A stretch of 64,000 bases of DNA, taken from positions 396,618 to 460,617 of the forward strand of contig JANXDH010000004.1 in NCBI GenBank assembly GCA_025059745.1, given 5' to 3'. The DNA comes from Aigarchaeota archaeon (GTDB lineage Archaea > Thermoproteota > Nitrososphaeria_A > Caldarchaeales > Calditenuaceae). Below, piece after piece: positions 1 to 64,000 of this stretch (the stretch's first letter is position 1; each line of letters opens with the position of its first letter). Below the pieces are notes generated by a model. It ran no database searches. It saw only the letters and a list, made by a program, of their open reading frames with translations, and was not told the DNA's origin. Both the position numbers and the translations under genes were made by a program.

Positions 1-109
1 TACAGGCTCTACCGCGAGAATGTCATTAACAGTGAGGGCTGAGCCGTTTCAGTCCTCGCTAGGTCACGACATCGGTTAAATACGTTCCTCGTGCTGGATA
101 GATCGTAAG

Positions 110-1123
110 TTGGAACAGGTCACCTACTCCTCTCCGGCCAAGATCATCCTCTTCGGCGAGCACTTCGTTGTCTACGGAGCGAAAGCGATCTCGTCCGCGA
201 TCAACCTGCGTAGTTTCGTCCGGGCCACGAGGACATACCGCCCTACTATCAGCATAAGATCGCGGAACCTCGGTTTGAGCGCTGAATGGACTCATGAGGG
301 CCTCGTCCACGAATCACCGCGAAACTCCTCGAGGAGACTCGCGCCTTTACACGAGGTGATAAAAGCGATAGTCCGCGATCGGAGATTGGGACTGAGTGTC
401 GAGGTGTGGAGCGATATACCGAGAGGCAGCGGGCTCGGTTCATCCGCCTCAGTCTCCGTCGCGCTAGCGGCCGCAACCTTGGGGACACTCGGTGCGGACG
501 TCAAGGTGAGCGACGTAATAGACTACGCGATGATAGCTGAGAGGATGATTCATTCCCGCCCCTCAGGTGTAGACGTCAACGTCGTAGCGCACGGGGGAAT
601 AGTGAGGTACGTGAGAGGGGGAGGGATTGATAGGCTCGAGGACGTGTCGTTGCCAAGCCTCCTCCTCGTTCACTCGGGGCTTCCGCGTAAGACTGGCGTC
701 ATGGTCGAGCGGGTAGCCAGATTCAAGGAGCAAAAGCCCTCGAAGTTCGCTGAGCTGATGGTGATGTATGAAGGATTAATCGAGGAGGCGGAGCGGGCGC
801 TCGTGGCCGGTGACTCAAAGAGGGTCGGAGAGCTCATGGTCGAGAACCACCACCTGCTGAGGGAGATAGGCGTTTCCAACCCCACTCTGGACTCGATGGT
901 CAAATTAGCACTGGAATCAGGCGCCCTCGGCGCCAAGTTGACCGGTGGCGGTGGAGGCGGGTTCGTAATATCGTTGGTTAACGAGGAGGTGCGAGACTCA
1001 GTAATGAGATCTCTCGCGAAGAAGTACCGAGTCCTTGAGACATCGGTCTCCAAGGACGGCCTGAGGCGTGAGCCCGATCAATCTCGACACGATAGGACTT
1101 CTCGCGCTCTCAGAGAAGGTTAA
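110..1123 (+). CDS. mvk: mevalonate kinase (GHMP kinase family)
   Basis: 337-aa ORF; N-terminal KIILFGEHFVVYG and GHMP ATP loop PRGSGLGSSASVSVA; TTG start about 30 nt after a TTAAATA box (75-81). Confidence 0.9.
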   Translation: MEQVTYSSPAKIILFGEHFVVYGAKAISSAINLRSFVRATRTYRPTISIRSRNLGLSAEWTHEGLVHESPRNSSRRLAPLHEVIKAIVRDRRLGLSVEVWSDIPRGSGLGSSASVSVALAAATLGTLGADVKVSDVIDYAMIAERMIHSRPSGVDVNVVAHGGIVRYVRGGGIDRLEDVSLPSLLLVHSGLPRKTGVMVERVARFKEQKPSKFAELMVMYEGLIEEAERALVAGDSKRVGELMVENHHLLREIGVSNPTLDSMVKLALESGALGAKLTGGGGGGFVISLVNEEVRDSVMRSLAKKYRVLETSVSKDGLRREPDQSRHDRTSRALREG

Positions 1124-1152
1124 AAGCTCGGAGGATCGATTCATCACCTGAC

Positions 1153-1241
1153 GCCCCGGTAGCTCAGCCGGTTAGAGCGCTGGCTTGGTAATCGACTGTC
1201 CAGAGAGCCAGAGGTCGCGGGTTCGATCCCCGCCCGGGGCT
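1153..1241 (+). tRNA. tRNA-Thr (anticodon GGU at 1187-1189) with 15-nt intron at 1191-1205
   Basis: Hand-folded cloverleaf: acceptor GCCCCGG/CCGGGGC, D arm GCTC-AGCCGGTTA-GAGC, anticodon stem CTGGC/GCCAG, T arm GCGGG-TTCGATC-CCCGC, discriminator T. The loop reads TTGGTA[intron]A. No encoded CCA. Confidence 0.85.
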
Positions 1242-1389
1242 CACAGACTATCTTGCTTGGAGCCGAGGTTTCTGATCAATTCGCCGTGGTCGCGCTCTCT
1301 GTACGGTGACACATATCTCTATAACTCAGTCTTAGAGCTATGTCGGAAGATAAGACTTAAAAACATCCGCTGTTTATGATTAGTTAGTT

Positions 1390-2355
1390 TTGACGAAAGT
1401 AAAATTCGGTTTCACAGTACCGAACAGGCTGCCGTTGTTTCACGACTACTCTGCTCTAGAGTTGGTGAACCTAGTAAAGAAGGTCGATGAGATGAACGGG
1501 TTTCACTCTACGTGGGTCGGCGACAACCTGCTCACGAAGCCCCGACTGGAGTCGATCTCAGTTCTCTCTGCCCTCGCGGTCTCAACTAAGAGACTGAAGC
1601 TAGGGACTGCCTGCATGGCGAGCTTTACCCTGAGGGACCCGATATTGCTGGCAACGCAATGGGCTACGCTGGACGTCCTCTCATCTGGCAGGACCATATT
1701 GGGCGTCTGTATCGGCGGCGCAATAGCTGGTGGTGAGATATCTGCAGAGAAGGAGTTCCTCGCGTTCGGCAGACAGATCAAGCACCGGGTCAGCCTCATG
1801 ACGGAGGGAGTAGAGGTCTTGAGGAAGTTATGGACGGGAGAACCGGTCAGCTACGAGGGGAAGCACTACAGGCTCGACAGGATAAGGGTTCTCCCCAAAC
1901 CCGTCCAGAATCCAGTACCGATCTGGGTGGCCGTAACGCCCAGGCCTGAGACCGCTGAGACCACGAACCGAAGGGTCGCAAAGTACTTCGACGGTTGGAT
2001 GACGACGAAGGTCTACCCGCCGCAGTTCGCGGAGCACTGGGACGCGATAAGAAGGTACGCCTCCGAGTACAACAGGAGGATAGAGGAGAACCTTCTCTAC
2101 TACAACCTCAACATCAACGACAACAGGGAGGCCGCGTTCAGGGAGGCGAAGACCTTCTTGGACGGGTACTACATGATGGACTTCAGCAAGCCTGGCATCG
2201 ATATCTGGTCCGCGTACGGTCCGCCTCATGAGTGCATAAAGAGGCTCGACGAGTACGTCAGCGCGGGCGCCAAGGGAATAACGATAAGGTTCGCATCCTT
2301 CGACCAGCTTGGCCAGCTCAGGCGCTTCGAGAGGGAGGTGCTGCCCTCCTTCTAG
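1390..2355 (+). CDS. luciferase-like (LLM class) flavin/F420-dependent oxidoreductase
   Basis: 321-aa ORF with LLM-like N-terminus (FGFTVPN...STWVGDNLL...LKLGTA); TTG start about 30 nt after CTTAAAAAC. Confidence 0.7.
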   Translation: MTKVKFGFTVPNRLPLFHDYSALELVNLVKKVDEMNGFHSTWVGDNLLTKPRLESISVLSALAVSTKRLKLGTACMASFTLRDPILLATQWATLDVLSSGRTILGVCIGGAIAGGEISAEKEFLAFGRQIKHRVSLMTEGVEVLRKLWTGEPVSYEGKHYRLDRIRVLPKPVQNPVPIWVAVTPRPETAETTNRRVAKYFDGWMTTKVYPPQFAEHWDAIRRYASEYNRRIEENLLYYNLNINDNREAAFREAKTFLDGYYMMDFSKPGIDIWSAYGPPHECIKRLDEYVSAGAKGITIRFASFDQLGQLRRFEREVLPSF

Positions 2356-2367
2356 GGGGGTTCTACC

Positions 2368-3507
2368 GTGAAGGCCCTCATAACCGCCGACGAGATAAGG
2401 GGTCGTGTCTTAAGAGCTCAGCGGGAGATCAAGGAGAGGGGTCTAGATGCACTCGTGGCTTTCTCTGGGTATCAGGAGAAGGAGGGGAACGTCTGTTACC
2501 TGACGGGACATCACAGCGCCTTCCCGCCATCGGCTAACGACGAGAGGATGTTCGGACTGGGCTACACCGCGGTCCTACTCACCCAAGAGAGAGGCCCCGT
2601 ACTCTTCACAATGAACGCTCCGTCCGCGGACGAGGAGGTCTACATAGAGGGCTGTGTCCCCGGCCAGAACCTCGTCTCCAACCTACTGACGAAGGTTAAG
2701 GAGTATCGGTTGGATCGAGGGAGTATCGGGATCGCCGGCACGGACGTCGTGCCCCAGATGATCTACGACAAGTTCGTCTCTGGGTTACCAGAGGCCAGGA
2801 TCGTACCTGCGGACGAGATAATAACTCGGATGAGGATGGTCAAGAGCCCGGGGGAGATAGAGGTCATGAAGGTAGGAGCTCAGATAGCGGACGAGGGGTT
2901 CAAGACGGCCTTCGAGGTCGCGAGGGTCGGTCTCAAGGAGCGTGAGGTGGCCTCTCAGGTGATCAAGACCTGTATGGAGGCTGGCGCTGACTGGATCGCG
3001 AGGGTGAGGATATACTCTGGTGTCCCGGGCGCCCAGAGGTGGCCTCTCGCGACCGACAGGAGGATAGCGAGCGGCGACATAGTCGGTATGGACCTCGTCG
3101 GGTGGTACGGCAACTACGCCTTCGACGTGCTCAGGTTCTGGACCATCGGGTCTCCCACAGCCGCTCAGAGGGACCTCCTCGAGTCCGCGGTGAAACTGAC
3201 CGAGGCCGGCGTAGAGGCCGTGAGGGTCGGCTCCTCAGGCGATGAGGTTAGCGTGAAGATCGTATCGAGGGCGAGGGAGCTCGGCATCGAGTCTCAGGCC
3301 AGGCCCTGGGGGCACGCGATAGGCATAGAGGTGGTGGAGCTGCCCTACATGGTACCTAAGAGCTCCGAACCTCTAAGGGAGGGGATGGTCTTCTGCGTCG
3401 AGCCCATAGTCTCCTCGCACCTCGGGAGGGTCAGCTTCGAGGACGAGCTCGTGGTGAGGTCGGGGGGGCCGGAGGTCATCTCCAAGTTCCCGAAGGTACT
3501 CTGGTGA
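2368..3507 (+). CDS. M24 family Xaa-Pro peptidase / aminopeptidase P-like
   Basis: 379-aa ORF; creatinase-like N-domain plus pita-bread metal motifs (DLVGWYGNYAFDVLR, HAIGIEVVELP, FCVEP). Confidence 0.8.
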   Translation: MKALITADEIRGRVLRAQREIKERGLDALVAFSGYQEKEGNVCYLTGHHSAFPPSANDERMFGLGYTAVLLTQERGPVLFTMNAPSADEEVYIEGCVPGQNLVSNLLTKVKEYRLDRGSIGIAGTDVVPQMIYDKFVSGLPEARIVPADEIITRMRMVKSPGEIEVMKVGAQIADEGFKTAFEVARVGLKEREVASQVIKTCMEAGADWIARVRIYSGVPGAQRWPLATDRRIASGDIVGMDLVGWYGNYAFDVLRFWTIGSPTAAQRDLLESAVKLTEAGVEAVRVGSSGDEVSVKIVSRARELGIESQARPWGHAIGIEVVELPYMVPKSSEPLREGMVFCVEPIVSSHLGRVSFEDELVVRSGGPEVISKFPKVLW

Positions 3508-3679
3508 AGAGTCGGCCTATCGTTGCTATAGCCTGAGGCAATCGGGTTTTATCATCACGAGTCGTTGGCCCCTCAACATCGGTTTAAACTTTCCCAAGAT
3601 AGTTGAGCCGACCTCACTCAATTGGTCACAATTACACGTCTCCTTCTAGGCGAGATAATCGTCTTGAGGAATATGCACC

Positions 3680-4171
3680 GTGTTAACAGAACGATTAATA
3701 AAGTTACCCGTAGATAATTTACGAGAGGGGCGACCGAGGTTGGCCTTCATAGCAGACGTCCTCTACTCGTGGGTGAGGGAGAACTCAGAGCGGCTCTCGA
3801 GGGATCTTAGGGGCGACGACAGGTCACTCCTAAAGGAGTTCAAGGAGATGGTTTGCGGCATGTGGATAACTACGAACTTCGAGGGATCGATCGAGGGCGT
3901 TAGAGTTGCAGCGGTCGACGGAGGGCTGATGAAGTTCAGGCTGGATAACGGAGGGTCGTTGATCCTCGCCTCCGCGTATGGCGTGGGAGAGGGAGTCGAG
4001 GAGCGCGAGTCCATGTGCAAGGTAATCTACCCGCCATACCAGAAATACGCGCAACTATTCATGAAGTCGCTCGAGCTGAGCGTCGCTAGGAAGTTAATCG
4101 GAGAGCTCTCCGGTGGAGGGGTGCTACTTCTGGACGGCTCGCTCTACGGGCTATTATCAACGCCCCCCTGA
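3680..4171 (+). CDS. nurA: NurA 5'-3' nuclease, N-terminal fragment; frame ends at TGA right after a C6 tract
   Basis: 163 aa with NurA catalytic motifs AAVDGG and LLLDGSL; immediately upstream of herA-mre11-rad50. Confidence 0.75.
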   Translation: MLTERLIKLPVDNLREGRPRLAFIADVLYSWVRENSERLSRDLRGDDRSLLKEFKEMVCGMWITTNFEGSIEGVRVAAVDGGLMKFRLDNGGSLILASAYGVGEGVEERESMCKVIYPPYQKYAQLFMKSLELSVARKLIGELSGGGVLLLDGSLYGLLSTPP

Positions 4172-4200
4172 CTCCCTATGAGGCACCACAGGGATATGGT

Positions 4201-5052
4201 GTGCTCTTAAAGGACTTCTACGTAAAGCTGGGAGCCCTCATCGATGACGCTAGGAAACGCGATGTAAAACTGATCTCCCTCGCTAAAGACAGCTCATCGT
4301 CGTTTCTGAGGGACTACTGCCTCTACAAGATGCACAGGGAAGAGGCGAGGAGGCTGAAGGCGCTACACCTGCTGGAACCTAAAGAATTGGAGACGGTGGA
4401 GACGCTCCTATACCGTATCTTTAGAACTCCAGTCGAAGCCGCGAGGACCGCCAAGAACCTGAAAGCGAGGTACGGACAGATACTAGAGAGGCTCGAAATG
4501 ATAGCAGGCGAGGGGCTCTCCAAGACGACCGACCTCATGATACTGAAGGGGTGCAGCTCAAGCATCGGTTACACCAAACCCATGCTCCTCGGCCCATCCT
4601 CTAGATTACTCGACCTCTACAAATCAGCGATGGTCGACATCGAGGAGTATACCATGGGAAAACTTCTACTGCCGTCCGAGATGGCAGAGGAGGTCTCCGA
4701 GGCTTTAGAGAGTATATCGTCTCTACCGGCGGTCGCCTCATCTTACGTGAGGTTTGATGTGCGCGACTATCCCCTGAGGATCGATATACCTGCGAACTCA
4801 CTCGGGATAGATAGGCGGTTCTTTGACGTGAGGATCCAAGAGCCACTGGAGGAGGACAGCGAGTTCAGGAAGCTACTCGTAATCCTGAGGTCATTGTACG
4901 CGAGTAAGGAGGTCCACAACGTCTGGATCCACGAGGCCGACAGGAGGGCCCGGTTCAGGAGGAGGGAGGCCTCGGCCCTCCTCGAGATACTGGACAAGGA
5001 AATCGGGCCGATCGAGCTATCGAGGAGGGGCATGCCCGAGCCTCCTGAGTGA
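4201..5052 (+). CDS. nurA: NurA nuclease, C-terminal fragment (this frame is open from 4090; continuation of the previous ORF after a -1 shift)
   Basis: 283 aa. The two fragments together give about 455 aa, similar to long archaeal NurA. 4-nt overlap with the herA start. Confidence 0.7.
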   Translation: MLLKDFYVKLGALIDDARKRDVKLISLAKDSSSSFLRDYCLYKMHREEARRLKALHLLEPKELETVETLLYRIFRTPVEAARTAKNLKARYGQILERLEMIAGEGLSKTTDLMILKGCSSSIGYTKPMLLGPSSRLLDLYKSAMVDIEEYTMGKLLLPSEMAEEVSEALESISSLPAVASSYVRFDVRDYPLRIDIPANSLGIDRRFFDVRIQEPLEEDSEFRKLLVILRSLYASKEVHNVWIHEADRRARFRRREASALLEILDKEIGPIELSRRGMPEPPE

Positions 5053-6695
5053 AAAAGCTTTTAGATCGGCGACCGCTGTACTTTAAAAGAATGGACCTCC
5101 GGATAAGCCATTACGTCAACACTCTCGAGGAGGTCGGCATAGTTGTCGGCGAGAGCAATCCATCGTCTTTCATCTTCTCGGTCCATCCACACGTCTCTGA
5201 TAGAGTTCTGCGTTGGGAATACGTCGTGGCTCCAGCAGGGTACGGACTCATCGTGGGACAGGTCCGCGAGGTAACCACCCTCAGCATCCTGCTCAAGAGG
5301 GATGTAGACTACGAGGTGTTGCTGCGCCTCTCGGAGAAGATCACCGAGGAGTGCAAGCATTGGAGGCGCGCTCAGGTGCTGGTACACGTCGAGGACCCTG
5401 CGAGACCAGAGGTCTCGGGGTACACGCGCGTCAGATATGCTATCACTCCGGGCACTCGCGTCTACCTCGCGCCCAGCGGTCTACTCTCAAGAATCTACTC
5501 GGGTGCCGGAAAGGCGTTGAGGGTGGGGCACCTGACTACTAGACCGGACGTTGAGATCGCGCTCTCTGCGTCTGGGTTCAGGAGGCACCTAGCCATAATT
5601 GCCCAGACTGGTGCGGGAAAGAGCTACCTCACGGGGGTCCTCTTGGAGGAGCTGCTGGAGAAGGGGGCCACGATAGTCGTCCTGGACCCACACGGAGACT
5701 ACGTTAGACTATCGAGCCGTAGTGATCATTGGACGACCCAGCTCGCGAGAAGGGTCTATGTGTACCGGGTCTTGGATAACGTGGGGAGGTACGCCGACGT
5801 CGAGAACGTGAGGCGGCTCTCGGTCAACATTCAGGACCTTAAGTTGGAAGAGATATTCTACATTTCCGGGATAAGGGAGAAATTCGTGCAAATCAAGTCT
5901 CTCGTATCTGAAGTTATTAAAGACTTGAAGCTGAGAGGCAGGTTCTCGATCAGGGAGGTAATTGAGGAGCTTGAACGGGCCTCTGAGGACGTTGAGAATA
6001 AAGAACGGAGAAAAATTGCCATTAGGGCGTTACCTTACCTTGACAAACTTCAGTACCTTTCAGTCCTAGGGGATACTACTACTAATTTTAGAGAGTTTTT
6101 GGCACCTAAACGCCTTTCAGTAATAGATCTTTCGGGGCTAAGTGATAGAGAGTCAGAACTCATAGCATACTTGATTCTAAAAGAGATTTTCAGGATTAAG
6201 ACGGCACCTGAAGATAAAGGATACCGGTACCCGGTCTTCATATTCATCGAGGAGGCTCATCGCTTTTTACCCCCAGCATTGTCGGGAGAGATCATCAAGC
6301 GAATAGCCGCCGAGGGGAGAAAGTTCGGCGCCTTCCTGACGTTGATCACCCATAGGCCGTCAAAGGTTCACCCGGACGTGCTCAGTCAGTGCAACAGCCA
6401 GATCATCATGAGGATAACCAACCCCTCGGACCAACAGGCCGTCCTCGAGGCCTCCGAGAGGCTCGGCAAAGAGCTACTCGAGGAGTTGCCGAGTCTGGGT
6501 ACGGGTGAGGCCGTCGTCGTCGGCGAGGTGATAAACATCCCGGCTGTGATCATGGTACGAAGGCGGAGGAGCCGCGAGGGCGGAATGGACGTTGACGTCG
6601 ATCGTCTACTGGACGAGGCTCTGGAGAGCGCTGAGAGGGAGGAAAGGGCAGATCGCGATTTGGATGAGTTCAGGAGATGGGTTAGGCCCTCATGA
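5049..6695 (+). CDS. herA: HerA hexameric DNA helicase/translocase (FtsK-HerA superfamily)
   Basis: 548 aa; Walker A AQTGAGKSY, Walker B FIFIEEAHRF, N-terminal HAS-barrel-like region; operon context. Confidence 0.9.
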   Translation: MKKLLDRRPLYFKRMDLRISHYVNTLEEVGIVVGESNPSSFIFSVHPHVSDRVLRWEYVVAPAGYGLIVGQVREVTTLSILLKRDVDYEVLLRLSEKITEECKHWRRAQVLVHVEDPARPEVSGYTRVRYAITPGTRVYLAPSGLLSRIYSGAGKALRVGHLTTRPDVEIALSASGFRRHLAIIAQTGAGKSYLTGVLLEELLEKGATIVVLDPHGDYVRLSSRSDHWTTQLARRVYVYRVLDNVGRYADVENVRRLSVNIQDLKLEEIFYISGIREKFVQIKSLVSEVIKDLKLRGRFSIREVIEELERASEDVENKERRKIAIRALPYLDKLQYLSVLGDTTTNFREFLAPKRLSVIDLSGLSDRESELIAYLILKEIFRIKTAPEDKGYRYPVFIFIEEAHRFLPPALSGEIIKRIAAEGRKFGAFLTLITHRPSKVHPDVLSQCNSQIIMRITNPSDQQAVLEASERLGKELLEELPSLGTGEAVVVGEVINIPAVIMVRRRRSREGGMDVDVDRLLDEALESAEREERADRDLDEFRRWVRPS

Positions 6696-7834
6696 CCCTC
6701 ATAGCACACATGGCGGATATACACCTGGGATACAGACAGTATCAGTTACTTGACCGAGAGATAGACGTATACGAGGCGTTCACCGAGGCCATCGATAAGA
6801 TCCTGGAAGAGCACGCAAAGGCCGTCCTGATCTCAGGGGACACCTTTCACACCTCTCTTCCCCCTATCAGGGCGCTGTGGCACGCAAAAGATTGTTTCGG
6901 TAAGCTTGGCGAACGAGGTATCAAGTCGTTCTACGTCTTGGGTGATCACGACGCACCGAGGAGGATAGGTCAATGGAGTCCTCTGGATCTCTTTAGAGAC
7001 CAACACCTGATACACGTGAATGAGACGAGCGTGAGAGTCGAACTCGACGGGCGAAACTTCCTAATAGCGGGCATAGATAAGCCCCCCGTCACCGCTACAG
7101 ACAAAGCGCGTGAGGTACTCGACCACCTCTCAAAGACCTCGTACAACGACGGCAGCACGAGGATCTTGGTCGCTCACGTACCGCAGCGATTTGGACGGGA
7201 CGAACTGAGCCTAGACGATCTACCGACGAACTTCGCATATTACGCGCTCGGTCACGAGCACTCCAGGACGATCATCAAGAGAGGTGCGGGGGTGGCTGCG
7301 TACCCGGGATCCATAGAGATATTCAGTAGAGACGAGGCCGTGAGTTGGAAGCGAGAAGGCAAAGGGTTCTACTTGGTCGACTTCTCGGGCTCAGAGCCGT
7401 CGATTCAAAGAGTAGACTTGGACTCGATAAGGCCTCAGGAGGTCATCGACGTCTCCCTCTCTGAGCCCCACGACAGGATATCTGAGCTGATCGTGAACCG
7501 GAATAAGAGACCCATACTCCACCTAAACATAAGAGACCATACGGTCGATCAAAGAAAGGTCCTTGAGTTAGTTGAGGAACTTCGGAGGATGGGGTGCCTT
7601 GACGTCCGGTATAGAACGGTGCCGCCGGCCGGATCGATGGACAGCGCTTCGATCACCCATTTCGACTTCTCACGCTTCAAAGTGGAGGAGCTCATCAAGA
7701 GTTGTGTATCCGAGATGGGTCTGTCAGAGGACGAAGCGAACCTTGCTCTACAGCTCTATAAGGTCTTCCACACGTCCGGGGAGGAGGGGTTGAGGGAACT
7801 GATGAGGAGGCGCATTGAAGTAGAGGGCGCATGA
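6692..7834 (+). CDS. mre11: Mre11 double-strand-break repair nuclease
   Basis: 380 aa; phosphoesterase motifs DIHLG, GDTFH, GDHD (variant of GNHD), VAH, GHEH, YPGS; 4-nt overlaps with herA and rad50. Confidence 0.9.
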   Translation: MTLIAHMADIHLGYRQYQLLDREIDVYEAFTEAIDKILEEHAKAVLISGDTFHTSLPPIRALWHAKDCFGKLGERGIKSFYVLGDHDAPRRIGQWSPLDLFRDQHLIHVNETSVRVELDGRNFLIAGIDKPPVTATDKAREVLDHLSKTSYNDGSTRILVAHVPQRFGRDELSLDDLPTNFAYYALGHEHSRTIIKRGAGVAAYPGSIEIFSRDEAVSWKREGKGFYLVDFSGSEPSIQRVDLDSIRPQEVIDVSLSEPHDRISELIVNRNKRPILHLNIRDHTVDQRKVLELVEELRRMGCLDVRYRTVPPAGSMDSASITHFDFSRFKVEELIKSCVSEMGLSEDEANLALQLYKVFHTSGEEGLRELMRRRIEVEGA

Positions 7835-10257
7835 TCATCAAGGAGGTCTACCTGAGGGACTTCATCTCGTACACCGAGGCGAGGGTGAAGTTCCCTTTAG
7901 GCGTCACGGTCATAGTCGGTGAGAACGGGAGCGGGAAGACCTCGATACTCGACGCAATCACCTACGCTCTCTTCATGGAGCACAGCAGAGGTCCTCGGCA
8001 GAATCTGATAAAGAGGGGCGCGACCTCCGCGAGAGTGGGGGCCGTCTTCTCCGTAAAGGGACGGAATTATCAGGTCGAGTGGGACCTCCTCTACCAGAAG
8101 TCTCCACGTGGTCACCTCAGAGACTTAGATAACGACCGTCCACTCGTCAAGCCAGGCTCTGGGGAGATGACGATAGTCCCTGAGATATCGAGGCTTACGG
8201 GTCTAGACAGCACCGTCTTCATGAACGCGATATACGTCAAGCAGGGCGAGATTGCGAGACTCCTCGATGATAAACCACACGAGAGAAAGAAGACAATCGC
8301 CCACCTCCTAGGGATAGAGGAGCTGGAGAAGTTATGGGATGCCATGAAGGGCCCCCTCAACGAGCTGGAGGAGAGGTTGGAATACTACGCGAGACAATTG
8401 GATAGAATGAAGGATGTCGAGGCCCAACTGAAGGAAAAGGAGCTGCAGCTCTCCGACAGGCAGAGCGAATATGGAGAGAAGGAGCATGAGAGAGTGAGAC
8501 TCGAGGAGGAGGTCCGCACACTCCAGAGGATGCTGAAGGAGATGGAGGAAAATAGGAGGAACCTCGAGGAGCTGGATGTGTCGATACTAAAATTAGAAGG
8601 GGAGATAGATAGCAGACGAAACGTAGTGAAGAGTCTGGACGAGAAGATCCAGAATCTAGAGGCTGCGCTCAGGGACCTCTCAGACAACCGGTCCTATCAT
8701 GAAGAGGCGGGGAAAATAGATGAGGAGCTGAGGGACTTGTCAAATCGGGTAGAGAGCATAGATCAGACGATCGATAAGAAGAGGCGTACCAAGTCTGAGG
8801 TCGAGAGGATGCGGTCAGAGCTGGACATGCTGGAGAAGGTCATAGCTGGTTTGGTGGACGATTTCAGGAGAGTGACAAGGGTCTCGGCCCACCCACTTGA
8901 ACTCCCGGACCTACGCGAGCACCTACTCAGGGATGTTGAGGTGAGGGTCGAAAAAGAGGAGAGAAAGCGACGAGCGAAAGAGCTGAAGAGGGCGAGATAC
9001 GGCGGCCTGATGTACGCATCGATCTCGGGGTCTTTCTTGGCGGCGACGATACTCTACTTGGCTTTTCAAAACCCACTCCCCGCCCTGCTCCCCATCATCA
9101 TCGAGGTGCCTGTTTATCTGCACCTTCGCCGGAGGCGAAAGTCGATCGAGGAAGAGATCAACAGCATTCAAGACGGGATAAAGGGTTTGTGGGAGGAGAG
9201 AGCCAAGCTTGAGGCTCTGACGGTCTCTGACGTTCGGGGACACCTTGAGAAGTACCAGAGACTGAGCGGCGAGATCAGCAGATTGGATGAGGACATCAAA
9301 GATTTAGACCAACTCGAGAGGGATCATTACAACCTCAGGGAGCGGATCAGGCAGTTGCAGGAGCATCTGGATCGCCTACAACCGATGAGCGAACGTTATG
9401 TGAAGGCCTTAGGAGTTATAGAGAGGGAGGGTCTGTCGTCACACGCTGAACTCGAGGAGCGGATCGAGCGGTTGAAGCGAGAGAGGAGCGATTCGGATGA
9501 GGTATTGAAGGGGATGAGAGAGAGGCTCGATGAGTTGAGGACCAGGAGGAGCTCCATCACGTACGATCGAGAGAAACACGACTCAACCCGAAAACGTCTC
9601 GAGGAGATCTTGCGAGAGCAGAGGGAGATCGAACAGATGGTCGCGAAGTTATCCGCAACTATAGAACATCTGAGTGAGGACTGCAAGAGGCTGAGGGTCG
9701 AGCTAGATAGTCTTAGAGAGATCAGGGACCGGTACCAGAGATTGGAGAGGGACGTCACCCTCCTTAGGAGGATCCGCGAGCTCTTTCATAAGGACGGGCT
9801 GCTCCAGAAGAGCGTCAGGAGGCAGGCTGCATCGATGATTGGGGAGGCCGCGAGGACTTTCCTCCAGGACTTCGGCCTGCAGTTCTCCGGTATTGAGGTG
9901 GACGAGGACTTTAACGTCAATGTCATCGGAAGGTACGGGAAGCAGCCCTTGGAGACGTTGAGTGGTGGTGAGCGGATCGTGGTCGCGCTGGTACTGAGGC
10001 TGGCGATAGCAGTCACTCTCGCCGGGGAGTCCCTGGAGACCATAATAATGGACGAGCCAACTGTCTACTTGGACTCGGAGAGGAGGCGAGAGCTCTCGGA
10101 GCTCCTCAAGAACTTCAGGGGAGGCGGGCGGCTGATACCTCAGGTGATAGTGGTCTCACACGACAGGGAGTTAGAGGACTCTGCAGACCAGGTATACGAG
10201 GTCGTCCTATCTGAGAGCGGATCAGTGATAAGAAATTACGGAGAGTTCAGTCCGTAG
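7831..10257 (+). CDS. rad50: Rad50 ATPase (SMC-like), atypical: no CxxC hook
   Basis: 808 aa; Walker A GENGSGKTS, signature LSGGE, Walker B IIMDEPTVYLD, VSHD; long heptad-rich Glu/Arg/Leu arms. Confidence 0.9.
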   Translation: MIIKEVYLRDFISYTEARVKFPLGVTVIVGENGSGKTSILDAITYALFMEHSRGPRQNLIKRGATSARVGAVFSVKGRNYQVEWDLLYQKSPRGHLRDLDNDRPLVKPGSGEMTIVPEISRLTGLDSTVFMNAIYVKQGEIARLLDDKPHERKKTIAHLLGIEELEKLWDAMKGPLNELEERLEYYARQLDRMKDVEAQLKEKELQLSDRQSEYGEKEHERVRLEEEVRTLQRMLKEMEENRRNLEELDVSILKLEGEIDSRRNVVKSLDEKIQNLEAALRDLSDNRSYHEEAGKIDEELRDLSNRVESIDQTIDKKRRTKSEVERMRSELDMLEKVIAGLVDDFRRVTRVSAHPLELPDLREHLLRDVEVRVEKEERKRRAKELKRARYGGLMYASISGSFLAATILYLAFQNPLPALLPIIIEVPVYLHLRRRRKSIEEEINSIQDGIKGLWEERAKLEALTVSDVRGHLEKYQRLSGEISRLDEDIKDLDQLERDHYNLRERIRQLQEHLDRLQPMSERYVKALGVIEREGLSSHAELEERIERLKRERSDSDEVLKGMRERLDELRTRRSSITYDREKHDSTRKRLEEILREQREIEQMVAKLSATIEHLSEDCKRLRVELDSLREIRDRYQRLERDVTLLRRIRELFHKDGLLQKSVRRQAASMIGEAARTFLQDFGLQFSGIEVDEDFNVNVIGRYGKQPLETLSGGERIVVALVLRLAIAVTLAGESLETIIMDEPTVYLDSERRRELSELLKNFRGGGRLIPQVIVVSHDRELEDSADQVYEVVLSESGSVIRNYGEFSP

Positions 10258-10356
10258 TGGCGCCCTCATAGGGTCAGCTCTGAGAGGCTACATCACTATA
10301 GTTCAGTCGACCTTCATTGGATTGCCCACCATTAGTAGTTTCTCTTAGCGACAAAG

Positions 10357-10430
10357 CGGGCCCGGCGGGATTTGAACCCGCGACCTGCCGGTTAAGAGCC
10401 GGCCGCTCTGCCTGCCTGAGCTACGGGCCC
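10357..10430 (-). tRNA. tRNA-Lys (anticodon CUU)
   Basis: Reverse complement folds as GGGCCCG-TA-GCTC..GAGC-G-GCCGG-CTCTTAA-CCGGC-AGGTC-GCGGG-TTCAAAT-CCCGC-CGGGCCC-G; 74 nt, no intron, no encoded CCA. Confidence 0.9.
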
Positions 10431-10539
10431 TTCGGGACATCCCGCTCTTCCGCTCGATATAAATGTGTGGAGAGGAGACCCGCAGATCGAGTCAACATGG
10501 TTGACGAAAAGTAGATGTCATGGGCCTCCGCCACTATCG

Positions 10540-11067
10540 ATGAAGTTGGAGATCAGACTCGTGGAGGCGATACTATACGTACTACCGGCGTACTGCGCTA
10601 ACGGTGCACCCGTCCTCTTCACTAGGTGGATGCACGTGCTCCATCCGATAGACATGGGTCTGAGGTTCATCGATGGCAGGAGGGTCCTCGGTGACGGTAA
10701 GACCTTCGAGGGTTTACTCGTCGGGGTCGCGTCAGGGTTGACCGTCGGCCTCGGTATCTACGCTATAGTCCCGCAATTCTACAGGACCTTGGTGGAGGTG
10801 ATGCTGCTGACAGTCGGGGCAATGGCCGGTGACGTCCTCGGCGCCTTCATAAAGAGGAGGATGGGGCTGAATCGCGGAGCGCCTGCACCAGTCCTAGATC
10901 AACTGAGCTTCCTCGTCACGGCCCTACTCCTAATCTATCTGACGGTTGGGTTGCCTGGTTGGCTCAATGCGGAGACGTTGTTGGGTATAGCGGCCTTCAC
11001 GGCACTCCTTCACGTTGGCACGAATTACGGTGCTTATAAGTTGGGGCTGAAGGATAGACCCTGGTAG
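10540..11067 (+). CDS. carS: CDP-archaeol synthase (DUF46 family)
   Basis: ATG at 10540 inside the longer ORF 10465-11067; motifs LPAYCANGAP, LGDGKTFEG, GDVLGAFIKRRMGL, PVLDQLSF; multi-TM. Confidence 0.85.
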   Translation: MKLEIRLVEAILYVLPAYCANGAPVLFTRWMHVLHPIDMGLRFIDGRRVLGDGKTFEGLLVGVASGLTVGLGIYAIVPQFYRTLVEVMLLTVGAMAGDVLGAFIKRRMGLNRGAPAPVLDQLSFLVTALLLIYLTVGLPGWLNAETLLGIAAFTALLHVGTNYGAYKLGLKDRPW

Positions 11068-11074
11068 GTAGTGG

Positions 11075-11725
11075 ATGACGAGGGTACTTCTCGGTCACGA
11101 GAGATCATCCATATCGACTGCCGCGTCACTGATTCGAGCTAACGGAACGATTATCTATCCCACCGACACCGTGTACGGTCTAGGTTGCAACCCGTTCTCA
11201 GAGACCGCGGTGAGGAGAGTCTTTGAGCTGAAGAGGAGAGAGGCTAAGCCCATGCCAGTCCTCTGCGCCGATATCGATCAGGTGAGCGCGGTAGCGTACT
11301 TGACGGAGGACGCGATGAAGCTAGCGGCCCTATTCTGGCCCGGTCCACTCTCCATTGTACTGAGGAAGAGGGAGGGACTTCCCCCTCTACTGACGTCTCA
11401 CAGGGACGAGGTAGCCGTCAGGATACCAGCGAACGTGGTAGCTCTAGAGTTGATGCGGACTTCAGGCTCTCCCATTGTAGGCACTAGCGCCAACATCTCG
11501 GGTGAGGAGGCCGCGACGAAAATCGATGAACTGCCCAACGAGTTACTCATGAACGTAGACCTAGTGGTAGACGGAGGGCCGACGCTCTACAAGAAGTCAT
11601 CGACCGTAGTGAGAATGGTGGGCGGCGAGATAGTCGTGCTCAGGGAGGGCGCGGTCAGTGTTGAGCAGCTGATCAGTCGGATCGAGGAGGCCCGGTTAGA
11701 TTTGAGCGTGAGGAGGTATGGATGA
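11075..11725 (+). CDS. tsaC: L-threonylcarbamoyladenylate synthase (YrdC/Sua5 family, YrdC domain only)
   Basis: 216 aa; YPTDTVYGLGCNP, KRREAKPMPVL, TSANISGE. Confidence 0.85.
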   Translation: MTRVLLGHERSSISTAASLIRANGTIIYPTDTVYGLGCNPFSETAVRRVFELKRREAKPMPVLCADIDQVSAVAYLTEDAMKLAALFWPGPLSIVLRKREGLPPLLTSHRDEVAVRIPANVVALELMRTSGSPIVGTSANISGEEAATKIDELPNELLMNVDLVVDGGPTLYKKSSTVVRMVGGEIVVLREGAVSVEQLISRIEEARLDLSVRRYG

Positions 11726-11727
11726 TA

Positions 11728-12738
11728 TCAGATCTTGCTTATCAATCTTATCCAGTCCCTTAATCTTATGTGCATGCCGTACCTATCCTCGTTGATCTTC
11801 ATGTGGATGAAAGGTTTCAGTACTACGGGCCAGTCCCGGAACCAGCTGAACTCCTTCTTGATCTTCTTCTTGACGAAGTTAAAGGCGTCGAAATATACCC
11901 TGAACTTCCTCAGCACTGTCCGTTCGTAATCCTCGAGCTTCTCTTCGTTGATGTGCTCAGCCAAGATGGCCGCGCACTGCATACCCGGTATTATCCCCTC
12001 ACCCAGCACGGGATAGACGGTTCCTATGCTCTCACCTACTCCATAGACAGGTCCTAGACTCATCGGTCTGCACAGGTGCGGGGGTGCGATCCTCACCGGC
12101 CTGCCTATCCGCATAGCGACCTCTCCGCGCCCCCCCTCCATAAACGAGTTTAACACCCCGATGTGCTTCTTGTAATAGTCCCCGGCGCCAACGTGAGCCA
12201 CCCCATCGCCGAGCGGGAAGTACCAGAGGTAACCTGACAGACCGGGTATCGGTTTTATGTAGAAGTCCTCGTACGGAGGGTTGTCGTAGAAGACCTTGTA
12301 CTCCAGGGTGGGTATGTAGTAGTCCCTCTCCAACCTAGGCAGGAGGGCCCTGTGAAAGCCAGTTGCGTCTACTATCAGGTCGTACCCTGAAGGAGGCTCC
12401 CTAACTACCTTGTGACCGTAGACCACCTCGATGGATCTATGCATATCTGTGACGAACCTCCTCTTATCGAATGTGCAAAGACCCTTGAGTGGTATCTCCA
12501 TCTCCGAGTCCCAGAGGTCGACGATCATCCGTCTACCCTCGAAGAAGATGTAATCGTCGAAGTTGAGCCCTATCCTCCCGGCCAACTTGCGTAGTTCGTG
12601 GACGCTCGTACCCCACGCGCACACCGTGAAGAACCTATCATCAGGCTGCTGTTCGAAGACAGTCACCTCGTGCCTCTCGCTGAGCAGGTTGGCCAGGTAG
12701 CTCCCTGAGACCCCCCCTCCAACTATCGCTACGCGCAT
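11728..12738 (-). CDS. FAD-dependent oxidoreductase, geranylgeranyl reductase family
   Basis: 336 aa; N-terminal dinucleotide fold MRVAIVGGGVSGSYLA..EVTVFE; shorter than typical GGR, so the exact substrate is uncertain. Confidence 0.6.
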   Translation of the reverse strand: MRVAIVGGGVSGSYLANLLSERHEVTVFEQQPDDRFFTVCAWGTSVHELRKLAGRIGLNFDDYIFFEGRRMIVDLWDSEMEIPLKGLCTFDKRRFVTDMHRSIEVVYGHKVVREPPSGYDLIVDATGFHRALLPRLERDYYIPTLEYKVFYDNPPYEDFYIKPIPGLSGYLWYFPLGDGVAHVGAGDYYKKHIGVLNSFMEGGRGEVAMRIGRPVRIAPPHLCRPMSLGPVYGVGESIGTVYPVLGEGIIPGMQCAAILAEHINEEKLEDYERTVLRKFRVYFDAFNFVKKKIKKEFSWFRDWPVVLKPFIHMKINEDRYGMHIRLRDWIRLISKI

Positions 12739-12773
12739 CCTCTCTGATTGATCGATGAGGTAAGGTAAAAACT

Positions 12774-13499
12774 CTACTCGAGATGTTCACGACGTTGTCG
12801 ACCCTCAGCAGTGACTACGGTGCCCGCCTCATCCCTCAGGATGGCCGCCTTGAGCATCTCCCTGTCCCGACCGTTTACAAACAAGAGCCTCATCCTCGAC
12901 CTCTCAGCTACGCTCAGCCCAACCGAGTCTATGAGTTTGTAGGCGCCAGCAGCGTGGGAGGTGTTCAACAAGAGCCTTTTCACAGTGTCGTAGTCCGCGA
13001 CCCGCAATCTCCTCGCGTTAGGGTTCACTCTCGGGTCTGAGTCGTATATGCCGTCTACGTCGGTCGCAACTATCATCCGGTTTGCTCTAGCGGCCTGCGC
13101 GCACAGGGCGGCCACAGCAAAGGTGGACTGTCCCGGCCAGAGGCCACCCACCACGACCATTCTCGAGACGCTCAAGGCCTCCTTGAGGTAATCGAGGTCT
13201 GTCGGTACCGTAGGGTGAGCGTGAGGCTGGAGGAACTGAATGAAGATCATTGCGTGCACCCTCGTGATAGCTATGGCTATCGAGTCGCACGTGGCCTCAT
13301 CAGCACCCGCAGCCCTCGCGGCATCTATGTACTTCCTCGCACCATCACCACCACCTACTACCACGACCCACTTTTCATCACCCTGATAGGCCTCCATGAG
13401 CGTTTTGGCGATGGACTTCATCGAGTCTATGTCGATCTCGCCGCCACTACTTATCAGGTGCCCTCCGATCTTTATCACCAGCGCCATCCCAAGTCCCAC
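12774..13499 (-). CDS. pyrH: uridylate (UMP) kinase, archaeal type
   Basis: 241 aa; amino-acid-kinase fold motifs KIGG, VVVGGGDGARKY, PGQST, ATDVDGIYDSDPRVNPNA; true start may be the Met at 13487. Confidence 0.8.
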   Translation of the reverse strand: MGLGMALVIKIGGHLISSGGEIDIDSMKSIAKTLMEAYQGDEKWVVVVGGGDGARKYIDAARAAGADEATCDSIAIAITRVHAMIFIQFLQPHAHPTVPTDLDYLKEALSVSRMVVVGGLWPGQSTFAVAALCAQAARANRMIVATDVDGIYDSDPRVNPNARRLRVADYDTVKRLLLNTSHAAGAYKLIDSVGLSVAERSRMRLLFVNGRDREMLKAAILRDEAGTVVTAEGRQRREHLE

Positions 13500-13577
13500 A
13501 CGACATCATAAGAGATAAGGATTGAAAAACTTAATCAGAGATGCAGTTAATAGGATCGATACGGGTCACTAACGAGG

Positions 13578-14897
13578 ATGGAGAGGGGAAGCAACTATTG
13601 GGTCGAGGACCTCAGACTTGCACCCTCGGGACGTGAGAGGATCTCTTGGGCCGAGAGACACATGCCGGTCTGTATGCGGATAAGAAAGAGGTTTGAGAGC
13701 GAGAGGCCGCTCGAGGGCATCAAGGTATCGATGTGCGTTCACGTCACCAAGGAGACCGCGGTGCTTGCTAGGACCCTCTCTGCGGGTGGTGCGAGGGTCT
13801 CGGTCTCAGCATCCAACCCCTCGAGCACTCAGAACGAGGTGGCCTCGGCGCTGGTAGAGGACGGTATATCGGTCTACGCCTTCAGGGGTCAGGACGTGCA
13901 GCAGTACTACCAGTGCATAGTCCTCTCTCTGAGTCAAGGTCCAGACGTTACGGTCGACGATGGAGCTGACATGACCATCCTAGTTCACAAGCTGAGACAC
14001 TCGATAGACGGAGAGGAGGTCCGTATTGCGAGAGGTGTTCTCTCGGAGATCTCGAACTCGCTGAGCAGGATCGTGGGCGGTACTGAGGAGACCACGACCG
14101 GCGTGATAAGGTTGAGGTCGTTGAGGAGGGATGGGCTCCTGCTCTACCCCGTGATAGCGGTAAACGACACTCCGACCAAACGTCTCTTCGACAACCCCAT
14201 CGGCACTGGACAGTCAGCCATCGACGGCTTGTTGAGGGCGACCAACGTACTCCTAGCGGGAAAGAGGGTGGTGGTCGTGGGGTACGGTCAGGTCGGATCG
14301 GGTATTGCCGCGAGGGCCAGGGGTCTAGGAGCGAACGTGATAGTGGTTGAGGTCGACCCGGTGAGGGCCCTCATGGCCGCTATGAACGGATATGAGGTCA
14401 CCACGATGTCTGAGGCCTCAAAGGTGGGTGACGTTTTCATCACGGCCACTGGCAACACCTCAGTCATCAGGGGTGAACACATGAACTCGATGAAGGACGG
14501 AGCGTTATTGGCTAACGCCGGTCATTACGACGTGGAGATCTCCAAGGGTGACCTCGAGGCTCTGGCGGTCGAGGTGAGGAATGTCTCCCCGCTAGTGACT
14601 GAGTACAAGTTAAAGTCAGGAAGATCGCTCTACCTACTCGCGGGGGGTAGGCTCGTCAACTTAGTCGCTGCTGAGGGTCACCCGTCAGAGGTGATGGACT
14701 TAAGCTTCGCCCTCCAGGCCCTATCTGTCGAGTACATAGTCAAGAACAGTGGAAGGTTACCCGTTGACGTCCTAGACGTCCCCAGTCAGATCGATAGGAG
14801 CGTAGCGATGGAGAAGCTTAAGAGTATAGGGATCGGATTGGAGGAGATGACCGACGAGCAGAGGCGCTATTACTCCGAATGGAGGTACGGCACCTGA
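13578..14897 (+). CDS. ahcY: adenosylhomocysteinase
   Basis: 439 aa; ISWAERHMPV, NAD fold VVVVGYGQVGSGIA, GHPSEVMDLSFALQAL. Confidence 0.9.
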   Translation: MERGSNYWVEDLRLAPSGRERISWAERHMPVCMRIRKRFESERPLEGIKVSMCVHVTKETAVLARTLSAGGARVSVSASNPSSTQNEVASALVEDGISVYAFRGQDVQQYYQCIVLSLSQGPDVTVDDGADMTILVHKLRHSIDGEEVRIARGVLSEISNSLSRIVGGTEETTTGVIRLRSLRRDGLLLYPVIAVNDTPTKRLFDNPIGTGQSAIDGLLRATNVLLAGKRVVVVGYGQVGSGIAARARGLGANVIVVEVDPVRALMAAMNGYEVTTMSEASKVGDVFITATGNTSVIRGEHMNSMKDGALLANAGHYDVEISKGDLEALAVEVRNVSPLVTEYKLKSGRSLYLLAGGRLVNLVAAEGHPSEVMDLSFALQALSVEYIVKNSGRLPVDVLDVPSQIDRSVAMEKLKSIGIGLEEMTDEQRRYYSEWRYGT

Positions 14898-14898
14898 T

Positions 14899-15624
14899 CT
14901 ACCTCTTCCTCCTCCCAGTCCTCCTCGCTGCTATCAGCCCGATCTTCTGCCCAGGTGGGGCGTTCCTGCTCACGGTCTCGGGCCTCCCTATCCTCTTGTG
15001 ACTTCCACCCCCGAACGGGTGCCTTGCGGGTACCATGGTGACGCCCCTGACCCTCGGATAGGAACCGAGTCTGTGCTTTGCCCGCATGAAATGAAACTTC
15101 TTCCCCGCTTTGAGGAAGGGTTTGTCAACCCTACCGCCGCCCGAGACAGCACCGATTATCGCTAACGACCTGTTGCTCACCTCGATGACCTTCTTGGAGG
15201 GCAGCATGAGGATGGTCCTGTCATCGAGCTGTGACGAGACCGTTGCGTAAGCTCCGGACGACCTCGCCAACTTCCCTCCGTCTCCCGGATGCAGTTCTAC
15301 ACAAGAGACTAGCGTGCCCTCGGGGACTTTACCGAGGGGTACTATGTTGCCCGGATCGATCTTTGCACCCTCTCCTGCCTCAATGCGTTGTCCTACGCGC
15401 AGCCCAACCACTGCGGGCACGTAATAGTGTTCTCCGTCTGCCCTCAGGACCGCTACCGGCACCCCCCTCCCCGGGTCGTGGACGATGTCCTGGACGTAAG
15501 AGACCAGCAATCTGTTGCTGTTGATGAGTGATGAGGGATACCCGACCTCGTAATTTCGACGGATGCTACCGATGTAAGTTGGTGATCCCCTACCTATCCT
15601 CTGAGCCCTTGTCCGTCTAGGCAA
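14899..15624 (-). CDS. rpl2: 50S ribosomal protein uL2 (L2)
   Basis: 241 aa; GRG...YVQDIVHDPGRGVPVA, VMPARHPFGGGSHKRIGRP; not flanked by other ribosomal protein genes. Confidence 0.95.
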   Translation of the reverse strand: MPRRTRAQRIGRGSPTYIGSIRRNYEVGYPSSLINSNRLLVSYVQDIVHDPGRGVPVAVLRADGEHYYVPAVVGLRVGQRIEAGEGAKIDPGNIVPLGKVPEGTLVSCVELHPGDGGKLARSSGAYATVSSQLDDRTILMLPSKKVIEVSNRSLAIIGAVSGGGRVDKPFLKAGKKFHFMRAKHRLGSYPRVRGVTMVPARHPFGGGSHKRIGRPETVSRNAPPGQKIGLIAARRTGRRKR

Positions 15625-15726
15625 CCCCCTTATCGCCTATCTGAGTCTCTCCCCGCGCCCTCCTCAAATAGATTTACTGGACGCGCCTCACCGGCCTCGA
15701 GACCTACAAGTATGATGAAGGGGTTA

Positions 15727-15744
15727 GAAAAATTAATCTATAAG
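15727..15744 (+). promoter_or_regulatory. putative TATA/BRE region for sod
   Basis: AAAAATTAATCTATAAG centred about 30 nt upstream of the ATG at 15768, consistent with a leaderless or short-leader archaeal promoter. Confidence 0.35.
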
Positions 15745-15767
15745 AGACACGCAGAGGATAACGCGAG

Positions 15768-16373
15768 ATGAAGAAGTACGAGTTACCTCAACTTCCTTAC
15801 GCGTACAATGCATTGGAGCCCGTGATATCAGAGGAGATAATGAGGCTTCACCACACAAAGCACCATATGGCCTACGTCAACGGAGCAAATGCCGCCTTAG
15901 AGCGGTTGGAGAAGCAGAGGAAGGGAGAGAACCCCGAGAACGTGAGGGGGATACTGAGGGATCTGAGCTTCAACCTCTCAGGACATAAGCTGCACGCCGT
16001 GTTCTGGCCTAATATGGCGCCTCAGGGAAAGGGAGGCGGAAAGCCGGGAGGTACGATAGCCAATCAGATCGAGAGGGACTTCGGTAGCTTTGACAACTTC
16101 AAGAAGCAATTCAGTGACGCTGCGAAGAACGTCGAGGCCGTTGGATGGGCGATACTGACATACGATAAGGAGTCTGACACCCTCCTCATATATCAGGTCG
16201 AGAAGCAGAACTTCATGCACCCTCCAGATCTACCGTTAGTCCTGACTCTTGACGTCTGGGAGCACGCGTACTACCTTCAGTATAAGAACGACAGAGGAAG
16301 TTATGTGGACAACTGGTGGAACGTCGTGAACTGGGACGACGTTGAGAAGAGGTTCTCTAGGGTCAAGACCTGA
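15768..16373 (+). CDS. sod: Fe/Mn superoxide dismutase
   Basis: 201 aa; LPYAYNALEP, HHTKHH, DVWEHAYYLQYKN. Confidence 0.95.
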   Translation: MKKYELPQLPYAYNALEPVISEEIMRLHHTKHHMAYVNGANAALERLEKQRKGENPENVRGILRDLSFNLSGHKLHAVFWPNMAPQGKGGGKPGGTIANQIERDFGSFDNFKKQFSDAAKNVEAVGWAILTYDKESDTLLIYQVEKQNFMHPPDLPLVLTLDVWEHAYYLQYKNDRGSYVDNWWNVVNWDDVEKRFSRVKT

Positions 16374-16379
16374 ACTAAA

Positions 16380-16384
16380 TTTTT
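16380..16384 (+). terminator. oligo-T tract after the sod stop
   Basis: TTTTT 7 nt after the TGA; archaeal RNAP terminates at oligo-T. Lies between convergent genes. Confidence 0.3.
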
Positions 16385-16390
16385 CCAATC

Positions 16391-17350
16391 TTATGATTTA
16401 GTTTTAATGCGTTGTGATAAGTACCAGTTCGCGTACCTCTTCACCGTCTCCTCAAACCCGACCTCAGGCGACCACCCTAATTGAGCCCTCGCTTTGCTGT
16501 TATCGGAGTAGCTCTCGTGCGACTCGTGGGGCGCAAGCTCTCTCCGGATCACCTCGACCCTTCTCCCTAAAGCTTTCATCATCTCTACCGCGAGGTCCTC
16601 TACACTCACCGGCGCACCCCTCCCTATGTTGTAAACCTCTCCCCTGGCTCCCCTCTCTGTCGTGAGTATGGTCCCCGAAACCACGTCCCCGACGTAGGTG
16701 AAGTCTCTAGTCGCCGGTTTGAAGACACCGTTAACAGTCTTCCCGTTGACCTCGACTGGTCGTCCCTCATAGATTTTATCCGCGAAGATCTTGAAGACGA
16801 TGTTCGACCTGCACCTTTCTCCAACCACGTTAAAGTACCTGGTCATTACCACATCGAGCCCGTAGTCCCTCGCATACTCCTTCGAGATCTCCTCCCCTAT
16901 CCACTTGCTGAGAGCGTAAGGTCCTTTAGGTCTCGGAGGCAGGTCCTCACGTAACGGAGGCTTGTGGTCGCCGTAGATGCTGCTGGAGGAGGCGAATAAC
17001 ACTCTCGGTGACGGTTCACAGACCCTCGCAGCCTCCAGGACGTTTAGTACCGTGATCACGTTGTTCTCAAGGTAGGCGTGAGGCTCTAGGAGGCTCAGTC
17101 TGTGGGACGCCAACGCTCCGAGATGAAAGATCGTCGAGGGTCTATAGTGCTTTACTACCGAGATCACGTGGTCGTGAGACCTGAGGTCCATCAATATCGG
17201 TACCATGTTCTTGGCGTTCTGGTGTCTCCGTAAATCTTCCAGATAACTCTCGCCTATCGAGGGGTGCCCAACCGCTAGTACCCCCTCACCAGTCGATAGT
17301 AGTGACTCGACCAAGTGACTACCTATGAACCCAAAAGCGCCCGTGACCAT
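16391..17350 (-). CDS. NAD-dependent nucleotide-sugar epimerase/dehydratase
   Basis: Rossmann VTGAFGFIGSHL, catalytic YALSK. The ORF extends to 17383, but a TATA-like CTTAAATAGA (17388-17397, minus strand) favours the Met at 17350. Confidence 0.85.
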   Translation of the reverse strand: MVTGAFGFIGSHLVESLLSTGEGVLAVGHPSIGESYLEDLRRHQNAKNMVPILMDLRSHDHVISVVKHYRPSTIFHLGALASHRLSLLEPHAYLENNVITVLNVLEAARVCEPSPRVLFASSSSIYGDHKPPLREDLPPRPKGPYALSKWIGEEISKEYARDYGLDVVMTRYFNVVGERCRSNIVFKIFADKIYEGRPVEVNGKTVNGVFKPATRDFTYVGDVVSGTILTTERGARGEVYNIGRGAPVSVEDLAVEMMKALGRRVEVIRRELAPHESHESYSDNSKARAQLGWSPEVGFEETVKRYANWYLSQRIKTKS

Positions 17351-17483
17351 CTTCAAGTGCTTCACCTGTGGTCTCGCACCCACCCCTCTATTTAAGATTC
17401 AACGAAATTTGTCGCGCCCCGAGACCTCAGACATCACAGATATAAGCAGCGTAGGTGTAGACGGATCAAAGTTGGTAACCGTA

Positions 17484-18635
17484 ATGACCTTTATAGGTAA
17501 GATAGAGGGGCTAAAGGCAGCCTCTCTACACTCTCAGTATTTCGAGGAGTACGTCCTCCTGAGCAGATACGTCGACAGGTTACTCATCGTCACGGACACG
17601 CTGAAGACTCCCGTGAAGGACCTCCACATCCCTGACAACGTCCAGATAGCGAAGGTGCCTGCGATCAGAGTCCCCAAGGTCTACGGCTCCTCGAAGACCC
17701 TCTTCTACACCATGGCGCCCCTAATGAGAAGGATCGACACGATCTACGTGAGGACGTTCAGCCCCCCTGAACTATGCTCCCTGTGGGTAGGAAGTGGAGT
17801 CTTCGGTCTCCCATCCGTTCTTGTCCTACCAGGGACCTGGTTGTTCGGTCCACCCTCCAGACCTATTGGGAAAGAGAAGTTCTATAGGTGGTTCTTGAGG
17901 AGGGCCTTGGACGCCGCAGACAGGGTCATCCTATACTCCAGACTCATGCTACCCGACGTACTCCTCTATCACCCCAACGTCAATACCTCGAAGTTCCGCT
18001 ACGTCCACAACGCGGTCAACATCGAGCGTTACTCTCCACTTGGCGATCCGGACCCGGATTTGGTGAGGATTAAGGGGGGCCGGCGATGCGTCCTCTACGT
18101 CGGCCGGATAAATGAGAAGAAGGGCATCCGTGACCTAATACTAGCGTTCGAGAGGGTCGCGCGCGAGGTCCCTGACTCCGTCTTAGTCCTCGTCGGCGAG
18201 GGTTCGAAGGACTACGTGATGAGCCTGAGAGGTGTTGTCTCATCGAAGCACCTCGCGGACAGGGTTATATTCTTAGGACCCGTCCCAAACGAGAGGGTAC
18301 CCAAGGTCCTGAGAACGGCCGACGTAATCGCGTACCCGAGCAGGGAGGGAGAGGGAATACCGAGGGCCATACTCGAGGCTCTGGCTACAGGAAAGCCGGT
18401 GGTGGCCACTCGCGTCGCAGGTACGCCAGAGGCTGTTATCGACGGTCACACCGGTCTCATCGTTGAACCGAGGGACGTCAACGGGTTATCGGATCGCATC
18501 CTGAGACTTCTCAATGACGAGAGGACAGCACGCCTCCTTGGTTCGAGGGGTAGAGAGTTGGTAGAGAGGGAGTTCAGCTATGACGTCGTCCTCCCGAAGG
18601 TCGCGGAACTTATCAGAGAAGTAAATGGTAAATAA
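17484..18635 (+). CDS. glycosyltransferase, GT4/GT1 (GT-B) family
   Basis: C-terminal GT-B motifs YVGRINEKKGI, PSREGEGIPRAILEALATGKPVVATRVAG; the ORF opens at 17325 but overlaps the divergent gene, so the ATG at 17484 is preferred. Confidence 0.8.
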   Translation: MTFIGKIEGLKAASLHSQYFEEYVLLSRYVDRLLIVTDTLKTPVKDLHIPDNVQIAKVPAIRVPKVYGSSKTLFYTMAPLMRRIDTIYVRTFSPPELCSLWVGSGVFGLPSVLVLPGTWLFGPPSRPIGKEKFYRWFLRRALDAADRVILYSRLMLPDVLLYHPNVNTSKFRYVHNAVNIERYSPLGDPDPDLVRIKGGRRCVLYVGRINEKKGIRDLILAFERVAREVPDSVLVLVGEGSKDYVMSLRGVVSSKHLADRVIFLGPVPNERVPKVLRTADVIAYPSREGEGIPRAILEALATGKPVVATRVAGTPEAVIDGHTGLIVEPRDVNGLSDRILRLLNDERTARLLGSRGRELVEREFSYDVVLPKVAELIREVNGK

Positions 18636-18656
18636 CAGGCTAGTGGAGGGTACTGC

Positions 18657-19676
18657 ATGTCTAGGAATAGGGTGACGATCTTTGGAGGGTCAGGCTTCAT
18701 AGGGTCCGCCGTCTCCAAGAGGTTGATTGAGGAGGGGTTTCACGTCCGCGTCGCGGACCTCTCATATCCAAAACCTGGACACTTCTCGGAGTTCATCAGC
18801 TGCGATATCAGAGACCATAGGGCCGTTCAGAGGGCAGCAGAGGACAGCGACGTGGTGATTAACACCGCGATAATACAGATACCCCGTATCAGCCAGGATC
18901 CCAAGCTAGGTTACGAGGTGAACGTGATAGGAACCCAGAACGTCTGCGAGGCCGTCGTACGCAACTCCAACTGCAAAGGCCTTATCCACGCGGGGACCTG
19001 GCACACCGTCGGAGAGATAGGCCTGGAGGGTATCATCGACGAGGATTTCGGTTACAGGCCGGACAAGGTCGAGGAGCGCGCTAGGATCTACGTACTAACG
19101 AAGGTATGCCAGGAGGTAACGGTCAGGCTCTTCAACTACATCAGACGGGAGAAGAGGTTCATAGTGCTCCGTACAGGTACTGTGATGGGTAGGGACATGC
19201 CTGAGCAGACTGCCGCCAGGATCTTCATAAAGAATGCCCTCCAGGGCAGGCCTATAACGCCATATAGGCATAGTATGCACAGACCGATGCTATACGTGGA
19301 CGTCAACGACGTCTCAAACGCGTACCTCGCGGCCGCCAAGTTAATACTCGATTCAGGAGAGACCGATAGCCCCCAAGTCTTCAACGTCTTCCATCCGGAA
19401 CCAATAACCATAATTGAGCTCGCCGAGGAGGTCAAGCGTTCCGTCGAGGAGCTAACCAAGGGAAGGATAGCCCCGACCATAGAGGTCTTGGATCAAGGTG
19501 TCGAACCGCTCTATACCCCACAAGACAAATTTAAGTTCACTTTCAGGCTCGACAGGTTGCAGAGGTTACTGGGTCAATACAATCTGAGGAATCCGAGGGA
19601 GTCAGTTAGAGATATCATACGTAGCGAACTAGAGAATTCGGGTCAAAAGTTGAGTGCGAAGAGAGAACTTTCATAA
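18657..19676 (+). CDS. NAD-dependent epimerase/dehydratase family protein
   Basis: 339 aa; FGGSGFIGSAV Rossmann motif, YVLTK catalytic motif. Confidence 0.8.
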   Translation: MSRNRVTIFGGSGFIGSAVSKRLIEEGFHVRVADLSYPKPGHFSEFISCDIRDHRAVQRAAEDSDVVINTAIIQIPRISQDPKLGYEVNVIGTQNVCEAVVRNSNCKGLIHAGTWHTVGEIGLEGIIDEDFGYRPDKVEERARIYVLTKVCQEVTVRLFNYIRREKRFIVLRTGTVMGRDMPEQTAARIFIKNALQGRPITPYRHSMHRPMLYVDVNDVSNAYLAAAKLILDSGETDSPQVFNVFHPEPITIIELAEEVKRSVEELTKGRIAPTIEVLDQGVEPLYTPQDKFKFTFRLDRLQRLLGQYNLRNPRESVRDIIRSELENSGQKLSAKRELS

Positions 19677-19710
19677 CTGTACCCCGAGAGATCCTCTGAC
19701 CTCACCAGAG

Positions 19711-21216
19711 ATGACCCGCATCAGACTCAGACTCACGGGAGCTATCGCCTTCGTATCAAGCATCTATGGTCAACTCATCGGCCTCCTCTTCTCGATACTA
19801 ATAGCTAGGAGACTCGCCCCCGACGTGTTCGGTTCCTGGGCGTATATCGGTTTCCTCATCTCGTATTCCCTGATACCGTTCAACCTGATTAATTCGTGGA
19901 TAGCGAGGGACTCCGCTCGTGGCAGAAAGGTTCAAGTCCCTGTACTGATAGCCAGTTCGTTCCTTTTTCCGCCAAGCGTGATAATCTATTTAGCAGTAGC
20001 GTATTATACGCACTCACAGATAGCCACCGACCTAAGCGTTCTGCTTCTCGGGCTCCTCGTGTTAATACCCAACTCTCTGGTCAACCTCTACGCTGCCATC
20101 GTCACCGGTTACGCTCCCCATCTTCAGGTAGTAGGCTCGATGCTCTTCGAGACCGTCAAGCTCTTAGTTGCGGTTGCGTTGGTCCTCGGACTGAAGGACG
20201 TATCATTGAACGCGGCGATACTCTCGGTATCTCTCGGTTACATTGCCTATCTGATGTTCTTAGTGGTCATAGCCAGGGAGACTTTAGGGCCAGAAGACAT
20301 CAGAGGGGCGCTTGGTAGATGGTTGAGAGGTTCCGTCCTCTCGGGCGTCGCTATTGCAGTTTATACGTTTTACGGTCTCGATATATTACTGATAAGCATC
20401 TTCACGGGAGGTACGTTGATTACGGGGTATTGGCAGGCCGCTTTAATCGTCTCATCACTCATCAACGCCCCCTCTCTATTGATCGGCGCCCTCTTTCAAA
20501 GACTGCTAGCTGGAGGAGATATGAGGGACGCCTCAAAGAGCCTCCACTTCACGTTAACGTTGGCGGTCCCCCTCTTTTTTGGTATCGTCGTGCTCTCAGA
20601 TTACCTACTATCTATCCTCAACCCACTCTACGCAGAGGTGTGGCCCGTGGCCTCTATATTAGCAGCGACGACCTTCGTTTCCATCGTGTATACTTTCTAC
20701 ACTACAATAATAAGCGCCACAGAGACCATCGATCAGACAGGAGTTCCCCGCCTCCGCGAGTATCTGCGAAGCAGGATAGCCTTCACAATTTACGTGATGG
20801 GCGCGACGGTACCGGTCTACTTAGTGCCCATACTGGTCATACTCACCACTTTCGAAGGACCCCCCTCGCTCACCCTCACTGCGATCGCATCGGTGAAGCT
20901 GCTCGTGACCTCACTCCAGACGATGATCTATTACCTCTACGTAAGAAGACACGTAAGACTCTCTATCAGTACGCGTGAGGTAGTCCCGTACTTCTCCTCC
21001 TCATTGGCGATGATGTCTGTGATCTTAACGGTCAAGCAGATGTTAGGCCCGCCAGCGCCACAGCTCTTCTCGACTTTAGCGGATTTCGGAGCACTCGCAC
21101 TGATAGGCGCCTCCGTATACTTCCCACTCCTTTACGCCACTAGTGGCCGTTTCAGGTCATTGGTGAGGGACTTGAGGGCCTTCTTTCAGGGGATCCTACG
21201 CGGCCCCGGTCTGTAG
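19711..21216 (+). CDS. polysaccharide/oligosaccharide flippase (MOP/Wzx-like polytopic membrane protein)
   Basis: About 500 aa, hydrophobic throughout with more than 10 predicted TM segments; located in the glycan gene cluster; ATG at 19711 inside ORF 19654-21216. Confidence 0.65.
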   Translation: MTRIRLRLTGAIAFVSSIYGQLIGLLFSILIARRLAPDVFGSWAYIGFLISYSLIPFNLINSWIARDSARGRKVQVPVLIASSFLFPPSVIIYLAVAYYTHSQIATDLSVLLLGLLVLIPNSLVNLYAAIVTGYAPHLQVVGSMLFETVKLLVAVALVLGLKDVSLNAAILSVSLGYIAYLMFLVVIARETLGPEDIRGALGRWLRGSVLSGVAIAVYTFYGLDILLISIFTGGTLITGYWQAALIVSSLINAPSLLIGALFQRLLAGGDMRDASKSLHFTLTLAVPLFFGIVVLSDYLLSILNPLYAEVWPVASILAATTFVSIVYTFYTTIISATETIDQTGVPRLREYLRSRIAFTIYVMGATVPVYLVPILVILTTFEGPPSLTLTAIASVKLLVTSLQTMIYYLYVRRHVRLSISTREVVPYFSSSLAMMSVILTVKQMLGPPAPQLFSTLADFGALALIGASVYFPLLYATSGRFRSLVRDLRAFFQGILRGPGL

Positions 21217-21338
21217 GACAGGTAGACTTCAACTTGATCACGTCTGCGACCGCCCGCACGCTGGGCAGTTTATCGATATCGAGTATATTGACGCTAGACC
21301 TAAATCAGGCCGATGGGTGCTTGGGATATGGTGGTGCA

Positions 21339-21440
21339 GGGGGCGTAGCCTAGCAAGGTCTACGGCGCCGGGCTCCAGATCTGTGCTACCTGGTCAGAAG
21401 CGTAACCCGGAGATCGTGGGTTCAAATCCCACCGCCCCCA
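21339..21440 (+). tRNA. tRNA-Trp (anticodon CCA at 21375-21377) with 26-nt intron at 21379-21404
   Basis: Acceptor GGGGGCG/CGCCCCC, anticodon stem CCGGG/CCCGG, T arm GTGGG-TTCAAAT-CCCAC, discriminator A; intron CUGG can pair with CCAG of the loop. Confidence 0.85.
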
Positions 21441-21507
21441 ACTCCTCGATCTGCTACCAGTTCAAAGACTACTCACTCCACGGATAGTTCATCAGATATC
21501 GTTCTTG

Positions 21508-21579
21508 TGGACCGGCGGGGATTCGAACCCCGGACCTCCCGCACGCCAAGCGGGCGATCTTCCGCTGATCTACCGGCCC
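21508..21579 (-). tRNA. tRNA-Ala (anticodon GGC)
   Basis: Reverse complement GGGCCGG-TA-GATC-AGCGGAA-GATC-G-CCCGC-TTGGCGT-GCGGG-AGGTC-CGGGG-TTCGAAT-CCCCG-CCGGTCC-A; the G3:U70 alanine identity pair is present. Confidence 0.9.
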
Positions 21580-21656
21580 CCTGAGGATAGGTTCAGTGGA
21601 CATCCATTTTACCTACGTCTCTATTCATAAAGTTTTTTAAATCCGGCCAATATTAT

Positions 21657-22469
21657 GTGACGAATTATATGGCCTCTAAACCACTGAACGAGTTGCTCTC
21701 ACTGAGGAACAGGACAGCCCTCATCACAGGATCGGCAATGGGCATAGGGAAATCGATCGCGGAGAGGTTCGGCGAGGCCGGCGCGGACCTAATCTTGGTC
21801 GATATCAACGAGGAGGGGCTCAAAGAAGTCTCCAGATCAATAACTGAGAGGTACGGGGTAAAAGTGCGGATCTTCAGGACCGACCTCTCTAAGAGGGATG
21901 AGATTGATCGATTGTGGGAGTCGATCGGTGACGAGACTCCAGACATTTTAGTTAACAACGCTGGCATCTACCAGTTTCGTGACTTCCTAGAGGTCGACGA
22001 GCAATTCCTTGAAAGGACGCTCTCAGTGAACCTGAAGTCCGTCTTCTACATGTGCCAGCACATGATAAGAAAGCGAGGTGATAGGGGCGGCGTTATAATC
22101 AACGTGAGCTCGATAGAGGCGATGCTACACTTGGTCAGAGGACTTACACATTACAGCGTGAGCAAGATCGGTCTGGTAGCCCTCAGCAGATCACTCGCCA
22201 GCGAATACGGTGAGAAGGGTTACAGGGTTAACGTAGTTATGCCCGGGGGAATAAGGACGCCCGGCACCGAGAAGGTGAGGAGAGAGATGATGAAGAGGCT
22301 CCAGCTCGGCTTCATATTCACCGGTCTCCGGTTCATGTCCAGGCTACCACTAAAGAGGCTTGGGGAGCCTGACGAGGTGGCAAAAGTGGTTCTATTCCTG
22401 GCGTCGGATATGTCGAGCTACGTCACTGGTGCAGTGATCACTGTAGACGGCGGTTTCCTGGCTGACTGA
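21657..22469 (+). CDS. short-chain dehydrogenase/reductase (SDR)
   Basis: 270 aa; TGSAMGIGKSIA cofactor motif, NNAG, YSVSK catalytic motif. Confidence 0.85.
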   Translation: MTNYMASKPLNELLSLRNRTALITGSAMGIGKSIAERFGEAGADLILVDINEEGLKEVSRSITERYGVKVRIFRTDLSKRDEIDRLWESIGDETPDILVNNAGIYQFRDFLEVDEQFLERTLSVNLKSVFYMCQHMIRKRGDRGGVIINVSSIEAMLHLVRGLTHYSVSKIGLVALSRSLASEYGEKGYRVNVVMPGGIRTPGTEKVRREMMKRLQLGFIFTGLRFMSRLPLKRLGEPDEVAKVVLFLASDMSSYVTGAVITVDGGFLAD

Positions 22470-22532
22470 GATGGAAGCGCTGTCCTTATCTATCACATAA
22501 TCCATATAACCCGCGGTCATTCTTGAGTTTAC

Positions 22533-22829
22533 GTGCGCGTGGTAGCTATAGGTGGCAGGAGTTTCGTCACTTGTATGAAGATCGCGGGTACTGGCGGTGT
22601 GGTCACAGAGAGCGCGGATGAGGCATTGAGAACGATCAATAATCTCCTGTCCGACCCCAACGTTGGTCTCATACTGGTCAGCGACGAGTATGGAGATGAA
22701 CTCTCTCTGAAGCTCAACGATATAAGGTCAAAAACCACCCTGCCAATAATCTACGAGGTCCCCGCACCTAGGTCCCAGCAGAAGATGGTCGATTACAGGG
22801 CCCTGCTCAGACGCGTACTAGGTATATAA
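22533..22829 (+). CDS. atpF: A/V-type ATP synthase subunit F
   Basis: 98 aa; VVAIGGRSFVTCMKIAGTGG...VGLILVSDEY pattern typical of subunit F; precedes atpE and atpA. Confidence 0.75.
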   Translation: MRVVAIGGRSFVTCMKIAGTGGVVTESADEALRTINNLLSDPNVGLILVSDEYGDELSLKLNDIRSKTTLPIIYEVPAPRSQQKMVDYRALLRRVLGI

Positions 22830-22859
22830 CGTAGCCTCCTACGAGTCTAGCCTGAAGGT

Positions 22860-23468
22860 TTGTCCGCGAGTCTCGAGAAGATTATCGAAGAGATAGTCAA
22901 CGAAGCCCTCGCCGAATACGTGAAGCAGATAGATGAGGCGCGGGAAGAGGCCAAGAGGCGTATGGGTGAGTTGAGGGAGAACTTAACGGCCGAACTGAAG
23001 CAGAAGAGGGAGGCGGTAGCAAGGGAGGTGGCGGCTTACAAGTTGAAGATCATGAGTCAGGCGGAACTCGAGTCCAAGCGCCTTCAATTACAGGAGTTGG
23101 ACAGGGCGATAGAGATGGTCTTCTCTAGGTCGATCGAGAAGATAAGGGGGGTTAAGAACTCAAAGAGGTACGAGGAGGCGATAAGGAAGATGCTCTATCA
23201 GTCGATAAGCGCGATAAACACGGAGAGCGTCTCGGTCTACTGCAGTCCGGAGGACGCGAGGTTAGTCGAGAACGTCTCCAAGTCCCTCTCGAGGGAGTTA
23301 AATCGGTCGATCGTTGTTGAGGACGACCACCTCGACTGCATAGGGGGCGTGAAGGTATCAAGCTCCGATGGGAAGGTGCTAATCGATAACACGTTGGAGA
23401 CCAGACTGACCAGGTTGAAAGAGTCTCTTAGGTCCGATGTGGCCCGGCGGCTCTTAGAGGACCTGTAA
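22860..23468 (+). CDS. atpE: A/V-type ATP synthase subunit E
   Basis: 202 aa; long N-terminal charged helix and C-terminal globular part ending in DNTLETRL; position between F and A. Confidence 0.7.
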
Positions 23469-23505
23469 ACATTTTTTAGTAACTGAGACTGTTAGCACTC
23501 GAAGG

Positions 23506-25281
23506 ATGAGCGGAAAGGGCAGAGTGATCTGGGTGGCCGGTCCGGCGGTGAAAGCCGACGGCATGATGGGCGCGAAGATGTACGAGACGGTCTACGTCGG
23601 TGAAGCGGGCGTTATCGGTGAGGTGATCAAGTTGACGGGTGACGTGGCGTTCATACAGGTCTACGAGAACACCTCAGGTCTCACACCCGGTGAGCCCGTG
23701 ACGAGGACGGGGCTGCCGCTATCAGTGACCTTAGGTCCGGGCATGATTGGAAGCGTATACGATGGGGTCCAGAGGCCCTTGGACAGGATCGCTAAGCAGG
23801 TGGGGCCCTTCGTCAAGAGAGGGGTTACCGTCCCCTCATTACAGGTAGAAAAGAGGTGGAAGTTCATACCTACGGTAAAGAAGGGGTCTAGAGTCGGTCC
23901 AGGGGACGTCATAGGGGTCGTCCAGGAGTCTCCCCTAGTAGAGTGTAAGATAATGGTCCCGCCCAATGTCCCATCCGGTGAGCTGACAGAGCTAGAGCCT
24001 GAGGGAGAGTACACCATCGAAGATGAGATAGCTGAGGTGAAGACCAACGGTGGGAGCGAACCGATCAAGCTTGCTCACAGGTGGCCGGTACGGAGGCCTA
24101 GACCGTTCGAGAGGAGGCAGGACCCAATAGTGCCGTTGATCACCGGACAGAGGGTGCTGGACACAATCTTTCCCATGGCTAAGGGCGGCACCGCGTGTAT
24201 ACCGGGCGCATTCGGTACCGGTAAGACGGTGACCCTCCACCAGCTAGCGAAATGGAGCGACGCGAAGGTGATACTGCACATAGGGTGCGGTGAGAGGGGC
24301 AACGAGGAGGCGGAGGTACTGACGGAATTCCCCCACCTCACGGATCCCAACACGGGTAGACCTCTGATGGAGCGCACCGTCCTCATAGCGAATACCAGCA
24401 ACATGCCAGTCGCTGCTCGTGAGGCCAGCATCTACACAGGCGCAACTATCGCGGAGTTCTACCGTGACATGGGATACGACGTTCTACTCGTCGCAGACTC
24501 GACGAGCAGGTGGGCCGAGGCCCTGAGGGAGATAAGCGGTAGGCTGGAGGAGATGCCGGCCGAGGAGGGATATCCCAGTTATCTGGCGAGCAGGTTAGCG
24601 GAGTTCTACGAGAGGGCAGGAAGGGTCAAGGTACTTGGATCGCCCGAGAGGGTCGGCAGCCTTACGCTGGTGGGGGCCGTCTCACCGCCGGGTGGTGACT
24701 TCACGGAACCGGTCACCACGCATACTCTAAGGTTCGTGAGGACATTCTGGGCTCTAGACCCGAACTTAGCGTACACCAGACACTACCCCGCGATCAACTG
24801 GATCATGAGCTACTCCGCGTACGTCGATACCGTCAGGACTTGGTGGGAGAGCGAGATATCCAAGTCGTGGTACGAGTACAGATCCGAGATGTACCGTCTG
24901 CTGAGGAGGGAAGACGAACTCTTGGAGATAGTGAGGCTGCTGGGACCAGAGTCTCTGGCAGACGAGGAGAAGCTGGTCCTCGATGTGGCTCGCATGATCA
25001 GGGAGGGATTTCTCCAGCAGAGCGCGTATGATGAGATAGACTCGTACTGTGGAACCGTAAAGCAGATGAAACTGGCCGCGCTATTCGTCGACTTTTACAG
25101 AGAGGCCGCGCGGGCGCTATCGAAAGGCGTCCAACTCTCGACCATCAGATCCATGGGCATAATATCCAAGATCATCAGGGCAAAGTACGAGATCAGCAAC
25201 GATCAGGTCGAACAGCTCGATAGATTGAGTGAGGAGATGATCAAGGAGTTCGAGTCGCTTAAGGTGGAGGTCACCGCCTAA
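23506..25281 (+). CDS. atpA: A/V-type ATP synthase catalytic subunit A
   Basis: 591 aa; Walker [10 protein letters not shown], non-homologous region, [21 protein letters not shown]; normal length, so no intein. Confidence 0.95.
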
Positions 25282-26072
25282 ATCAGCTCAATCTCCACCT
25301 CCTCGCCCTGTTCAACACTCAAAAATTTACTAGCGCTGCACTGATTGACCGATATCTCTAGGAAGCCTGTACCCCCGAACAAGGCTATCAACTCACCCCC
25401 TCTCCCTTCAGCATAGGATTTCACGAGCCTCGCGTCATATCTCGCCTCACCAATCTTCAGCCTCATGATGGCACCTACGGGAATGAACCTAAGAGCCTCT
25501 TGGGGGATACTGGTTACCAAGTTGCCGAACCGGTCCACGTGCAAGACCCTTCCTGACGCCCTCTTTAGACCCTCCTCGAGCTCGAAACGAAACTCCAGCC
25601 TCACCAACTCGTCCCTCTTCAATCGATGCATCCTAGGCCGTCTACCTTTCGCGATCTCCGCAGCTACTCTCGCGAAGACGTCTCGACCGTGGAAAGTCTC
25701 TCCGTACGGCCTCGCGTAGTACCGCTCATCTATCGAGTAAACGGCCAGTATCCCGTCCTCGTTCGCAGCCGGGTAGAGCAGTCCGTTGTCGGGCCCTACG
25801 AAGTAGTAGTTCCTTGAATTAATCACCAGACCCCTCCGCGCGCTCCCGACACCGGGGTCGACCACCGCCTCAAATATCGTCCCCTTGGGGAAGAACCTGT
25901 AGCTGAGTAGTAACAGGAAAGCCCCATGTTCCACATCGAAGGGTCTGACTTCGTGAGTTATGTCGATTATATCCACGAAGTTGCAGACACTCTTTATCAC
26001 GGCCTTTACCTCGCCCACGTAGGGATCTGAGAGCCCGTAATCCGTGAGCAAGGCAATAACCCTCCTCCTCAT
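25278..26072 (-). CDS. SAM hydroxide adenosyltransferase family protein (DUF62, chlorinase/fluorinase-like)
   Basis: 264 aa; [36 protein letters not shown]. Confidence 0.8.
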
Positions 26073-26134
26073 CGATATTGGTTAGACGCTGACGGTCTAA
26101 AAAGCTATAAAATCCTGAAGTCAATTCATCCACG

Positions 26135-26476
26135 ATGGACGAAAACAGGAGATGGCACCTTGAGGACTTCAAGAGAGTCTTCCCCAACCTTTACAGGGAA
26201 CTCTTAGAGAGCTCAGAGAGTGATCGGAGATCGGAGAGGCGAGGACCGATCGAGGCCGAAGAGCTAAGGGGTTACGTCCCGAGGGCCGAGGACTACCTGA
26301 GGCGCTGCAGTAACGACTCAGAGGCGTTGGAGGTCATAGATTACCTCACCAGATCGGGTGAGATAACCCTTGACGAGTCGGAGAAGCTTAAGCATCAACT
26401 CTCCGAGAAGGGTCTGAGGAGTTTCGGGACCTACAAGGAAGAGAACTACTACCTGAAGAGGTGCGCCTCTAGGTGA
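26135..26476 (+). CDS. conserved archaeal hypothetical protein (possibly DUF2095-like)
   Basis: 113-aa ORF with good coding bias; the family assignment is from memory only. Confidence 0.5.
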   Translation: MDENRRWHLEDFKRVFPNLYRELLESSESDRRSERRGPIEAEELRGYVPRAEDYLRRCSNDSEALEVIDYLTRSGEITLDESEKLKHQLSEKGLRSFGTYKEENYYLKRCASR

Positions 26477-26477
26477 T

Positions 26478-27110
26478 CTAGGGCCTTACTTCTACTTCCT
26501 CTCTCGTAGCCACTTCTCCTCTGACCACTGAGGGTGGGAGGGATAAGACCTTTGACTTAACGATGCCGACGTGCCTAGGCAGCAGAATCTTCGTTATCGA
26601 GTTGTAGATATCGGAGGCGGTCTTTCCTAACACAAGCTCCTGAGCCAGCTGATCGAAAGTCAGCCTGCTCGCGGTCTCCTTGAGAACCCGCTCCATGACG
26701 TGCCTTATCTGGGTCCTCTTCCCCCTCCTCAATACCCTGTAGGTGAACACGGTGGATTGTACGCGGAACTTCCCCCCGTCCACAGTCTCTAAGTTATAGT
26801 AGCCGTCGATCTTGGAGGTGCCCCTCCTCACAAGACTCCTGAGGAATTCCCTGCCGTACTCGTGACCGTAGAAGACCGTCTCGGCGATAGAATCTCTGAC
26901 CCTTATCACCTTGAATTTGATCAGCAAGTACTGTTTGGAGAAGTCGTCTGTGAGGTTGTAGAGGCTGACCTGAACGGTCCTATTCACCAACTTCCCCGGA
27001 TCGTCTGTGACTGTCGTCCCCAACTCCCTCTTACCGAAGTACTCGGGGGACATTATGACGTACTCCCTCTTCACCTTCTTCTCCTTTACCGCACCCTCTC
27101 TCTTGGACAA
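26478..27110 (-). CDS. rps3ae: 30S ribosomal protein eS1 (S3Ae)
   Basis: 210 aa; KKVKREY..SPEYFG...VNRTVQVSLYNLTDDFSKQYLLIKFKV. Confidence 0.9.
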   Translation of the reverse strand: MSKREGAVKEKKVKREYVIMSPEYFGKRELGTTVTDDPGKLVNRTVQVSLYNLTDDFSKQYLLIKFKVIRVRDSIAETVFYGHEYGREFLRSLVRRGTSKIDGYYNLETVDGGKFRVQSTVFTYRVLRRGKRTQIRHVMERVLKETASRLTFDQLAQELVLGKTASDIYNSITKILLPRHVGIVKSKVLSLPPSVVRGEVATREEVEVRP

Positions 27111-27138
27111 CCCGGAGCACCACTCGTTGAGAGATCAT

Positions 27139-27381
27139 TTATATCTTTCTACAAGCTATCCGCTCGGCCAACTTTATAGAAGTCAAGAGGTCATCGATGG
27201 TATAGATGAGCGATTCGATGGACCGGGAACTCGTAATCTCCACGATCAGGTCGCTACCCACCCTCTCGCACCTCAAATCCATGCCGACGGGCAGTGGTCT
27301 GTTATCCGGATCGATTGATCTGGCGACTATATCGGCCTCGGCTTGATCGCAGAAGGATATGCGCAACGATGCCCTTATCAC
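27139..27381 (-). CDS. Pcc1/CTAG-family small protein (Pcc1 paralogue, Pcc2-like)
   Basis: 80 aa; beta-alpha pattern resembling Pcc1 (LRISF..AEADIVARSIDPD...LIVEITSS.SIESLIYTIDDLLTSIKLA); GTG start overlaps the recJ-like stop by 1 nt. Confidence 0.45.
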   Translation of the reverse strand: MIRASLRISFCDQAEADIVARSIDPDNRPLPVGMDLRCERVGSDLIVEITSSRSIESLIYTIDDLLTSIKLAERIACRKI

Positions 27382-28835
27382 TAACCTCCCTCCAACGTGG
27401 CCTCTGGGGTCTTCCTTCTCTCCTTTATCGATTCACCGACCAGTCTATCGACCTCCAGCAGGAATAGCGTCAATCTATCCGCTTGGACCTCTGCACCTGC
27501 AGCGACCTTGTGGCCACCCCCCCGTCCGCCGTACTTAGCCGCCGATAAGCTCATAATTGCCCCCAGATCTAGACCTCCCTCGACGAGTTCACTGCTGGCC
27601 CTCGCGGAGACCTTTACCTGATCGCCATCATATGCGAACGCTATCAGTGGCTTATCGAGAGGCAAGGAGTGTGACGAGGAGAGGAGGGTGGCGATCGAGC
27701 TGACCTGCTTCGGGTCTATCATGTCTCCCCCCCTGAGGACCACTATGTTGTACATGTGCTCTAGCATACCCGGCCTCAGGATTTTCTCCATCACCTTGGC
27801 CAGGGCGCTCCTGTAGTTCTCGAGTACCTTGTGCGCCTTATCGAGTAACCTCCCCCTCTCTCCCATGGCTATCGCTATGCCTAACCACGCGTGGTCTCCC
27901 TTACCACAGGCGTTGAGCAGCGTAGCGAACTCCCTACCGTCCCTGAGGCTGCTCCCCTCCTCCTCGTTGGTGAACTCGTAGATCTCGCCGTAGAGCTCAG
28001 AGGCTATATTCGATGAGTAGCCGTTCTCGACCATGTGGGCTATGATTGAGTTGTATAGCGCCCTCACCTCATCGTCGCTGAGGTCCGCGACGGTCCTCCA
28101 GACGTCCCCGTCCCTCAACTCTATGCCGGCTGATGTGACCACCGATAGACACGCACCCTCGTTCCCGGAGAGGCTGGGCAGGAAGGGATTATATGTGCTC
28201 GCGAGCGCTAGGTGTATGGGCCTGAAGGTTCTCCCGTTCAACACCAACGTCTCCGCGACCTTGATCACCTCAGTTTTAATGCCCTCCTCTAGGATCATTC
28301 TGTTCAGCCCCCTGAGCTTCCTATTGCCCCTGTCTTGGAGGTCACCCAGAGCACCTACGATGGCGACCGGTGCGAACTTGTAATACTCCTCGAGGAGGTT
28401 CTTGAAGACCAAGTAGGTCACGCCCGACGCGCTTATCTCGACCGAGCCGTCTATCTCGAAGAGATGTGGGTTGTAGTGCTCCCAGTTCGGCCTCTGTTTC
28501 AAGTGGAGGGGATAGTGGTGGTCCAGTATGATCAACCTAGACTTGCTCACTCTATCGTAGAGTTCGTTCAAGTACCCGCTCCCCATATCCAGCATCACGA
28601 CCAAGTCAAACTCACCGTCTACGTACCCCGATAGGAAGTCGTCTATCTTCCTCACGCACCTTAATACGAAATACGCGTCCAGCTCTCGCAAGACGCCTCC
28701 GGCCACACCGAGAGAGGATAACCCGTCCGCATCGTTATGCCCCACGACAAGAAGGTTACTACCTGACTTAACGCGGTCGAGTATGGATCCGGCAACGTCC
28801 CTTGCAGATCTTATGAACTCCTCGACTCTCTGCAT
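27381..28835 (-). CDS. archaeal RecJ/Cdc45-like DHH nuclease (GAN-type)
   Basis: 484 aa; DHH motifs HNDADGLSS, LDMG, LDHHYP, and DHHA1 motif GGRGGGHKVAAGA. Confidence 0.8.
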   Translation of the reverse strand: MQRVEEFIRSARDVAGSILDRVKSGSNLLVVGHNDADGLSSLGVAGGVLRELDAYFVLRCVRKIDDFLSGYVDGEFDLVVMLDMGSGYLNELYDRVSKSRLIILDHHYPLHLKQRPNWEHYNPHLFEIDGSVEISASGVTYLVFKNLLEEYYKFAPVAIVGALGDLQDRGNRKLRGLNRMILEEGIKTEVIKVAETLVLNGRTFRPIHLALASTYNPFLPSLSGNEGACLSVVTSAGIELRDGDVWRTVADLSDDEVRALYNSIIAHMVENGYSSNIASELYGEIYEFTNEEEGSSLRDGREFATLLNACGKGDHAWLGIAIAMGERGRLLDKAHKVLENYRSALAKVMEKILRPGMLEHMYNIVVLRGGDMIDPKQVSSIATLLSSSHSLPLDKPLIAFAYDGDQVKVSARASSELVEGGLDLGAIMSLSAAKYGGRGGGHKVAAGAEVQADRLTLFLLEVDRLVGESIKERRKTPEATLEGG

Positions 28836-28919
28836 CCTTTACTGGGTATCAAAGTCCCATCCTTTCTATATGAGCTTTTCAATTACTAAGGATAATATCG
28901 AGGAGTCTCCGTTTATACC

Positions 28920-29903
28920 GTGCGAGAGATGGGGTCGGTAACCGAGTCTCACCTGGTCGGGTTACACGCTAGATCGGAGGGGCTGATGAAGCTGATGAGG
29001 CTGGGACGCGAGGGCAAAGTGTCATTTGAGACCCTCAAGGATCACCTCACCAAAGAGGCCCTCTCCCTCGTCGAGCTGCAGTCCTCCGCCGGTCTAACGA
29101 GGGTGGTCGACGGTCAACTCGCTTGGCATGACCTGTTGAGGCCGATCTCTGAGAACGTCGAGGGCCTGAAGGTCGGCCCTCTCGCGAGGTGGTTCGATAA
29201 CAACGTCTTCTACAAGAAGCCGATCGTACACTCACGGATCAGCTGGAACAAACCCTTTCTTCCTGATTACTTGTGCTCGTCCTGTTTGGAGGGGAGACGT
29301 GGGAAGTTAGTGATCGCGGATCCGTTCACCTTCGCTAAACTCTCGGAGAACAACTACTACAGGAGTTTCGATGACTTGGTCCTAGACCTGAGCGAGGCGA
29401 TCGCCACAGAGATAATCAAATTGGGGAGTCCGCGATGGCTCAGCATGCTGCAGTTCAGTTCACCCGTCTTGGTCAAGGCGAGATTGAAGAGTGACGATGC
29501 GGAACTCTTCACGGAGTCAATCAATCTGATAAAGAGGAGGGTCAGCGTCCCAATAATGGTTCATACGTTCTTTGGTGATCTAACGAACGCTCTACCGTTA
29601 CTACTGGACGCGAAGGTCGAGGTGATAGGATTTGACCTGACAGTGACGGACCTCAAGAAACTGAGGGAGTACGATATCGATAGGACACTCTGCGTGGGGC
29701 TGATAGACGCGAGGAACTCTTACATGGAGTCGGAGGATCAGTTGTTAAAGGACCTGAGCAGGGTGATTGATCTAGTGCCTGCGAGGGCTTACCACATATC
29801 GCCTACTGCAGACCTAGAATTCCTGCCTAAGGACCTCGCGGACGAAAAGGTCCGACTCCTCGGGAGGGTCTTTAAGAGGGTGGGGGGAGATGGTTGGCGG
29901 TAA
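28920..29903 (+). CDS. MetE N-terminal-domain-like protein (cobalamin-independent methionine synthase, non-catalytic half)
   Basis: 327 aa, UROD/MetE-like TIM barrel without the Zn ligand set; overlaps the catalytic half gene by 14 nt. Confidence 0.55.
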   Translation: MREMGSVTESHLVGLHARSEGLMKLMRLGREGKVSFETLKDHLTKEALSLVELQSSAGLTRVVDGQLAWHDLLRPISENVEGLKVGPLARWFDNNVFYKKPIVHSRISWNKPFLPDYLCSSCLEGRRGKLVIADPFTFAKLSENNYYRSFDDLVLDLSEAIATEIIKLGSPRWLSMLQFSSPVLVKARLKSDDAELFTESINLIKRRVSVPIMVHTFFGDLTNALPLLLDAKVEVIGFDLTVTDLKKLREYDIDRTLCVGLIDARNSYMESEDQLLKDLSRVIDLVPARAYHISPTADLEFLPKDLADEKVRLLGRVFKRVGGDGWR

Positions 29904-31023
29904 ACTGTTTCCAACCCAGGAGATAGGTAGTCTGAAGAAGGCCCCCTTCCTCAGGAGGACGATAACGGATCTACAGCTCCGAGAGGTCAGGTACTGGGGA
30001 GAACTGCTCAACGTCGAGAACTATCAGAGACTACAAGACGCGCTCTCGAGGGGAAACTACAACGAGAAGGAGCTGTACGATTGGGCGGCTCTCTATGCGA
30101 TCAGGTTCTTCGAATCGGCCGGACTAGACGTCGTCTGGGACGGAGAGCAGCGGAGGAGCGAGATGTACGAGTACGCGATGGAACAGATGGCTAACATCAG
30201 GTTCGTCGGTAGGGTGAAGGTGTGGGACCTGGAGACCTACAACAAGGCCTCAGTAACCGGAGAGATCTCCCTGAGGGAGAGGCGACAGATAGAGGAGTTC
30301 CTCTTCGCAAAGAAGCACGCGAGGAGAGAGGTCAAGATCCCCCTTACAGGACCCTACACCCTCACGGACTGGAGTTTCGATGAATACTACGTCAACGCCA
30401 GAAGGGACATCGCCGACGTGAGGGAGAGGCTCAAGAGGTCGAGGATCGATCTACTCTACGACGTGGCAAGGAAGGGCGTCGCGCCTCTGATCGAGGAGCT
30501 GTATAGACTGGGTGCCAGGCGGATTCAAATAGATGAGCCGGCCCTGACCACCAAGGAGGACGAGGTCGAGACCTTCGTGGACGTATTCAACGAGATGAGG
30601 AGGGGGATAGACGCGGTCTTCACGGTCCACATCTGTTACAGCGACTACTCGTTACTCTTCCCTCACATACTCGAATTGAAGGCCGAGGAGCTCTCAATAG
30701 AGTGCGCGAACAGAGATAGGGCATCCCTTGGCACGTCCAAGGACGTGAGAACAGGTTACGAGATACTGAGACTCTTCAGGGAGAGCGGCTTCGATAAGAG
30801 GATAGTGCTGGGGACGATAGATGTCCATACCGATTTCATAGAAACGCCTGAGCTGGTGAGGGACCGGATAATCTACGCCTCAAGAGTGATCGGTAACGCG
30901 GACCAGATAGTACCCTCTAACGACTGCGGGCTGAGGACGAGGAGGTGGGAGGTGGCGTGGGAGAAGGAGCTGAGTCTAGTAAAGGGAGCCAATCTGGCGA
31001 GGGAAATCTATGAGGGGAGATAG
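29890..31023 (+). CDS. metE: cobalamin-independent methionine synthase, catalytic (MetE C-terminal-like) protein
   Basis: 377 aa; TQEIGSLKK, IQIDEPAL, Zn ligands VHICYSDY and PSNDCGL. Confidence 0.8.
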   Translation: MVGGKLFPTQEIGSLKKAPFLRRTITDLQLREVRYWGELLNVENYQRLQDALSRGNYNEKELYDWAALYAIRFFESAGLDVVWDGEQRRSEMYEYAMEQMANIRFVGRVKVWDLETYNKASVTGEISLRERRQIEEFLFAKKHARREVKIPLTGPYTLTDWSFDEYYVNARRDIADVRERLKRSRIDLLYDVARKGVAPLIEELYRLGARRIQIDEPALTTKEDEVETFVDVFNEMRRGIDAVFTVHICYSDYSLLFPHILELKAEELSIECANRDRASLGTSKDVRTGYEILRLFRESGFDKRIVLGTIDVHTDFIETPELVRDRIIYASRVIGNADQIVPSNDCGLRTRRWEVAWEKELSLVKGANLAREIYEGR

Positions 31024-31025
31024 TC

Positions 31026-31499
31026 TCACTTGCTCTCCTTCACGGCCTTCTTGGCCACCCCTATCGGCCCACCGTGCCGGCCCGTGGTCCTGGTCCTCTG
31101 ACCCCTCACCTTGAGGCCTAGCGAGTGCCTTACGCCCCTCCATGATTTTATCCTCATCTCTCTCTGTATGTCCTCCTTGATCGCCAGCTCTAGATCCGGG
31201 CCTATCAGGTGCTTGTCCTCGCCGCTGACCAGATCGGACCTCCTGTTATACGTCCATTGTGGTATCCCGTACTTCGCCGGGTTCTTTATGGCGTCCTCGA
31301 GCGAGGAGAGCTCTTTATCACTCAACGCCCCTATCCTCGTATGCGGATCTATTCCAACGGCCCTCGTCACCGCATATCCGTAGTTGACTCCTACGCCGAA
31401 GACCTTGGAGAGCGCATAGGGTACCTGTTTGCTACCATCTATATCGGTACCGAGTAACCTCACTATTACCTTCAACTCGCGCTGCGAGCTCGACATCAC
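31026..31499 (-). CDS. rps13: 30S ribosomal protein uS13 (S13)
   Basis: 157 aa; VRLLGTDIDGSKQVPYALSKVFGVG...WRGVRHSLGLKVRGQRTRTTGR. Confidence 0.9.
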   Translation of the reverse strand: MMSSSQRELKVIVRLLGTDIDGSKQVPYALSKVFGVGVNYGYAVTRAVGIDPHTRIGALSDKELSSLEDAIKNPAKYGIPQWTYNRRSDLVSGEDKHLIGPDLELAIKEDIQREMRIKSWRGVRHSLGLKVRGQRTRTTGRHGGPIGVAKKAVKESK

Positions 31500-31630
31500 A
31501 AAACCTATCCGGGGAGCCTTATTTAGGGTTTTTCTACCTCGACCAACAAGGGCACTCCCCCTTTCGGGTCAGAGGTCCTCGTCCCTCAATCCTTAAAGCT
31601 TACTTGAGGACTCTTCATACGGTGAAAGCT

Positions 31631-32236
31631 ATGACGATGCAATTCCCTTTCCCAGGTGCCACCACTTTAGGGATAACTGGAGATAACGTAGTCGTGCTGG
31701 CCTCCGAGAAGCGTCTCTCTTACGGGTACTTCGTGGTCTCTAAAAACGTGAGGAAGGTCTTCCAGATAACGCCCAAGATAGGCGTGGCCTGTGCGGGCCT
31801 GATCGCCGACATGCAGAATCTCGTCAGGGAGGCGCGCGCGGTCATAAACTTGTACAGGATAGAGGGCAGACGTGAACCTCTCGTCAATACCGTCGCAAAG
31901 ACTCTCTCCAACCACCTATTCAGTAGCAGGTTCTTCCCATACCTGGCGGAGAGTATAGTGGGTGGCGTCGACTCCACTGGAGTCCACGTCATAGTCCTAG
32001 ATCCCCTGGGGTCGATGATAGAAGACGATTTCGCGGTGGTAGGCACCGGTGCCGAGATAGCCGTCGGCGTGATCGAGAGCAACTACCGGAAGGGCATGAA
32101 CGGCCAGGAACTCTACGAGCTGGCGTGTAAGGCCCTTAAGGCTGCTATGATCAGAGACTCTGCGAGCGGTAATGGAATAGACGTACTGGTGATCGGAAGG
32201 GACGGAGTTTTGAGGGACGAGACGATAACCGCGTGA
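31631..32236 (+). CDS. psmB: proteasome subunit beta
   Basis: Propeptide then the active-site Thr in GATTLGI; the ORF opens at TTG 31604, and the ATG at 31631 gives a 10-aa propeptide. Confidence 0.9.
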   Translation: MTMQFPFPGATTLGITGDNVVVLASEKRLSYGYFVVSKNVRKVFQITPKIGVACAGLIADMQNLVREARAVINLYRIEGRREPLVNTVAKTLSNHLFSSRFFPYLAESIVGGVDSTGVHVIVLDPLGSMIEDDFAVVGTGAEIAVGVIESNYRKGMNGQELYELACKALKAAMIRDSASGNGIDVLVIGRDGVLRDETITA

Positions 32237-32269
32237 CCTTCTGGGAGGTTTACCGGCCATGTAAGTCAT

Positions 32270-32297
32270 GTTAAAATATTACATTATAACAATGTAA
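32270..32297 (+). promoter_or_regulatory. rbkR promoter: TATA-like TTAAAATATT overlapped by the perfect inverted repeat TTACATT-N5-AATGTAA (32279-32297)
   Basis: Read directly; the repeat ends 7 nt before the ATG at 32304. Confidence 0.45.
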
Positions 32298-32303
32298 TAC
32301 TAG

Positions 32304-33035
32304 ATGTACCTAGACTCATCAGTGATAAGAGCGTTAATTTTGTTAGCAGAGCAAGGTGGAATTGTTAACAGTGTTAAAATAACGACATCCCAGGTCGCAA
32401 GGTACATAGGGACTTCACAACAGTCTGCATCACGTTTATTGATCAGGATGGAAAGATGGGGTCTCGTAGAACGGAGAATAGTGGGGAGGACTGGTATGCT
32501 GAAGATAACCAATAAGGGCATGGAGATACTATCCGAACTATACGTAGCTCTGAAGCGGGTGATCGAGAAGCCCGTCGAGATAACACTTGAGGGCCGCGTC
32601 TTCTCGGGCTTGGGAGAGGGAGCGTACTACCTATCATTACCCAACTACAGGAACCAGATAAAGGAGAAGCTCGGATTCGACCCGTACCCGGGCACGCTGA
32701 ACATACGTCTGCTCTCTCGCGACTCGATCGAGAACAAGAGACTCCTCATGAGGATCGCTGACCTTTACATAGAGGGATTCAAGGACGGCGTGAGGTCCTA
32801 CGGTGGTGTAAAGGCCATCATGGGCACGTTCAACGATAACGATCTCTGTGGTATTCTGTTCATAGAACGGACACATTACGGCGAGGAGGTGATAGAGGTC
32901 ATCGCCCCCGTCTATCTGAGGGGGAGGTACGAGCTCAAGGACGGTGAGAAGGTCTCTGTCAAAGTAACATTACCCGGAAACAGGCACCTCTCTACTGGTT
33001 CCAGCACTACGGTGAGAGACCTCTACGCCAAGTAG
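32304..33035 (+). CDS. rbkR: bifunctional wHTH regulator / CTP-dependent riboflavin kinase (RbkR type)
   Basis: 243 aa; N-terminal wHTH (TSQVARYIGTSQQSASRLLIRMERWGLVER) plus archaeal riboflavin kinase domain (SGLGEGAYYLSLPNY...GFDPYPGTLNIRL). Confidence 0.8.
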   Translation: MYLDSSVIRALILLAEQGGIVNSVKITTSQVARYIGTSQQSASRLLIRMERWGLVERRIVGRTGMLKITNKGMEILSELYVALKRVIEKPVEITLEGRVFSGLGEGAYYLSLPNYRNQIKEKLGFDPYPGTLNIRLLSRDSIENKRLLMRIADLYIEGFKDGVRSYGGVKAIMGTFNDNDLCGILFIERTHYGEEVIEVIAPVYLRGRYELKDGEKVSVKVTLPGNRHLSTGSSTTVRDLYAK

Positions 33036-33084
33036 GCCGACCCTTAATCAGGTTTAAATTAGACTCTAAGGGATCGTCTACTGG

Positions 33085-33720
33085 ATGTCGTCATTTGAGA
33101 GCGCGTTGAAGTGGTACAAGGAACAGGTGAGTGCAGGAAAGCCGTTCTCCATTATCCAGTCGTCGACCCCCGAGTTCCGCGACGGAACGTTCACCGTGAA
33201 CCGCATCTTCCAGAGCGACCCACTACTCCTGGGATACTTCGATCAGAGGTTAAAATTGACCATCGATGAGGGGCTGGAGAGGGCAGCATCGAAAGTGGCT
33301 AAGTTACACGAAGCAGTGGTCGTCAGGGTAACGCCTGACCTACACTTCTTGCGTGAAGGTAAGCTGGTGGCGGTGTTGAGGAGCAATGGGTTTGCTGCAG
33401 CAGATAGAATGCTCTTCGAGGACATAGCGCGCGAACTGTACGGCATCGGTGGCTCACCGATGAGGGATCAACCGGTGAAAGACAGGTGGTCTGACTCGTT
33501 GGCGAACTTGTTGGGTAATAAGGAGTTCGTAGATACCCTCTTCTTCGTCATACTCTTCCTCCTGCTCCCGACAACTATGGCCGCTTACACTCTGGTGATT
33601 ACGCCCTCTTTATACGTACCGGATCTAGCCCGATTTGGCGTGGTCTTTTTGATGCTGACCGCAGCAATATATATCGGTAGGCTCTACGTCAGAGAAAACC
33701 TGAAGAGGGGTAAAACGTAG
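33085..33720 (+). CDS. hypothetical membrane protein (about 150-aa soluble N-domain plus two C-terminal TM helices)
   Basis: 211-aa ORF with host-like codon usage; hydrophobic stretches FFVILFLLLPTTMAAYTLVI and FGVVFLMLTAAIYIG; no motif I recognise. Confidence 0.55.
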   Translation: MSSFESALKWYKEQVSAGKPFSIIQSSTPEFRDGTFTVNRIFQSDPLLLGYFDQRLKLTIDEGLERAASKVAKLHEAVVVRVTPDLHFLREGKLVAVLRSNGFAAADRMLFEDIARELYGIGGSPMRDQPVKDRWSDSLANLLGNKEFVDTLFFVILFLLLPTTMAAYTLVITPSLYVPDLARFGVVFLMLTAAIYIGRLYVRENLKRGKT

Positions 33721-33758
33721 TTCACGCTTAAATAGCGTCTGAGCCGTTAAACTACTGG

Positions 33759-34421
33759 ATGACCTTAAGTTACAACCAATTTTACAGACATCAAACCAGG
33801 AAGACTGGAGCGGTAGGTGTCACGTTCGCCTCATCCGATAGCGTGGTGCAAGCTTTTGAGGAGACCGTCGTGCCAGATGAGAGAAAAGCTGAGGCGATAA
33901 GAGAGTACGGCGTAGACAAGGTCACTCCTGAGAGGGGTTCCCGTGGCATCAACTACGTAGTACAGAGGATACGGGAGACCTCACTCATAAGGTACCTGGT
34001 CAACTGGGCGAGGCTCTCGTCGCTTTATCCTGTACACCTGACGACGGCGTGTTGCTCGGTCGAGTTCGCTGGGACCGTGAGCCCGAGATACGACCCTGAG
34101 AGGTTCGGGTTCCTTCCGGCCACCGGGTCTCTCAGACAGTCGGACGTGATAATAGTTGAAGGTACTGTGACAACCAAGATGGCGCAGCGGGTCAGGGTGA
34201 TCTACGACCAGATGCCTGATCCGAAGTGGGTCGTGGCCATGGGGGCATGCGCGATCTCTGGGGGCCTCTATGCGAAGCACTCCTACAACGTCATTCAGGG
34301 GGTCGATGATATTGTTCCGGTCGACGTCTACATACCTGGATGTCCCCCGAGACCGGAGACGTTGATACAGGGGTTGCTGTTACTGAGAGACAAGATCTTG
34401 GCAGAGCGATCTCAACCCTGA
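33759..34421 (+). CDS. nuoB: NADH-quinone oxidoreductase subunit B (NuoB / 20-kDa family)
   Basis: 220 aa; N2-cluster cysteines in TACCSVEF, GACAISGG, IPGCPPRPE; unusually long N-terminal extension of about 70 aa (start uncertain). Confidence 0.85.
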   Translation: MTLSYNQFYRHQTRKTGAVGVTFASSDSVVQAFEETVVPDERKAEAIREYGVDKVTPERGSRGINYVVQRIRETSLIRYLVNWARLSSLYPVHLTTACCSVEFAGTVSPRYDPERFGFLPATGSLRQSDVIIVEGTVTTKMAQRVRVIYDQMPDPKWVVAMGACAISGGLYAKHSYNVIQGVDDIVPVDVYIPGCPPRPETLIQGLLLLRDKILAERSQP

Positions 34422-34440
34422 CACGTATCGAGGGTGCTGT

Positions 34441-34917
34441 ATGTCGAGCGATGCTTCGAGCCCAATCTTGAACGAGTTGAAGGAGAGGTTCAGCGATAAG
34501 TTAACGGAGGTCAGGGCGAGCAGATCGATCGTCAAGATATCCACGACTCCAGAGCAGTTCAAGTTTGTCGCTTCGTTCTTGAAAGAGAGAGGTTTCGATC
34601 ACGTGAAAGGTGTCACGGGCTGTGACCTGATAGCGCTCAAGCCCAGCGAGGACGCGATAGAGGTTATCTATCACGTCGGATCCTACTCCGTCAACGAGCT
34701 CAAGGGCACAGTGGTGAGCCTGGCCACGAAGGTTCCGAGGTCAGACCCGAGGTTGGCCTCGTTGGTAGACGTATGGCCCAGCGCCGAGTATCACGAGAGG
34801 GAGACCTACGAGATGTTGGGCGTCACGTTCGAGGGACATCCGAGATTGAAGAGACTGCTACTCCCTGAGTGGTGGTCGGACAAGCCTCCGTTGCGGAAGG
34901 ACTTCGCGCCAACCTGA
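34441..34917 (+). CDS. nuoC: NADH-quinone oxidoreductase subunit C (NuoC / 30-kDa family)
   Basis: 158 aa; WPSAEYHERETYEMLGVTFEGHP signature. Confidence 0.8.
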   Translation: MSSDASSPILNELKERFSDKLTEVRASRSIVKISTTPEQFKFVASFLKERGFDHVKGVTGCDLIALKPSEDAIEVIYHVGSYSVNELKGTVVSLATKVPRSDPRLASLVDVWPSAEYHERETYEMLGVTFEGHPRLKRLLLPEWWSDKPPLRKDFAPT

Positions 34918-34993
34918 TACGACGCGTTCTGTCTCGGGAGTACTCTCGCTATCTCTCCGCTCCATATACTAGTTGAACGAGATCCTTAGGTGT

Positions 34994-35341
34994 TCACTCG
35001 TTCGCAGGCACGTTTACGCTGAACGAGTGGCCGCAACCACATGTCGACGTGACGTTGGGGTTCTTGACTACAAACCCCGCACCCATCAAAGTCTCGAGGT
35101 AGTCGATCTGAGACCCCTGCATGAACTTAGCACTGAACTGGTCAACGATCACCCTCACACCGTCCTGCTGTACCACGTAATCGTCCTCGTACACTTTATC
35201 ATCCAACGCCATACCGTACTTATATCCGCCGCAACCTCCCCCGCTTATGAAGATCCTCAGCCCCAGCCCCTCATTGCCCTCCTCTCTCATCATCTCCTTG
35301 AGCTTCTGCACCGCTCTCTCAGTCAACGAGAGGTTGATCAT
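34994..35341 (-). CDS. iron-sulfur cluster insertion protein (IscA/HesB/ErpA family)
   Basis: 115 aa; GGGCGGYKYG and C-terminal CGCGHSF. Confidence 0.9.
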   Translation of the reverse strand: MINLSLTERAVQKLKEMMREEGNEGLGLRIFISGGGCGGYKYGMALDDKVYEDDYVVQQDGVRVIVDQFSAKFMQGSQIDYLETLMGAGFVVKNPNVTSTCGCGHSFSVNVPANE

Positions 35342-35479
35342 ACCTTAGTTGATCTGGTGGCATACCTTCTATTAAGCGTTATGGGGCGAACCAAATGGGT
35401 GTTGTCGGTATCGTACCCCCCCGGAGGCATATGAGGTATATATATTCAGGAGTGGGTAACTGCATGGAGGACTTGGAAA

Positions 35480-36142
35480 ATGGAGCTTAGAATACTCGAG
35501 GAGCAGAACAACTGGATCAAACTGGCGTTCACGGGCCTGCCCCTAGCCGTCTATAACGCGATCAGGAGGGCTATACTGACTGAGGTGCCCGTGATGGCCG
35601 TCGAAGAGGTCCTGGTGATAGATAATTCATCGCCGATAATGAACGAGGTGCTGGCTTACAGGATCTCCCTGGTACCCTTCGTTACCGACCTAGATAATTA
35701 CCTCTTGCCTGAGGAGTGCGATTGCAAGTCCAGATTAGGTTGTAGCAAGTGCTCTGTTAGGTTCTCACTGAAGGTCGAGGCCAACAGCGAACCGCTCACC
35801 GTATACTCGCGTGACATAAAGCCCGAGGGCAACGTCGGCATAATCAGACCGACCAGCGATAGCTTCCCCATCGTTAAGCTAGCCCCAGGACAGCGAGTGG
35901 AGCTAGAACTCTACGTGAGGCTAGGTAAGGGCTCGAGACATCCGAAGTGGCAGCCCGGGATAGTAACGGTATATGATGACGAGAAGAACGGGCTGGTGCT
36001 CTACGTCGAATCCTTCGGCTTCCTGCCCCCTAGGCGGATGGTGACGGAGGCCGTGAAAAGGTTAAGGGGTAGGGTGATTGAACTCAAGAGGAAGTTCGAG
36101 GAGGCAACGTCCCAAGGTGTTTTGAATGAGGCCCAGTCCTGA
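35480..36142 (+). CDS. rpoD: DNA-directed RNA polymerase subunit D (Rpo3)
   Basis: 220 aa; NAIRRAILTEVPVMAV, HPKWQP; CxCx5CxxC loop; followed by L18e-L13 as in the conserved archaeal cluster. Confidence 0.8.
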   Translation: MELRILEEQNNWIKLAFTGLPLAVYNAIRRAILTEVPVMAVEEVLVIDNSSPIMNEVLAYRISLVPFVTDLDNYLLPEECDCKSRLGCSKCSVRFSLKVEANSEPLTVYSRDIKPEGNVGIIRPTSDSFPIVKLAPGQRVELELYVRLGKGSRHPKWQPGIVTVYDDEKNGLVLYVESFGFLPPRRMVTEAVKRLRGRVIELKRKFEEATSQGVLNEAQS

Positions 36143-36476
36143 GAGGTACGGGGAGCTTAGGAGGCTGCTGTTGGAAGCCTCGCGGAGAAAGAGACTCTGG
36201 GCGAGGGTGCTGGAGGAGGTGGAGGCTCCGACTAAGAACAGACGCAATATCAACCTCTACGAACTGAACCGTACCACGAGGGAGGGCGAGACCGTTCTGG
36301 TTCTCGGGAAGCTGTTGGGAAGTGGTGAGCTGAGGCACAGGCTCACTGTCATCGCATTCGACTTCTCAGACGCGGCGTATCAGAAGGTCTTAAGCAGCGG
36401 CGGCAGACCCGTGTACCTGCTCGACTACCTCAAGTCCGGTCAACCGGTGACCTCGGGGGTGCGTCTGATTGGGTGA
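36126..36476 (+). CDS. rpl18e: 50S ribosomal protein L18e
   Basis: 116 aa; RRNINLYELNR...VLVLGKLLGSGEL...VIAFDFSDAA. Confidence 0.8.
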   Translation: MRPSPERYGELRRLLLEASRRKRLWARVLEEVEAPTKNRRNINLYELNRTTREGETVLVLGKLLGSGELRHRLTVIAFDFSDAAYQKVLSSGGRPVYLLDYLKSGQPVTSGVRLIG

Positions 36477-36939
36477 AGGGAACGTAGTAGTAGTCGACGC
36501 ATCAAACCATAGACTAGGTAGACTCGCCTCCAGGATCGCCAAATTGTTACTGAAAGGGCAGAGGGTAGTTGTTGTAAACGCTGAGAAGGCGGTGATAACT
36601 GGTAACCGGAGTGCCATTTTAGATAGGTACCTTGTGCTAGTTAGACGTACTACCTATGCATCGTTGACCAAGGTGAGGGTCTGGTATCCGAAAAGGCCGG
36701 AGGGGATATTGCGCTATACGGTGGTTCGGATGTTACCTAGAAAGCAGGCGAAAGGACGTGAGGCGCTTAAGAGGCTCCGCGTACACGCAGGGATACCAAG
36801 AGAGTACGAGGGAGTGAAGTTCGTGGTATTTGACGACGCTCTACACAGGCAACCGGTCAATAGGTCTGGAAAACTCATCAAGACCGTTAATCTGAGAGAG
36901 CTCTCCTCTCTGATATCCGGTAAAGAGGTCAACCGGTAG
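36469..36939 (+). CDS. rpl13: 50S ribosomal protein uL13 (L13)
   Basis: 156 aa; VVVDASNHRLGRLASRIAKLLLKGQRVVVVNAEKAVITG. Confidence 0.9.
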   Translation: MGEGNVVVVDASNHRLGRLASRIAKLLLKGQRVVVVNAEKAVITGNRSAILDRYLVLVRRTTYASLTKVRVWYPKRPEGILRYTVVRMLPRKQAKGREALKRLRVHAGIPREYEGVKFVVFDDALHRQPVNRSGKLIKTVNLRELSSLISGKEVNR

Positions 36940-36942
36940 AGC

Positions 36943-37350
36943 ATGGACTCGGAGTCGAACAGCGAGAGGTACATCTATAACCCGATCGTAAAGTTGCTCT
37001 CTAGGGGGAGGCACCACATCAGGGAGGCTGACGTCGTCGTGATACTCTCTGCCCTAGCCTCGATAAACGACCCAAACTTCACGCTGAGAGACCTGGACGT
37101 ATACATACCCGCCAACATGAAGAACGATAGGCGTAGGAGGCGGAGCATCTCCACCCTCCTGGATACCCTAGCGGAGATCGGTTTCCTAGAGAAACCATCG
37201 GAGAGAAAATGGCAAAAGAGAACTCCAACTCTATCAGAGTTCCTCCTCGCGAAGATATTGGAACTATATGAGGGCGAGCGGTCAATGGGTCATCGTGTAC
37301 CGAGGAAGACCGACGAAACGATCCTCAAGTTAGAGAAGCAAAGGAGATAA
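36943..37350 (+). CDS. hypothetical winged-helix-like protein, co-transcribed with rpoD-L18e-L13
   Basis: 135-aa ORF starting 3 nt after the L13 stop; basic patch NDRRRRRS followed by ISTLLDTLAEIGFLEK (wHTH-like recognition helix plus wing); not uS9. Confidence 0.5.
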   Translation: MDSESNSERYIYNPIVKLLSRGRHHIREADVVVILSALASINDPNFTLRDLDVYIPANMKNDRRRRRSISTLLDTLAEIGFLEKPSERKWQKRTPTLSEFLLAKILELYEGERSMGHRVPRKTDETILKLEKQRR

Positions 37351-37378
37351 ACGTTTAAGACGCGGCGGTCTGCTTAGT

Positions 37379-37855
37379 GTGCAGATGAGGTTCAAGGTAA
37401 CGGTCGGTCTGCCGGATAGGCCGGGGACGCTTTTGAGGACACTGGAGCAGATAGCACTCAACGGCGGTAACATAATCTCCATAATCCATAACAGGGAGCG
37501 GATAACGGGTGGATACGTGCCGGTGAACATACAGGTTGACTTCCCGGATCAGGAGTGTCTCGAGAGATCGAAGGTAAGCATCGAGTCGCTGGGGATACCG
37601 GTACTGGGCACCGAGACCCTCGAGAAGAGGGTTGAGACAGTTCTGATCCTCGGTCCCAGTCAAGTCGGTCGGGTGGTCGATACCTTCAACTCTTTAGGCC
37701 TTAAAATAGTTGGCGTCTCCGTCTCGGGATTACCGAGCAGTCCCTGTCTGAAGGTCGTCATGGAGCTGCCCATACAGGGGCGAAAGACCCTACTCGACAG
37801 ATTAGAGGGGGCGGTCTCCTCGCTCGGTGGTTTACTGATAAGGGAGGAGGACTGA
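37379..37855 (+). CDS. ACT-domain amino-acid-binding regulatory protein
   Basis: 158 aa; FKVTVGLPDRPGTLLRTLEQIALNGGNIISI ACT motif; near homoserine dehydrogenase. The start may be the ATG at 37385. Confidence 0.7.
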   Translation: MQMRFKVTVGLPDRPGTLLRTLEQIALNGGNIISIIHNRERITGGYVPVNIQVDFPDQECLERSKVSIESLGIPVLGTETLEKRVETVLILGPSQVGRVVDTFNSLGLKIVGVSVSGLPSSPCLKVVMELPIQGRKTLLDRLEGAVSSLGGLLIREED

Positions 37856-37866
37856 GGGATCGAAGG

Positions 37867-39252
37867 TCAGCCCGCTCCATCTTGGGATCTTGACGCCTCA
37901 AACCTCGAAAGCAATAGGGCGATGTGGAGTATCCCCCTCAGGTAATCGTCTATGCGGAGGTTCTCGTTGGGCGCGTGATACTTTGAGTCCCCTCGGCTGA
38001 CCCCCGCGACCACGCACGGTAACCCCATCACCTCCGTGAAGAGGTACATAGGTCCAGAACCCTGCATCGAGGGTATCAGTACCGGGTCCTTCTCAAACGC
38101 GTCCCTCGCTGAGTCTAAAACTACCCTCACGAACGGTGAGTCGGGATCAGACCTAGCCGCGGGGTAAGAGCCGCCCAGTTGTCTGACCTCAATGTCTCCA
38201 TACCCACTCGTTCTAAGGGTGGATCTGATGGCATCGAGCACTTTCTCTGGCCTCAACCTCGGCACGAGCCTCACGTCGACCTTCGCTATCGCCTTTGCGG
38301 GTAGGACAGTCTTTGAACCCTCACCGGTGTAACCTGAGTACAGGCCGCAGATGTTTATGACCGGCATCATAGTCAACCTCTTCAGGCTCTCCTTCAAGTC
38401 TCCGCGTACCGAGGGTAGTAGTTCCCCAGCGCCCTCCTCGACCTCTCTCGGATCGATATCGGCAGACTCAATGAGCCTGAGGAACTTCTCATCCAATTCG
38501 ACCTCCTTCATCAACTCATCGACCTTAGGCACCCCCTCAGCATCGGCAAGCGTTGAGAGGGCGTTTAAGAGCCTCCATGCGGGGTTCGATGAGACTGCGC
38601 CCCACGACGAGTGCAGGTCACCACCGGGTCTGTTCGCGACCAGCTCGATGTAAACCAACCCTTTTGCGCCCAGCGCTATCACCGGCCTGTCACGGTCATC
38701 TATGTAGCTCATCTCCCACAGACAGGCGTCCGCCTCAAGGACCTCCCTGTAACTCATCACGAGACGCGGGAGGTTAGGACTGCCCACCTCCTCCTCACCC
38801 TCCGCTAACACCTTGACGCCTACTGGGAGCTCACCGAGAACCTCATCGACCAGCTCGGCCGCACATAGTCTGGCGAGGAGGTTACCCTTATTATCCGCGC
38901 TCCCGCGTCCGAAAAGTCTTCCGGCCCTCACGGTCGGTCTGAAGGGCGGTGACTCCCAGAGATCGAGTGGGTCGGCCGGTTGCACGTCGTAATGATTGTA
39001 GAAGAGGACGGTCCCTCTCCCGTAACGTTTAACCTCACCGAAGATCCAAGGATTGGACATGTCTCTCAGAACCCTCGTCTCGAACCCCGTCTCCTCCATC
39101 AGCTCCCTCGTAACGCTCGCAGCGTCCTCTATTCCCTCACCTGTGGCGGAGACCCCGCGAGCCTCGACCAGCCGCTTCAGCCTGTTTAGGTACAGGTCCT
39201 CGTTATCTCTTATTCTCCTCCAGATCCTGTCCCTCAGGTCATGATCGGACAT
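37867..39252 (-). CDS. M20 family metallopeptidase (dipeptidase/deacylase-like)
   Basis: 461 aa; NHYDVQPADP, GRGSADNKGN, EGEEEVGS metal and catalytic motifs. Confidence 0.8.
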   Translation of the reverse strand: MSDHDLRDRIWRRIRDNEDLYLNRLKRLVEARGVSATGEGIEDAASVTRELMEETGFETRVLRDMSNPWIFGEVKRYGRGTVLFYNHYDVQPADPLDLWESPPFRPTVRAGRLFGRGSADNKGNLLARLCAAELVDEVLGELPVGVKVLAEGEEEVGSPNLPRLVMSYREVLEADACLWEMSYIDDRDRPVIALGAKGLVYIELVANRPGGDLHSSWGAVSSNPAWRLLNALSTLADAEGVPKVDELMKEVELDEKFLRLIESADIDPREVEEGAGELLPSVRGDLKESLKRLTMMPVINICGLYSGYTGEGSKTVLPAKAIAKVDVRLVPRLRPEKVLDAIRSTLRTSGYGDIEVRQLGGSYPAARSDPDSPFVRVVLDSARDAFEKDPVLIPSMQGSGPMYLFTEVMGLPCVVAGVSRGDSKYHAPNENLRIDDYLRGILHIALLLSRFEASRSQDGAG

Positions 39253-39372
39253 CTCTATCTACTAGATGACGCGTCTCCCTCCTTTAACTGTTCTTAATAT
39301 GAGACCATTTAAAGGGTTTTAAGATAGAGAGTAGATAAGAGTGAAGACGTCGAGAAAGGAGCAGATCGAAGA

Positions 39373-40347
39373 ATGATGCGGTGCGCGATAGTGGGATATG
39401 GGTTCCTCGGTAGGGCGCTCGTGAAGTCCCTACGGGAGTCGTACGGGGGACGGGTTAAGGTCACGTGTATCGCTAACTCGAGGGGTACGCTGTTCAAAGA
39501 GGGAGGAGTGGACCTCAACCAATTACCCGCGGAATTGTCAGAAGCCGTTGGGTTCAGAGAGGTCTCGCCAATTGACTACCTCGATAAGAGGTGGGTAGAC
39601 GTGCTGGTAGAGCTAACGCCGACCAACGTGATAGACGGTAGACCAGGAATAGATTACATAAGGGCCGCCATGAGAGCAGGGCTCGATGTGGTCACCGCTA
39701 ACAAGGGTCCATTGGCCTTGGCGTTCGATGAGCTGATGAGGGAGGCTGAGGATAAAGGCGTCCTGCTTAGGTACGAGGCTACCGTGGGTGGAGGTATACC
39801 AGTCTTCACGTTACATCGCTATTACCTCAAGAGTGATAAGCTGATATCAATAAGAGGGATACTGAACGGCACCTCCAACTACATACTGACCAGGATGCAC
39901 TTCGAGGGGATGCCCATGGACCTAGCGCTAGAGGAGGCGAGGATGCTGGGTATAGCCGAGAGGGACTCGAAACTGGACACGGAGGGGATAGATACCGCGA
40001 TCAAATCGGTCATCCTGGCTAATAGTCTCCTGCAGGCGAAGAAGAGGCTGAGTGACGTCAAGATCACGGGGATAAACTCGATAACCCTCGACGCGATCCA
40101 TGCGGCAAAGGAGATGGGGATGACTATCAAACTCATGGGCCTCGTTGAGGACGGAAAGATATCTGTCGAGCCGAGGCTCATAAGGTTGAATCACCCCCTA
40201 TGCGTGCACGGTACGTTGAACGCGATCGATATAATCGCAGAGAATCTGGGCAGCCTTACCCTCATAGGGCACGGCGCCGGGAAGAGCACCGTCACGGCCC
40301 TCTTGAGCGACCTCAACGATATAGCTAGGTTAAAGTACATTGATTGA
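39373..40347 (+). CDS. hom: homoserine dehydrogenase
   Basis: 324 aa; IVGYGFLG, VVTANKGPLA, GILNGTSNYILT. Confidence 0.85.
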   Translation: MMRCAIVGYGFLGRALVKSLRESYGGRVKVTCIANSRGTLFKEGGVDLNQLPAELSEAVGFREVSPIDYLDKRWVDVLVELTPTNVIDGRPGIDYIRAAMRAGLDVVTANKGPLALAFDELMREAEDKGVLLRYEATVGGGIPVFTLHRYYLKSDKLISIRGILNGTSNYILTRMHFEGMPMDLALEEARMLGIAERDSKLDTEGIDTAIKSVILANSLLQAKKRLSDVKITGINSITLDAIHAAKEMGMTIKLMGLVEDGKISVEPRLIRLNHPLCVHGTLNAIDIIAENLGSLTLIGHGAGKSTVTALLSDLNDIARLKYID

Positions 40348-41112
40348 TAGCTCGGAGAACCTCACCATCACTAATGCAAACAGTATGACGGTAGCTGAGC
40401 CCATCGTCAGTGCATCCCTCCTCCCGAACTTCAACGTCCTATAACTCGTCCTCTTCTCGTTCGCACCGAAACACTTAACCTCTAAGGCCTCCGCCAGCTC
40501 ATAGGACCTCCTGAGAGCGTTGACTATCAGCGGTATGAAGACGGCGAAGAGCGACCTCAACCTCCTTATCGGGTTTCCCCTCTCGAACTCAACCCCCCTC
40601 GACCTCTGTGCGTCGATTATCATCTGCACCTCATCAGCCAGCAGGGGAGCGAACTTGATGGCCATGACCAACGTGAAGGTGTAGAGGGGGGGTACCCTGA
40701 GGTGCTGTAGCGTCAACCCGACCTCGTCCGGTGAAGTCGTGAGGAAGAAGAGCGTGAACGACGAGATAAACGCGATGAACCTGACCGCGTACGCCACTGT
40801 CGAGTAGACCAAGTGACTCGGATCGACCAGCGTTATGGATAACAGTTGTATTATCACCACTAGCATCACTATCGGTAATCCCCCCCTCAAGGTATACAGG
40901 AATGGCCTGAGGACCTTACCAGTTGAGAGTAGCACTCCGATGAAGCATATGATCGAGACGCTCATCACCAATATCCCCCTGTACAGCTCGTTATAGAGGA
41001 GAGCTAAGGCGAGAAGGTATATCGAGATCGATAGTTTGACGCGTGGGTCGAGCCTATGTAGCCACGTCCCCAAGTCGCGGTACTTCAGGCCCTGAATGAT
41101 GGAGAGGCTCAC
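40330..41112 (-). CDS. ecfT: ECF transporter transmembrane (T) component, CbiQ/EcfT family
   Basis: 260 aa polytopic; conserved IIDAQRSRG motif; downstream of two ABC ATPases. Confidence 0.75.
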   Translation of the reverse strand: MSLSIIQGLKYRDLGTWLHRLDPRVKLSISIYLLALALLYNELYRGILVMSVSIICFIGVLLSTGKVLRPFLYTLRGGLPIVMLVVIIQLLSITLVDPSHLVYSTVAYAVRFIAFISSFTLFFLTTSPDEVGLTLQHLRVPPLYTFTLVMAIKFAPLLADEVQMIIDAQRSRGVEFERGNPIRRLRSLFAVFIPLIVNALRRSYELAEALEVKCFGANEKRTSYRTLKFGRRDALTMGSATVILFALVMVRFSELSINVL

Positions 41113-41118
41113 GTGACC

Positions 41119-41937
41119 TCACCCCCTCGAGAATAGACGAACGATCTCTCTCGCACCCTCCTCCACGCCCAGTAACTTGAAGTTGACCCCTGACTTGGGT
41201 ATGGATCTCAGAAGCTGCGGCACCTGCGGCATCACTAAGGAGGCTCGCTTCAGGAGCTCCTCATCGGTCAGGACGTCCCTCGCACTACCGTCAGCTATTA
41301 CTCTACCCCTCGAGACCAAGATCACCCTGGGTCTGAGATCAGCCACGAACTCGACGTCGTGAGTCGATATCACGATCGTTTTCCCCTCATTAGCGAACTC
41401 ATTCAGCAGCTGGACGAGCAACCTCCTGTAGGTCACGTCCTGGCCTACGGTCGGTTCATCTATCAGTAGGTACTTCGGGTTCCACGCGGCTACTATTGCG
41501 ATCGAGAGTCTCTTCTTCTCGCCCCCGCTCAACGTGAACGGCGACCTATCGCGGTACCTCTCCAATCCGAAGAAACGAAGTACCTCGCTCACCCGCTCCT
41601 CAACCTCCTTTGGAGTGTAACCGAACTTGCGTAACGCGAAGGCGACCTCATCGTAGACCGTCTGTAGGAAGAACATGTTGTCCGGAGACTGGAATATGAC
41701 ACCGACTTTCCTCGACAGCTCGGCCACCGTCGCGTTCTTAGTGTCTGTACCGTCTACGACGACCCTCCCCCTCTGGGGCTTCAGTAGACCGTTAGCGTGC
41801 CTGATGATGGTAGTCTTCCCCGCACCGTTCTCCCCCATCAGGGATACTATCTCCCCCTCTCCTATGGTAAAGGTAACTCCATCCAATGCTCTAATGGTCC
41901 CGTGGTAGCTGAAGTGAACGTCCGTGAACTCTATCAA
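41119..41937 (-). CDS. ecfA2: ECF/ABC transporter ATP-binding protein
   Basis: 272 aa; Walker A GENGAGKTT, signature LSGGEKKR, Walker B LLIDEPT. Confidence 0.9.
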   Translation of the reverse strand: MIEFTDVHFSYHGTIRALDGVTFTIGEGEIVSLMGENGAGKTTIIRHANGLLKPQRGRVVVDGTDTKNATVAELSRKVGVIFQSPDNMFFLQTVYDEVAFALRKFGYTPKEVEERVSEVLRFFGLERYRDRSPFTLSGGEKKRLSIAIVAAWNPKYLLIDEPTVGQDVTYRRLLVQLLNEFANEGKTIVISTHDVEFVADLRPRVILVSRGRVIADGSARDVLTDEELLKRASLVMPQVPQLLRSIPKSGVNFKLLGVEEGAREIVRLFSRG

Positions 41938-42776
41938 TCGCTACACCCTATTTCACTGAGGGCATCTACGAGGTCGCGTACCTCCAGGTATATTGAAGAG
42001 TTCAGGTACTCACTGAGGAGGGCAGAGAGCTGCGATACCTTGGGGACGTTTATGGCGTAGTTGAACCTAATTGCCCTCTCGATCACCTCGCGTGGGTGCC
42101 CCTCATCTATTACGGTGCCGTTATCCATTACTACCATTTTATCCGCTATCGGGGCCAGCAGTTCGGTCTTATGCTCGGCTATCATCACGGTGAGTTCATC
42201 TCTTCTACGCAACTCTACCAAGGTCTCGATGAGGGATCGAGCAGAGAGTGGATCGAGCGAGGAAGTCGGTTCGTCCAACAGCAGTATCTTGGGTGAGAGG
42301 GCAAGTATCGAGGCGATGGCAACCTTCTGCTTCTGTCCTCCCGAGAGTTCAAAGGTCGACCTCTTCCGCAACTCCGAGATACCGACCCTTTCCAACGCTT
42401 CTCTGACCCTCTTCTCGATATCGTCGCGCTGTAGTCCTAGGTTCTCCAAGGAGAATGCTACATCCCCCTCAACCGATAGGGCGAAGAGCTGGTTATCCGG
42501 ATTTTGGAACACCGTACCGACGTGCTTGGACATCACTCGGGTGGGCGTAACTGCCGGGTTGAGACCGAGAACGCGGACCTCGCCCTCGTATTGACCTCCG
42601 TACATCTGTGGTATGAGGCCGTTGATGCATCTGATGAGCGAGGACTTACCGCACCCCGATGGCCCGGTCAACAGCACTATCTCTCCTTCATCCACATTCA
42701 GGTTGAGATCGAGGAGCGCGTAATCGCTCTGGCCGGGGTACCTGTAACTCAGATTACGAACCTCTATTGCCCTCAT
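41934..42776 (-). CDS. ecfA1: ECF/ABC transporter ATP-binding protein
   Basis: 280 aa; Walker A GPSGCGKSS, signature LSGGQKQK, Walker B LLLDEPT; 4-nt overlap with ecfA2. Confidence 0.9.
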   Translation of the reverse strand: MRAIEVRNLSYRYPGQSDYALLDLNLNVDEGEIVLLTGPSGCGKSSLIRCINGLIPQMYGGQYEGEVRVLGLNPAVTPTRVMSKHVGTVFQNPDNQLFALSVEGDVAFSLENLGLQRDDIEKRVREALERVGISELRKRSTFELSGGQKQKVAIASILALSPKILLLDEPTSSLDPLSARSLIETLVELRRRDELTVMIAEHKTELLAPIADKMVVMDNGTVIDEGHPREVIERAIRFNYAINVPKVSQLSALLSEYLNSSIYLEVRDLVDALSEIGCSD

Positions 42777-43787
42777 TCACTCCTCTACTCTCTTCAGGAC
42801 GGTCCCGAGCTTGGTTGCGATCTTGTTGAGACACAACTCTATCACCTTATCGGAGTTACCCCTGAACTGCGCCCTACCGGCCGTTGCGTGACCCCCGCTC
42901 CTCCCACCGACCTTGGCAGCGAGCTCGTTGAACACGTCAGTGAGTAGATTGATGTTATATTTGGTGAGCACGTCCTGGGATGCCCTGAAGGTCACATCGA
43001 TCTCCCCCTCCTCCTCATGAGTGGCTATACCGACGTGGGCGCCTAGTGTTAACAGGGACCGGGCTACGGACGGTCTGAAGGCACTGACCCTCGTCACGGC
43101 GATTATCATGTCGTCCGCCCTGAATATTTCGGCCCTCTTTGCACCCTTCAGCCTCGCAATCCTCTCCGATATGTCAATTGGCGTCTCTATGTGTGGTAAC
43201 AGGTCCTTCGGGGACGCCATGTACTCGCCCAGCCTGCCTAACTTAGAGAGTACCTCTGAGTCCGCCAAGAAGAGTCTGACCGTATCGTAGTATATGCCCG
43301 CGAATAGCGCAGTAGCCTCCCGTTCTGATAGTCTGAAGTCAGTTGCAATCGCGAGGTCGAGCACTATCTCCGAGGTGGCCTTGTAACTGATGGAGGAGAA
43401 GACCTTGACGTCCGGAGCGTCCCACTCAGACCGCACGTGGTGGTCAATCACTATCAGGTTTCCACGGTGAATTAAATCTGAGAGGGGACCGAGTTGCGAG
43501 GGTGATCCGACGTCTGAAGCGACACACGCATCAACGTTCTTAGGCGCCTCAGTGGTGAACCCGATCCCCAGCACGCTACAGAAGCGCTCGCTGTGGTCAC
43601 TGACCCTCTCCGGGATAACGATGAGAGAATCGGCAGAGCTAAAGACTTCCTTCACGAGTCGCGATAACACCATACAGGAGGCTATTCCGTCCGGGTCTCC
43701 ACCGGCATGGGTGATGAGGGCGACCCTCTTCCCTCTCAGTGCTTCGAGTTCTCGTGTTATTTGTGAGATCAGTGATTGGTCCCGCAT
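42777..43787 (-). CDS. DHH/DHHA1 family phosphoesterase (NrnA-like)
   Basis: 336 aa; THAGGDPDGIAS, ASDVG, IDHHV, GGRSGGHATAG; its stop abuts the ecfA1 start with zero gap. Confidence 0.8.
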   Translation of the reverse strand: MRDQSLISQITRELEALRGKRVALITHAGGDPDGIASCMVLSRLVKEVFSSADSLIVIPERVSDHSERFCSVLGIGFTTEAPKNVDACVASDVGSPSQLGPLSDLIHRGNLIVIDHHVRSEWDAPDVKVFSSISYKATSEIVLDLAIATDFRLSEREATALFAGIYYDTVRLFLADSEVLSKLGRLGEYMASPKDLLPHIETPIDISERIARLKGAKRAEIFRADDMIIAVTRVSAFRPSVARSLLTLGAHVGIATHEEEGEIDVTFRASQDVLTKYNINLLTDVFNELAAKVGGRSGGHATAGRAQFRGNSDKVIELCLNKIATKLGTVLKRVEE

Positions 43788-43839
43788 CTATTAGCGTATT
43801 TCACCAGCACCATTTATATCCTATTTGTCGAAGGTTAAC

Positions 43840-44208
43840 TCAGGAGGGAGGTTTCTGTAGCTCTCCCAGTTGAGCCTGCAACTCCTTCTGCAGACCCTCC
43901 ATCTGAGCTCTCGTCCGGCCCTCCTGCTTCTCCAAGACCTTTATCCTTGTCTCATCGAGCTCCCTCTTCTCGTTCAACTCCGATAGAAGCCTCTCCTTGG
44001 ACGTCTGGACCATCACGGGACCGACAGACTTGTAGACTACCGCGTTATCACCGCTCTTGTTCAACTCCTCTATCGCCATGTTTATCTCCTCGAGCTCTGC
44101 TTGGAGCCTCTGTTTCTCCGCTATCAGGACGCTCAAAGTTTGTTGAAGCTGTTGCAACCTAGCGACGCGCTCTTGAACGCTTGCCGGGATCTCCCCGCTC
44201 ACTGTCAA
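43840..44208 (-). CDS. pfdB: prefoldin subunit beta
   Basis: 122 aa; two coiled-coil arms around VYKSVGPVMVQTSKE; end of the exosome superoperon. Confidence 0.8.
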   Translation of the reverse strand: MTVSGEIPASVQERVARLQQLQQTLSVLIAEKQRLQAELEEINMAIEELNKSGDNAVVYKSVGPVMVQTSKERLLSELNEKRELDETRIKVLEKQEGRTRAQMEGLQKELQAQLGELQKPPS

Positions 44209-44274
44209 CTTTACTCACCACTCATTATCAGACGTCTAAGGTATAAAGTTTATCAAACCAATTTTTCAGACGTA

Positions 44275-44550
44275 CTACCTGACCAGGTCGAGGGTGCTCC
44301 TGATCGCTAGCAACCACCTGAGGAATGAGTTACAGGCCGCGCGGAGCGAGGTCACATCACTGGCCTGAATTCTGAGTAGAATCGAGTCAGCCTCTCTGCT
44401 CAAAGTCACGCTCACGCGGCGCGTCCTGAGGTCACTCGCCTCTATCGATAGAGCCCTGTAAATCTCATCGAGATGGGGTGACTCGATACTCATCTCTATG
44501 TTCGATCTGTGGGAGGCCAACCCAATTATTCGGAGTGGGCCGGAGACCAT
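44275..44550 (-). CDS. pcc1: KEOPS subunit Pcc1
   Basis: ORF 44275-44577. NIEMSIESPHLDEIYRAL...ILLRIQASDVTSLRAACNSFLRWL matches the Pcc1 pattern as I recall it (not aligned). The Met at 44550 is preferred, but the start is uncertain. Confidence 0.65.
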   Translation of the reverse strand: MVSGPLRIIGLASHRSNIEMSIESPHLDEIYRALSIEASDLRTRRVSVTLSREADSILLRIQASDVTSLRAACNSFLRWLLAIRSTLDLVR

Positions 44551-44747
44551 GCTGCACCCGCGAACTTCTCTCCACACTTCTTACACTCCCAGATCCCCAA
44601 CGCGACCCTCCTAACGCCGATCTTTCCGCACCGCTCGCACTTGTAGATGGCGTACTGGGATTGCTCGATCTCGCTGACTACCTTCCTCAACCTCGCCCCG
44701 TATCTTGCGCCGAACCTAGTATCGGTCCTCCTCTTTCCAGCGCGCAT
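44526..44747 (-). CDS. rpl37ae: 50S ribosomal protein eL43 (L37Ae)
   Basis: 73 aa; GARYGARLRK plus zinc ribbon CERCG...CKKCG. Confidence 0.9.
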   Translation of the reverse strand: MRAGKRRTDTRFGARYGARLRKVVSEIEQSQYAIYKCERCGKIGVRRVALGIWECKKCGEKFAGAAWSPAHSE

Positions 44748-44789
44748 ACCGAGATCACTGAGGCCGACTGATATAATAGCCTATGGATG

Positions 44790-45626
44790 TCATTCGGCAC
44801 TCGCGGCATACGTCTTGAGCGACTCGAGGAGCTGCGACCTCAACTCAATGCTGCACTTCCTAGAGATCTCCAAGAGCTCCTCCAAAGCTTGGATGGGTAT
44901 AGTTCCGGGTCTGTTCTTCTGAATGGCAGCCACCTCGTCCTCATCGCCCCACCCCACTACTATCGAGGTGTCCAAGGCACTCTCCTCGAAAGCCGTCGGA
45001 TCCACCAGGAACTTATCGTTTAATACGCCCATCGTCACCGATACGGGGAACTTCCTCATCGGTATGCTGACCTGATCGTCACCTGCCTTCTTCACCACCC
45101 CGTTCTGGACCTCATACCTCGGTATCTTAGCAGTGGCTAACGCTGCAACAGACGCTAGGACCGCTGGGTCGAAGTAATTTCCGTCGTAGTCGAGGACGTA
45201 GACGTCAAGGTATATCGAAGCCACCCTCTGACCGGGTATGTAACAGAGCACCTCGTTCTCTAGCTCGATCGCCTTGGACTCTCTTATGCACCTGTCTACC
45301 ACCCTAGCGAGCTCGATCGCGTTCTCGTCTGGAGGACCCGGTTCGAAAGTCTTGTACGCGAGGGGCAGCAGTTCAGCGCTGACTGTGAGTGTAGCTTGAT
45401 TGGGGTTATCTGGATAAGGCGTCCCCACGTCGACCTTAATGCCGACGAGTATCTTTGTACCACCCATCGAGACCAAGGCAGACGCGGAGGCCTTCTCTAT
45501 GAGGTTCACCGATATGTTGACCTTTCTGAACTCAAGAGGTCTCCTACGGTCCATCCTCTTTCCCTGCTTTAGCAACTCGTAGATTTTGTCGTGTATCAAC
45601 CTGCTAGGGTATTGAGTCTGGAACAT
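44790..45626 (-). CDS. rrp42: exosome complex component Rrp42
   Basis: 278 aa RNase PH-like; GKRMDRRRPLEFR...SALVSMGGTKILVGIK. Confidence 0.85.
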   Translation of the reverse strand: MFQTQYPSRLIHDKIYELLKQGKRMDRRRPLEFRKVNISVNLIEKASASALVSMGGTKILVGIKVDVGTPYPDNPNQATLTVSAELLPLAYKTFEPGPPDENAIELARVVDRCIRESKAIELENEVLCYIPGQRVASIYLDVYVLDYDGNYFDPAVLASVAALATAKIPRYEVQNGVVKKAGDDQVSIPMRKFPVSVTMGVLNDKFLVDPTAFEESALDTSIVVGWGDEDEVAAIQKNRPGTIPIQALEELLEISRKCSIELRSQLLESLKTYAASAE

Positions 45627-46363
45627 CAGTACCTCCCCGAACCTCCCTGATGAGACGACCTGACCCTCTTGGTCAGCGCGGCTATCTGCACGCTGTACAG
45701 CACCTCGATCCCCTTCCTAGCCATCTCTATTCCCAACCGCATCTCCTCCCTCGTCATCCTCCCGTTCAACTGCAAGAGGACTATAGAGTTCTGCCTAGGA
45801 GCTATCGCTATGGGCATATCGGCCTCACCGTGCTTGTCCTCCTCCTCACTTGGGTCCAAGACTATCCTCCCCCCCACCTTCCCAACCGCGACCCCACAGC
45901 AGAGATCGTTCATCTGTATGCCCGCGTCTGCGAGTGCCAGTGAGGCTGCAGTAAGTCCGGCTGTCCTAGTGCCAGCGTCTGCTTGAACCACCTCTATGTA
46001 GACGTCTATCGCTGACCTCGGGTACTCGTTCAGAAAGACCAACGACTCAAGGGACTCCTTGATGACCTTGGACAGCTCTATCTCGCGCCTAGTCATCCCA
46101 GGGTGTTTCCTCTCCTCAACGCTGAAGGTAGCCATGTGGTATCTGCAATTCAGTATAGCTCGATGTGGCTGTGATAGGTGGCGCGGGTGTGCCTCCTTAG
46201 GACCGAAGACGGCAGCAAATATCTTTGTCTTCCCCATCTCTATGTACGCGGAGCCATCGCTCTTATCGAGGACGCCGACCTCCATCTTTACAGGCCTCAG
46301 TTCATCGACCCTGCGCCCATCTATCCTTAGCCCGTCCTCCCTGAAGAGCCTCAGCTCATTCAT
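45626..46363 (-). CDS. rrp41: exosome complex exonuclease Rrp41
   Basis: RNase PH domain; [50 protein letters not shown]; the ORF extends to 46393, and the Met at 46363 is preferred. Confidence 0.9.
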
Positions 46364-47051
46364 CTCCGCCCCCCTCATCACCCTCGACCTCAACGATCAG
46401 GGACCTCCTGAGTTGCGCGACCACCCTATCGACCAAATCGGGTGATGTGAAGTCCTCCTCCATCGACCGTATAGCTGAGAGGACCGCCAGCTCTGAGTCA
46501 ACCGAAGGCCCCGATATCACGAGAACCCCGTTCATACCGACGTTGACGTTACATCCCGCCTCGCTCCTGATCACGTTGAGCAAGCCGTGCCTTTTATCGA
46601 GAAGTCCCGCAACGACCACTGGGTTCACCCGTACCAAGAGGCCCTTCTCTATCTTGCGAAGGGACGCGTCGTACTCGAGTATCACGCCCCTCAACCCGCT
46701 GTACTTGACTCTCGCGTATATTACGTCACCTATCGATAACCTCTCGGTACGCCTCCGTTGTGAGGACGGTCTGAGTGTGGCCACGATGTGTTCACCAAGG
46801 TCCACCTCGATGACGTTGGGCTTGACGTCCTTAACAACGCCTATGACGTAATCGCCCTTCGAGGGCTTGTAGACGCCCTTCACAGCGATCACCTCAAACT
46901 TGTTATTTCTCTCCACGACCACCCCGAAGACGGAGGCCCTCACCCTCCCCGAGAGGAGGTAGGTGTTCCTGCCGCCCCTCTTCACCTCATCCGAGATCTC
47001 GTCACCGGGTACCACTAAATCTCCCGCTCGGACGAAGTCCGTCAACCTCAC
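46356..47051 (-). CDS. rrp4: exosome RNA-binding subunit Rrp4 (S1 + KH)
   Basis: 231 aa; VVPGDEI N-domain, S1 domain [13 protein letters not shown]-like [13 protein letters not shown]. Confidence 0.85.
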
Positions 47052-47749
47052 ACCCCCTTGGGTCTTACCTCACCCTGACCCTTGGTTATGCTGGCTATCC
47101 TGTCTATCAACTCGTTTAGTAACCCCGCGGGGGCCTCCAACTCACAGGACCAGCTACCGTCCCCGTGCCACGACTCTTTCACCAGTTTTCCGACGCTCTT
47201 AACGTAAGATTGGACCCTGCTGTACGATTCGCCAGGTACCTTGATGTAGAAGAGCGTGATCTCGACTTTCATCGGTAAGATCTTCTTTAACCTCTCCATT
47301 ACCCGCGGTGCCTGAAGCCTAGCGTCTGTGAACGGATCGATGGAGACTCCCGCCTCCTCCATCGCCAGTTCAATCCTCTGGGGTGGTATGGGCATCTTCG
47401 TCGAGGGATCGATGACGTTTCTCGATATGAAGTCAATTATCTGCCTCTTCTTCTCCTCGATCAGCTCTCTCCTTTGCTCGGCGGTCACCTGCAACTCGCC
47501 CTCCCTCACGATCTTGGTTACGATATCGTTGATGTTCGAGGTCCCGAAGAACTTCTTCAGGTCGTCCTCCCTCGCCTTTATCCCCTTCTTGGAGTCCTTG
47601 AAGACCTGATCGTAGACCAGTACCTTCGATAAGCTAACGGATCCACCTAACCTGTACTTCAGTGCCGCATCAGGGTCAACCAATATCTCAAAGGTCTGTC
47701 CCCCTTTGACTATGCGGGCGATAGTGTAGTTCTTTGGCAACCTAACCAC
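47048..47749 (-). CDS. sdo1: SBDS/Sdo1 family ribosome maturation protein
   Basis: 233 aa; ARIVKGGQTFEILVDPDAALKYRLG; conserved position between psmA and rrp4. Confidence 0.85.
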   Translation of the reverse strand: MVRLPKNYTIARIVKGGQTFEILVDPDAALKYRLGGSVSLSKVLVYDQVFKDSKKGIKAREDDLKKFFGTSNINDIVTKIVREGELQVTAEQRRELIEEKKRQIIDFISRNVIDPSTKMPIPPQRIELAMEEAGVSIDPFTDARLQAPRVMERLKKILPMKVEITLFYIKVPGESYSRVQSYVKSVGKLVKESWHGDGSWSCELEAPAGLLNELIDRIASITKGQGEVRPKGV

Positions 47750-47793
47750 TAACTCATTAGGGAGTAATTTATATGTTTACGATATCTGCTACC

Positions 47794-48525
47794 TCACTTC
47801 TTCGCCGAGAGGAGTGGTCTCAATATCGAGTTCACTTCCTCCTGACTGACTGTCATGAACTGACGCGTATCGACCGGTATGACGACTAACCGCGCCGACC
47901 AGTTCTCCTCAACCCTGTCTATCGAGTAGACCAGCGACTTCAGTGCTAAAGTCTTGGCCTCTTCTAACGTCAGATCGAACTTGTAGTTCATCTCGAAGAA
48001 CTCCTTTATCTTGTCGCTCCCGCGTCCGATGCCCCAAGCGTCGTACTCTATCATGACCCCGCTGGGCTCAGTATAGAATACCCTCCCTCCATCACCACTG
48101 ACACCCCCGATCAATAAGGCCGCGCCAAACGGTCTAACGCCGGCGTGCTGCGTGTAGAGCTGCATAACGTCCGCAATGCGCTTCGCGATCATCTCGACCG
48201 ATGGCGACTCATCGTACGAGAGCCTCAGTATTTGCGCGTACACTCTCGCGCTGTCCACTAGGATCCTTGCATCTGATATCAGACCAGAGGCAGCTGCACC
48301 GATGTGCTCATCGATCTGGAAGAGCTTCTGTGAGTAATGTTGGGACTGAAGCTTGCTCTGCGTCCTCTCCTCAACAGCCATTACCACTCCCTCTTTGACC
48401 CGCAGAGCAAGCGCACTGGATCCCGACTTGACGGTCTCTAACGCGTACTCTACCTGGAACAACCTGCCCTGGGGCGAGAATACGGTTATAGCCCTGTCAT
48501 AGGCACTGGCCATACCTAATGCCAA
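47794..48525 (-). CDS. psmA: proteasome subunit alpha
   Basis: 243 aa; YDRAITVFSPQGRLFQVEYALE; the start may be the Met at 48513. Confidence 0.95.
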   Translation of the reverse strand: MALGMASAYDRAITVFSPQGRLFQVEYALETVKSGSSALALRVKEGVVMAVEERTQSKLQSQHYSQKLFQIDEHIGAAASGLISDARILVDSARVYAQILRLSYDESPSVEMIAKRIADVMQLYTQHAGVRPFGAALLIGGVSGDGGRVFYTEPSGVMIEYDAWGIGRGSDKIKEFFEMNYKFDLTLEEAKTLALKSLVYSIDRVEENWSARLVVIPVDTRQFMTVSQEEVNSILRPLLSAKK

Positions 48526-48645
48526 CCTTCTTCACCTATGACTACACTCTATAAGATGTAGCTTAAATATCCTCCGTTCACGCGTACGAGGCGCGTGAGG
48601 TCTCCATAAATAGATTTAACAATGAGAGGTCCATGTCTCAAAGTA

Positions 48646-49836
48646 ATGAACGACCTACCGTTAGACGGTGTCACGGTAATCGATCTGACGCGCGCTATGG
48701 CGGGCCCATTCTGCACCATGATGTTGGGCGATATGGGGGCCGACGTGATAAAGGTGGAGCCCCTCGAGGGAGACGAATCGAGGTCCTGGAAACCTCCATC
48801 GGTAAACGGAGTAAGCACATACTTCCTGAGCGTCAACAGGAACAAGAGGAGCATCGCCATCAATTTGAAGGACCCCGAGGGTGTGAGGCTACTTCACAGA
48901 CTAATTGAGGGCGCGGACGTTTTAGTGGAGAACTTCAGGCCCTCGGTCACTTCAAGGCTAGGGGCCGATTATGAGACCGTGAGACGCATCAACCCAAGGA
49001 TAATTTACTGCAGCATATCCGGGTTCGGTCAGTGGGGACCATACTCGTCTAAACCGGGGTACGACCTTATAGCGCTGGCTATGAGCGGTCACATGAGCTT
49101 AACCGGGGAGAGAACGGGTCCGCCCGTAAAGTTCTCTGTCCCAATAGCCGATATAACGACCGGGATGTACGCCGCCTTCTCAATCGTCACCGCACTCCTG
49201 CTCCGCGGGCGGAGGGACGAACCCATCCATCTAGACGTCTCGTTGCTCGATGTGCAGGTGAGCCTGTTGACTCATCAGGCGACCGAGTACCTGGCGACCT
49301 CCAGAGATCCGGTGAGAATGGGGTCCGCGCACCCCTCGATAGCACCGTATCAAGCTGTGAAGTTGATGGACGGCTACGTCGTGATAGGTGTGGCGAACGA
49401 TAGGTTCTGGAAGAAGTTCTGTGAGACCATAGGTGCGGAACACCTCTCGAGCGATCCTCGGTTCTCGACGAACGAGCTCAGGGTAAAGAACCGCGATGAG
49501 CTGATAAGGGAGGTTGAGACCCTCCTGAGATCGAAGAGCACCATAGAGCTCGTCGAGGAACTGGACTCAGTCGGAATACCAGTGGCACCAGTTAAGAAAG
49601 TGAGCGAGGTCCTATCTGATGAACACGTACTCGCTAGAGGGATGCTCGAAAGTGTCTACCACAACTCGTTAGGTACGTTGACCCTCCTATCGCACCCGGT
49701 TCTCTACAATAACATTAGGCCGAGGATACGACTCCCCCCGCCGCTATTAGGTGAGCAGACCGATGAGATACTCCGGGGGTTGGGCTACTCGGAGGAAGAT
49801 ATAATCAAACTCAGGGACAAAGGAGTGGTACGCTAG
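48646..49836 (+). CDS. family III CoA-transferase (CaiB/BaiF)
   Basis: LDGVTVIDLTRAMAGPFCTMMLGDMGADVIKVEP, DLIALAMSG; the ORF opens at 48622, but the ATAAATAG box at 48604-48612 favours the ATG at 48646. Confidence 0.85.
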   Translation: MNDLPLDGVTVIDLTRAMAGPFCTMMLGDMGADVIKVEPLEGDESRSWKPPSVNGVSTYFLSVNRNKRSIAINLKDPEGVRLLHRLIEGADVLVENFRPSVTSRLGADYETVRRINPRIIYCSISGFGQWGPYSSKPGYDLIALAMSGHMSLTGERTGPPVKFSVPIADITTGMYAAFSIVTALLLRGRRDEPIHLDVSLLDVQVSLLTHQATEYLATSRDPVRMGSAHPSIAPYQAVKLMDGYVVIGVANDRFWKKFCETIGAEHLSSDPRFSTNELRVKNRDELIREVETLLRSKSTIELVEELDSVGIPVAPVKKVSEVLSDEHVLARGMLESVYHNSLGTLTLLSHPVLYNNIRPRIRLPPPLLGEQTDEILRGLGYSEEDIIKLRDKGVVR

Positions 49837-50078
49837 ATCGATCTGGAGCTCTTGATCTTTAATCTAACAACCTCCTCCTCGGTCAATTCTTGTATCAAGT
49901 TTCCCTTTTGGTCGTATAGGAAATACTTTCCCTCCGCCTCTCTAGCGAACTCTCTATGTCTCCCGCTACAGATCGGATACGTTTCGCTGAAACCGCACAT
50001 GCATATCCACACCTCCTCTCCCTTCTCGGTCACATGCCTGTAGGGCCTCTTAGATGAGTGCAGTACAACCCTAGGCAT
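49833..50078 (-). CDS. small CDGSH-type iron-sulfur domain protein (variant CSGRH)
   Basis: 81 aa from the Met at 50078; CMCGFSETYPICSGRH fits CxCxxSxxxPxC(D/S)GxH. Confidence 0.65.
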   Translation of the reverse strand: MPRVVLHSSKRPYRHVTEKGEEVWICMCGFSETYPICSGRHREFAREAEGKYFLYDQKGNLIQELTEEEVVRLKIKSSRSI

Positions 50079-50175
50079 TATCGATTCACCCCTCACATCG
50101 AATTATAAGTCTGCGACTAATACTCATACATGAGTAACGGACTCAAGATAAAAGACTATATCATCGTGCAACCTA

Positions 50176-51201
50176 ATGAAGAGTGTAGTGATTTACGGGA
50201 AAGCCGAGCGACCTCTGGTCGACTCTTTTGGACGCGTGGCAAAGAAGTTACGTATCTCTGTCACGGATAGGTGTAACTTCAGATGTAACTTCTGCATGCC
50301 CTCTAAACCGACGTGGTTACCCAGAGGAGATCTGCTTACCTTTGAGGAGTTGACGCGGATCGCCAAGCTCCTCTCCTCAATGGGCGTCGAGAACGTCAGG
50401 TTGACGGGCGGAGAGCCCCTCATGCGCAGAGACCTCGAGGTGCTGGTGAGAATGCTCGCGGGCTTGCCGGGGATCAGGAAACTCTCCATGACCACGAACG
50501 GTTACTTCTTGGCAGAGAGAGCGCCCTCACTGAGGAGAGCAGGACTCCAGAGCGTGACGGTTAGCCTTCACAGTCTCAAGCCAGAGAAGTACGAGGGTTT
50601 GATAGGGGTCCGCGGTACTTTCGACCGTGTCATGAACGGGATAAGGGAGGCCATGAGGGCGGGTTTCGATCCGATAAAGATAAACGTGGTCATCACGAGG
50701 GGGTGTAACGACGATGAGGTACTCGACTTCGTGGAGCTGGCTAGGCGCACCGGCTCTTACATCAGGTTCATCGAGTACATGCCCTTCGATGGGAACAAGC
50801 CTTGGGACAGAAGGTTATTAGTGAGCGGGAAGGAGATAATAGAGATCATCGGTAAAAGGTACACCCTCATCGAGCTACCGCGAGAGGCCGGGTCCACCGC
50901 GAAGAACTTCGCCTTCACCGACGGGGTAAAGGGCGGGGTCGGGATCATAACCTCGATGACGGAACCGTTCTGTAGCGACTGTGACAGGATAAGGCTGACT
51001 GCCGATGGGAAGATAGTGCCCTGCCTCTTTAGCAAGGACGAGTACGACCTTAGACCGCTACTGAGAAGTGGATGCTCAGATGAAGAAGTAGAGGCGTTCA
51101 TCAGGGCGGCCTTCATGCGGAAGTTCAGGGGAGTCGAGACGTTGATCAAAGGTGTCAAGCCCATAAACCACATAAAACCAATGTACAAGATCGGCGGTTA
51201 A
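50176..51201 (+). CDS. moaA: GTP 3',8-cyclase MoaA (radical SAM)
   Basis: 341 aa; CNFRCNFCMP radical-SAM motif, C-terminal CSDCDRIRLTADGKIVPCL second cluster. Confidence 0.9.
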   Translation: MKSVVIYGKAERPLVDSFGRVAKKLRISVTDRCNFRCNFCMPSKPTWLPRGDLLTFEELTRIAKLLSSMGVENVRLTGGEPLMRRDLEVLVRMLAGLPGIRKLSMTTNGYFLAERAPSLRRAGLQSVTVSLHSLKPEKYEGLIGVRGTFDRVMNGIREAMRAGFDPIKINVVITRGCNDDEVLDFVELARRTGSYIRFIEYMPFDGNKPWDRRLLVSGKEIIEIIGKRYTLIELPREAGSTAKNFAFTDGVKGGVGIITSMTEPFCSDCDRIRLTADGKIVPCLFSKDEYDLRPLLRSGCSDEEVEAFIRAAFMRKFRGVETLIKGVKPINHIKPMYKIGG

Positions 51202-51217
51202 CGGAGAGAGCGCGTAT

Positions 51218-51625
51218 CTACGACTGGACGCCTTGAACCGATCTGACCTCCAGATGGACGCTCTCCAACGCATCCCTCAGTGCCCTTTCCAGGTCCTCCA
51301 GTTGCCTCATCTGGATATCGGGCGACTTGGACTTCACCCTCTCGTTTATCACCTCGACCATTTTGAGGGTAGACTCGGCTACGTGCCGGAGGAACTCTCT
51401 GTCCTCTGAGCCGATCTGAGTGTAGACATACTCGTGTCCAGGACTGAACGCCTTGCCCCATTTCTCGATCAGCTGAGCCTCTCTCTCCACAGACCGCACC
51501 AAGTCGACGCTCACATTGTGTCCCGCAAGGAAGTTCTCTTTTATTCCTATCAGCATAGTCTTGTAGGCCGAGATGCCTATGAGTAAAGCTTTGACCAGAG
51601 TGGCCCCCATTATGTACTTTCTCAT
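51218..51625 (-). CDS. hypothetical protein with N-terminal hydrophobic segment
   Basis: 135-aa ORF; GATLVKALLIGISAY hydrophobic start, then a helical charged region; no motif recognised. Confidence 0.45.
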   Translation of the reverse strand: MRKYIMGATLVKALLIGISAYKTMLIGIKENFLAGHNVSVDLVRSVEREAQLIEKWGKAFSPGHEYVYTQIGSEDREFLRHVAESTLKMVEVINERVKSKSPDIQMRQLEDLERALRDALESVHLEVRSVQGVQS

Positions 51626-51722
51626 GTATCGTGTACTCTTTTACCTACCTATTAAAATCGATTATGCCACATTGTTCGACTGAATTCGGATCGAAAGCGC
51701 CCTTTAGAACGTGAGGAACGAT

Positions 51723-51733
51723 AAAAAATATAT
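51723..51733 (+). promoter_or_regulatory. putative TATA box for acs
   Basis: AAAAAATATAT centred about 29 nt upstream of the GTG at 51757; a GGAGG at 51742-51746 is an alternative SD if the transcript starts further upstream. Confidence 0.35.
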
Positions 51734-51756
51734 CCAAGTAAGGAGGGCTCTTATCC

Positions 51757-53775
51757 GTGGTAGGCCCCGAGGTTCTTGGGGAACAACTACCGTTCGAGGA
51801 ACGTATAACACTAGATAACTGGGCTCACAGGAACATCTCCATCGACGCCTACAAAGAGATACATCGGCTCTCATTAAAGGACAACGAAAGGTTCTGGTTA
51901 TCAATAGCCAGAGAACTCGACTGGTTTACCCCTCCAACCAAGATCCTAGAGGGAGGGGACCACCCCCACGTGTACAAGTGGTTCGCGGATGGTCTCTTGA
52001 ACCTCTCCTATCTCTGTGTCGATAGACACGTGAGGACTTGGAGGAGGAACAAGGTGGCGATGTACTGGGAGGGAGAACCTGTTGATCAGAAAAACAGGCC
52101 TCTTGAGACGAGAACGATCACTTACGGTGACCTACATTCAAACGTCAACAGAATAGCCTACGCGATGAAACACGAGCTCAACCTCAAGAAGGGAGACAGG
52201 ATCGCAGTCTACATGCCCATGGTGCCAGAGCTACCGATGACCCTGTTGGCGGCAGCCAGAATAGGAGTCACTTTCACGGTGATCTTCAGTGGGTTCAGTC
52301 CTGAGGCTCTGGCCTCGAGGATCTCAGATATGAGGGCGAAAGTAGTCTTTACCGCAGACGGTGGATACAGACGCGGCAGGGTCGTAGACCTCATCGGGAA
52401 CATCAAGAGGTCCGTACATATATACGACGATTGGGATGGCGTTGTGGTCCTCGAGAGGCTCAGGGACAATCAGAATAGTGACTATGGGATAGAGGGATCT
52501 GTTACATTCCGAGAGCTATTAGACAAGGTTCCCGTGAACGCGTACGTTGAACCTGAACGTCTGGAGAGCACGTGGCCGTTGTACGTTCTGTATACCTCAG
52601 GCACCACCGGTAAGCCGAAGGGGATCATACATGACAACGGTGGGTATGCCGTTATAGTTCACGCGAACATGAAGTGGCTCTTCGATCTGCGGGACGATGA
52701 CGTCTACTGGTGTACTGGAGACATAGGATGGGCGACCGGTCACTCCTACGTTCTGTTCGGCCCGCCCATGATGGGTGCAACGATGGTAATGTACGAGGGA
52801 GCGCTGGATCATCCCTCCCCAGAGAGGTGGTGGGAGATCATCGAGAGGTACAGGGTCTCGGTCTTCTTCACGGCACCGACGGCCGTCAGGACCCTCATGA
52901 AGTACGGCGACGAACCCGTTAAGCGTCACGACCTTTCAAGTCTGAGGATAATGCACACCATCGGTGAACCGATCAACCCCTCTGCCTGGAGGTGGTTCTT
53001 TAACGTCGTTGGAGGGTCCAGGTGTCCCGTGGGTTCGGTCTGGGGCATGACGGAGACCGGAGGCATACTTATCTGTCACACCCCGGGAAGTTACCTGATT
53101 CCGATGAAGCCCGGTACCAACGGGCTACCTATGCTGGGAATAGACGCAGACGTGGTCGACGAGAACGGAAACAGCGTACCACCGGGTATGAAGGGATACT
53201 TGGTCATAAAAAGGCCCTTCCCAGGAATGCCCGGTCCGCCGACTGGCATGCTCAACGACCCTGAGAACTACTTCTCGATCTACTTCAAGAGGTTCGGTGT
53301 CTTCTACACCGGCGACTACGCTGTCAAGGACGCTGACGGATACATATGGGTCCTCGGTAGGGCGGACGAGGTGTTGAAGGTCGCGGGACACCGGTTAGGA
53401 ACGTACGAGCTGGAGTCGTGCTTGGTCTCACATCCAGCGGTTGCCGAGGCATCGGTAGTGGGAGTGCCTGATGAACTGAAGGGCGAGGTACCAGCGGTCT
53501 TCGTAGTCCTGAAGGAAGGCTATCAGAAGAGTAGAGAACTGAAGTCCGAGCTGAAGAGCTGGATCGGTGATAATTTCGGAAGAATCGCTGAACCGAAGTA
53601 CGTCTTTCTGGTCTCTAAGCTACCGAAGACCAGAAGCGGGAAGATTATGAGGAGGTTGATAAAGGCCGTGTTGCTGAGGAGGGAACTCGGCGACGTCAGC
53701 ACGTTAGAGGACGAGGCTGCGGTCGAGGAGATCAGGGAGGCGTACTCCTCGCTGATCGAGGAGATAGAGAGATGA
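51757..53775 (+). CDS. acs: acetyl-CoA synthetase (AMP-forming)
   Basis: 672 aa; YTSGTTGKPKG, YWCTGDIGWATGHSY, LPKTRSGKIMRR. Confidence 0.9.
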   Translation: MVGPEVLGEQLPFEERITLDNWAHRNISIDAYKEIHRLSLKDNERFWLSIARELDWFTPPTKILEGGDHPHVYKWFADGLLNLSYLCVDRHVRTWRRNKVAMYWEGEPVDQKNRPLETRTITYGDLHSNVNRIAYAMKHELNLKKGDRIAVYMPMVPELPMTLLAAARIGVTFTVIFSGFSPEALASRISDMRAKVVFTADGGYRRGRVVDLIGNIKRSVHIYDDWDGVVVLERLRDNQNSDYGIEGSVTFRELLDKVPVNAYVEPERLESTWPLYVLYTSGTTGKPKGIIHDNGGYAVIVHANMKWLFDLRDDDVYWCTGDIGWATGHSYVLFGPPMMGATMVMYEGALDHPSPERWWEIIERYRVSVFFTAPTAVRTLMKYGDEPVKRHDLSSLRIMHTIGEPINPSAWRWFFNVVGGSRCPVGSVWGMTETGGILICHTPGSYLIPMKPGTNGLPMLGIDADVVDENGNSVPPGMKGYLVIKRPFPGMPGPPTGMLNDPENYFSIYFKRFGVFYTGDYAVKDADGYIWVLGRADEVLKVAGHRLGTYELESCLVSHPAVAEASVVGVPDELKGEVPAVFVVLKEGYQKSRELKSELKSWIGDNFGRIAEPKYVFLVSKLPKTRSGKIMRRLIKAVLLRRELGDVSTLEDEAAVEEIREAYSSLIEEIER

Positions 53776-53777
53776 GC

Positions 53778-54188
53778 TCAATCCCGAGACTCCTCGAGCA
53801 TTTTCAACGCTAGGTTAACCAGCTTATCGGCGACTCTGTTCTCCTCCCTGGGCACGTGTACGTAGCTCACCGATTTGAAGTTGCGCTCCAAGCTCTTTGC
53901 CCTCATGTGTGAGTTGACCAATTCCGGGGCCTCTACTTTGTACTCGCCCCTCATCTGCTTTATCACTAAGTTACTATCCGACCTCACCTCAACCTCCTCG
54001 CATCCCAGTTCAGAGGCCTTGGAGAGCGCAGCGAGCAACGCCTCGTACTCGGCCTGGTTGTTCGTTGCACGCCCCACGGTCTGAGAGTAGGTGATCACAG
54101 ACCCCCTCGAGATCACGACATATGCGATAGCGGCAGGTCCAGGGTTCCCTCGTGAGGCACCGTCTATCCATATCTTACAACGTGCCAC
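53778..54188 (-). CDS. rnhA: ribonuclease HI (type 1 RNase H)
   Basis: 136 aa; IDGASRGNPGPAA, NNQAEYEALLAAL, SDSNLVIKQM. Confidence 0.8.
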   Translation of the reverse strand: MARCKIWIDGASRGNPGPAAIAYVVISRGSVITYSQTVGRATNNQAEYEALLAALSKASELGCEEVEVRSDSNLVIKQMRGEYKVEAPELVNSHMRAKSLERNFKSVSYVHVPREENRVADKLVNLALKMLEESRD

Positions 54189-54243
54189 GTGTCCTTGATT
54201 GTAGGTAATGGTTAATATAGATGGTCTCTGACCATTACACGGA

Positions 54244-54432
54244 ATGCCAAGAGCGATCGACGTCCTCTCGGTCGTAGCTTACTTCGCCCTCCTCCTCTTT
54301 GTCGTGCTGATAATAGTCGCGCTCGCGAGTTACATGGTAGAGGTCGGCAAAGTGATCCGTAGCGTGTTACCGGCGCTCATATACCCGCTCTCAGATCTCA
54401 GCCCGAGTACTCGACCCAGAACGTCCTCCTGA
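54244..54432 (+). CDS. possible small single-TM protein
   Basis: 62-aa ORF with the hydrophobic helix VVAYFALLLFVVLIIVALASY; its 3' end overlaps the convergent rhomboid gene by 35 nt; weak support. Confidence 0.3.
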   Translation: MPRAIDVLSVVAYFALLLFVVLIIVALASYMVEVGKVIRSVLPALIYPLSDLSPSTRPRTSS

Positions 54433-55045
54433 TCGACCTCCTGTACTGCATCGTCAATAGGAACCCAGCCAAGAAGCCACCGATGTGAGCGGTGTAGGCG
54501 ACGGGACTAAAGGGCATGCTCAACGCCAGAATGGTCTGCACGATCATTATTATGAGTATCACCACATATGCCCTCGCGAAGATCGGAATGAACATGAAGA
54601 AGACAGCTAACGGTCTGTTAGGGAAGAGGACCGCGAAGGACGCCATCAGCCCGAATATCGCGCCCGACGCACCGACTGCAGGTATGAACCTGCTCTCAGG
54701 GAGGGGTGATAGGTAGTAGCTGTAGTATACGTACGACAGGCCGCCCACTATCCCGCTGATGAAGTAGAGTATCAGGAACCTCCTTATACCGAGCGTCACC
54801 TCAACCTCTCTCCCGAATATTAAGAGGGCCAACATATTGAAGAATATGTGAAAGAAGTCCGCGTGGACGAACATGGAGGTGAAGAGCATTAAGTATTGAC
54901 CGTACTCGATCACCCCAGCAGGCACAAGCCCGAGCAACGAGATCACTATCCTGCTACCCACCACGAGCCCTATGATAAAGACCGCGACGTTGATCGCTAA
55001 CAGCCCTAGAGTAACGCGGCTAGAACCGTACCCCTCCGGAATCAT
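54398..55045 (-). CDS. rhomboid family intramembrane serine protease
   Basis: HADFFHIFFNM, catalytic GASGAIFG and AHIGGF; the ORF extends to 55120, but that would overlap truD, so the Met at 55045 is preferred. Confidence 0.85.
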   Translation of the reverse strand: MIPEGYGSSRVTLGLLAINVAVFIIGLVVGSRIVISLLGLVPAGVIEYGQYLMLFTSMFVHADFFHIFFNMLALLIFGREVEVTLGIRRFLILYFISGIVGGLSYVYYSYYLSPLPESRFIPAVGASGAIFGLMASFAVLFPNRPLAVFFMFIPIFARAYVVILIIMIVQTILALSMPFSPVAYTAHIGGFLAGFLLTMQYRRSIRRTFWVEYSG

Positions 55046-55080
55046 CTCCTCATTAACCTCCAGTAGCTTCGATTTAAGGG

Positions 55081-56463
55081 CTAGTGGACGTGAGGATTGC
55101 CGACGTAAGCAAGAGCGCACTCAGACTTCATGACCTCCCTCAGGAGACAGGTGGCATAAGAGCCTCTACTCATCTCCAGATCTATGACAGCGCTCGACTC
55201 GTCTAGGGAATTGAAAGAGGTGACGTTGAAACGCGGTACCAGGATTGGCCGGAACGACCCGACTGTACCCGCCTCGTTCATGCCTCTTAGTCTGAACTGA
55301 TCCATCCTTACCCCCTCCTCCTCTAGGACCTTCTGGAGAGCTGACCCTCTCGCCCCCCTCGGCACCCTAACGCCGTGGCCCGGGACGGGCATCACGATGT
55401 AGACGTCTTTGCGCCTCAGCCTCTTATCAACTTCCTCGATGTTCCACTTAGTGACCTCAAAAACCTGACCGGAGGGGTACCCATAGACGTCAGGGACGGT
55501 GATCAGGTCGCCGACCGTGGGCTCCAGTGGAGAGAGGCCCTCACTGAGAGTGACGTTGAGTGCCTTATTGAAGAGGAAGGACGCGTATGATTCTACTATC
55601 AACCTCCTCAACCGAAGTGGCATTCTCCTTAACGCGTTGACGAAGTCACCACTCCTCCTCATCAAGTGCCTCGCTATGGCCTTTTCGTACCTCAGAGAGC
55701 TCGGGAACTCATCCACCACGAACCCGTAATCTTGGGTCTCGAAGAATGTCCTCCTCATCTCCTGGACCTCCCTCCTTTCGAACGGTGAGTGACCGCCGAT
55801 GAAAAGCCTGACGGCCTCCTCGTACTCTCCCCTTACGATCAGCCTGCCTACTAGGTGCGATATCGGTCTTACGACCCCGAACCTCTGATGGCCGAAGTAG
55901 TTGGGGACCCCTGAGCTTTTTAGTTCCCCGAACAAATCGCTCAAGGCACCCTCAGAGAACTCCTTTATGCGAGAGACCACGACCTTGAACCTATTCGCTA
56001 TTATCTTGGACGAGGAGAGGTAGTCTATGAAACCTATGTGCTTCGCGGCGACCGAGTGCCACCTCACCTCACGAGCACCGGATCTTAAGTGATCGCTGGT
56101 CGGTATAGCGATGAATTGCCACGTCTCCGCGCGCCTGTCCTTCACACCCCCCACCGATACCCTCGACGGCCTCGTACCGACCTCCTTGGCGAACTCGCTG
56201 ACGGCCCTCACGAGCTCCCTGTCACGCTTATAGAGGACGTACAGAGCCCAAGGTAGGATCGGGGAGGTGACTGGGTACCTCGGGTCTATCGCCTCGACGC
56301 CGCCCTCCAGTACCTCCCAGACCTTGAACTCCTCGGGCCTCTCCTTTATCACTCCGGAGATCCCACGACCCTTAGTAACGTAACGCCCTAATCCGACGAA
56401 GGCCTCGATATCGGTGCAACGAAGATTCCTGAGCCTCTCAGACAGCTCCTCGGAAGAACTCAT
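55081..56463 (-). CDS. truD: tRNA pseudouridine(13) synthase TruD/Pus7-like
   Basis: 460 aa; GGVKDRRAETWQ (catalytic Asp motif) and NYFGHQRFG. Confidence 0.85.
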   Translation of the reverse strand: MSSSEELSERLRNLRCTDIEAFVGLGRYVTKGRGISGVIKERPEEFKVWEVLEGGVEAIDPRYPVTSPILPWALYVLYKRDRELVRAVSEFAKEVGTRPSRVSVGGVKDRRAETWQFIAIPTSDHLRSGAREVRWHSVAAKHIGFIDYLSSSKIIANRFKVVVSRIKEFSEGALSDLFGELKSSGVPNYFGHQRFGVVRPISHLVGRLIVRGEYEEAVRLFIGGHSPFERREVQEMRRTFFETQDYGFVVDEFPSSLRYEKAIARHLMRRSGDFVNALRRMPLRLRRLIVESYASFLFNKALNVTLSEGLSPLEPTVGDLITVPDVYGYPSGQVFEVTKWNIEEVDKRLRRKDVYIVMPVPGHGVRVPRGARGSALQKVLEEEGVRMDQFRLRGMNEAGTVGSFRPILVPRFNVTSFNSLDESSAVIDLEMSRGSYATCLLREVMKSECALAYVGNPHVH

Positions 56464-57820
56464 TGGTGACCCTGACTACCTCATCGTTGACCCTATTCAC
56501 TATCTTCTCGGAGAGTCCTATGCACTCCTCAACCGTCCTCGGTATGAAGTCTTCCGGTCTCAAACCCAACGAGGTGATCACCTCGCGTAATTCTTTGAGG
56601 TAATCGGCCCCGCTCGATCTGATCGACCTCAGCCTGTCTATGGCGTCTATCCCCCGCTTCCTCAACCTCACCTGCACCGTCTCGGAGACTACCTCCGGGT
56701 GGGCCTCTACATCAGCCCTGATCCCCTCCCTGTCCACGTATAAACCTCTCAGGTAGTTTGCGACGTTCTTAATACCTATTATCATGTGCGCCGCGGCTGT
56801 CCCGTAATTCCTCTTGAGCGTAGAGTCCGAGAGGTCCCTCTGTAGTCTAGAGACTAGGAGCCTGTTGGCTAAGAAGGTGAAGAGCGTGCTTGCCAGCTCG
56901 AGGTTCCCCTCTGCGTTCTCGACTTCTATCGGGTTGACCTTATGGGGGATGGTGGATGAGCCCACCCTCTGGGGCCCTCCCCATCGCAGGTATCCCAGCA
57001 TGGTGTAGAGCCAAAGGTCCCTTGCTAGGTCTACGAGGACCATGCACGTCAGGGACAACTCGAATAGGAACCGCGACACGTCGTCGTGAGGGAGTATCTG
57101 TTTGTTCGCGATCCACGGCCTCAGACCCAGACTACTGATGAACCTCTCTAGAGCCTCGTCAACGTCCTCACCGAAGAGCTCCACTAGGGCCGAGTAGGTC
57201 CCCACAGATCCCGATATCTTTCCCGGGAGGATCGCGGCGGATATATTGCTGTAACACCTGAGTAGCCTGTAGAGGTGGACCGCAAATTCCTTGCCGAGCG
57301 TTGTAGGTGCCGCGGGCTGACCGTGAGTCCTGCCGACTATGACGGTCCTCCGCTCATCGTAAGAGATCTTCATGAGGACGTTCATCAGCTCGTTTAGTTC
57401 ATTCTTCAGGAGCCTCTTGAAGTCGGTGAGCATCAGGGAGAGCGAGAGGTTGGTTACGTCCTCGGAGGTCAGACCGAGGTGCACGTAGGGTTGTAGCCCG
57501 GTGAGCCCCAATTCTCCCAACCTAGCCTTCAGGTACCGGACCGCGGACTCGACGTCGTGAGAGGTTTTGGCCTCATATCTCTTCACTTCCCTCCCACCCT
57601 CCTCCGAGAGGTTCGAGACCTCCTCTTCGAGGGAGCGCAGTTTATTGATGGCCTCGTTGCTCGAGATTTTCAGGTTGTTGAGGAGGAATCCAAGGTATTT
57701 GACCTCAACGATCAATCTATACCTTATGAGGGCATATTCAGAGAAGATCCGGGAGAGATCGGAGGTGAGGCTGGAGTAGCGACCATCGATGGGCGATACC
57801 GCGTGCAATGGATCGATCAC
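56438..57820 (-). CDS. purB: adenylosuccinate lyase
   Basis: 460 aa; fumarase/ASL signature GSSTIPHKVNP; SPIDGRY N-terminus. Confidence 0.9.
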   Translation of the reverse strand: MIDPLHAVSPIDGRYSSLTSDLSRIFSEYALIRYRLIVEVKYLGFLLNNLKISSNEAINKLRSLEEEVSNLSEEGGREVKRYEAKTSHDVESAVRYLKARLGELGLTGLQPYVHLGLTSEDVTNLSLSLMLTDFKRLLKNELNELMNVLMKISYDERRTVIVGRTHGQPAAPTTLGKEFAVHLYRLLRCYSNISAAILPGKISGSVGTYSALVELFGEDVDEALERFISSLGLRPWIANKQILPHDDVSRFLFELSLTCMVLVDLARDLWLYTMLGYLRWGGPQRVGSSTIPHKVNPIEVENAEGNLELASTLFTFLANRLLVSRLQRDLSDSTLKRNYGTAAAHMIIGIKNVANYLRGLYVDREGIRADVEAHPEVVSETVQVRLRKRGIDAIDRLRSIRSSGADYLKELREVITSLGLRPEDFIPRTVEECIGLSEKIVNRVNDEVVRVTNEFFRGAV

Positions 57821-59079
57821 TTCACAACCACCTCATTATGCCCAGGTCCCACACTTATTAGCCTGATTTTCACACCGAGGTCCTCTTCTATGAACTCCAC
57901 GTACCTCCGCGCCTCGACCGGTAACCCACCGTAACCCTCCTCGATCACCTCGCGCACCCTCTCCCCCTCTAGACCCTTCCATCCCCTCAGAACTTGATAC
58001 ACGGGCCTGACGCGACTCAGCCTCTCTACGGTCGAGGGGTACCTCGAGGTAGTCTTACCGTCCACCTCGTACTTCACACACACCTTCACTTCGTTGAGAC
58101 CCGAGAGGACATCGACCATCGTGAGGGCCAACTCGTCCACCCCGTTTAACTCTGCTGCGTACCTCAGCCCCACTAGGTCTAGCCACCCTATCCTCCTCGG
58201 CCTCCCGGTGGTGGTGCCGTACTCGTGACCGCGCTCCCGTATGATCGCCCCCAGCTCGCCCTCGATCTCTGTGGGCAAGGGGCCGCCTCCGACTCTCGTG
58301 GTGTAGGCCTTCACGACCCCCACCACCCTCGAGACGTAACGAGGCGATACGCCGACCCCTAATGGAACAAAGGACGCAATGGTATGAGACGAGGTGACGT
58401 AGGGATAGGTCCCGTGATCTATGTCTAGCATCGTACCCTGAGCACCCTCATAGACGACGGCCCCACCCTGATCGATGACCCCGGCGACATAGGGTCCAAC
58501 GTCTCTCACGTAACTATCTATGACAGGTACCCTGCTCACGAGCCAATCGTATAACTCCTCCGATCTCTCACCGTCCCCGAGGTGATGAACGGCCAAAGCA
58601 GTCCTCAACTTCTCGCGCAAGGTCTCTCGCTCCAGCAGGTCAACGACCCTGACCCCGAACCTAGCGTACCTATCTGAGGCAGCAGGCCCTATACCTCTCC
58701 CAGTGGTGCCGACCCTCCGTGCTCCCCTACTCTCCTCCCACATTGAGTCCAAGGACTTGTGAATCGGTAGCACCACATGAGCTCTCTCGCTTATCATGAG
58801 GTCGACGCGCCCCCTCAACTCCTCCAATTTACGGAGTTCATCAATAAGTACGTCCAGGTCGATCAGCGTCCCCGGGCCTATCACCGCTGAGTCCGCGAAG
58901 ACGCTCCCGATGGGAATGATGTGAAACTTCAACTCCCTCCCGTTCAGCCTAACGGCGTGCCCTGCGTTGGCTCCTCCGTTGAACCTTACTGCGGCCTTAG
59001 CTCCCCTCGATAGGTAAACCGAGATCTTCCCCTTGCCCTCGTCGCCCCACTGAAGCCCTATCACGCAGATACCGGGCAT
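57817..59079 (-). CDS. purA: adenylosuccinate synthase
   Basis: 420 aa; GLQWGDEGKGK, GTTGRGIGPA, TTGRPRRIGW. Confidence 0.95.
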   Translation of the reverse strand: MPGICVIGLQWGDEGKGKISVYLSRGAKAAVRFNGGANAGHAVRLNGRELKFHIIPIGSVFADSAVIGPGTLIDLDVLIDELRKLEELRGRVDLMISERAHVVLPIHKSLDSMWEESRGARRVGTTGRGIGPAASDRYARFGVRVVDLLERETLREKLRTALAVHHLGDGERSEELYDWLVSRVPVIDSYVRDVGPYVAGVIDQGGAVVYEGAQGTMLDIDHGTYPYVTSSHTIASFVPLGVGVSPRYVSRVVGVVKAYTTRVGGGPLPTEIEGELGAIIRERGHEYGTTTGRPRRIGWLDLVGLRYAAELNGVDELALTMVDVLSGLNEVKVCVKYEVDGKTTSRYPSTVERLSRVRPVYQVLRGWKGLEGERVREVIEEGYGGLPVEARRYVEFIEEDLGVKIRLISVGPGHNEVVVK

Positions 59080-59084
59080 GCCAA

Positions 59085-60545
59085 CTAGGATATCTTCTCG
59101 ACGTCGTGAGGTGCGCCCTCTCTCAGTGCGGCCTCGGTGATCCTGATGAACACCGCGTTCCTCCTCAGCTCCCTCAAGTCCCTAGCACCGCAGTAGCTCA
59201 GTCCTGACCTGAGGCCAGATATCAGCTGCTTGACTACATCTGATACGGATCCGCGGTAGTCGACGTACGCCTCTATGCCCTCGGCTATGTAAGAGTAGTC
59301 CGCCACCTCATCGAGGAGCTCATCTGCAATCCCCCCGGAGGTCTTGCCCTCACGCGCCAACATCGCGTAGAATGAAGCCATGCCCCTGTAAATCTTGTAC
59401 TTCCTTCCGTTCCTCACGACCATGGTCCCCGGGCTCTCATCGGTCCCCGCGAGGAGCATGCCGAGCATAACGGTATCGGCGCCACCCGCGAGTGCCTTGA
59501 CTAGGTCCGCAGAGGACCTTATACCTCCATCGGCCATCATGGGCACACCGGTCCTCTCAGAAGCCTCTGCGCAATTTATGATCGCTGAGAGTTGCGGGAC
59601 CCCCACCCCTGCAACCACCCTCGTCGTACAGACCGAACCCGGACCAACCCCCACCTTCACGCAATCGGAGAGGGACGCCAGATCCTCGAACCCCTCAGGG
59701 GTCGCTACGTTGCCCGCAATGAGCTCTACCGAATCGCCCAGCTCTCTCCTAATGCGTTTCATGGTCGAGAGAACCTGCTCCGTGTGACCGTGTGCTACGT
59801 CCACTACTATCAGATCAACCTCCGCATCGTAAAGTGCCCTCGCTCTATCGACGCAGTCCTCCTTGACACCGACCGCAGCGGCCACCATCAACCGGCCCTT
59901 CGAGTCCCTCGATGCGTTCGGGTAGGATCCGCGGGAGATGATGTCCCTCGCGGTGATCAGGCCCTTGATTCGACCCCCATCATCGACTATCGGGATCTTC
60001 TCCACCTTGTGCTGTCTGATCAACTCTATCGCTTCCTCAGTGGTCACGCCCTCCCTCGCGGTCACAAGCCTGTGCTTTGGTGTCATAGCGTCCCTAACCC
60101 GAGAGTCGTCTCTCTCGAAGAGGATATCCCTCCTCGTCAGTATGCCCTCCACGTAGTCTCCGTCCCTGACGACAATCAGACCAGTTACCTCGTGCTGTTC
60201 CATGATCCTTCTAGCGTCGCTCACGCTCGCGTCGACGGATATCCTGTATGGGTTCTCGATTATTATGCTCTCAGCCCTCTTGACCTTCCTGACTTCACTG
60301 GCTTGCTGTTCTATCGGCATGAACCTGTGTATCACGCCTATACCGCCCTCTCTCGCCATCGCTATGGCCATCTTGCTCTCTGTGACCGTGTCCATACTCG
60401 CTGAGACTAAGGGGATGTTCAGCCTGATCCTTCTCGTGAGGTTAGTGGAGGTATTGACGTCCTTCCTCGACTTTATGGAAGAGAACCTTGGGACGAGCAG
60501 CACATCATCGAACGTTATACCGATGCCCTCCCCGACCTTATACAA
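59085..60545 (-). CDS. guaB: IMP dehydrogenase (with CBS pair)
   Basis: 486 aa; FDDVLLVP, catalytic loop VGVGPGSVCTTR, GGIRSSAD. Confidence 0.95.
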   Translation of the reverse strand: MYKVGEGIGITFDDVLLVPRFSSIKSRKDVNTSTNLTRRIRLNIPLVSASMDTVTESKMAIAMAREGGIGVIHRFMPIEQQASEVRKVKRAESIIIENPYRISVDASVSDARRIMEQHEVTGLIVVRDGDYVEGILTRRDILFERDDSRVRDAMTPKHRLVTAREGVTTEEAIELIRQHKVEKIPIVDDGGRIKGLITARDIISRGSYPNASRDSKGRLMVAAAVGVKEDCVDRARALYDAEVDLIVVDVAHGHTEQVLSTMKRIRRELGDSVELIAGNVATPEGFEDLASLSDCVKVGVGPGSVCTTRVVAGVGVPQLSAIINCAEASERTGVPMMADGGIRSSADLVKALAGGADTVMLGMLLAGTDESPGTMVVRNGRKYKIYRGMASFYAMLAREGKTSGGIADELLDEVADYSYIAEGIEAYVDYRGSVSDVVKQLISGLRSGLSYCGARDLRELRRNAVFIRITEAALREGAPHDVEKIS

Positions 60546-60646
60546 TAATATCCCAATTATTGCAGCACCAAAGCTTCATTATATATCTTTAGCTCGGAAC
60601 GCGAAGTAGGTTAAGCGATTGGGAGTAAAAGGACTGGTTGGGCCCC

Positions 60647-62071
60647 TCAGACGTCGAAGTACAGGTAGAACTCGTGTGGATGCGGACGCATCGAGACCTC
60701 CAGGTTCTGCTTGCGGAGTAACTCGATCCACGTCTCTATCACGTCGTTTGTGAACACCGGTCTCAAGAACTCGCAGTCTGACTCTAGAGCTTGGGTGGCC
60801 TCCAAGAGACTCGTGGGTAGTTGTTTTATGCCTAGCTCCCTCTTCCGTTCGGGCGACAGGAGATAGATGTTGTCATCGACTGGGTCTCCAGGGTCTATCT
60901 TCCTCTTTATGCCGTCCAGTCCAGCCATCAACATAGCTGCAAACGTCAGGTACGGGTTACATGACGGATCGGGTGTCCTGAACTCGACCCTCTTGGACTT
61001 TGAAGATGCAGCGCCCTTCTGATAAACCGGTATCCTGACGTTGGCGGACCTGTTAGACTTGCTCCACGCTATGAAGACTGGCGCCTCATAACCTGGTACC
61101 AGCCTCCTGTAAGAGTTGGTGGTGGGACAGACTATACCCGCGAGCGCTCTACTGTGCTCCAGAAGTCCACCGACGTAGTACCTGCCGATCTGACTCAGCT
61201 CCGCGTACTTGTCGTTTGCGTCAAAGAAGGCGTTCTTCCCGTCCTTCCAGAGGCTCGAGTGGACGTGCATCCCTGATGCGTTGTCCATGAAGATCGGCTT
61301 TGGCATGAAAGTGGCCACCATTCCTCTCTTCACTGCCTCGGAACGGACGACGTACTTGTAGGTCATGACGTTGTCCGCCATACGTATCAAAGTATCGTAC
61401 CTCATGTCTATCTCGCACTGACCCGCGGTAGCGACCTCGTGGTGGTGGGCGTCAGTTTTGATACCGAAGTACTTCCCGAGCACTTTAGAGCACTCTGACC
61501 TGAAGTCCATCAGCGTGTCTTGGGGCGGGACGGGGTAGTAGCCCTCCTTGAACCTTATGGGGTAGCCCTCGGTGCCCCACGCCGCCTCCTTAGAGATTAT
61601 CTCGTAATACGATCCCTTGAAGGACGTTGAGACGTCCCACCTGACTCTGTCGAAGACGAAGAACTCTATCTCCGGCCCCCAGTATGAGAGGTCAAAACCT
61701 TGCTCCACCAAGTACATCTGGGCCTTCTGAGCTATCCACCGTGGGTCCCTAGAGAACCTACCACCTCCGTATCCTCTGTAGACGTCTGATATCATCCGTA
61801 CGGTAGTGTGCTCGCGGTAAGGATCCCTGGATAGTGTCGTTGGGTCAGGTCTCAACAGCATATCAGACTCGAATATCTCGACGAACCCCCTTATCGAAGA
61901 ACCGTCCAGCTTGGGAACTCCTTCCGTGAAGTGCTCCTCGGCGACGTAGTCCATCGAGATCGTTATGTGCTGTAGTTTTCCCGGCAGATCGGTAAACTGG
62001 AGGTCTATGAACTCGACGCCCTCTCCCTTCAGCCCTTCTATCAGAACCTTCGGATCGGTGATCCCCGTCAA
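60647..62071 (-). CDS. glnA: glutamine synthetase type I
   Basis: 474 aa; FMPKPIFMDNASGMHVHSSL, NSYRRLVPGYEAP; TTG start. Confidence 0.95.
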   Translation of the reverse strand: MTGITDPKVLIEGLKGEGVEFIDLQFTDLPGKLQHITISMDYVAEEHFTEGVPKLDGSSIRGFVEIFESDMLLRPDPTTLSRDPYREHTTVRMISDVYRGYGGGRFSRDPRWIAQKAQMYLVEQGFDLSYWGPEIEFFVFDRVRWDVSTSFKGSYYEIISKEAAWGTEGYPIRFKEGYYPVPPQDTLMDFRSECSKVLGKYFGIKTDAHHHEVATAGQCEIDMRYDTLIRMADNVMTYKYVVRSEAVKRGMVATFMPKPIFMDNASGMHVHSSLWKDGKNAFFDANDKYAELSQIGRYYVGGLLEHSRALAGIVCPTTNSYRRLVPGYEAPVFIAWSKSNRSANVRIPVYQKGAASSKSKRVEFRTPDPSCNPYLTFAAMLMAGLDGIKRKIDPGDPVDDNIYLLSPERKRELGIKQLPTSLLEATQALESDCEFLRPVFTNDVIETWIELLRKQNLEVSMRPHPHEFYLYFDV

Positions 62072-62183
62072 GGATATCCCTTGTCTCTGATGACTTTTGA
62101 GCCCATAATATAAAATTATCTAATAACGTTTTCCAATCAAGCTTGAAATTAAACATATGTTCACAAATATTTATAAAGACAAT

Positions 62184-62199
62184 GAAAAATCAATAAAAT
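62184..62199 (-). terminator. oligo-T tracts downstream of tpiA
   Basis: The minus strand reads TTTTATTGATTTTT about 50 nt after the tpiA stop. Confidence 0.3.
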
Positions 62200-62244
62200 G
62201 ACTCTGAGATTTGAGTGGAGGGAACGGGTAAAGTCCCAAAAACC

Positions 62245-62955
62245 TTATAGCCTCTTAGCGCTCTCGAAAGCCTTTATCGAGAGCTCGCACATCTCCCTTA
62301 AAAGCTTTTTCGGGTCCTTCGATTTCACGAAGGCTGAGGAGAGCAATACCCCCTCAGAGCCCAGATCTATGGCCCTATAGACGTCCTCGGAGTTAGAGAT
62401 GCCCGCGCCGCAAAGGACTATTACGTCCCTGTTCAGCCCCTTTACGGCCTCTACGGTCTGCCTGACGAGCTCGGGTCTAGCCGTTGACACAGATATCCCG
62501 GTGCCTATCAACTCCGGCGGCTCGATCGCAATGACGTCCGGCCTCAACATGGCACCTGCTATTGAGCTCTGGAGAGTGTCTGTACATAGTATCGAGGTGA
62601 GCCCCTCCTCCCTCAGTAGACCTATAACCGTCGCTATCTCGGACAACCTCATAGTCATCTCCGAGTGATTGATGAGACTGCCGGACGCACCGGCTGACTT
62701 TATGGCCTGTACTGTAACGTGTCCCGTATAACTCCCGGGTCTTACCGGATCGACGTGCTGCGCGAGCACGCGTACTGAGTACCTCGAGGTGAGCCTATAG
62801 ATATCGGTAGTTTGAGGCGCTACGAAGAGGGATACGTTGTACTCACTCTGTACCTCCTCGACTACGCTGGTCAACCTCTCCGATGATGGACCGGTGCTCT
62901 CTGAGTACGCTTTGTAGTTCAGCACTATTAACGGAAGAGTTATCCTCCGTGCCAC
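62245..62955 (-). CDS. tpiA: triosephosphate isomerase (archaeal short type)
   Basis: 236 aa; VLNYKAY, INHSE, AIEPPELIGTG, CGAGI. Confidence 0.85.
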   Translation of the reverse strand: MARRITLPLIVLNYKAYSESTGPSSERLTSVVEEVQSEYNVSLFVAPQTTDIYRLTSRYSVRVLAQHVDPVRPGSYTGHVTVQAIKSAGASGSLINHSEMTMRLSEIATVIGLLREEGLTSILCTDTLQSSIAGAMLRPDVIAIEPPELIGTGISVSTARPELVRQTVEAVKGLNRDVIVLCGAGISNSEDVYRAIDLGSEGVLLSSAFVKSKDPKKLLREMCELSIKAFESAKRL

Positions 62956-63040
62956 GCCCTCTCTCTCCGTGTCCCACTAGTTAACCTTGTCATTGTATCG
63001 AGGTATGACTTAAATGCGTCAGGGTCCCGATAAAATCGAG

Positions 63041-64000
63041 ATGGGTTCACGAAGGCAGGGAAACCCGTACGTTCCCCACACAGAGCGCGATTTACGCGCT
63101 ATGATGGAGGTACTCGGAATAAAGGACCCCATGGAGCTGTTCAGCGATGTACCCCGGGAGTTCATCATAGAGGACGATCTGGAGTTCGAGGGACCTCTCA
63201 CCGAGCTCGAGGTGGTCGAGCTTCTGGACGAGATGGGCCGTAAGAATCTGTGCGCGAGTGACGTCCAGATCAACTTGGGTCAGGGTATATACCCGCGTTA
63301 CGTGCCGGCCGTCGTATCAGAGATAATATCTCGCAGTGAATTCTTCACGTCGTACACGCCTTACCAGCCCGAGCTCTCACAGGGGGTCCTGTGGGCGCTC
63401 TTCGAGTATCAGAGTCTGATAGCGGAGCTGGTTGACCTAGACGTCGTGACCGCCTCACTATACGACTGGTCGACCGCGGTCGGTGAGGCAGGGAGACTCC
63501 TCATAAGGTACACAGGAAGACACAAAATACTCGTAGGTGACTACGTTTTCTCTGAGAGGGTCGGCACGCTGATCAACTATATAGAGCCGGTGGGAGGTAA
63601 GGTCGAGGTGGTGTCTTACGACGATGAGGGGAACTTAGACTTGGACGACCTGAACAGCAAGTTGGACGATGACGTTGCTGGCATCTACTTTGAGAGCCCG
63701 AACGGTCTCGGGTTCCTGACGATGAACGTCGAGGAGGTCGTGGAGGCCGTCCACAGAAGGGGGGGATTGGTGGCAATGGGGTTCGAGCCGACCTCATTGG
63801 GTGTCTTGGAACCGCCCGGAGCTTTAGGAGTCGATGTGGCCGTCGCCGAGGGCCAGTCTTTGGGTCTTTCCATGTCATTCGGGGGCCCCTGCCTTGGGAT
63901 ACTGGCGTGCAGGCATGAGCAGAGACTCGTGAGGTCTCTACCAGGACGCCTGATAGGTATGGGCGAGGACCTAGAAGGTAACAGGGCCTTCACTATGGTG
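63041..64000 (+). CDS. gcvPA: glycine dehydrogenase (decarboxylating) subunit 1, 5' partial; runs off the window
   Basis: My own translation: MGSRRQGNPYVPHTERDLRAMMEVLGI...FTSYTPYQPELSQGVLWALFEYQSLIAEL; an alternative in-frame ATG lies at 63014. Not in the ORF track because no stop falls within the window. Confidence 0.85.
   Translation, partial: MGSRRQGNPYVPHTERDLRAMMEVLGIKDPMELFSDVPREFIIEDDLEFEGPLTELEVVELLDEMGRKNLCASDVQINLGQGIYPRYVPAVVSEIISRSEFFTSYTPYQPELSQGVLWALFEYQSLIAELVDLDVVTASLYDWSTAVGEAGRLLIRYTGRHKILVGDYVFSERVGTLINYIEPVGGKVEVVSYDDEGNLDLDDLNSKLDDDVAGIYFESPNGLGFLTMNVEEVVEAVHRRGGLVAMGFEPTSLGVLEPPGALGVDVAVAEGQSLGLSMSFGGPCLGILACRHEQRLVRSLPGRLIGMGEDLEGNRAFTMV

Follow-up and report, generated by a model that had tools for sequence, protein, structure and literature searches.

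From phage to human, a zinc hook at the coiled-coil tip is regarded as a hallmark of Rad50, and for two decades it has been debated whether the hook is merely a holder of the two coiled-coil tips. A rad50 gene in a 64,000-nucleotide stretch of contig JANXDH010000004.1 from an Aigarchaeota archaeon (hereafter the window) raises the question of what stands at the apex of a Rad50 that has no hook at all. An earlier note, made from the letters of this DNA, had proposed that the hook was lost and a hydrophobic hairpin with basic flanks took its place, a reading which is supported by the analysis described below.

A Rad50 in the nurA-herA-mre11-rad50 operon

The gene rad50 (7831..10257, forward strand, as are all features given below) encodes a protein of 808 aa with a bipartite ABC-ATPase head and an antiparallel coiled coil, but without a zinc hook. 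It is the last gene of an operon with the order nurA-herA-mre11-rad50, and its start overlaps the stop of mre11 (6692-7834 vs 7831-10257). The mre11 product (6692..7834) is a nuclease of 380 aa matching NCBIfam Mre11_Sulfo (E=1e-61, profile positions 2-359 of 374) and Pfam Metallophos_2, while the 548-aa helicase/translocase encoded by herA (5049..6695) matches Pfam DUF87/HerA central domain (E=3e-38) and NCBIfam helicase_HerA (E=1e-68). The nurA gene is split: its N-terminal part (3680..4171) has 58% identity to aa 1-143 of NurA (437 aa) from a related locus, L002, whose ORF matches Pfam NurA, and the C-terminal part (4201..5052; 283 aa) has 48% identity to aa 156-436 of the same protein. At the split, the frame changes behind a C run located just 5' of the TGA stop at 4169-4171, and the same split is present in an independent assembly (L082). 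Intact four-gene operons of this order were found in L002, L004 and L077, and rad50 also adjoins mre11 in L001, L002, L004, L076, L077 and L078.

Pfam matches of the window Rad50 are SMC_N, AAA_23 and SbcC_Walker_B, the NCBIfam Rad50 models match it with E=7e-87, and its top sequence matches in PDB are the Rad50 proteins of M. jannaschii and P. furiosus (E=2e-63). As the Pfam, NCBIfam and PDB matches are all to Rad50 and the gene order is nurA-herA-mre11-rad50, the protein is, judged by sequence and context, a true, orthologous Rad50 in a canonical operon. A Foldseek search with its structural model gave Rad50 as best matches, with SMC proteins also among the best. A non-Rad50 SMC-like paralogue (ASRP, arcadin-4 or SMC) was considered and rejected, the respective models scoring far below the Rad50 models and the gene lying in the mre11 operon.

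The ATPase motifs, described as intact in the earlier note, are all present. The Walker A/P-loop GENGSGKTS occupies aa 30-38 (7918..7944), with G30, G33, G35 and K36 invariant or nearly so in alignments A3 and A4. The ABC signature LSGGE lies at aa 710-714 (9958..9972), where S711, G712, G713 and E714 are invariant in alignments A1, A2 and A4; in A3 this holds for S711 and G713, while G712 and E714 are nearly invariant. Walker B together with the D-loop, IIMDEPTVYLD, forms aa 738-748 (10042..10074) with invariant D741, E742 and D748, and the H-loop histidine H777 (10159..10161) is invariant in every alignment. With Q138 as the Q-loop residue, the head has the complete set of Walker A, Q-loop, signature, Walker B, D-loop and H-loop, all invariant or nearly so.

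In the AF2 model (mean pLDDT 83.9), near-continuous helices run over aa 162-651 and fold back at 412-416, forming both arms of a long antiparallel coiled coil. The ascending arm, at about aa 162-378 (8314..8964), comprises helices 162-244, 259-285, 287-349 and 355-411 with pLDDT mostly of 80-90; the descending arm, at about aa 438-651 (9142..9783), is built of helices 417-461, 468-489, 492-532, 538-563 and 580-651.

The apex and its conservation

A single Cys is present in the whole protein, at aa 618 within SEDCKRL; as had been claimed, there is no CxxC and no zinc hook, and Pfam PF04423 (Rad50_zn_hook) has no match in the window Rad50. The coiled-coil midpoint, at 0.51 of the protein length, is occupied instead by the segment GGLMYASISGSFLAATILYLAFQNPLPALLPIIIEVPVYLHL (aa 391-432; 9001..9126), with Glu425 as sole charged residue. 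It is preceded by the basic flank KRRAKELKRAR (aa 379-389; 8965..8997), which has a net charge of +3 over its last 8 residues, and followed by RRRRK (aa 433-437; 9127..9141), with a net charge of +4 over 8 residues, so that the bracketed hydrophobic midpoint of the earlier note is present in all its parts. The first hydrophobic helix, GGLMYASISGSFLAATILYLA (aa 391-411; 9001..9063), is rich in G/A/S and continues helix 355-411 of the AF2 model. An uncharged turn, FQNPLP (aa 412-417; 9064..9081), leads to the second, ALLPIIIEVPVYLHL (aa 418-432; 9082..9126), which is 15 aa long, contains Glu425 and two Pro and forms the start of helix 417-461. The helical hairpin suggested earlier is thus what AF2 gives: a helix, a five-residue non-helical turn at 412-416 and another helix, with a pLDDT at the apex of only 56-70.

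Such a segment is not a product of chance, nor is it an artefact. A 42-aa stretch with at most one charged residue did not arise once when residues 165-650 were shuffled 20,000 times, and a binomial estimate of the chance is about 3e-8, the surrounding coiled coil being 48% charged. For an assembly or frameshift artefact nothing can be said beyond the MAG source of the sequence. An identical 808-aa protein is found on three contigs, one of them from an independent Logan assembly of run SRR15826900, and more than 10 protein clusters share the feature, which refutes this explanation and leaves it practically no probability.

The check for conservation in related Rad50 proteins, proposed in the earlier note, identified relatives lacking CxxC and having the same hydrophobic apex. 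About 13 protein clusters, mostly from MAGs of Caldarchaeales (Aigarchaeota), have an uncharged, non-amphipathic apex segment of 39-45 aa with net-positive flanks. These proteins (P0001-P0010, P0099, P0100, P0124), together with loci L001-L005, have no CxxC, at most one charged residue per 36 aa and a mean Kyte-Doolittle hydropathy of 1.4-2.6; most of them have a Pro or Gly at the turn or close to it. The feature is present in all ten of the closest protein clusters. Among the remaining best representatives (50% clusters; 150 listed), CxxC occurs in 139 of 143, and one further sequence is an N-terminal fragment. Similarly, PF04423 is absent in P0001-P0010 and occurs in the majority of the farther matches, from P0011 on, although P0014, P0018 and P0025 are hooked, with a central CxxC, without matching this model. 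An exhaustive search of representatives added only P0099, P0100 and P0124 to the clade, and a profile search of a word-indexed protein database yielded no members beyond the ten of the first search. The carriers come from NCBI, JGI, ENA and Logan, with assembly GCA_033581295.1 and the MAGs of L001-L004 among the genomes of the TM (transmembrane) type.

The nearest relatives with a hook are proteins of about 800 aa encoded in the same operon, with CPxC at the aligned position. The hairpin turn coincides in alignments A1 and A4 with the CP[LVT]C of these equal-length hooked relatives, in A4 with FQNPLP aligned to the hook residues CPLC of the sister proteins that have one, and on this alignment the hook is replaced in place. 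One of the hooked proteins, P0102 (800 aa), is also from a Caldarchaeales MAG with the same operon; a homologue search with it as query, aimed at assemblies that encode both a hooked and a TM-type Rad50, gave only one close relative, P0279. In a phylogeny, which was distance-based neighbor joining (NJ) only, the sequences of the TM type (9 proteins and L002; P0099, which had no firm placement, set aside) formed a clade in 200 of 200 bootstraps, also after removal of the apex columns. This clade grouped with the hooked P0101, P0102, P0103 and P0011, again in 200 of 200 bootstraps, inside archaeal Rad50.

The clade proteins share only 34-45% identity, although their ATPase motifs are all invariant. 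Hydrophobicity, length, position and flank charge of the apex have been kept while its sequence drifted, which argues for selection on the feature. These data bear on the explanation that the repair operon is degenerating, whereby the protein would be turning into a pseudogene or being put to another use, and the hydrophobic apex would mark a hook whose loss is tolerated. The reproducible split of NurA into two frames in the window genome speaks for it, as do four Caldarchaeum MAGs (L072-L075) in which both mre11 and the TM-type rad50 are fragmented into several ORFs, with herA/nurA not adjacent. However, the window rad50 ORF is intact, the motifs are invariant among such divergent proteins, the apex character is conserved, and L002, L004 and L077 have intact four-gene operons. 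Decay is therefore very improbable, and the split NurA and the fragmented genes of the Caldarchaeum MAGs may possibly reflect relaxed selection in some lineages.

Predicted membrane character of the apex hairpin

The hydrophobicity scales, to which the earlier note had referred the question of a soluble or a membrane segment, put the apex into the transmembrane class by prediction, with the second helix of the window protein as the weakest of the clade. On the Hessa scale (simple sums over 19-mers, with scale values from the literature), the first helix of the window Rad50 has a borderline dG of +1.8 kcal/mol, which falls among the values of the membrane proteins encoded in the window, and the clade as a whole spans +1.8 to -3.3 kcal/mol for this helix. 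Among 59 long ORFs of the window, dG values below 2 were obtained only for Rad50, CDP-archaeol synthase and four multi-segment ORFs. On its own, the second helix of the window protein is weak, with a dG of +7 to +11.

The Eisenberg <H> of nearly all clade apex segments is 0.53-0.90 and the muH 0.02-0.31 (mostly <=0.25), except for the first-helix stretch of the window Rad50, whose <H> of 0.37 includes two flank residues; its aa 407-424 have <H> 0.68 and muH 0.19. For coiled-coil segments of the window Rad50, <H> is at most 0.09 and muH reaches 0.59. With low muH and high <H>, the apex helices are not amphipathic. In the N-terminal half of the apex core of the window Rad50, the fraction of small residues is 0.48.

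The 8-aa flanks carry a mean net charge in the clade of +2.55 on the N side and +2.91 on the C side vs -0.29 +/- 1.49 in the coiled-coil background (p=2e-13), and there is no charged residue in the connecting turn. The charge pattern expected from the positive-inside rule, which had been read from the window protein, thus holds for the predicted hairpin, the flanks being significantly positive.

We consider it likely that the apex is a transmembrane helical hairpin with both ends inside (N-in/C-in), which anchors the coiled-coil tips in the membrane and probably joins them there. Both arms of the coiled coil would run directly into the two hydrophobic helices, with the short uncharged Pro/Gly/Asn turn between them, and the Lys/Arg clusters on either side would hold both ends in the cytoplasm. 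With the apex anchored in this way, the ATPase head and Mre11 would hang below the membrane, at a distance of about 30 nm as estimated from an arm of about 225 residues. The role of the hook, that of keeping the two Rad50 tips of M2R2 together, would be taken by co-insertion of both tips into one bilayer, probably helped by packing of hairpin on hairpin via the small-residue-rich helix 1, and the ring would be closed by the membrane. The processing of DNA ends by Mre11-Rad50, and with it HerA-NurA, would then take place at the membrane. Both the insertion and the dimerisation in the membrane are what we infer from sequence features. The earlier note had offered a membrane hairpin or a metal-free dimerisation module; a membrane anchor and a metal-free dimeriser are not mutually exclusive.

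The low scores of helix 2 bear on a different arrangement, a monotopic or re-entrant hairpin which enters the membrane (or a tetraether monolayer) from the cytoplasmic side without crossing it, so that the apex would be anchored and nothing exposed outside. In the Caldarchaeum subclade (P0003, P0004) the second helix is likewise short (about 15-17 aa), Pro-rich and weak, with a dG, the window protein included, of +5 to +11, and an uncharged core of 39-45 aa is tight for two full spans and a turn. In P0002, P0006, P0009 and P0010, however, both helices have full TM scores (dG about -3 to +1), and, joined by a tight turn, a pair of 18-20-aa helices suffices to span the membrane. We regard the re-entrant hairpin as unlikely, without being negligible.

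A soluble module would act without any membrane, the helices of two Rad50 proteins forming a four-helix bundle that replaces the joining by Zn. This agrees with dimerisation as the essential role of the hook, which can be swapped for unrelated dimerisers (PMC6969161), and with the abundance of small residues in helix 1, favouring tight helix packing. Yet the helices are uniformly hydrophobic and, with muH of 0.02-0.31, have no polar face, so that the surface of such a bundle would be greasy; only 0-1 charged residues occur per 39-45 aa. Moreover, the conserved positive flanks are a signal of membrane topology unneeded in a soluble bundle, and overproduction in E. coli gave the analogous central domain of the bacterial SbcE in completely insoluble form (PMC2811018). 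A purely soluble dimeriser is thus improbable, and the transmembrane hairpin remains the preferred reading.

Known systems and the role of the hook

The hooked archaeal Rad50 proteins (P. furiosus, M. jannaschii, Sulfolobus) share with the window protein the bipartite ABC head with all its motifs, the pairing with Mre11 and the nurA-herA-mre11-rad50 operon, and the antiparallel coiled coil is of similar length in the hooked sister proteins of about 800 aa. The TM clade nests phylogenetically inside them and differs in the lack of CxxC and PF04423, having instead the uncharged hairpin of 39-45 aa with basic flanks. The absence of a central CxxC is also seen in a set of bacterial SbcC-like proteins of about 920 aa (P0047, P0054, P0058, P0063, P0065 and P0068, one from a cyanobacterial MAG), which are distant from the window Rad50 (E 1e-12 to 1e-18). 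Their centres are polar or Gln-rich, with at least two charged residues per 36 aa, low hydropathy and no hydrophobic segment.

YhaN of Bacillus subtilis, also known as SbcE, is annotated with transmembrane helices in databases. The closest analogue that we found, it is a SMC-like/SbcC-like ATPase without CxxC and a partner of the nuclease SbcF (YhaO), with which it acts in DSB repair, and it gathers at the poles of competent cells (PMC2811018). The first half of its central domain, located between the arms, is strongly hydrophobic; the domain has a conserved proline and is not described as transmembrane in that publication (PMC2811018). Compared by description only, the architecture of the window protein fits that of SbcE in the missing CxxC, the hydrophobic centre and the proline. 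However, SbcE is a bacterial (Firmicutes) protein of about 960 aa, a fourth SMC-like paralogue existing beside a hooked SbcC and encoded in a yhaO-yhaN context, whereas the window clade is archaeal and its Rad50 has as presumed partner an archaeal Mre11 encoded in a herA-nurA operon. The window Rad50 matches AAA_27 (PF13514) only weakly and over no more than the P-loop region (1-79), the best matches being archaeal Rad50 models. Since the clade is nested in archaeal hooked Rad50, any resemblance to SbcE would be convergent.

The earlier statement that no Rad50 with such an apex has been described therefore holds with a qualification. No published description of a transmembrane Rad50 apex was found in the literature searched (Rad50/SbcC/SMC-like proteins, membrane, archaea including Aigarchaeota), and a review of Mre11/Rad50 makes no mention of one (PMC7752040); SbcE, on the other hand, is an SbcC-like protein without CxxC and with a hydrophobic, insoluble central domain (PMC2811018).

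That the apex of Rad50 is modular follows from yeast, where Rad50 stays functional with the hook swapped for the hinge of MukB or BsSMC, while a CC/GG hook mutant is dead (PMC6969161). As in these Rad50-MukBhinge and Rad50-BsSMChinge chimeras, in which DNA repair is kept, an unrelated module replaces the hook in the window Rad50; the hinges are artificial, soluble insertions of 150-200 aa, whereas the module of the clade is natural, about 42 aa long and predicted to lie in the membrane.

The clade, which belongs to a small set of hot-spring archaea, can thus be seen as a natural experiment on the role of the hook, in which a canonical repair operon has been kept and the hook exchanged for a predicted membrane hairpin. 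This suggests that nothing beyond the joining of the tips is required and that a membrane can supply this joining. The hairpin of about 42 aa would also be a simple, portable module for trials in genetically tractable archaea or for hook-swap assays in yeast.

If the insertion is true, this would be the first membrane-anchored Mre11-Rad50 complex that we found described, and processing of double-strand breaks would be confined to the envelope in these cells. More tentatively, and with the balance somewhat against it, the only Rad50 of these archaea may be an integral membrane protein, with the bilayer taking the role of the hook, the DNA-entrapping ring closed by the membrane and all Mre11-Rad50/HerA-NurA processing located at the envelope. 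There may further be a link to DNA entering or leaving through the membrane, as hinted by the localisation of Bacillus SbcE at the poles of competent cells. Should the reading of the only Rad50 as a membrane protein be true, these archaea would have a naturally membrane-tethered initiation of homologous recombination.

Identity of the Rad50 and its operon

The rad50 ORF (7831-10257, forward strand) encodes an 808-aa protein with a Walker A motif GENGSGKTS (aa 30-38), a signature motif LSGGE (aa 710-714) and a Walker B with D-loop IIMDEPTVYLD (aa 738-748). It matches SMC_N, AAA_23 and SbcC_Walker_B in Pfam; its top NCBIfam models are Rad50 equivalogs (E=7e-87, scoring under their taxon-specific cut-offs), and the closest solved structures are the Rad50 heads of M. 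jannaschii and P. furiosus (E=2e-63). The AlphaFold2 model, computed from a 39-sequence alignment (mean pLDDT 83.9), consists of an ABC head and a long antiparallel coiled coil folding back at residues 412-416, and its top Foldseek match is Rad50. The earlier note had claimed that the zinc hook is absent, and this holds: the protein has a single Cys (aa 618) and no Pfam zinc-hook domain. The motifs, Cys, segment, flanks and coordinates reported there were all exact on re-check. At 0.51 of the protein length lies the 42-residue apex segment GGLMYASISGSFLAATILYLAFQNPLPALLPIIIEVPVYLHL (aa 391-432, nt 9001-9126), bracketed by the basic flanks KRRAKELKRAR (aa 379-389) and RRRRK (aa 433-437).

Upstream of rad50 are nurA in two frames (3680-4171 and 4201-5052), herA (5049-6695) and mre11 (6692-7834), nurA-herA-mre11-rad50 being the standard operon in archaeal thermophiles. 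The sequence comes from an Aigarchaeota/Caldarchaeales MAG, and the remaining genes of the window are housekeeping. Overall, descent, head, coil and operon all mark the protein as a Rad50, in which the zinc hook, a further criterion, is absent.

Relatives have a 437-aa NurA, to which the two nurA parts, lying in different frames, align at aa 1-143 (first part, listed with 163 aa and called with 143 aa) and at aa 156-436 (second part, 283 aa). The break comes after a C run that directly precedes the TGA stop at 4169-4171 (...acgcccccctga). An independently made Logan assembly (L082) shows the identical split, which is therefore likely real, be it as a split gene, as a pseudogene or by programmed frameshifting. 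Gene calls of one and the same sequence place the herA start differently, giving 548 aa (GTG overlapping the nurA stop) or 534 aa (NCBI record); HerA also matches, more weakly, the model of the DNA-translocating ATPase CedD (E=1e-27). Elsewhere in the window, two over-long tRNA genes, at 1153-1242 (89 nt; anticodon not assigned by ARAGORN) and 21339-21440 (102 nt; missed by ARAGORN, detected by Rfam), are probably intron-containing archaeal tRNAs.

A hookless apex conserved among relatives

The Pfam zinc-hook domain is missing from each of the ten clusters nearest to this protein (P0001-P0010, 34-45% identical); most of the more distant matches (P0011 onward) contain it, all of these with a central CxxC. 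In alignments, the hydrophobic segment of the ten stands where hooked proteins have CP[LVT]C, and the hook itself aligns with the hairpin turn, which reads QNPLP, TPIAP, HPLL or similar. Proteins classified as TM-type (at most one charged residue in 36 aa, mean hydropathy >1.2, no CxxC) did not overlap with the hooked group. Among the best 150 matches of an exhaustive profile search over 1.84 billion representatives, the query members P0001, P0002 and P0005 were joined by three additional proteins of the TM type, namely P0099 and, as fragments, P0100 and P0124; a hook was present in 139 proteins, and one was an N-terminal fragment. Within the GTDB species genomes, three MAGs of Caldarchaeales/Caldarchaeum had the TM type (L001-L004), as did a MAG labelled Desulfurococcaceae, on a single short contig (L005); the 25 other archaeal loci examined there were hooked. 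Further members are labelled Sulfolobales and Bathyarchaeia/Bathyarchaeota, these being submitter labels on short contigs whose binning may not hold.

In a neighbour-joining tree of 778 columns, the ten TM-type sequences included besides P0099 (nine proteins and the locus L002) formed one clade in 200/200 bootstraps, also with the apex columns removed. Together with the hooked proteins P0101, P0102, P0103 and P0011 of about 800 aa, this clade formed a larger group, again in 200/200 bootstraps. The TM-type P0099 falls inside the larger group with a placement support of 20-93 of 200, which leaves one origin of the membrane apex or two; a second origin may thus have occurred. P0099 itself (L076, 4342-6762) is a divergent Rad50 of 806 aa with mre11 but not herA or nurA adjacent and a TackOD1-domain gene nearby. 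The hooked P0102, from a Caldarchaeales MAG, and the TM-type P0005 are both encoded in the four-gene operon, so the replacement of the hook took place in an orthologous gene and without a change of locus, in or close to the Caldarchaeales. A useful natural pair is provided by two Caldarchaeales MAGs with adjacent prefixes (JBCNVM/JBCNVN) and the same operon: L078 (GCA_039630085.1) carries the hooked 800-aa P0102, and L001 (JBCNVN010000014.1, DT_Bin_20) the TM-type 808-aa P0002. Two contigs of the MAG Caldarchaeum sp. GXS_201803_bins_40 (L002 and L004) hold two complete operons, each encoding a TM-type Rad50 (of 804 aa in one and 808 aa in the other), reflecting either two strains binned together or an operon duplication.

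In four Candidatus Caldarchaeum sp. MAGs (L072-L075; about 3696-7245 in L072), mre11 is in pieces of 195 + 151 aa and the TM-type rad50 in pieces of 98 + 225 + 82 + 414 aa, with identical breaks in the four assemblies; a PAC2 gene lies upstream in place of herA and nurA, and the 414-aa product begins right at the hydrophobic apex. This pair looks like a decaying copy. Relaxed selection or decay is suggested by these broken genes and by the split nurA of the window, but is contradicted by the invariant ATPase motifs and by physicochemical apex features kept at an identity of only 34-45%. An assembly artefact is excluded, the identical Rad50 being present on three contigs, one of which was assembled independently (Logan, run SRR15826900). 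The hookless hydrophobic apex is real and clade-conserved.

Evidence for a probable membrane hairpin

In the coiled coil surrounding the apex, 48% of the residues are charged. When this region was shuffled 20,000 times, no 42-residue window with at most one charged residue arose, and a binomial estimate for such a window is about 3e-8; the uncharged apex is therefore not a compositional accident. The uncharged core measures 39-45 residues in every TM-type member. Summed Hessa values of the best 19-mer, which are rough estimates, ranged from +1.8 kcal/mol (window Rad50) to -3.3 across members. The second helix also reached about 1 or below in P0002, P0006, P0009 and P0010, and was weaker (+5 to +11) in the window Rad50 and the Caldarchaeum subclade. 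As an internal calibration, the scan was extended to each of the 59 long ORFs in the window: a 19-mer below 2 occurred in only six, namely Rad50, CDP-archaeol synthase and four multi-segment ORFs, and the others had a best value of at least 2.8, mostly 5-13. A 520-aa ORF at 19654-21216, which has five or more strongly hydrophobic segments and matches nothing in Pfam at E<=1e-5, encodes an uncharacterised multi-pass membrane protein.

The apex helices are uniformly hydrophobic and not amphipathic (Eisenberg <H> mostly 0.53-0.90, muH 0.02-0.31; the single low <H>, 0.37, is from the first-helix window of the window Rad50, which includes two flank residues). In comparison, coiled-coil segments of the same protein had <H> of at most 0.09 and muH up to 0.59. 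Lys/Arg are enriched in both 8-residue flanks: their net charges were +2.55 and +2.91, compared with -0.29 +/- 1.49 in 8-mers from the coiled coils of these proteins (Mann-Whitney p=2e-13). The turn is free of charged residues. Helices without any polar face, together with conserved positive flanks, make a soluble hydrophobic four-helix bundle unlikely. The first helix has a Gly/Ala/Ser/Thr fraction of 0.36-0.52, a composition characteristic of membrane helices that pack tightly. In the AlphaFold2 model, the ascending coil continues into helix 1 (355-411), followed by a turn (412-416) and by helix 2, continuous with the descending coil (417-461), at modest confidence (pLDDT 56-70).

The basic-flanked helical hairpin proposed in the earlier note, inserted in the membrane or dimerising without metal, is thus supported computationally, at the level of sequence inference, and the protein is filed as a Rad50 with a predicted membrane-hairpin apex. 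The segment is probably an embedded anchor that spans the membrane. A monotopic, non-spanning hairpin would be a serious if rather improbable alternative, for the window Rad50 in particular, as its second helix is short and contains Pro/Glu.

Proposed anchoring model and known systems

With a cytoplasmic head and both flanks positive, N-in/C-in is the sole consistent topology, and the short turn would lie at the outer face or just beyond. Arms of about 225 residues each would let the Mre11-Rad50 head hang roughly 30 nm from the membrane. The hook is a stable tip-joining module: its CC-to-GG mutant is defective, and hinges of MukB or B. subtilis SMC substitute for it with function kept (PMC6969161). 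Since unrelated hinges can replace the hook, a membrane hairpin is proposed to take over its task. In an M2R2 complex, both tips would be confined to one bilayer, probably packed against each other, and the membrane would close the ring. We infer insertion, dimerisation and, as their consequence in the cell, end processing at the envelope.

No description of a Rad50/SbcC orthologue with a transmembrane apex was found in the literature searched, the coverage of which is incomplete. The nearest described case appears to be SbcE (YhaN) of B. subtilis, an SbcC-like protein without CxxC, whose unique central domain is insoluble, hydrophobic in its first half and has a conserved proline, and is not termed transmembrane by its authors; SbcE acts with the SbcF nuclease and collects at the poles of competent cells (PMC2811018). 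Compared by description, SbcE shares with the archaeal TM-type clade no relation beyond a generic SMC head, and this clade nests inside archaeal Rad50; the likeness of the central regions, if real, would be convergent. Hookless SbcC-like proteins are not rare, as several distant bacterial matches of about 920 aa (P0047, P0054, P0056, P0058, P0059, P0063, P0065 and P0068, the last from a cyanobacterial MAG) have no central CxxC; in contrast to the archaeal clade, their centres are polar or Gln-rich, with a hydrophobic apex in none. A specialist would be surprised by such a Rad50, and the case offers a direct handle on the purpose of the hook.
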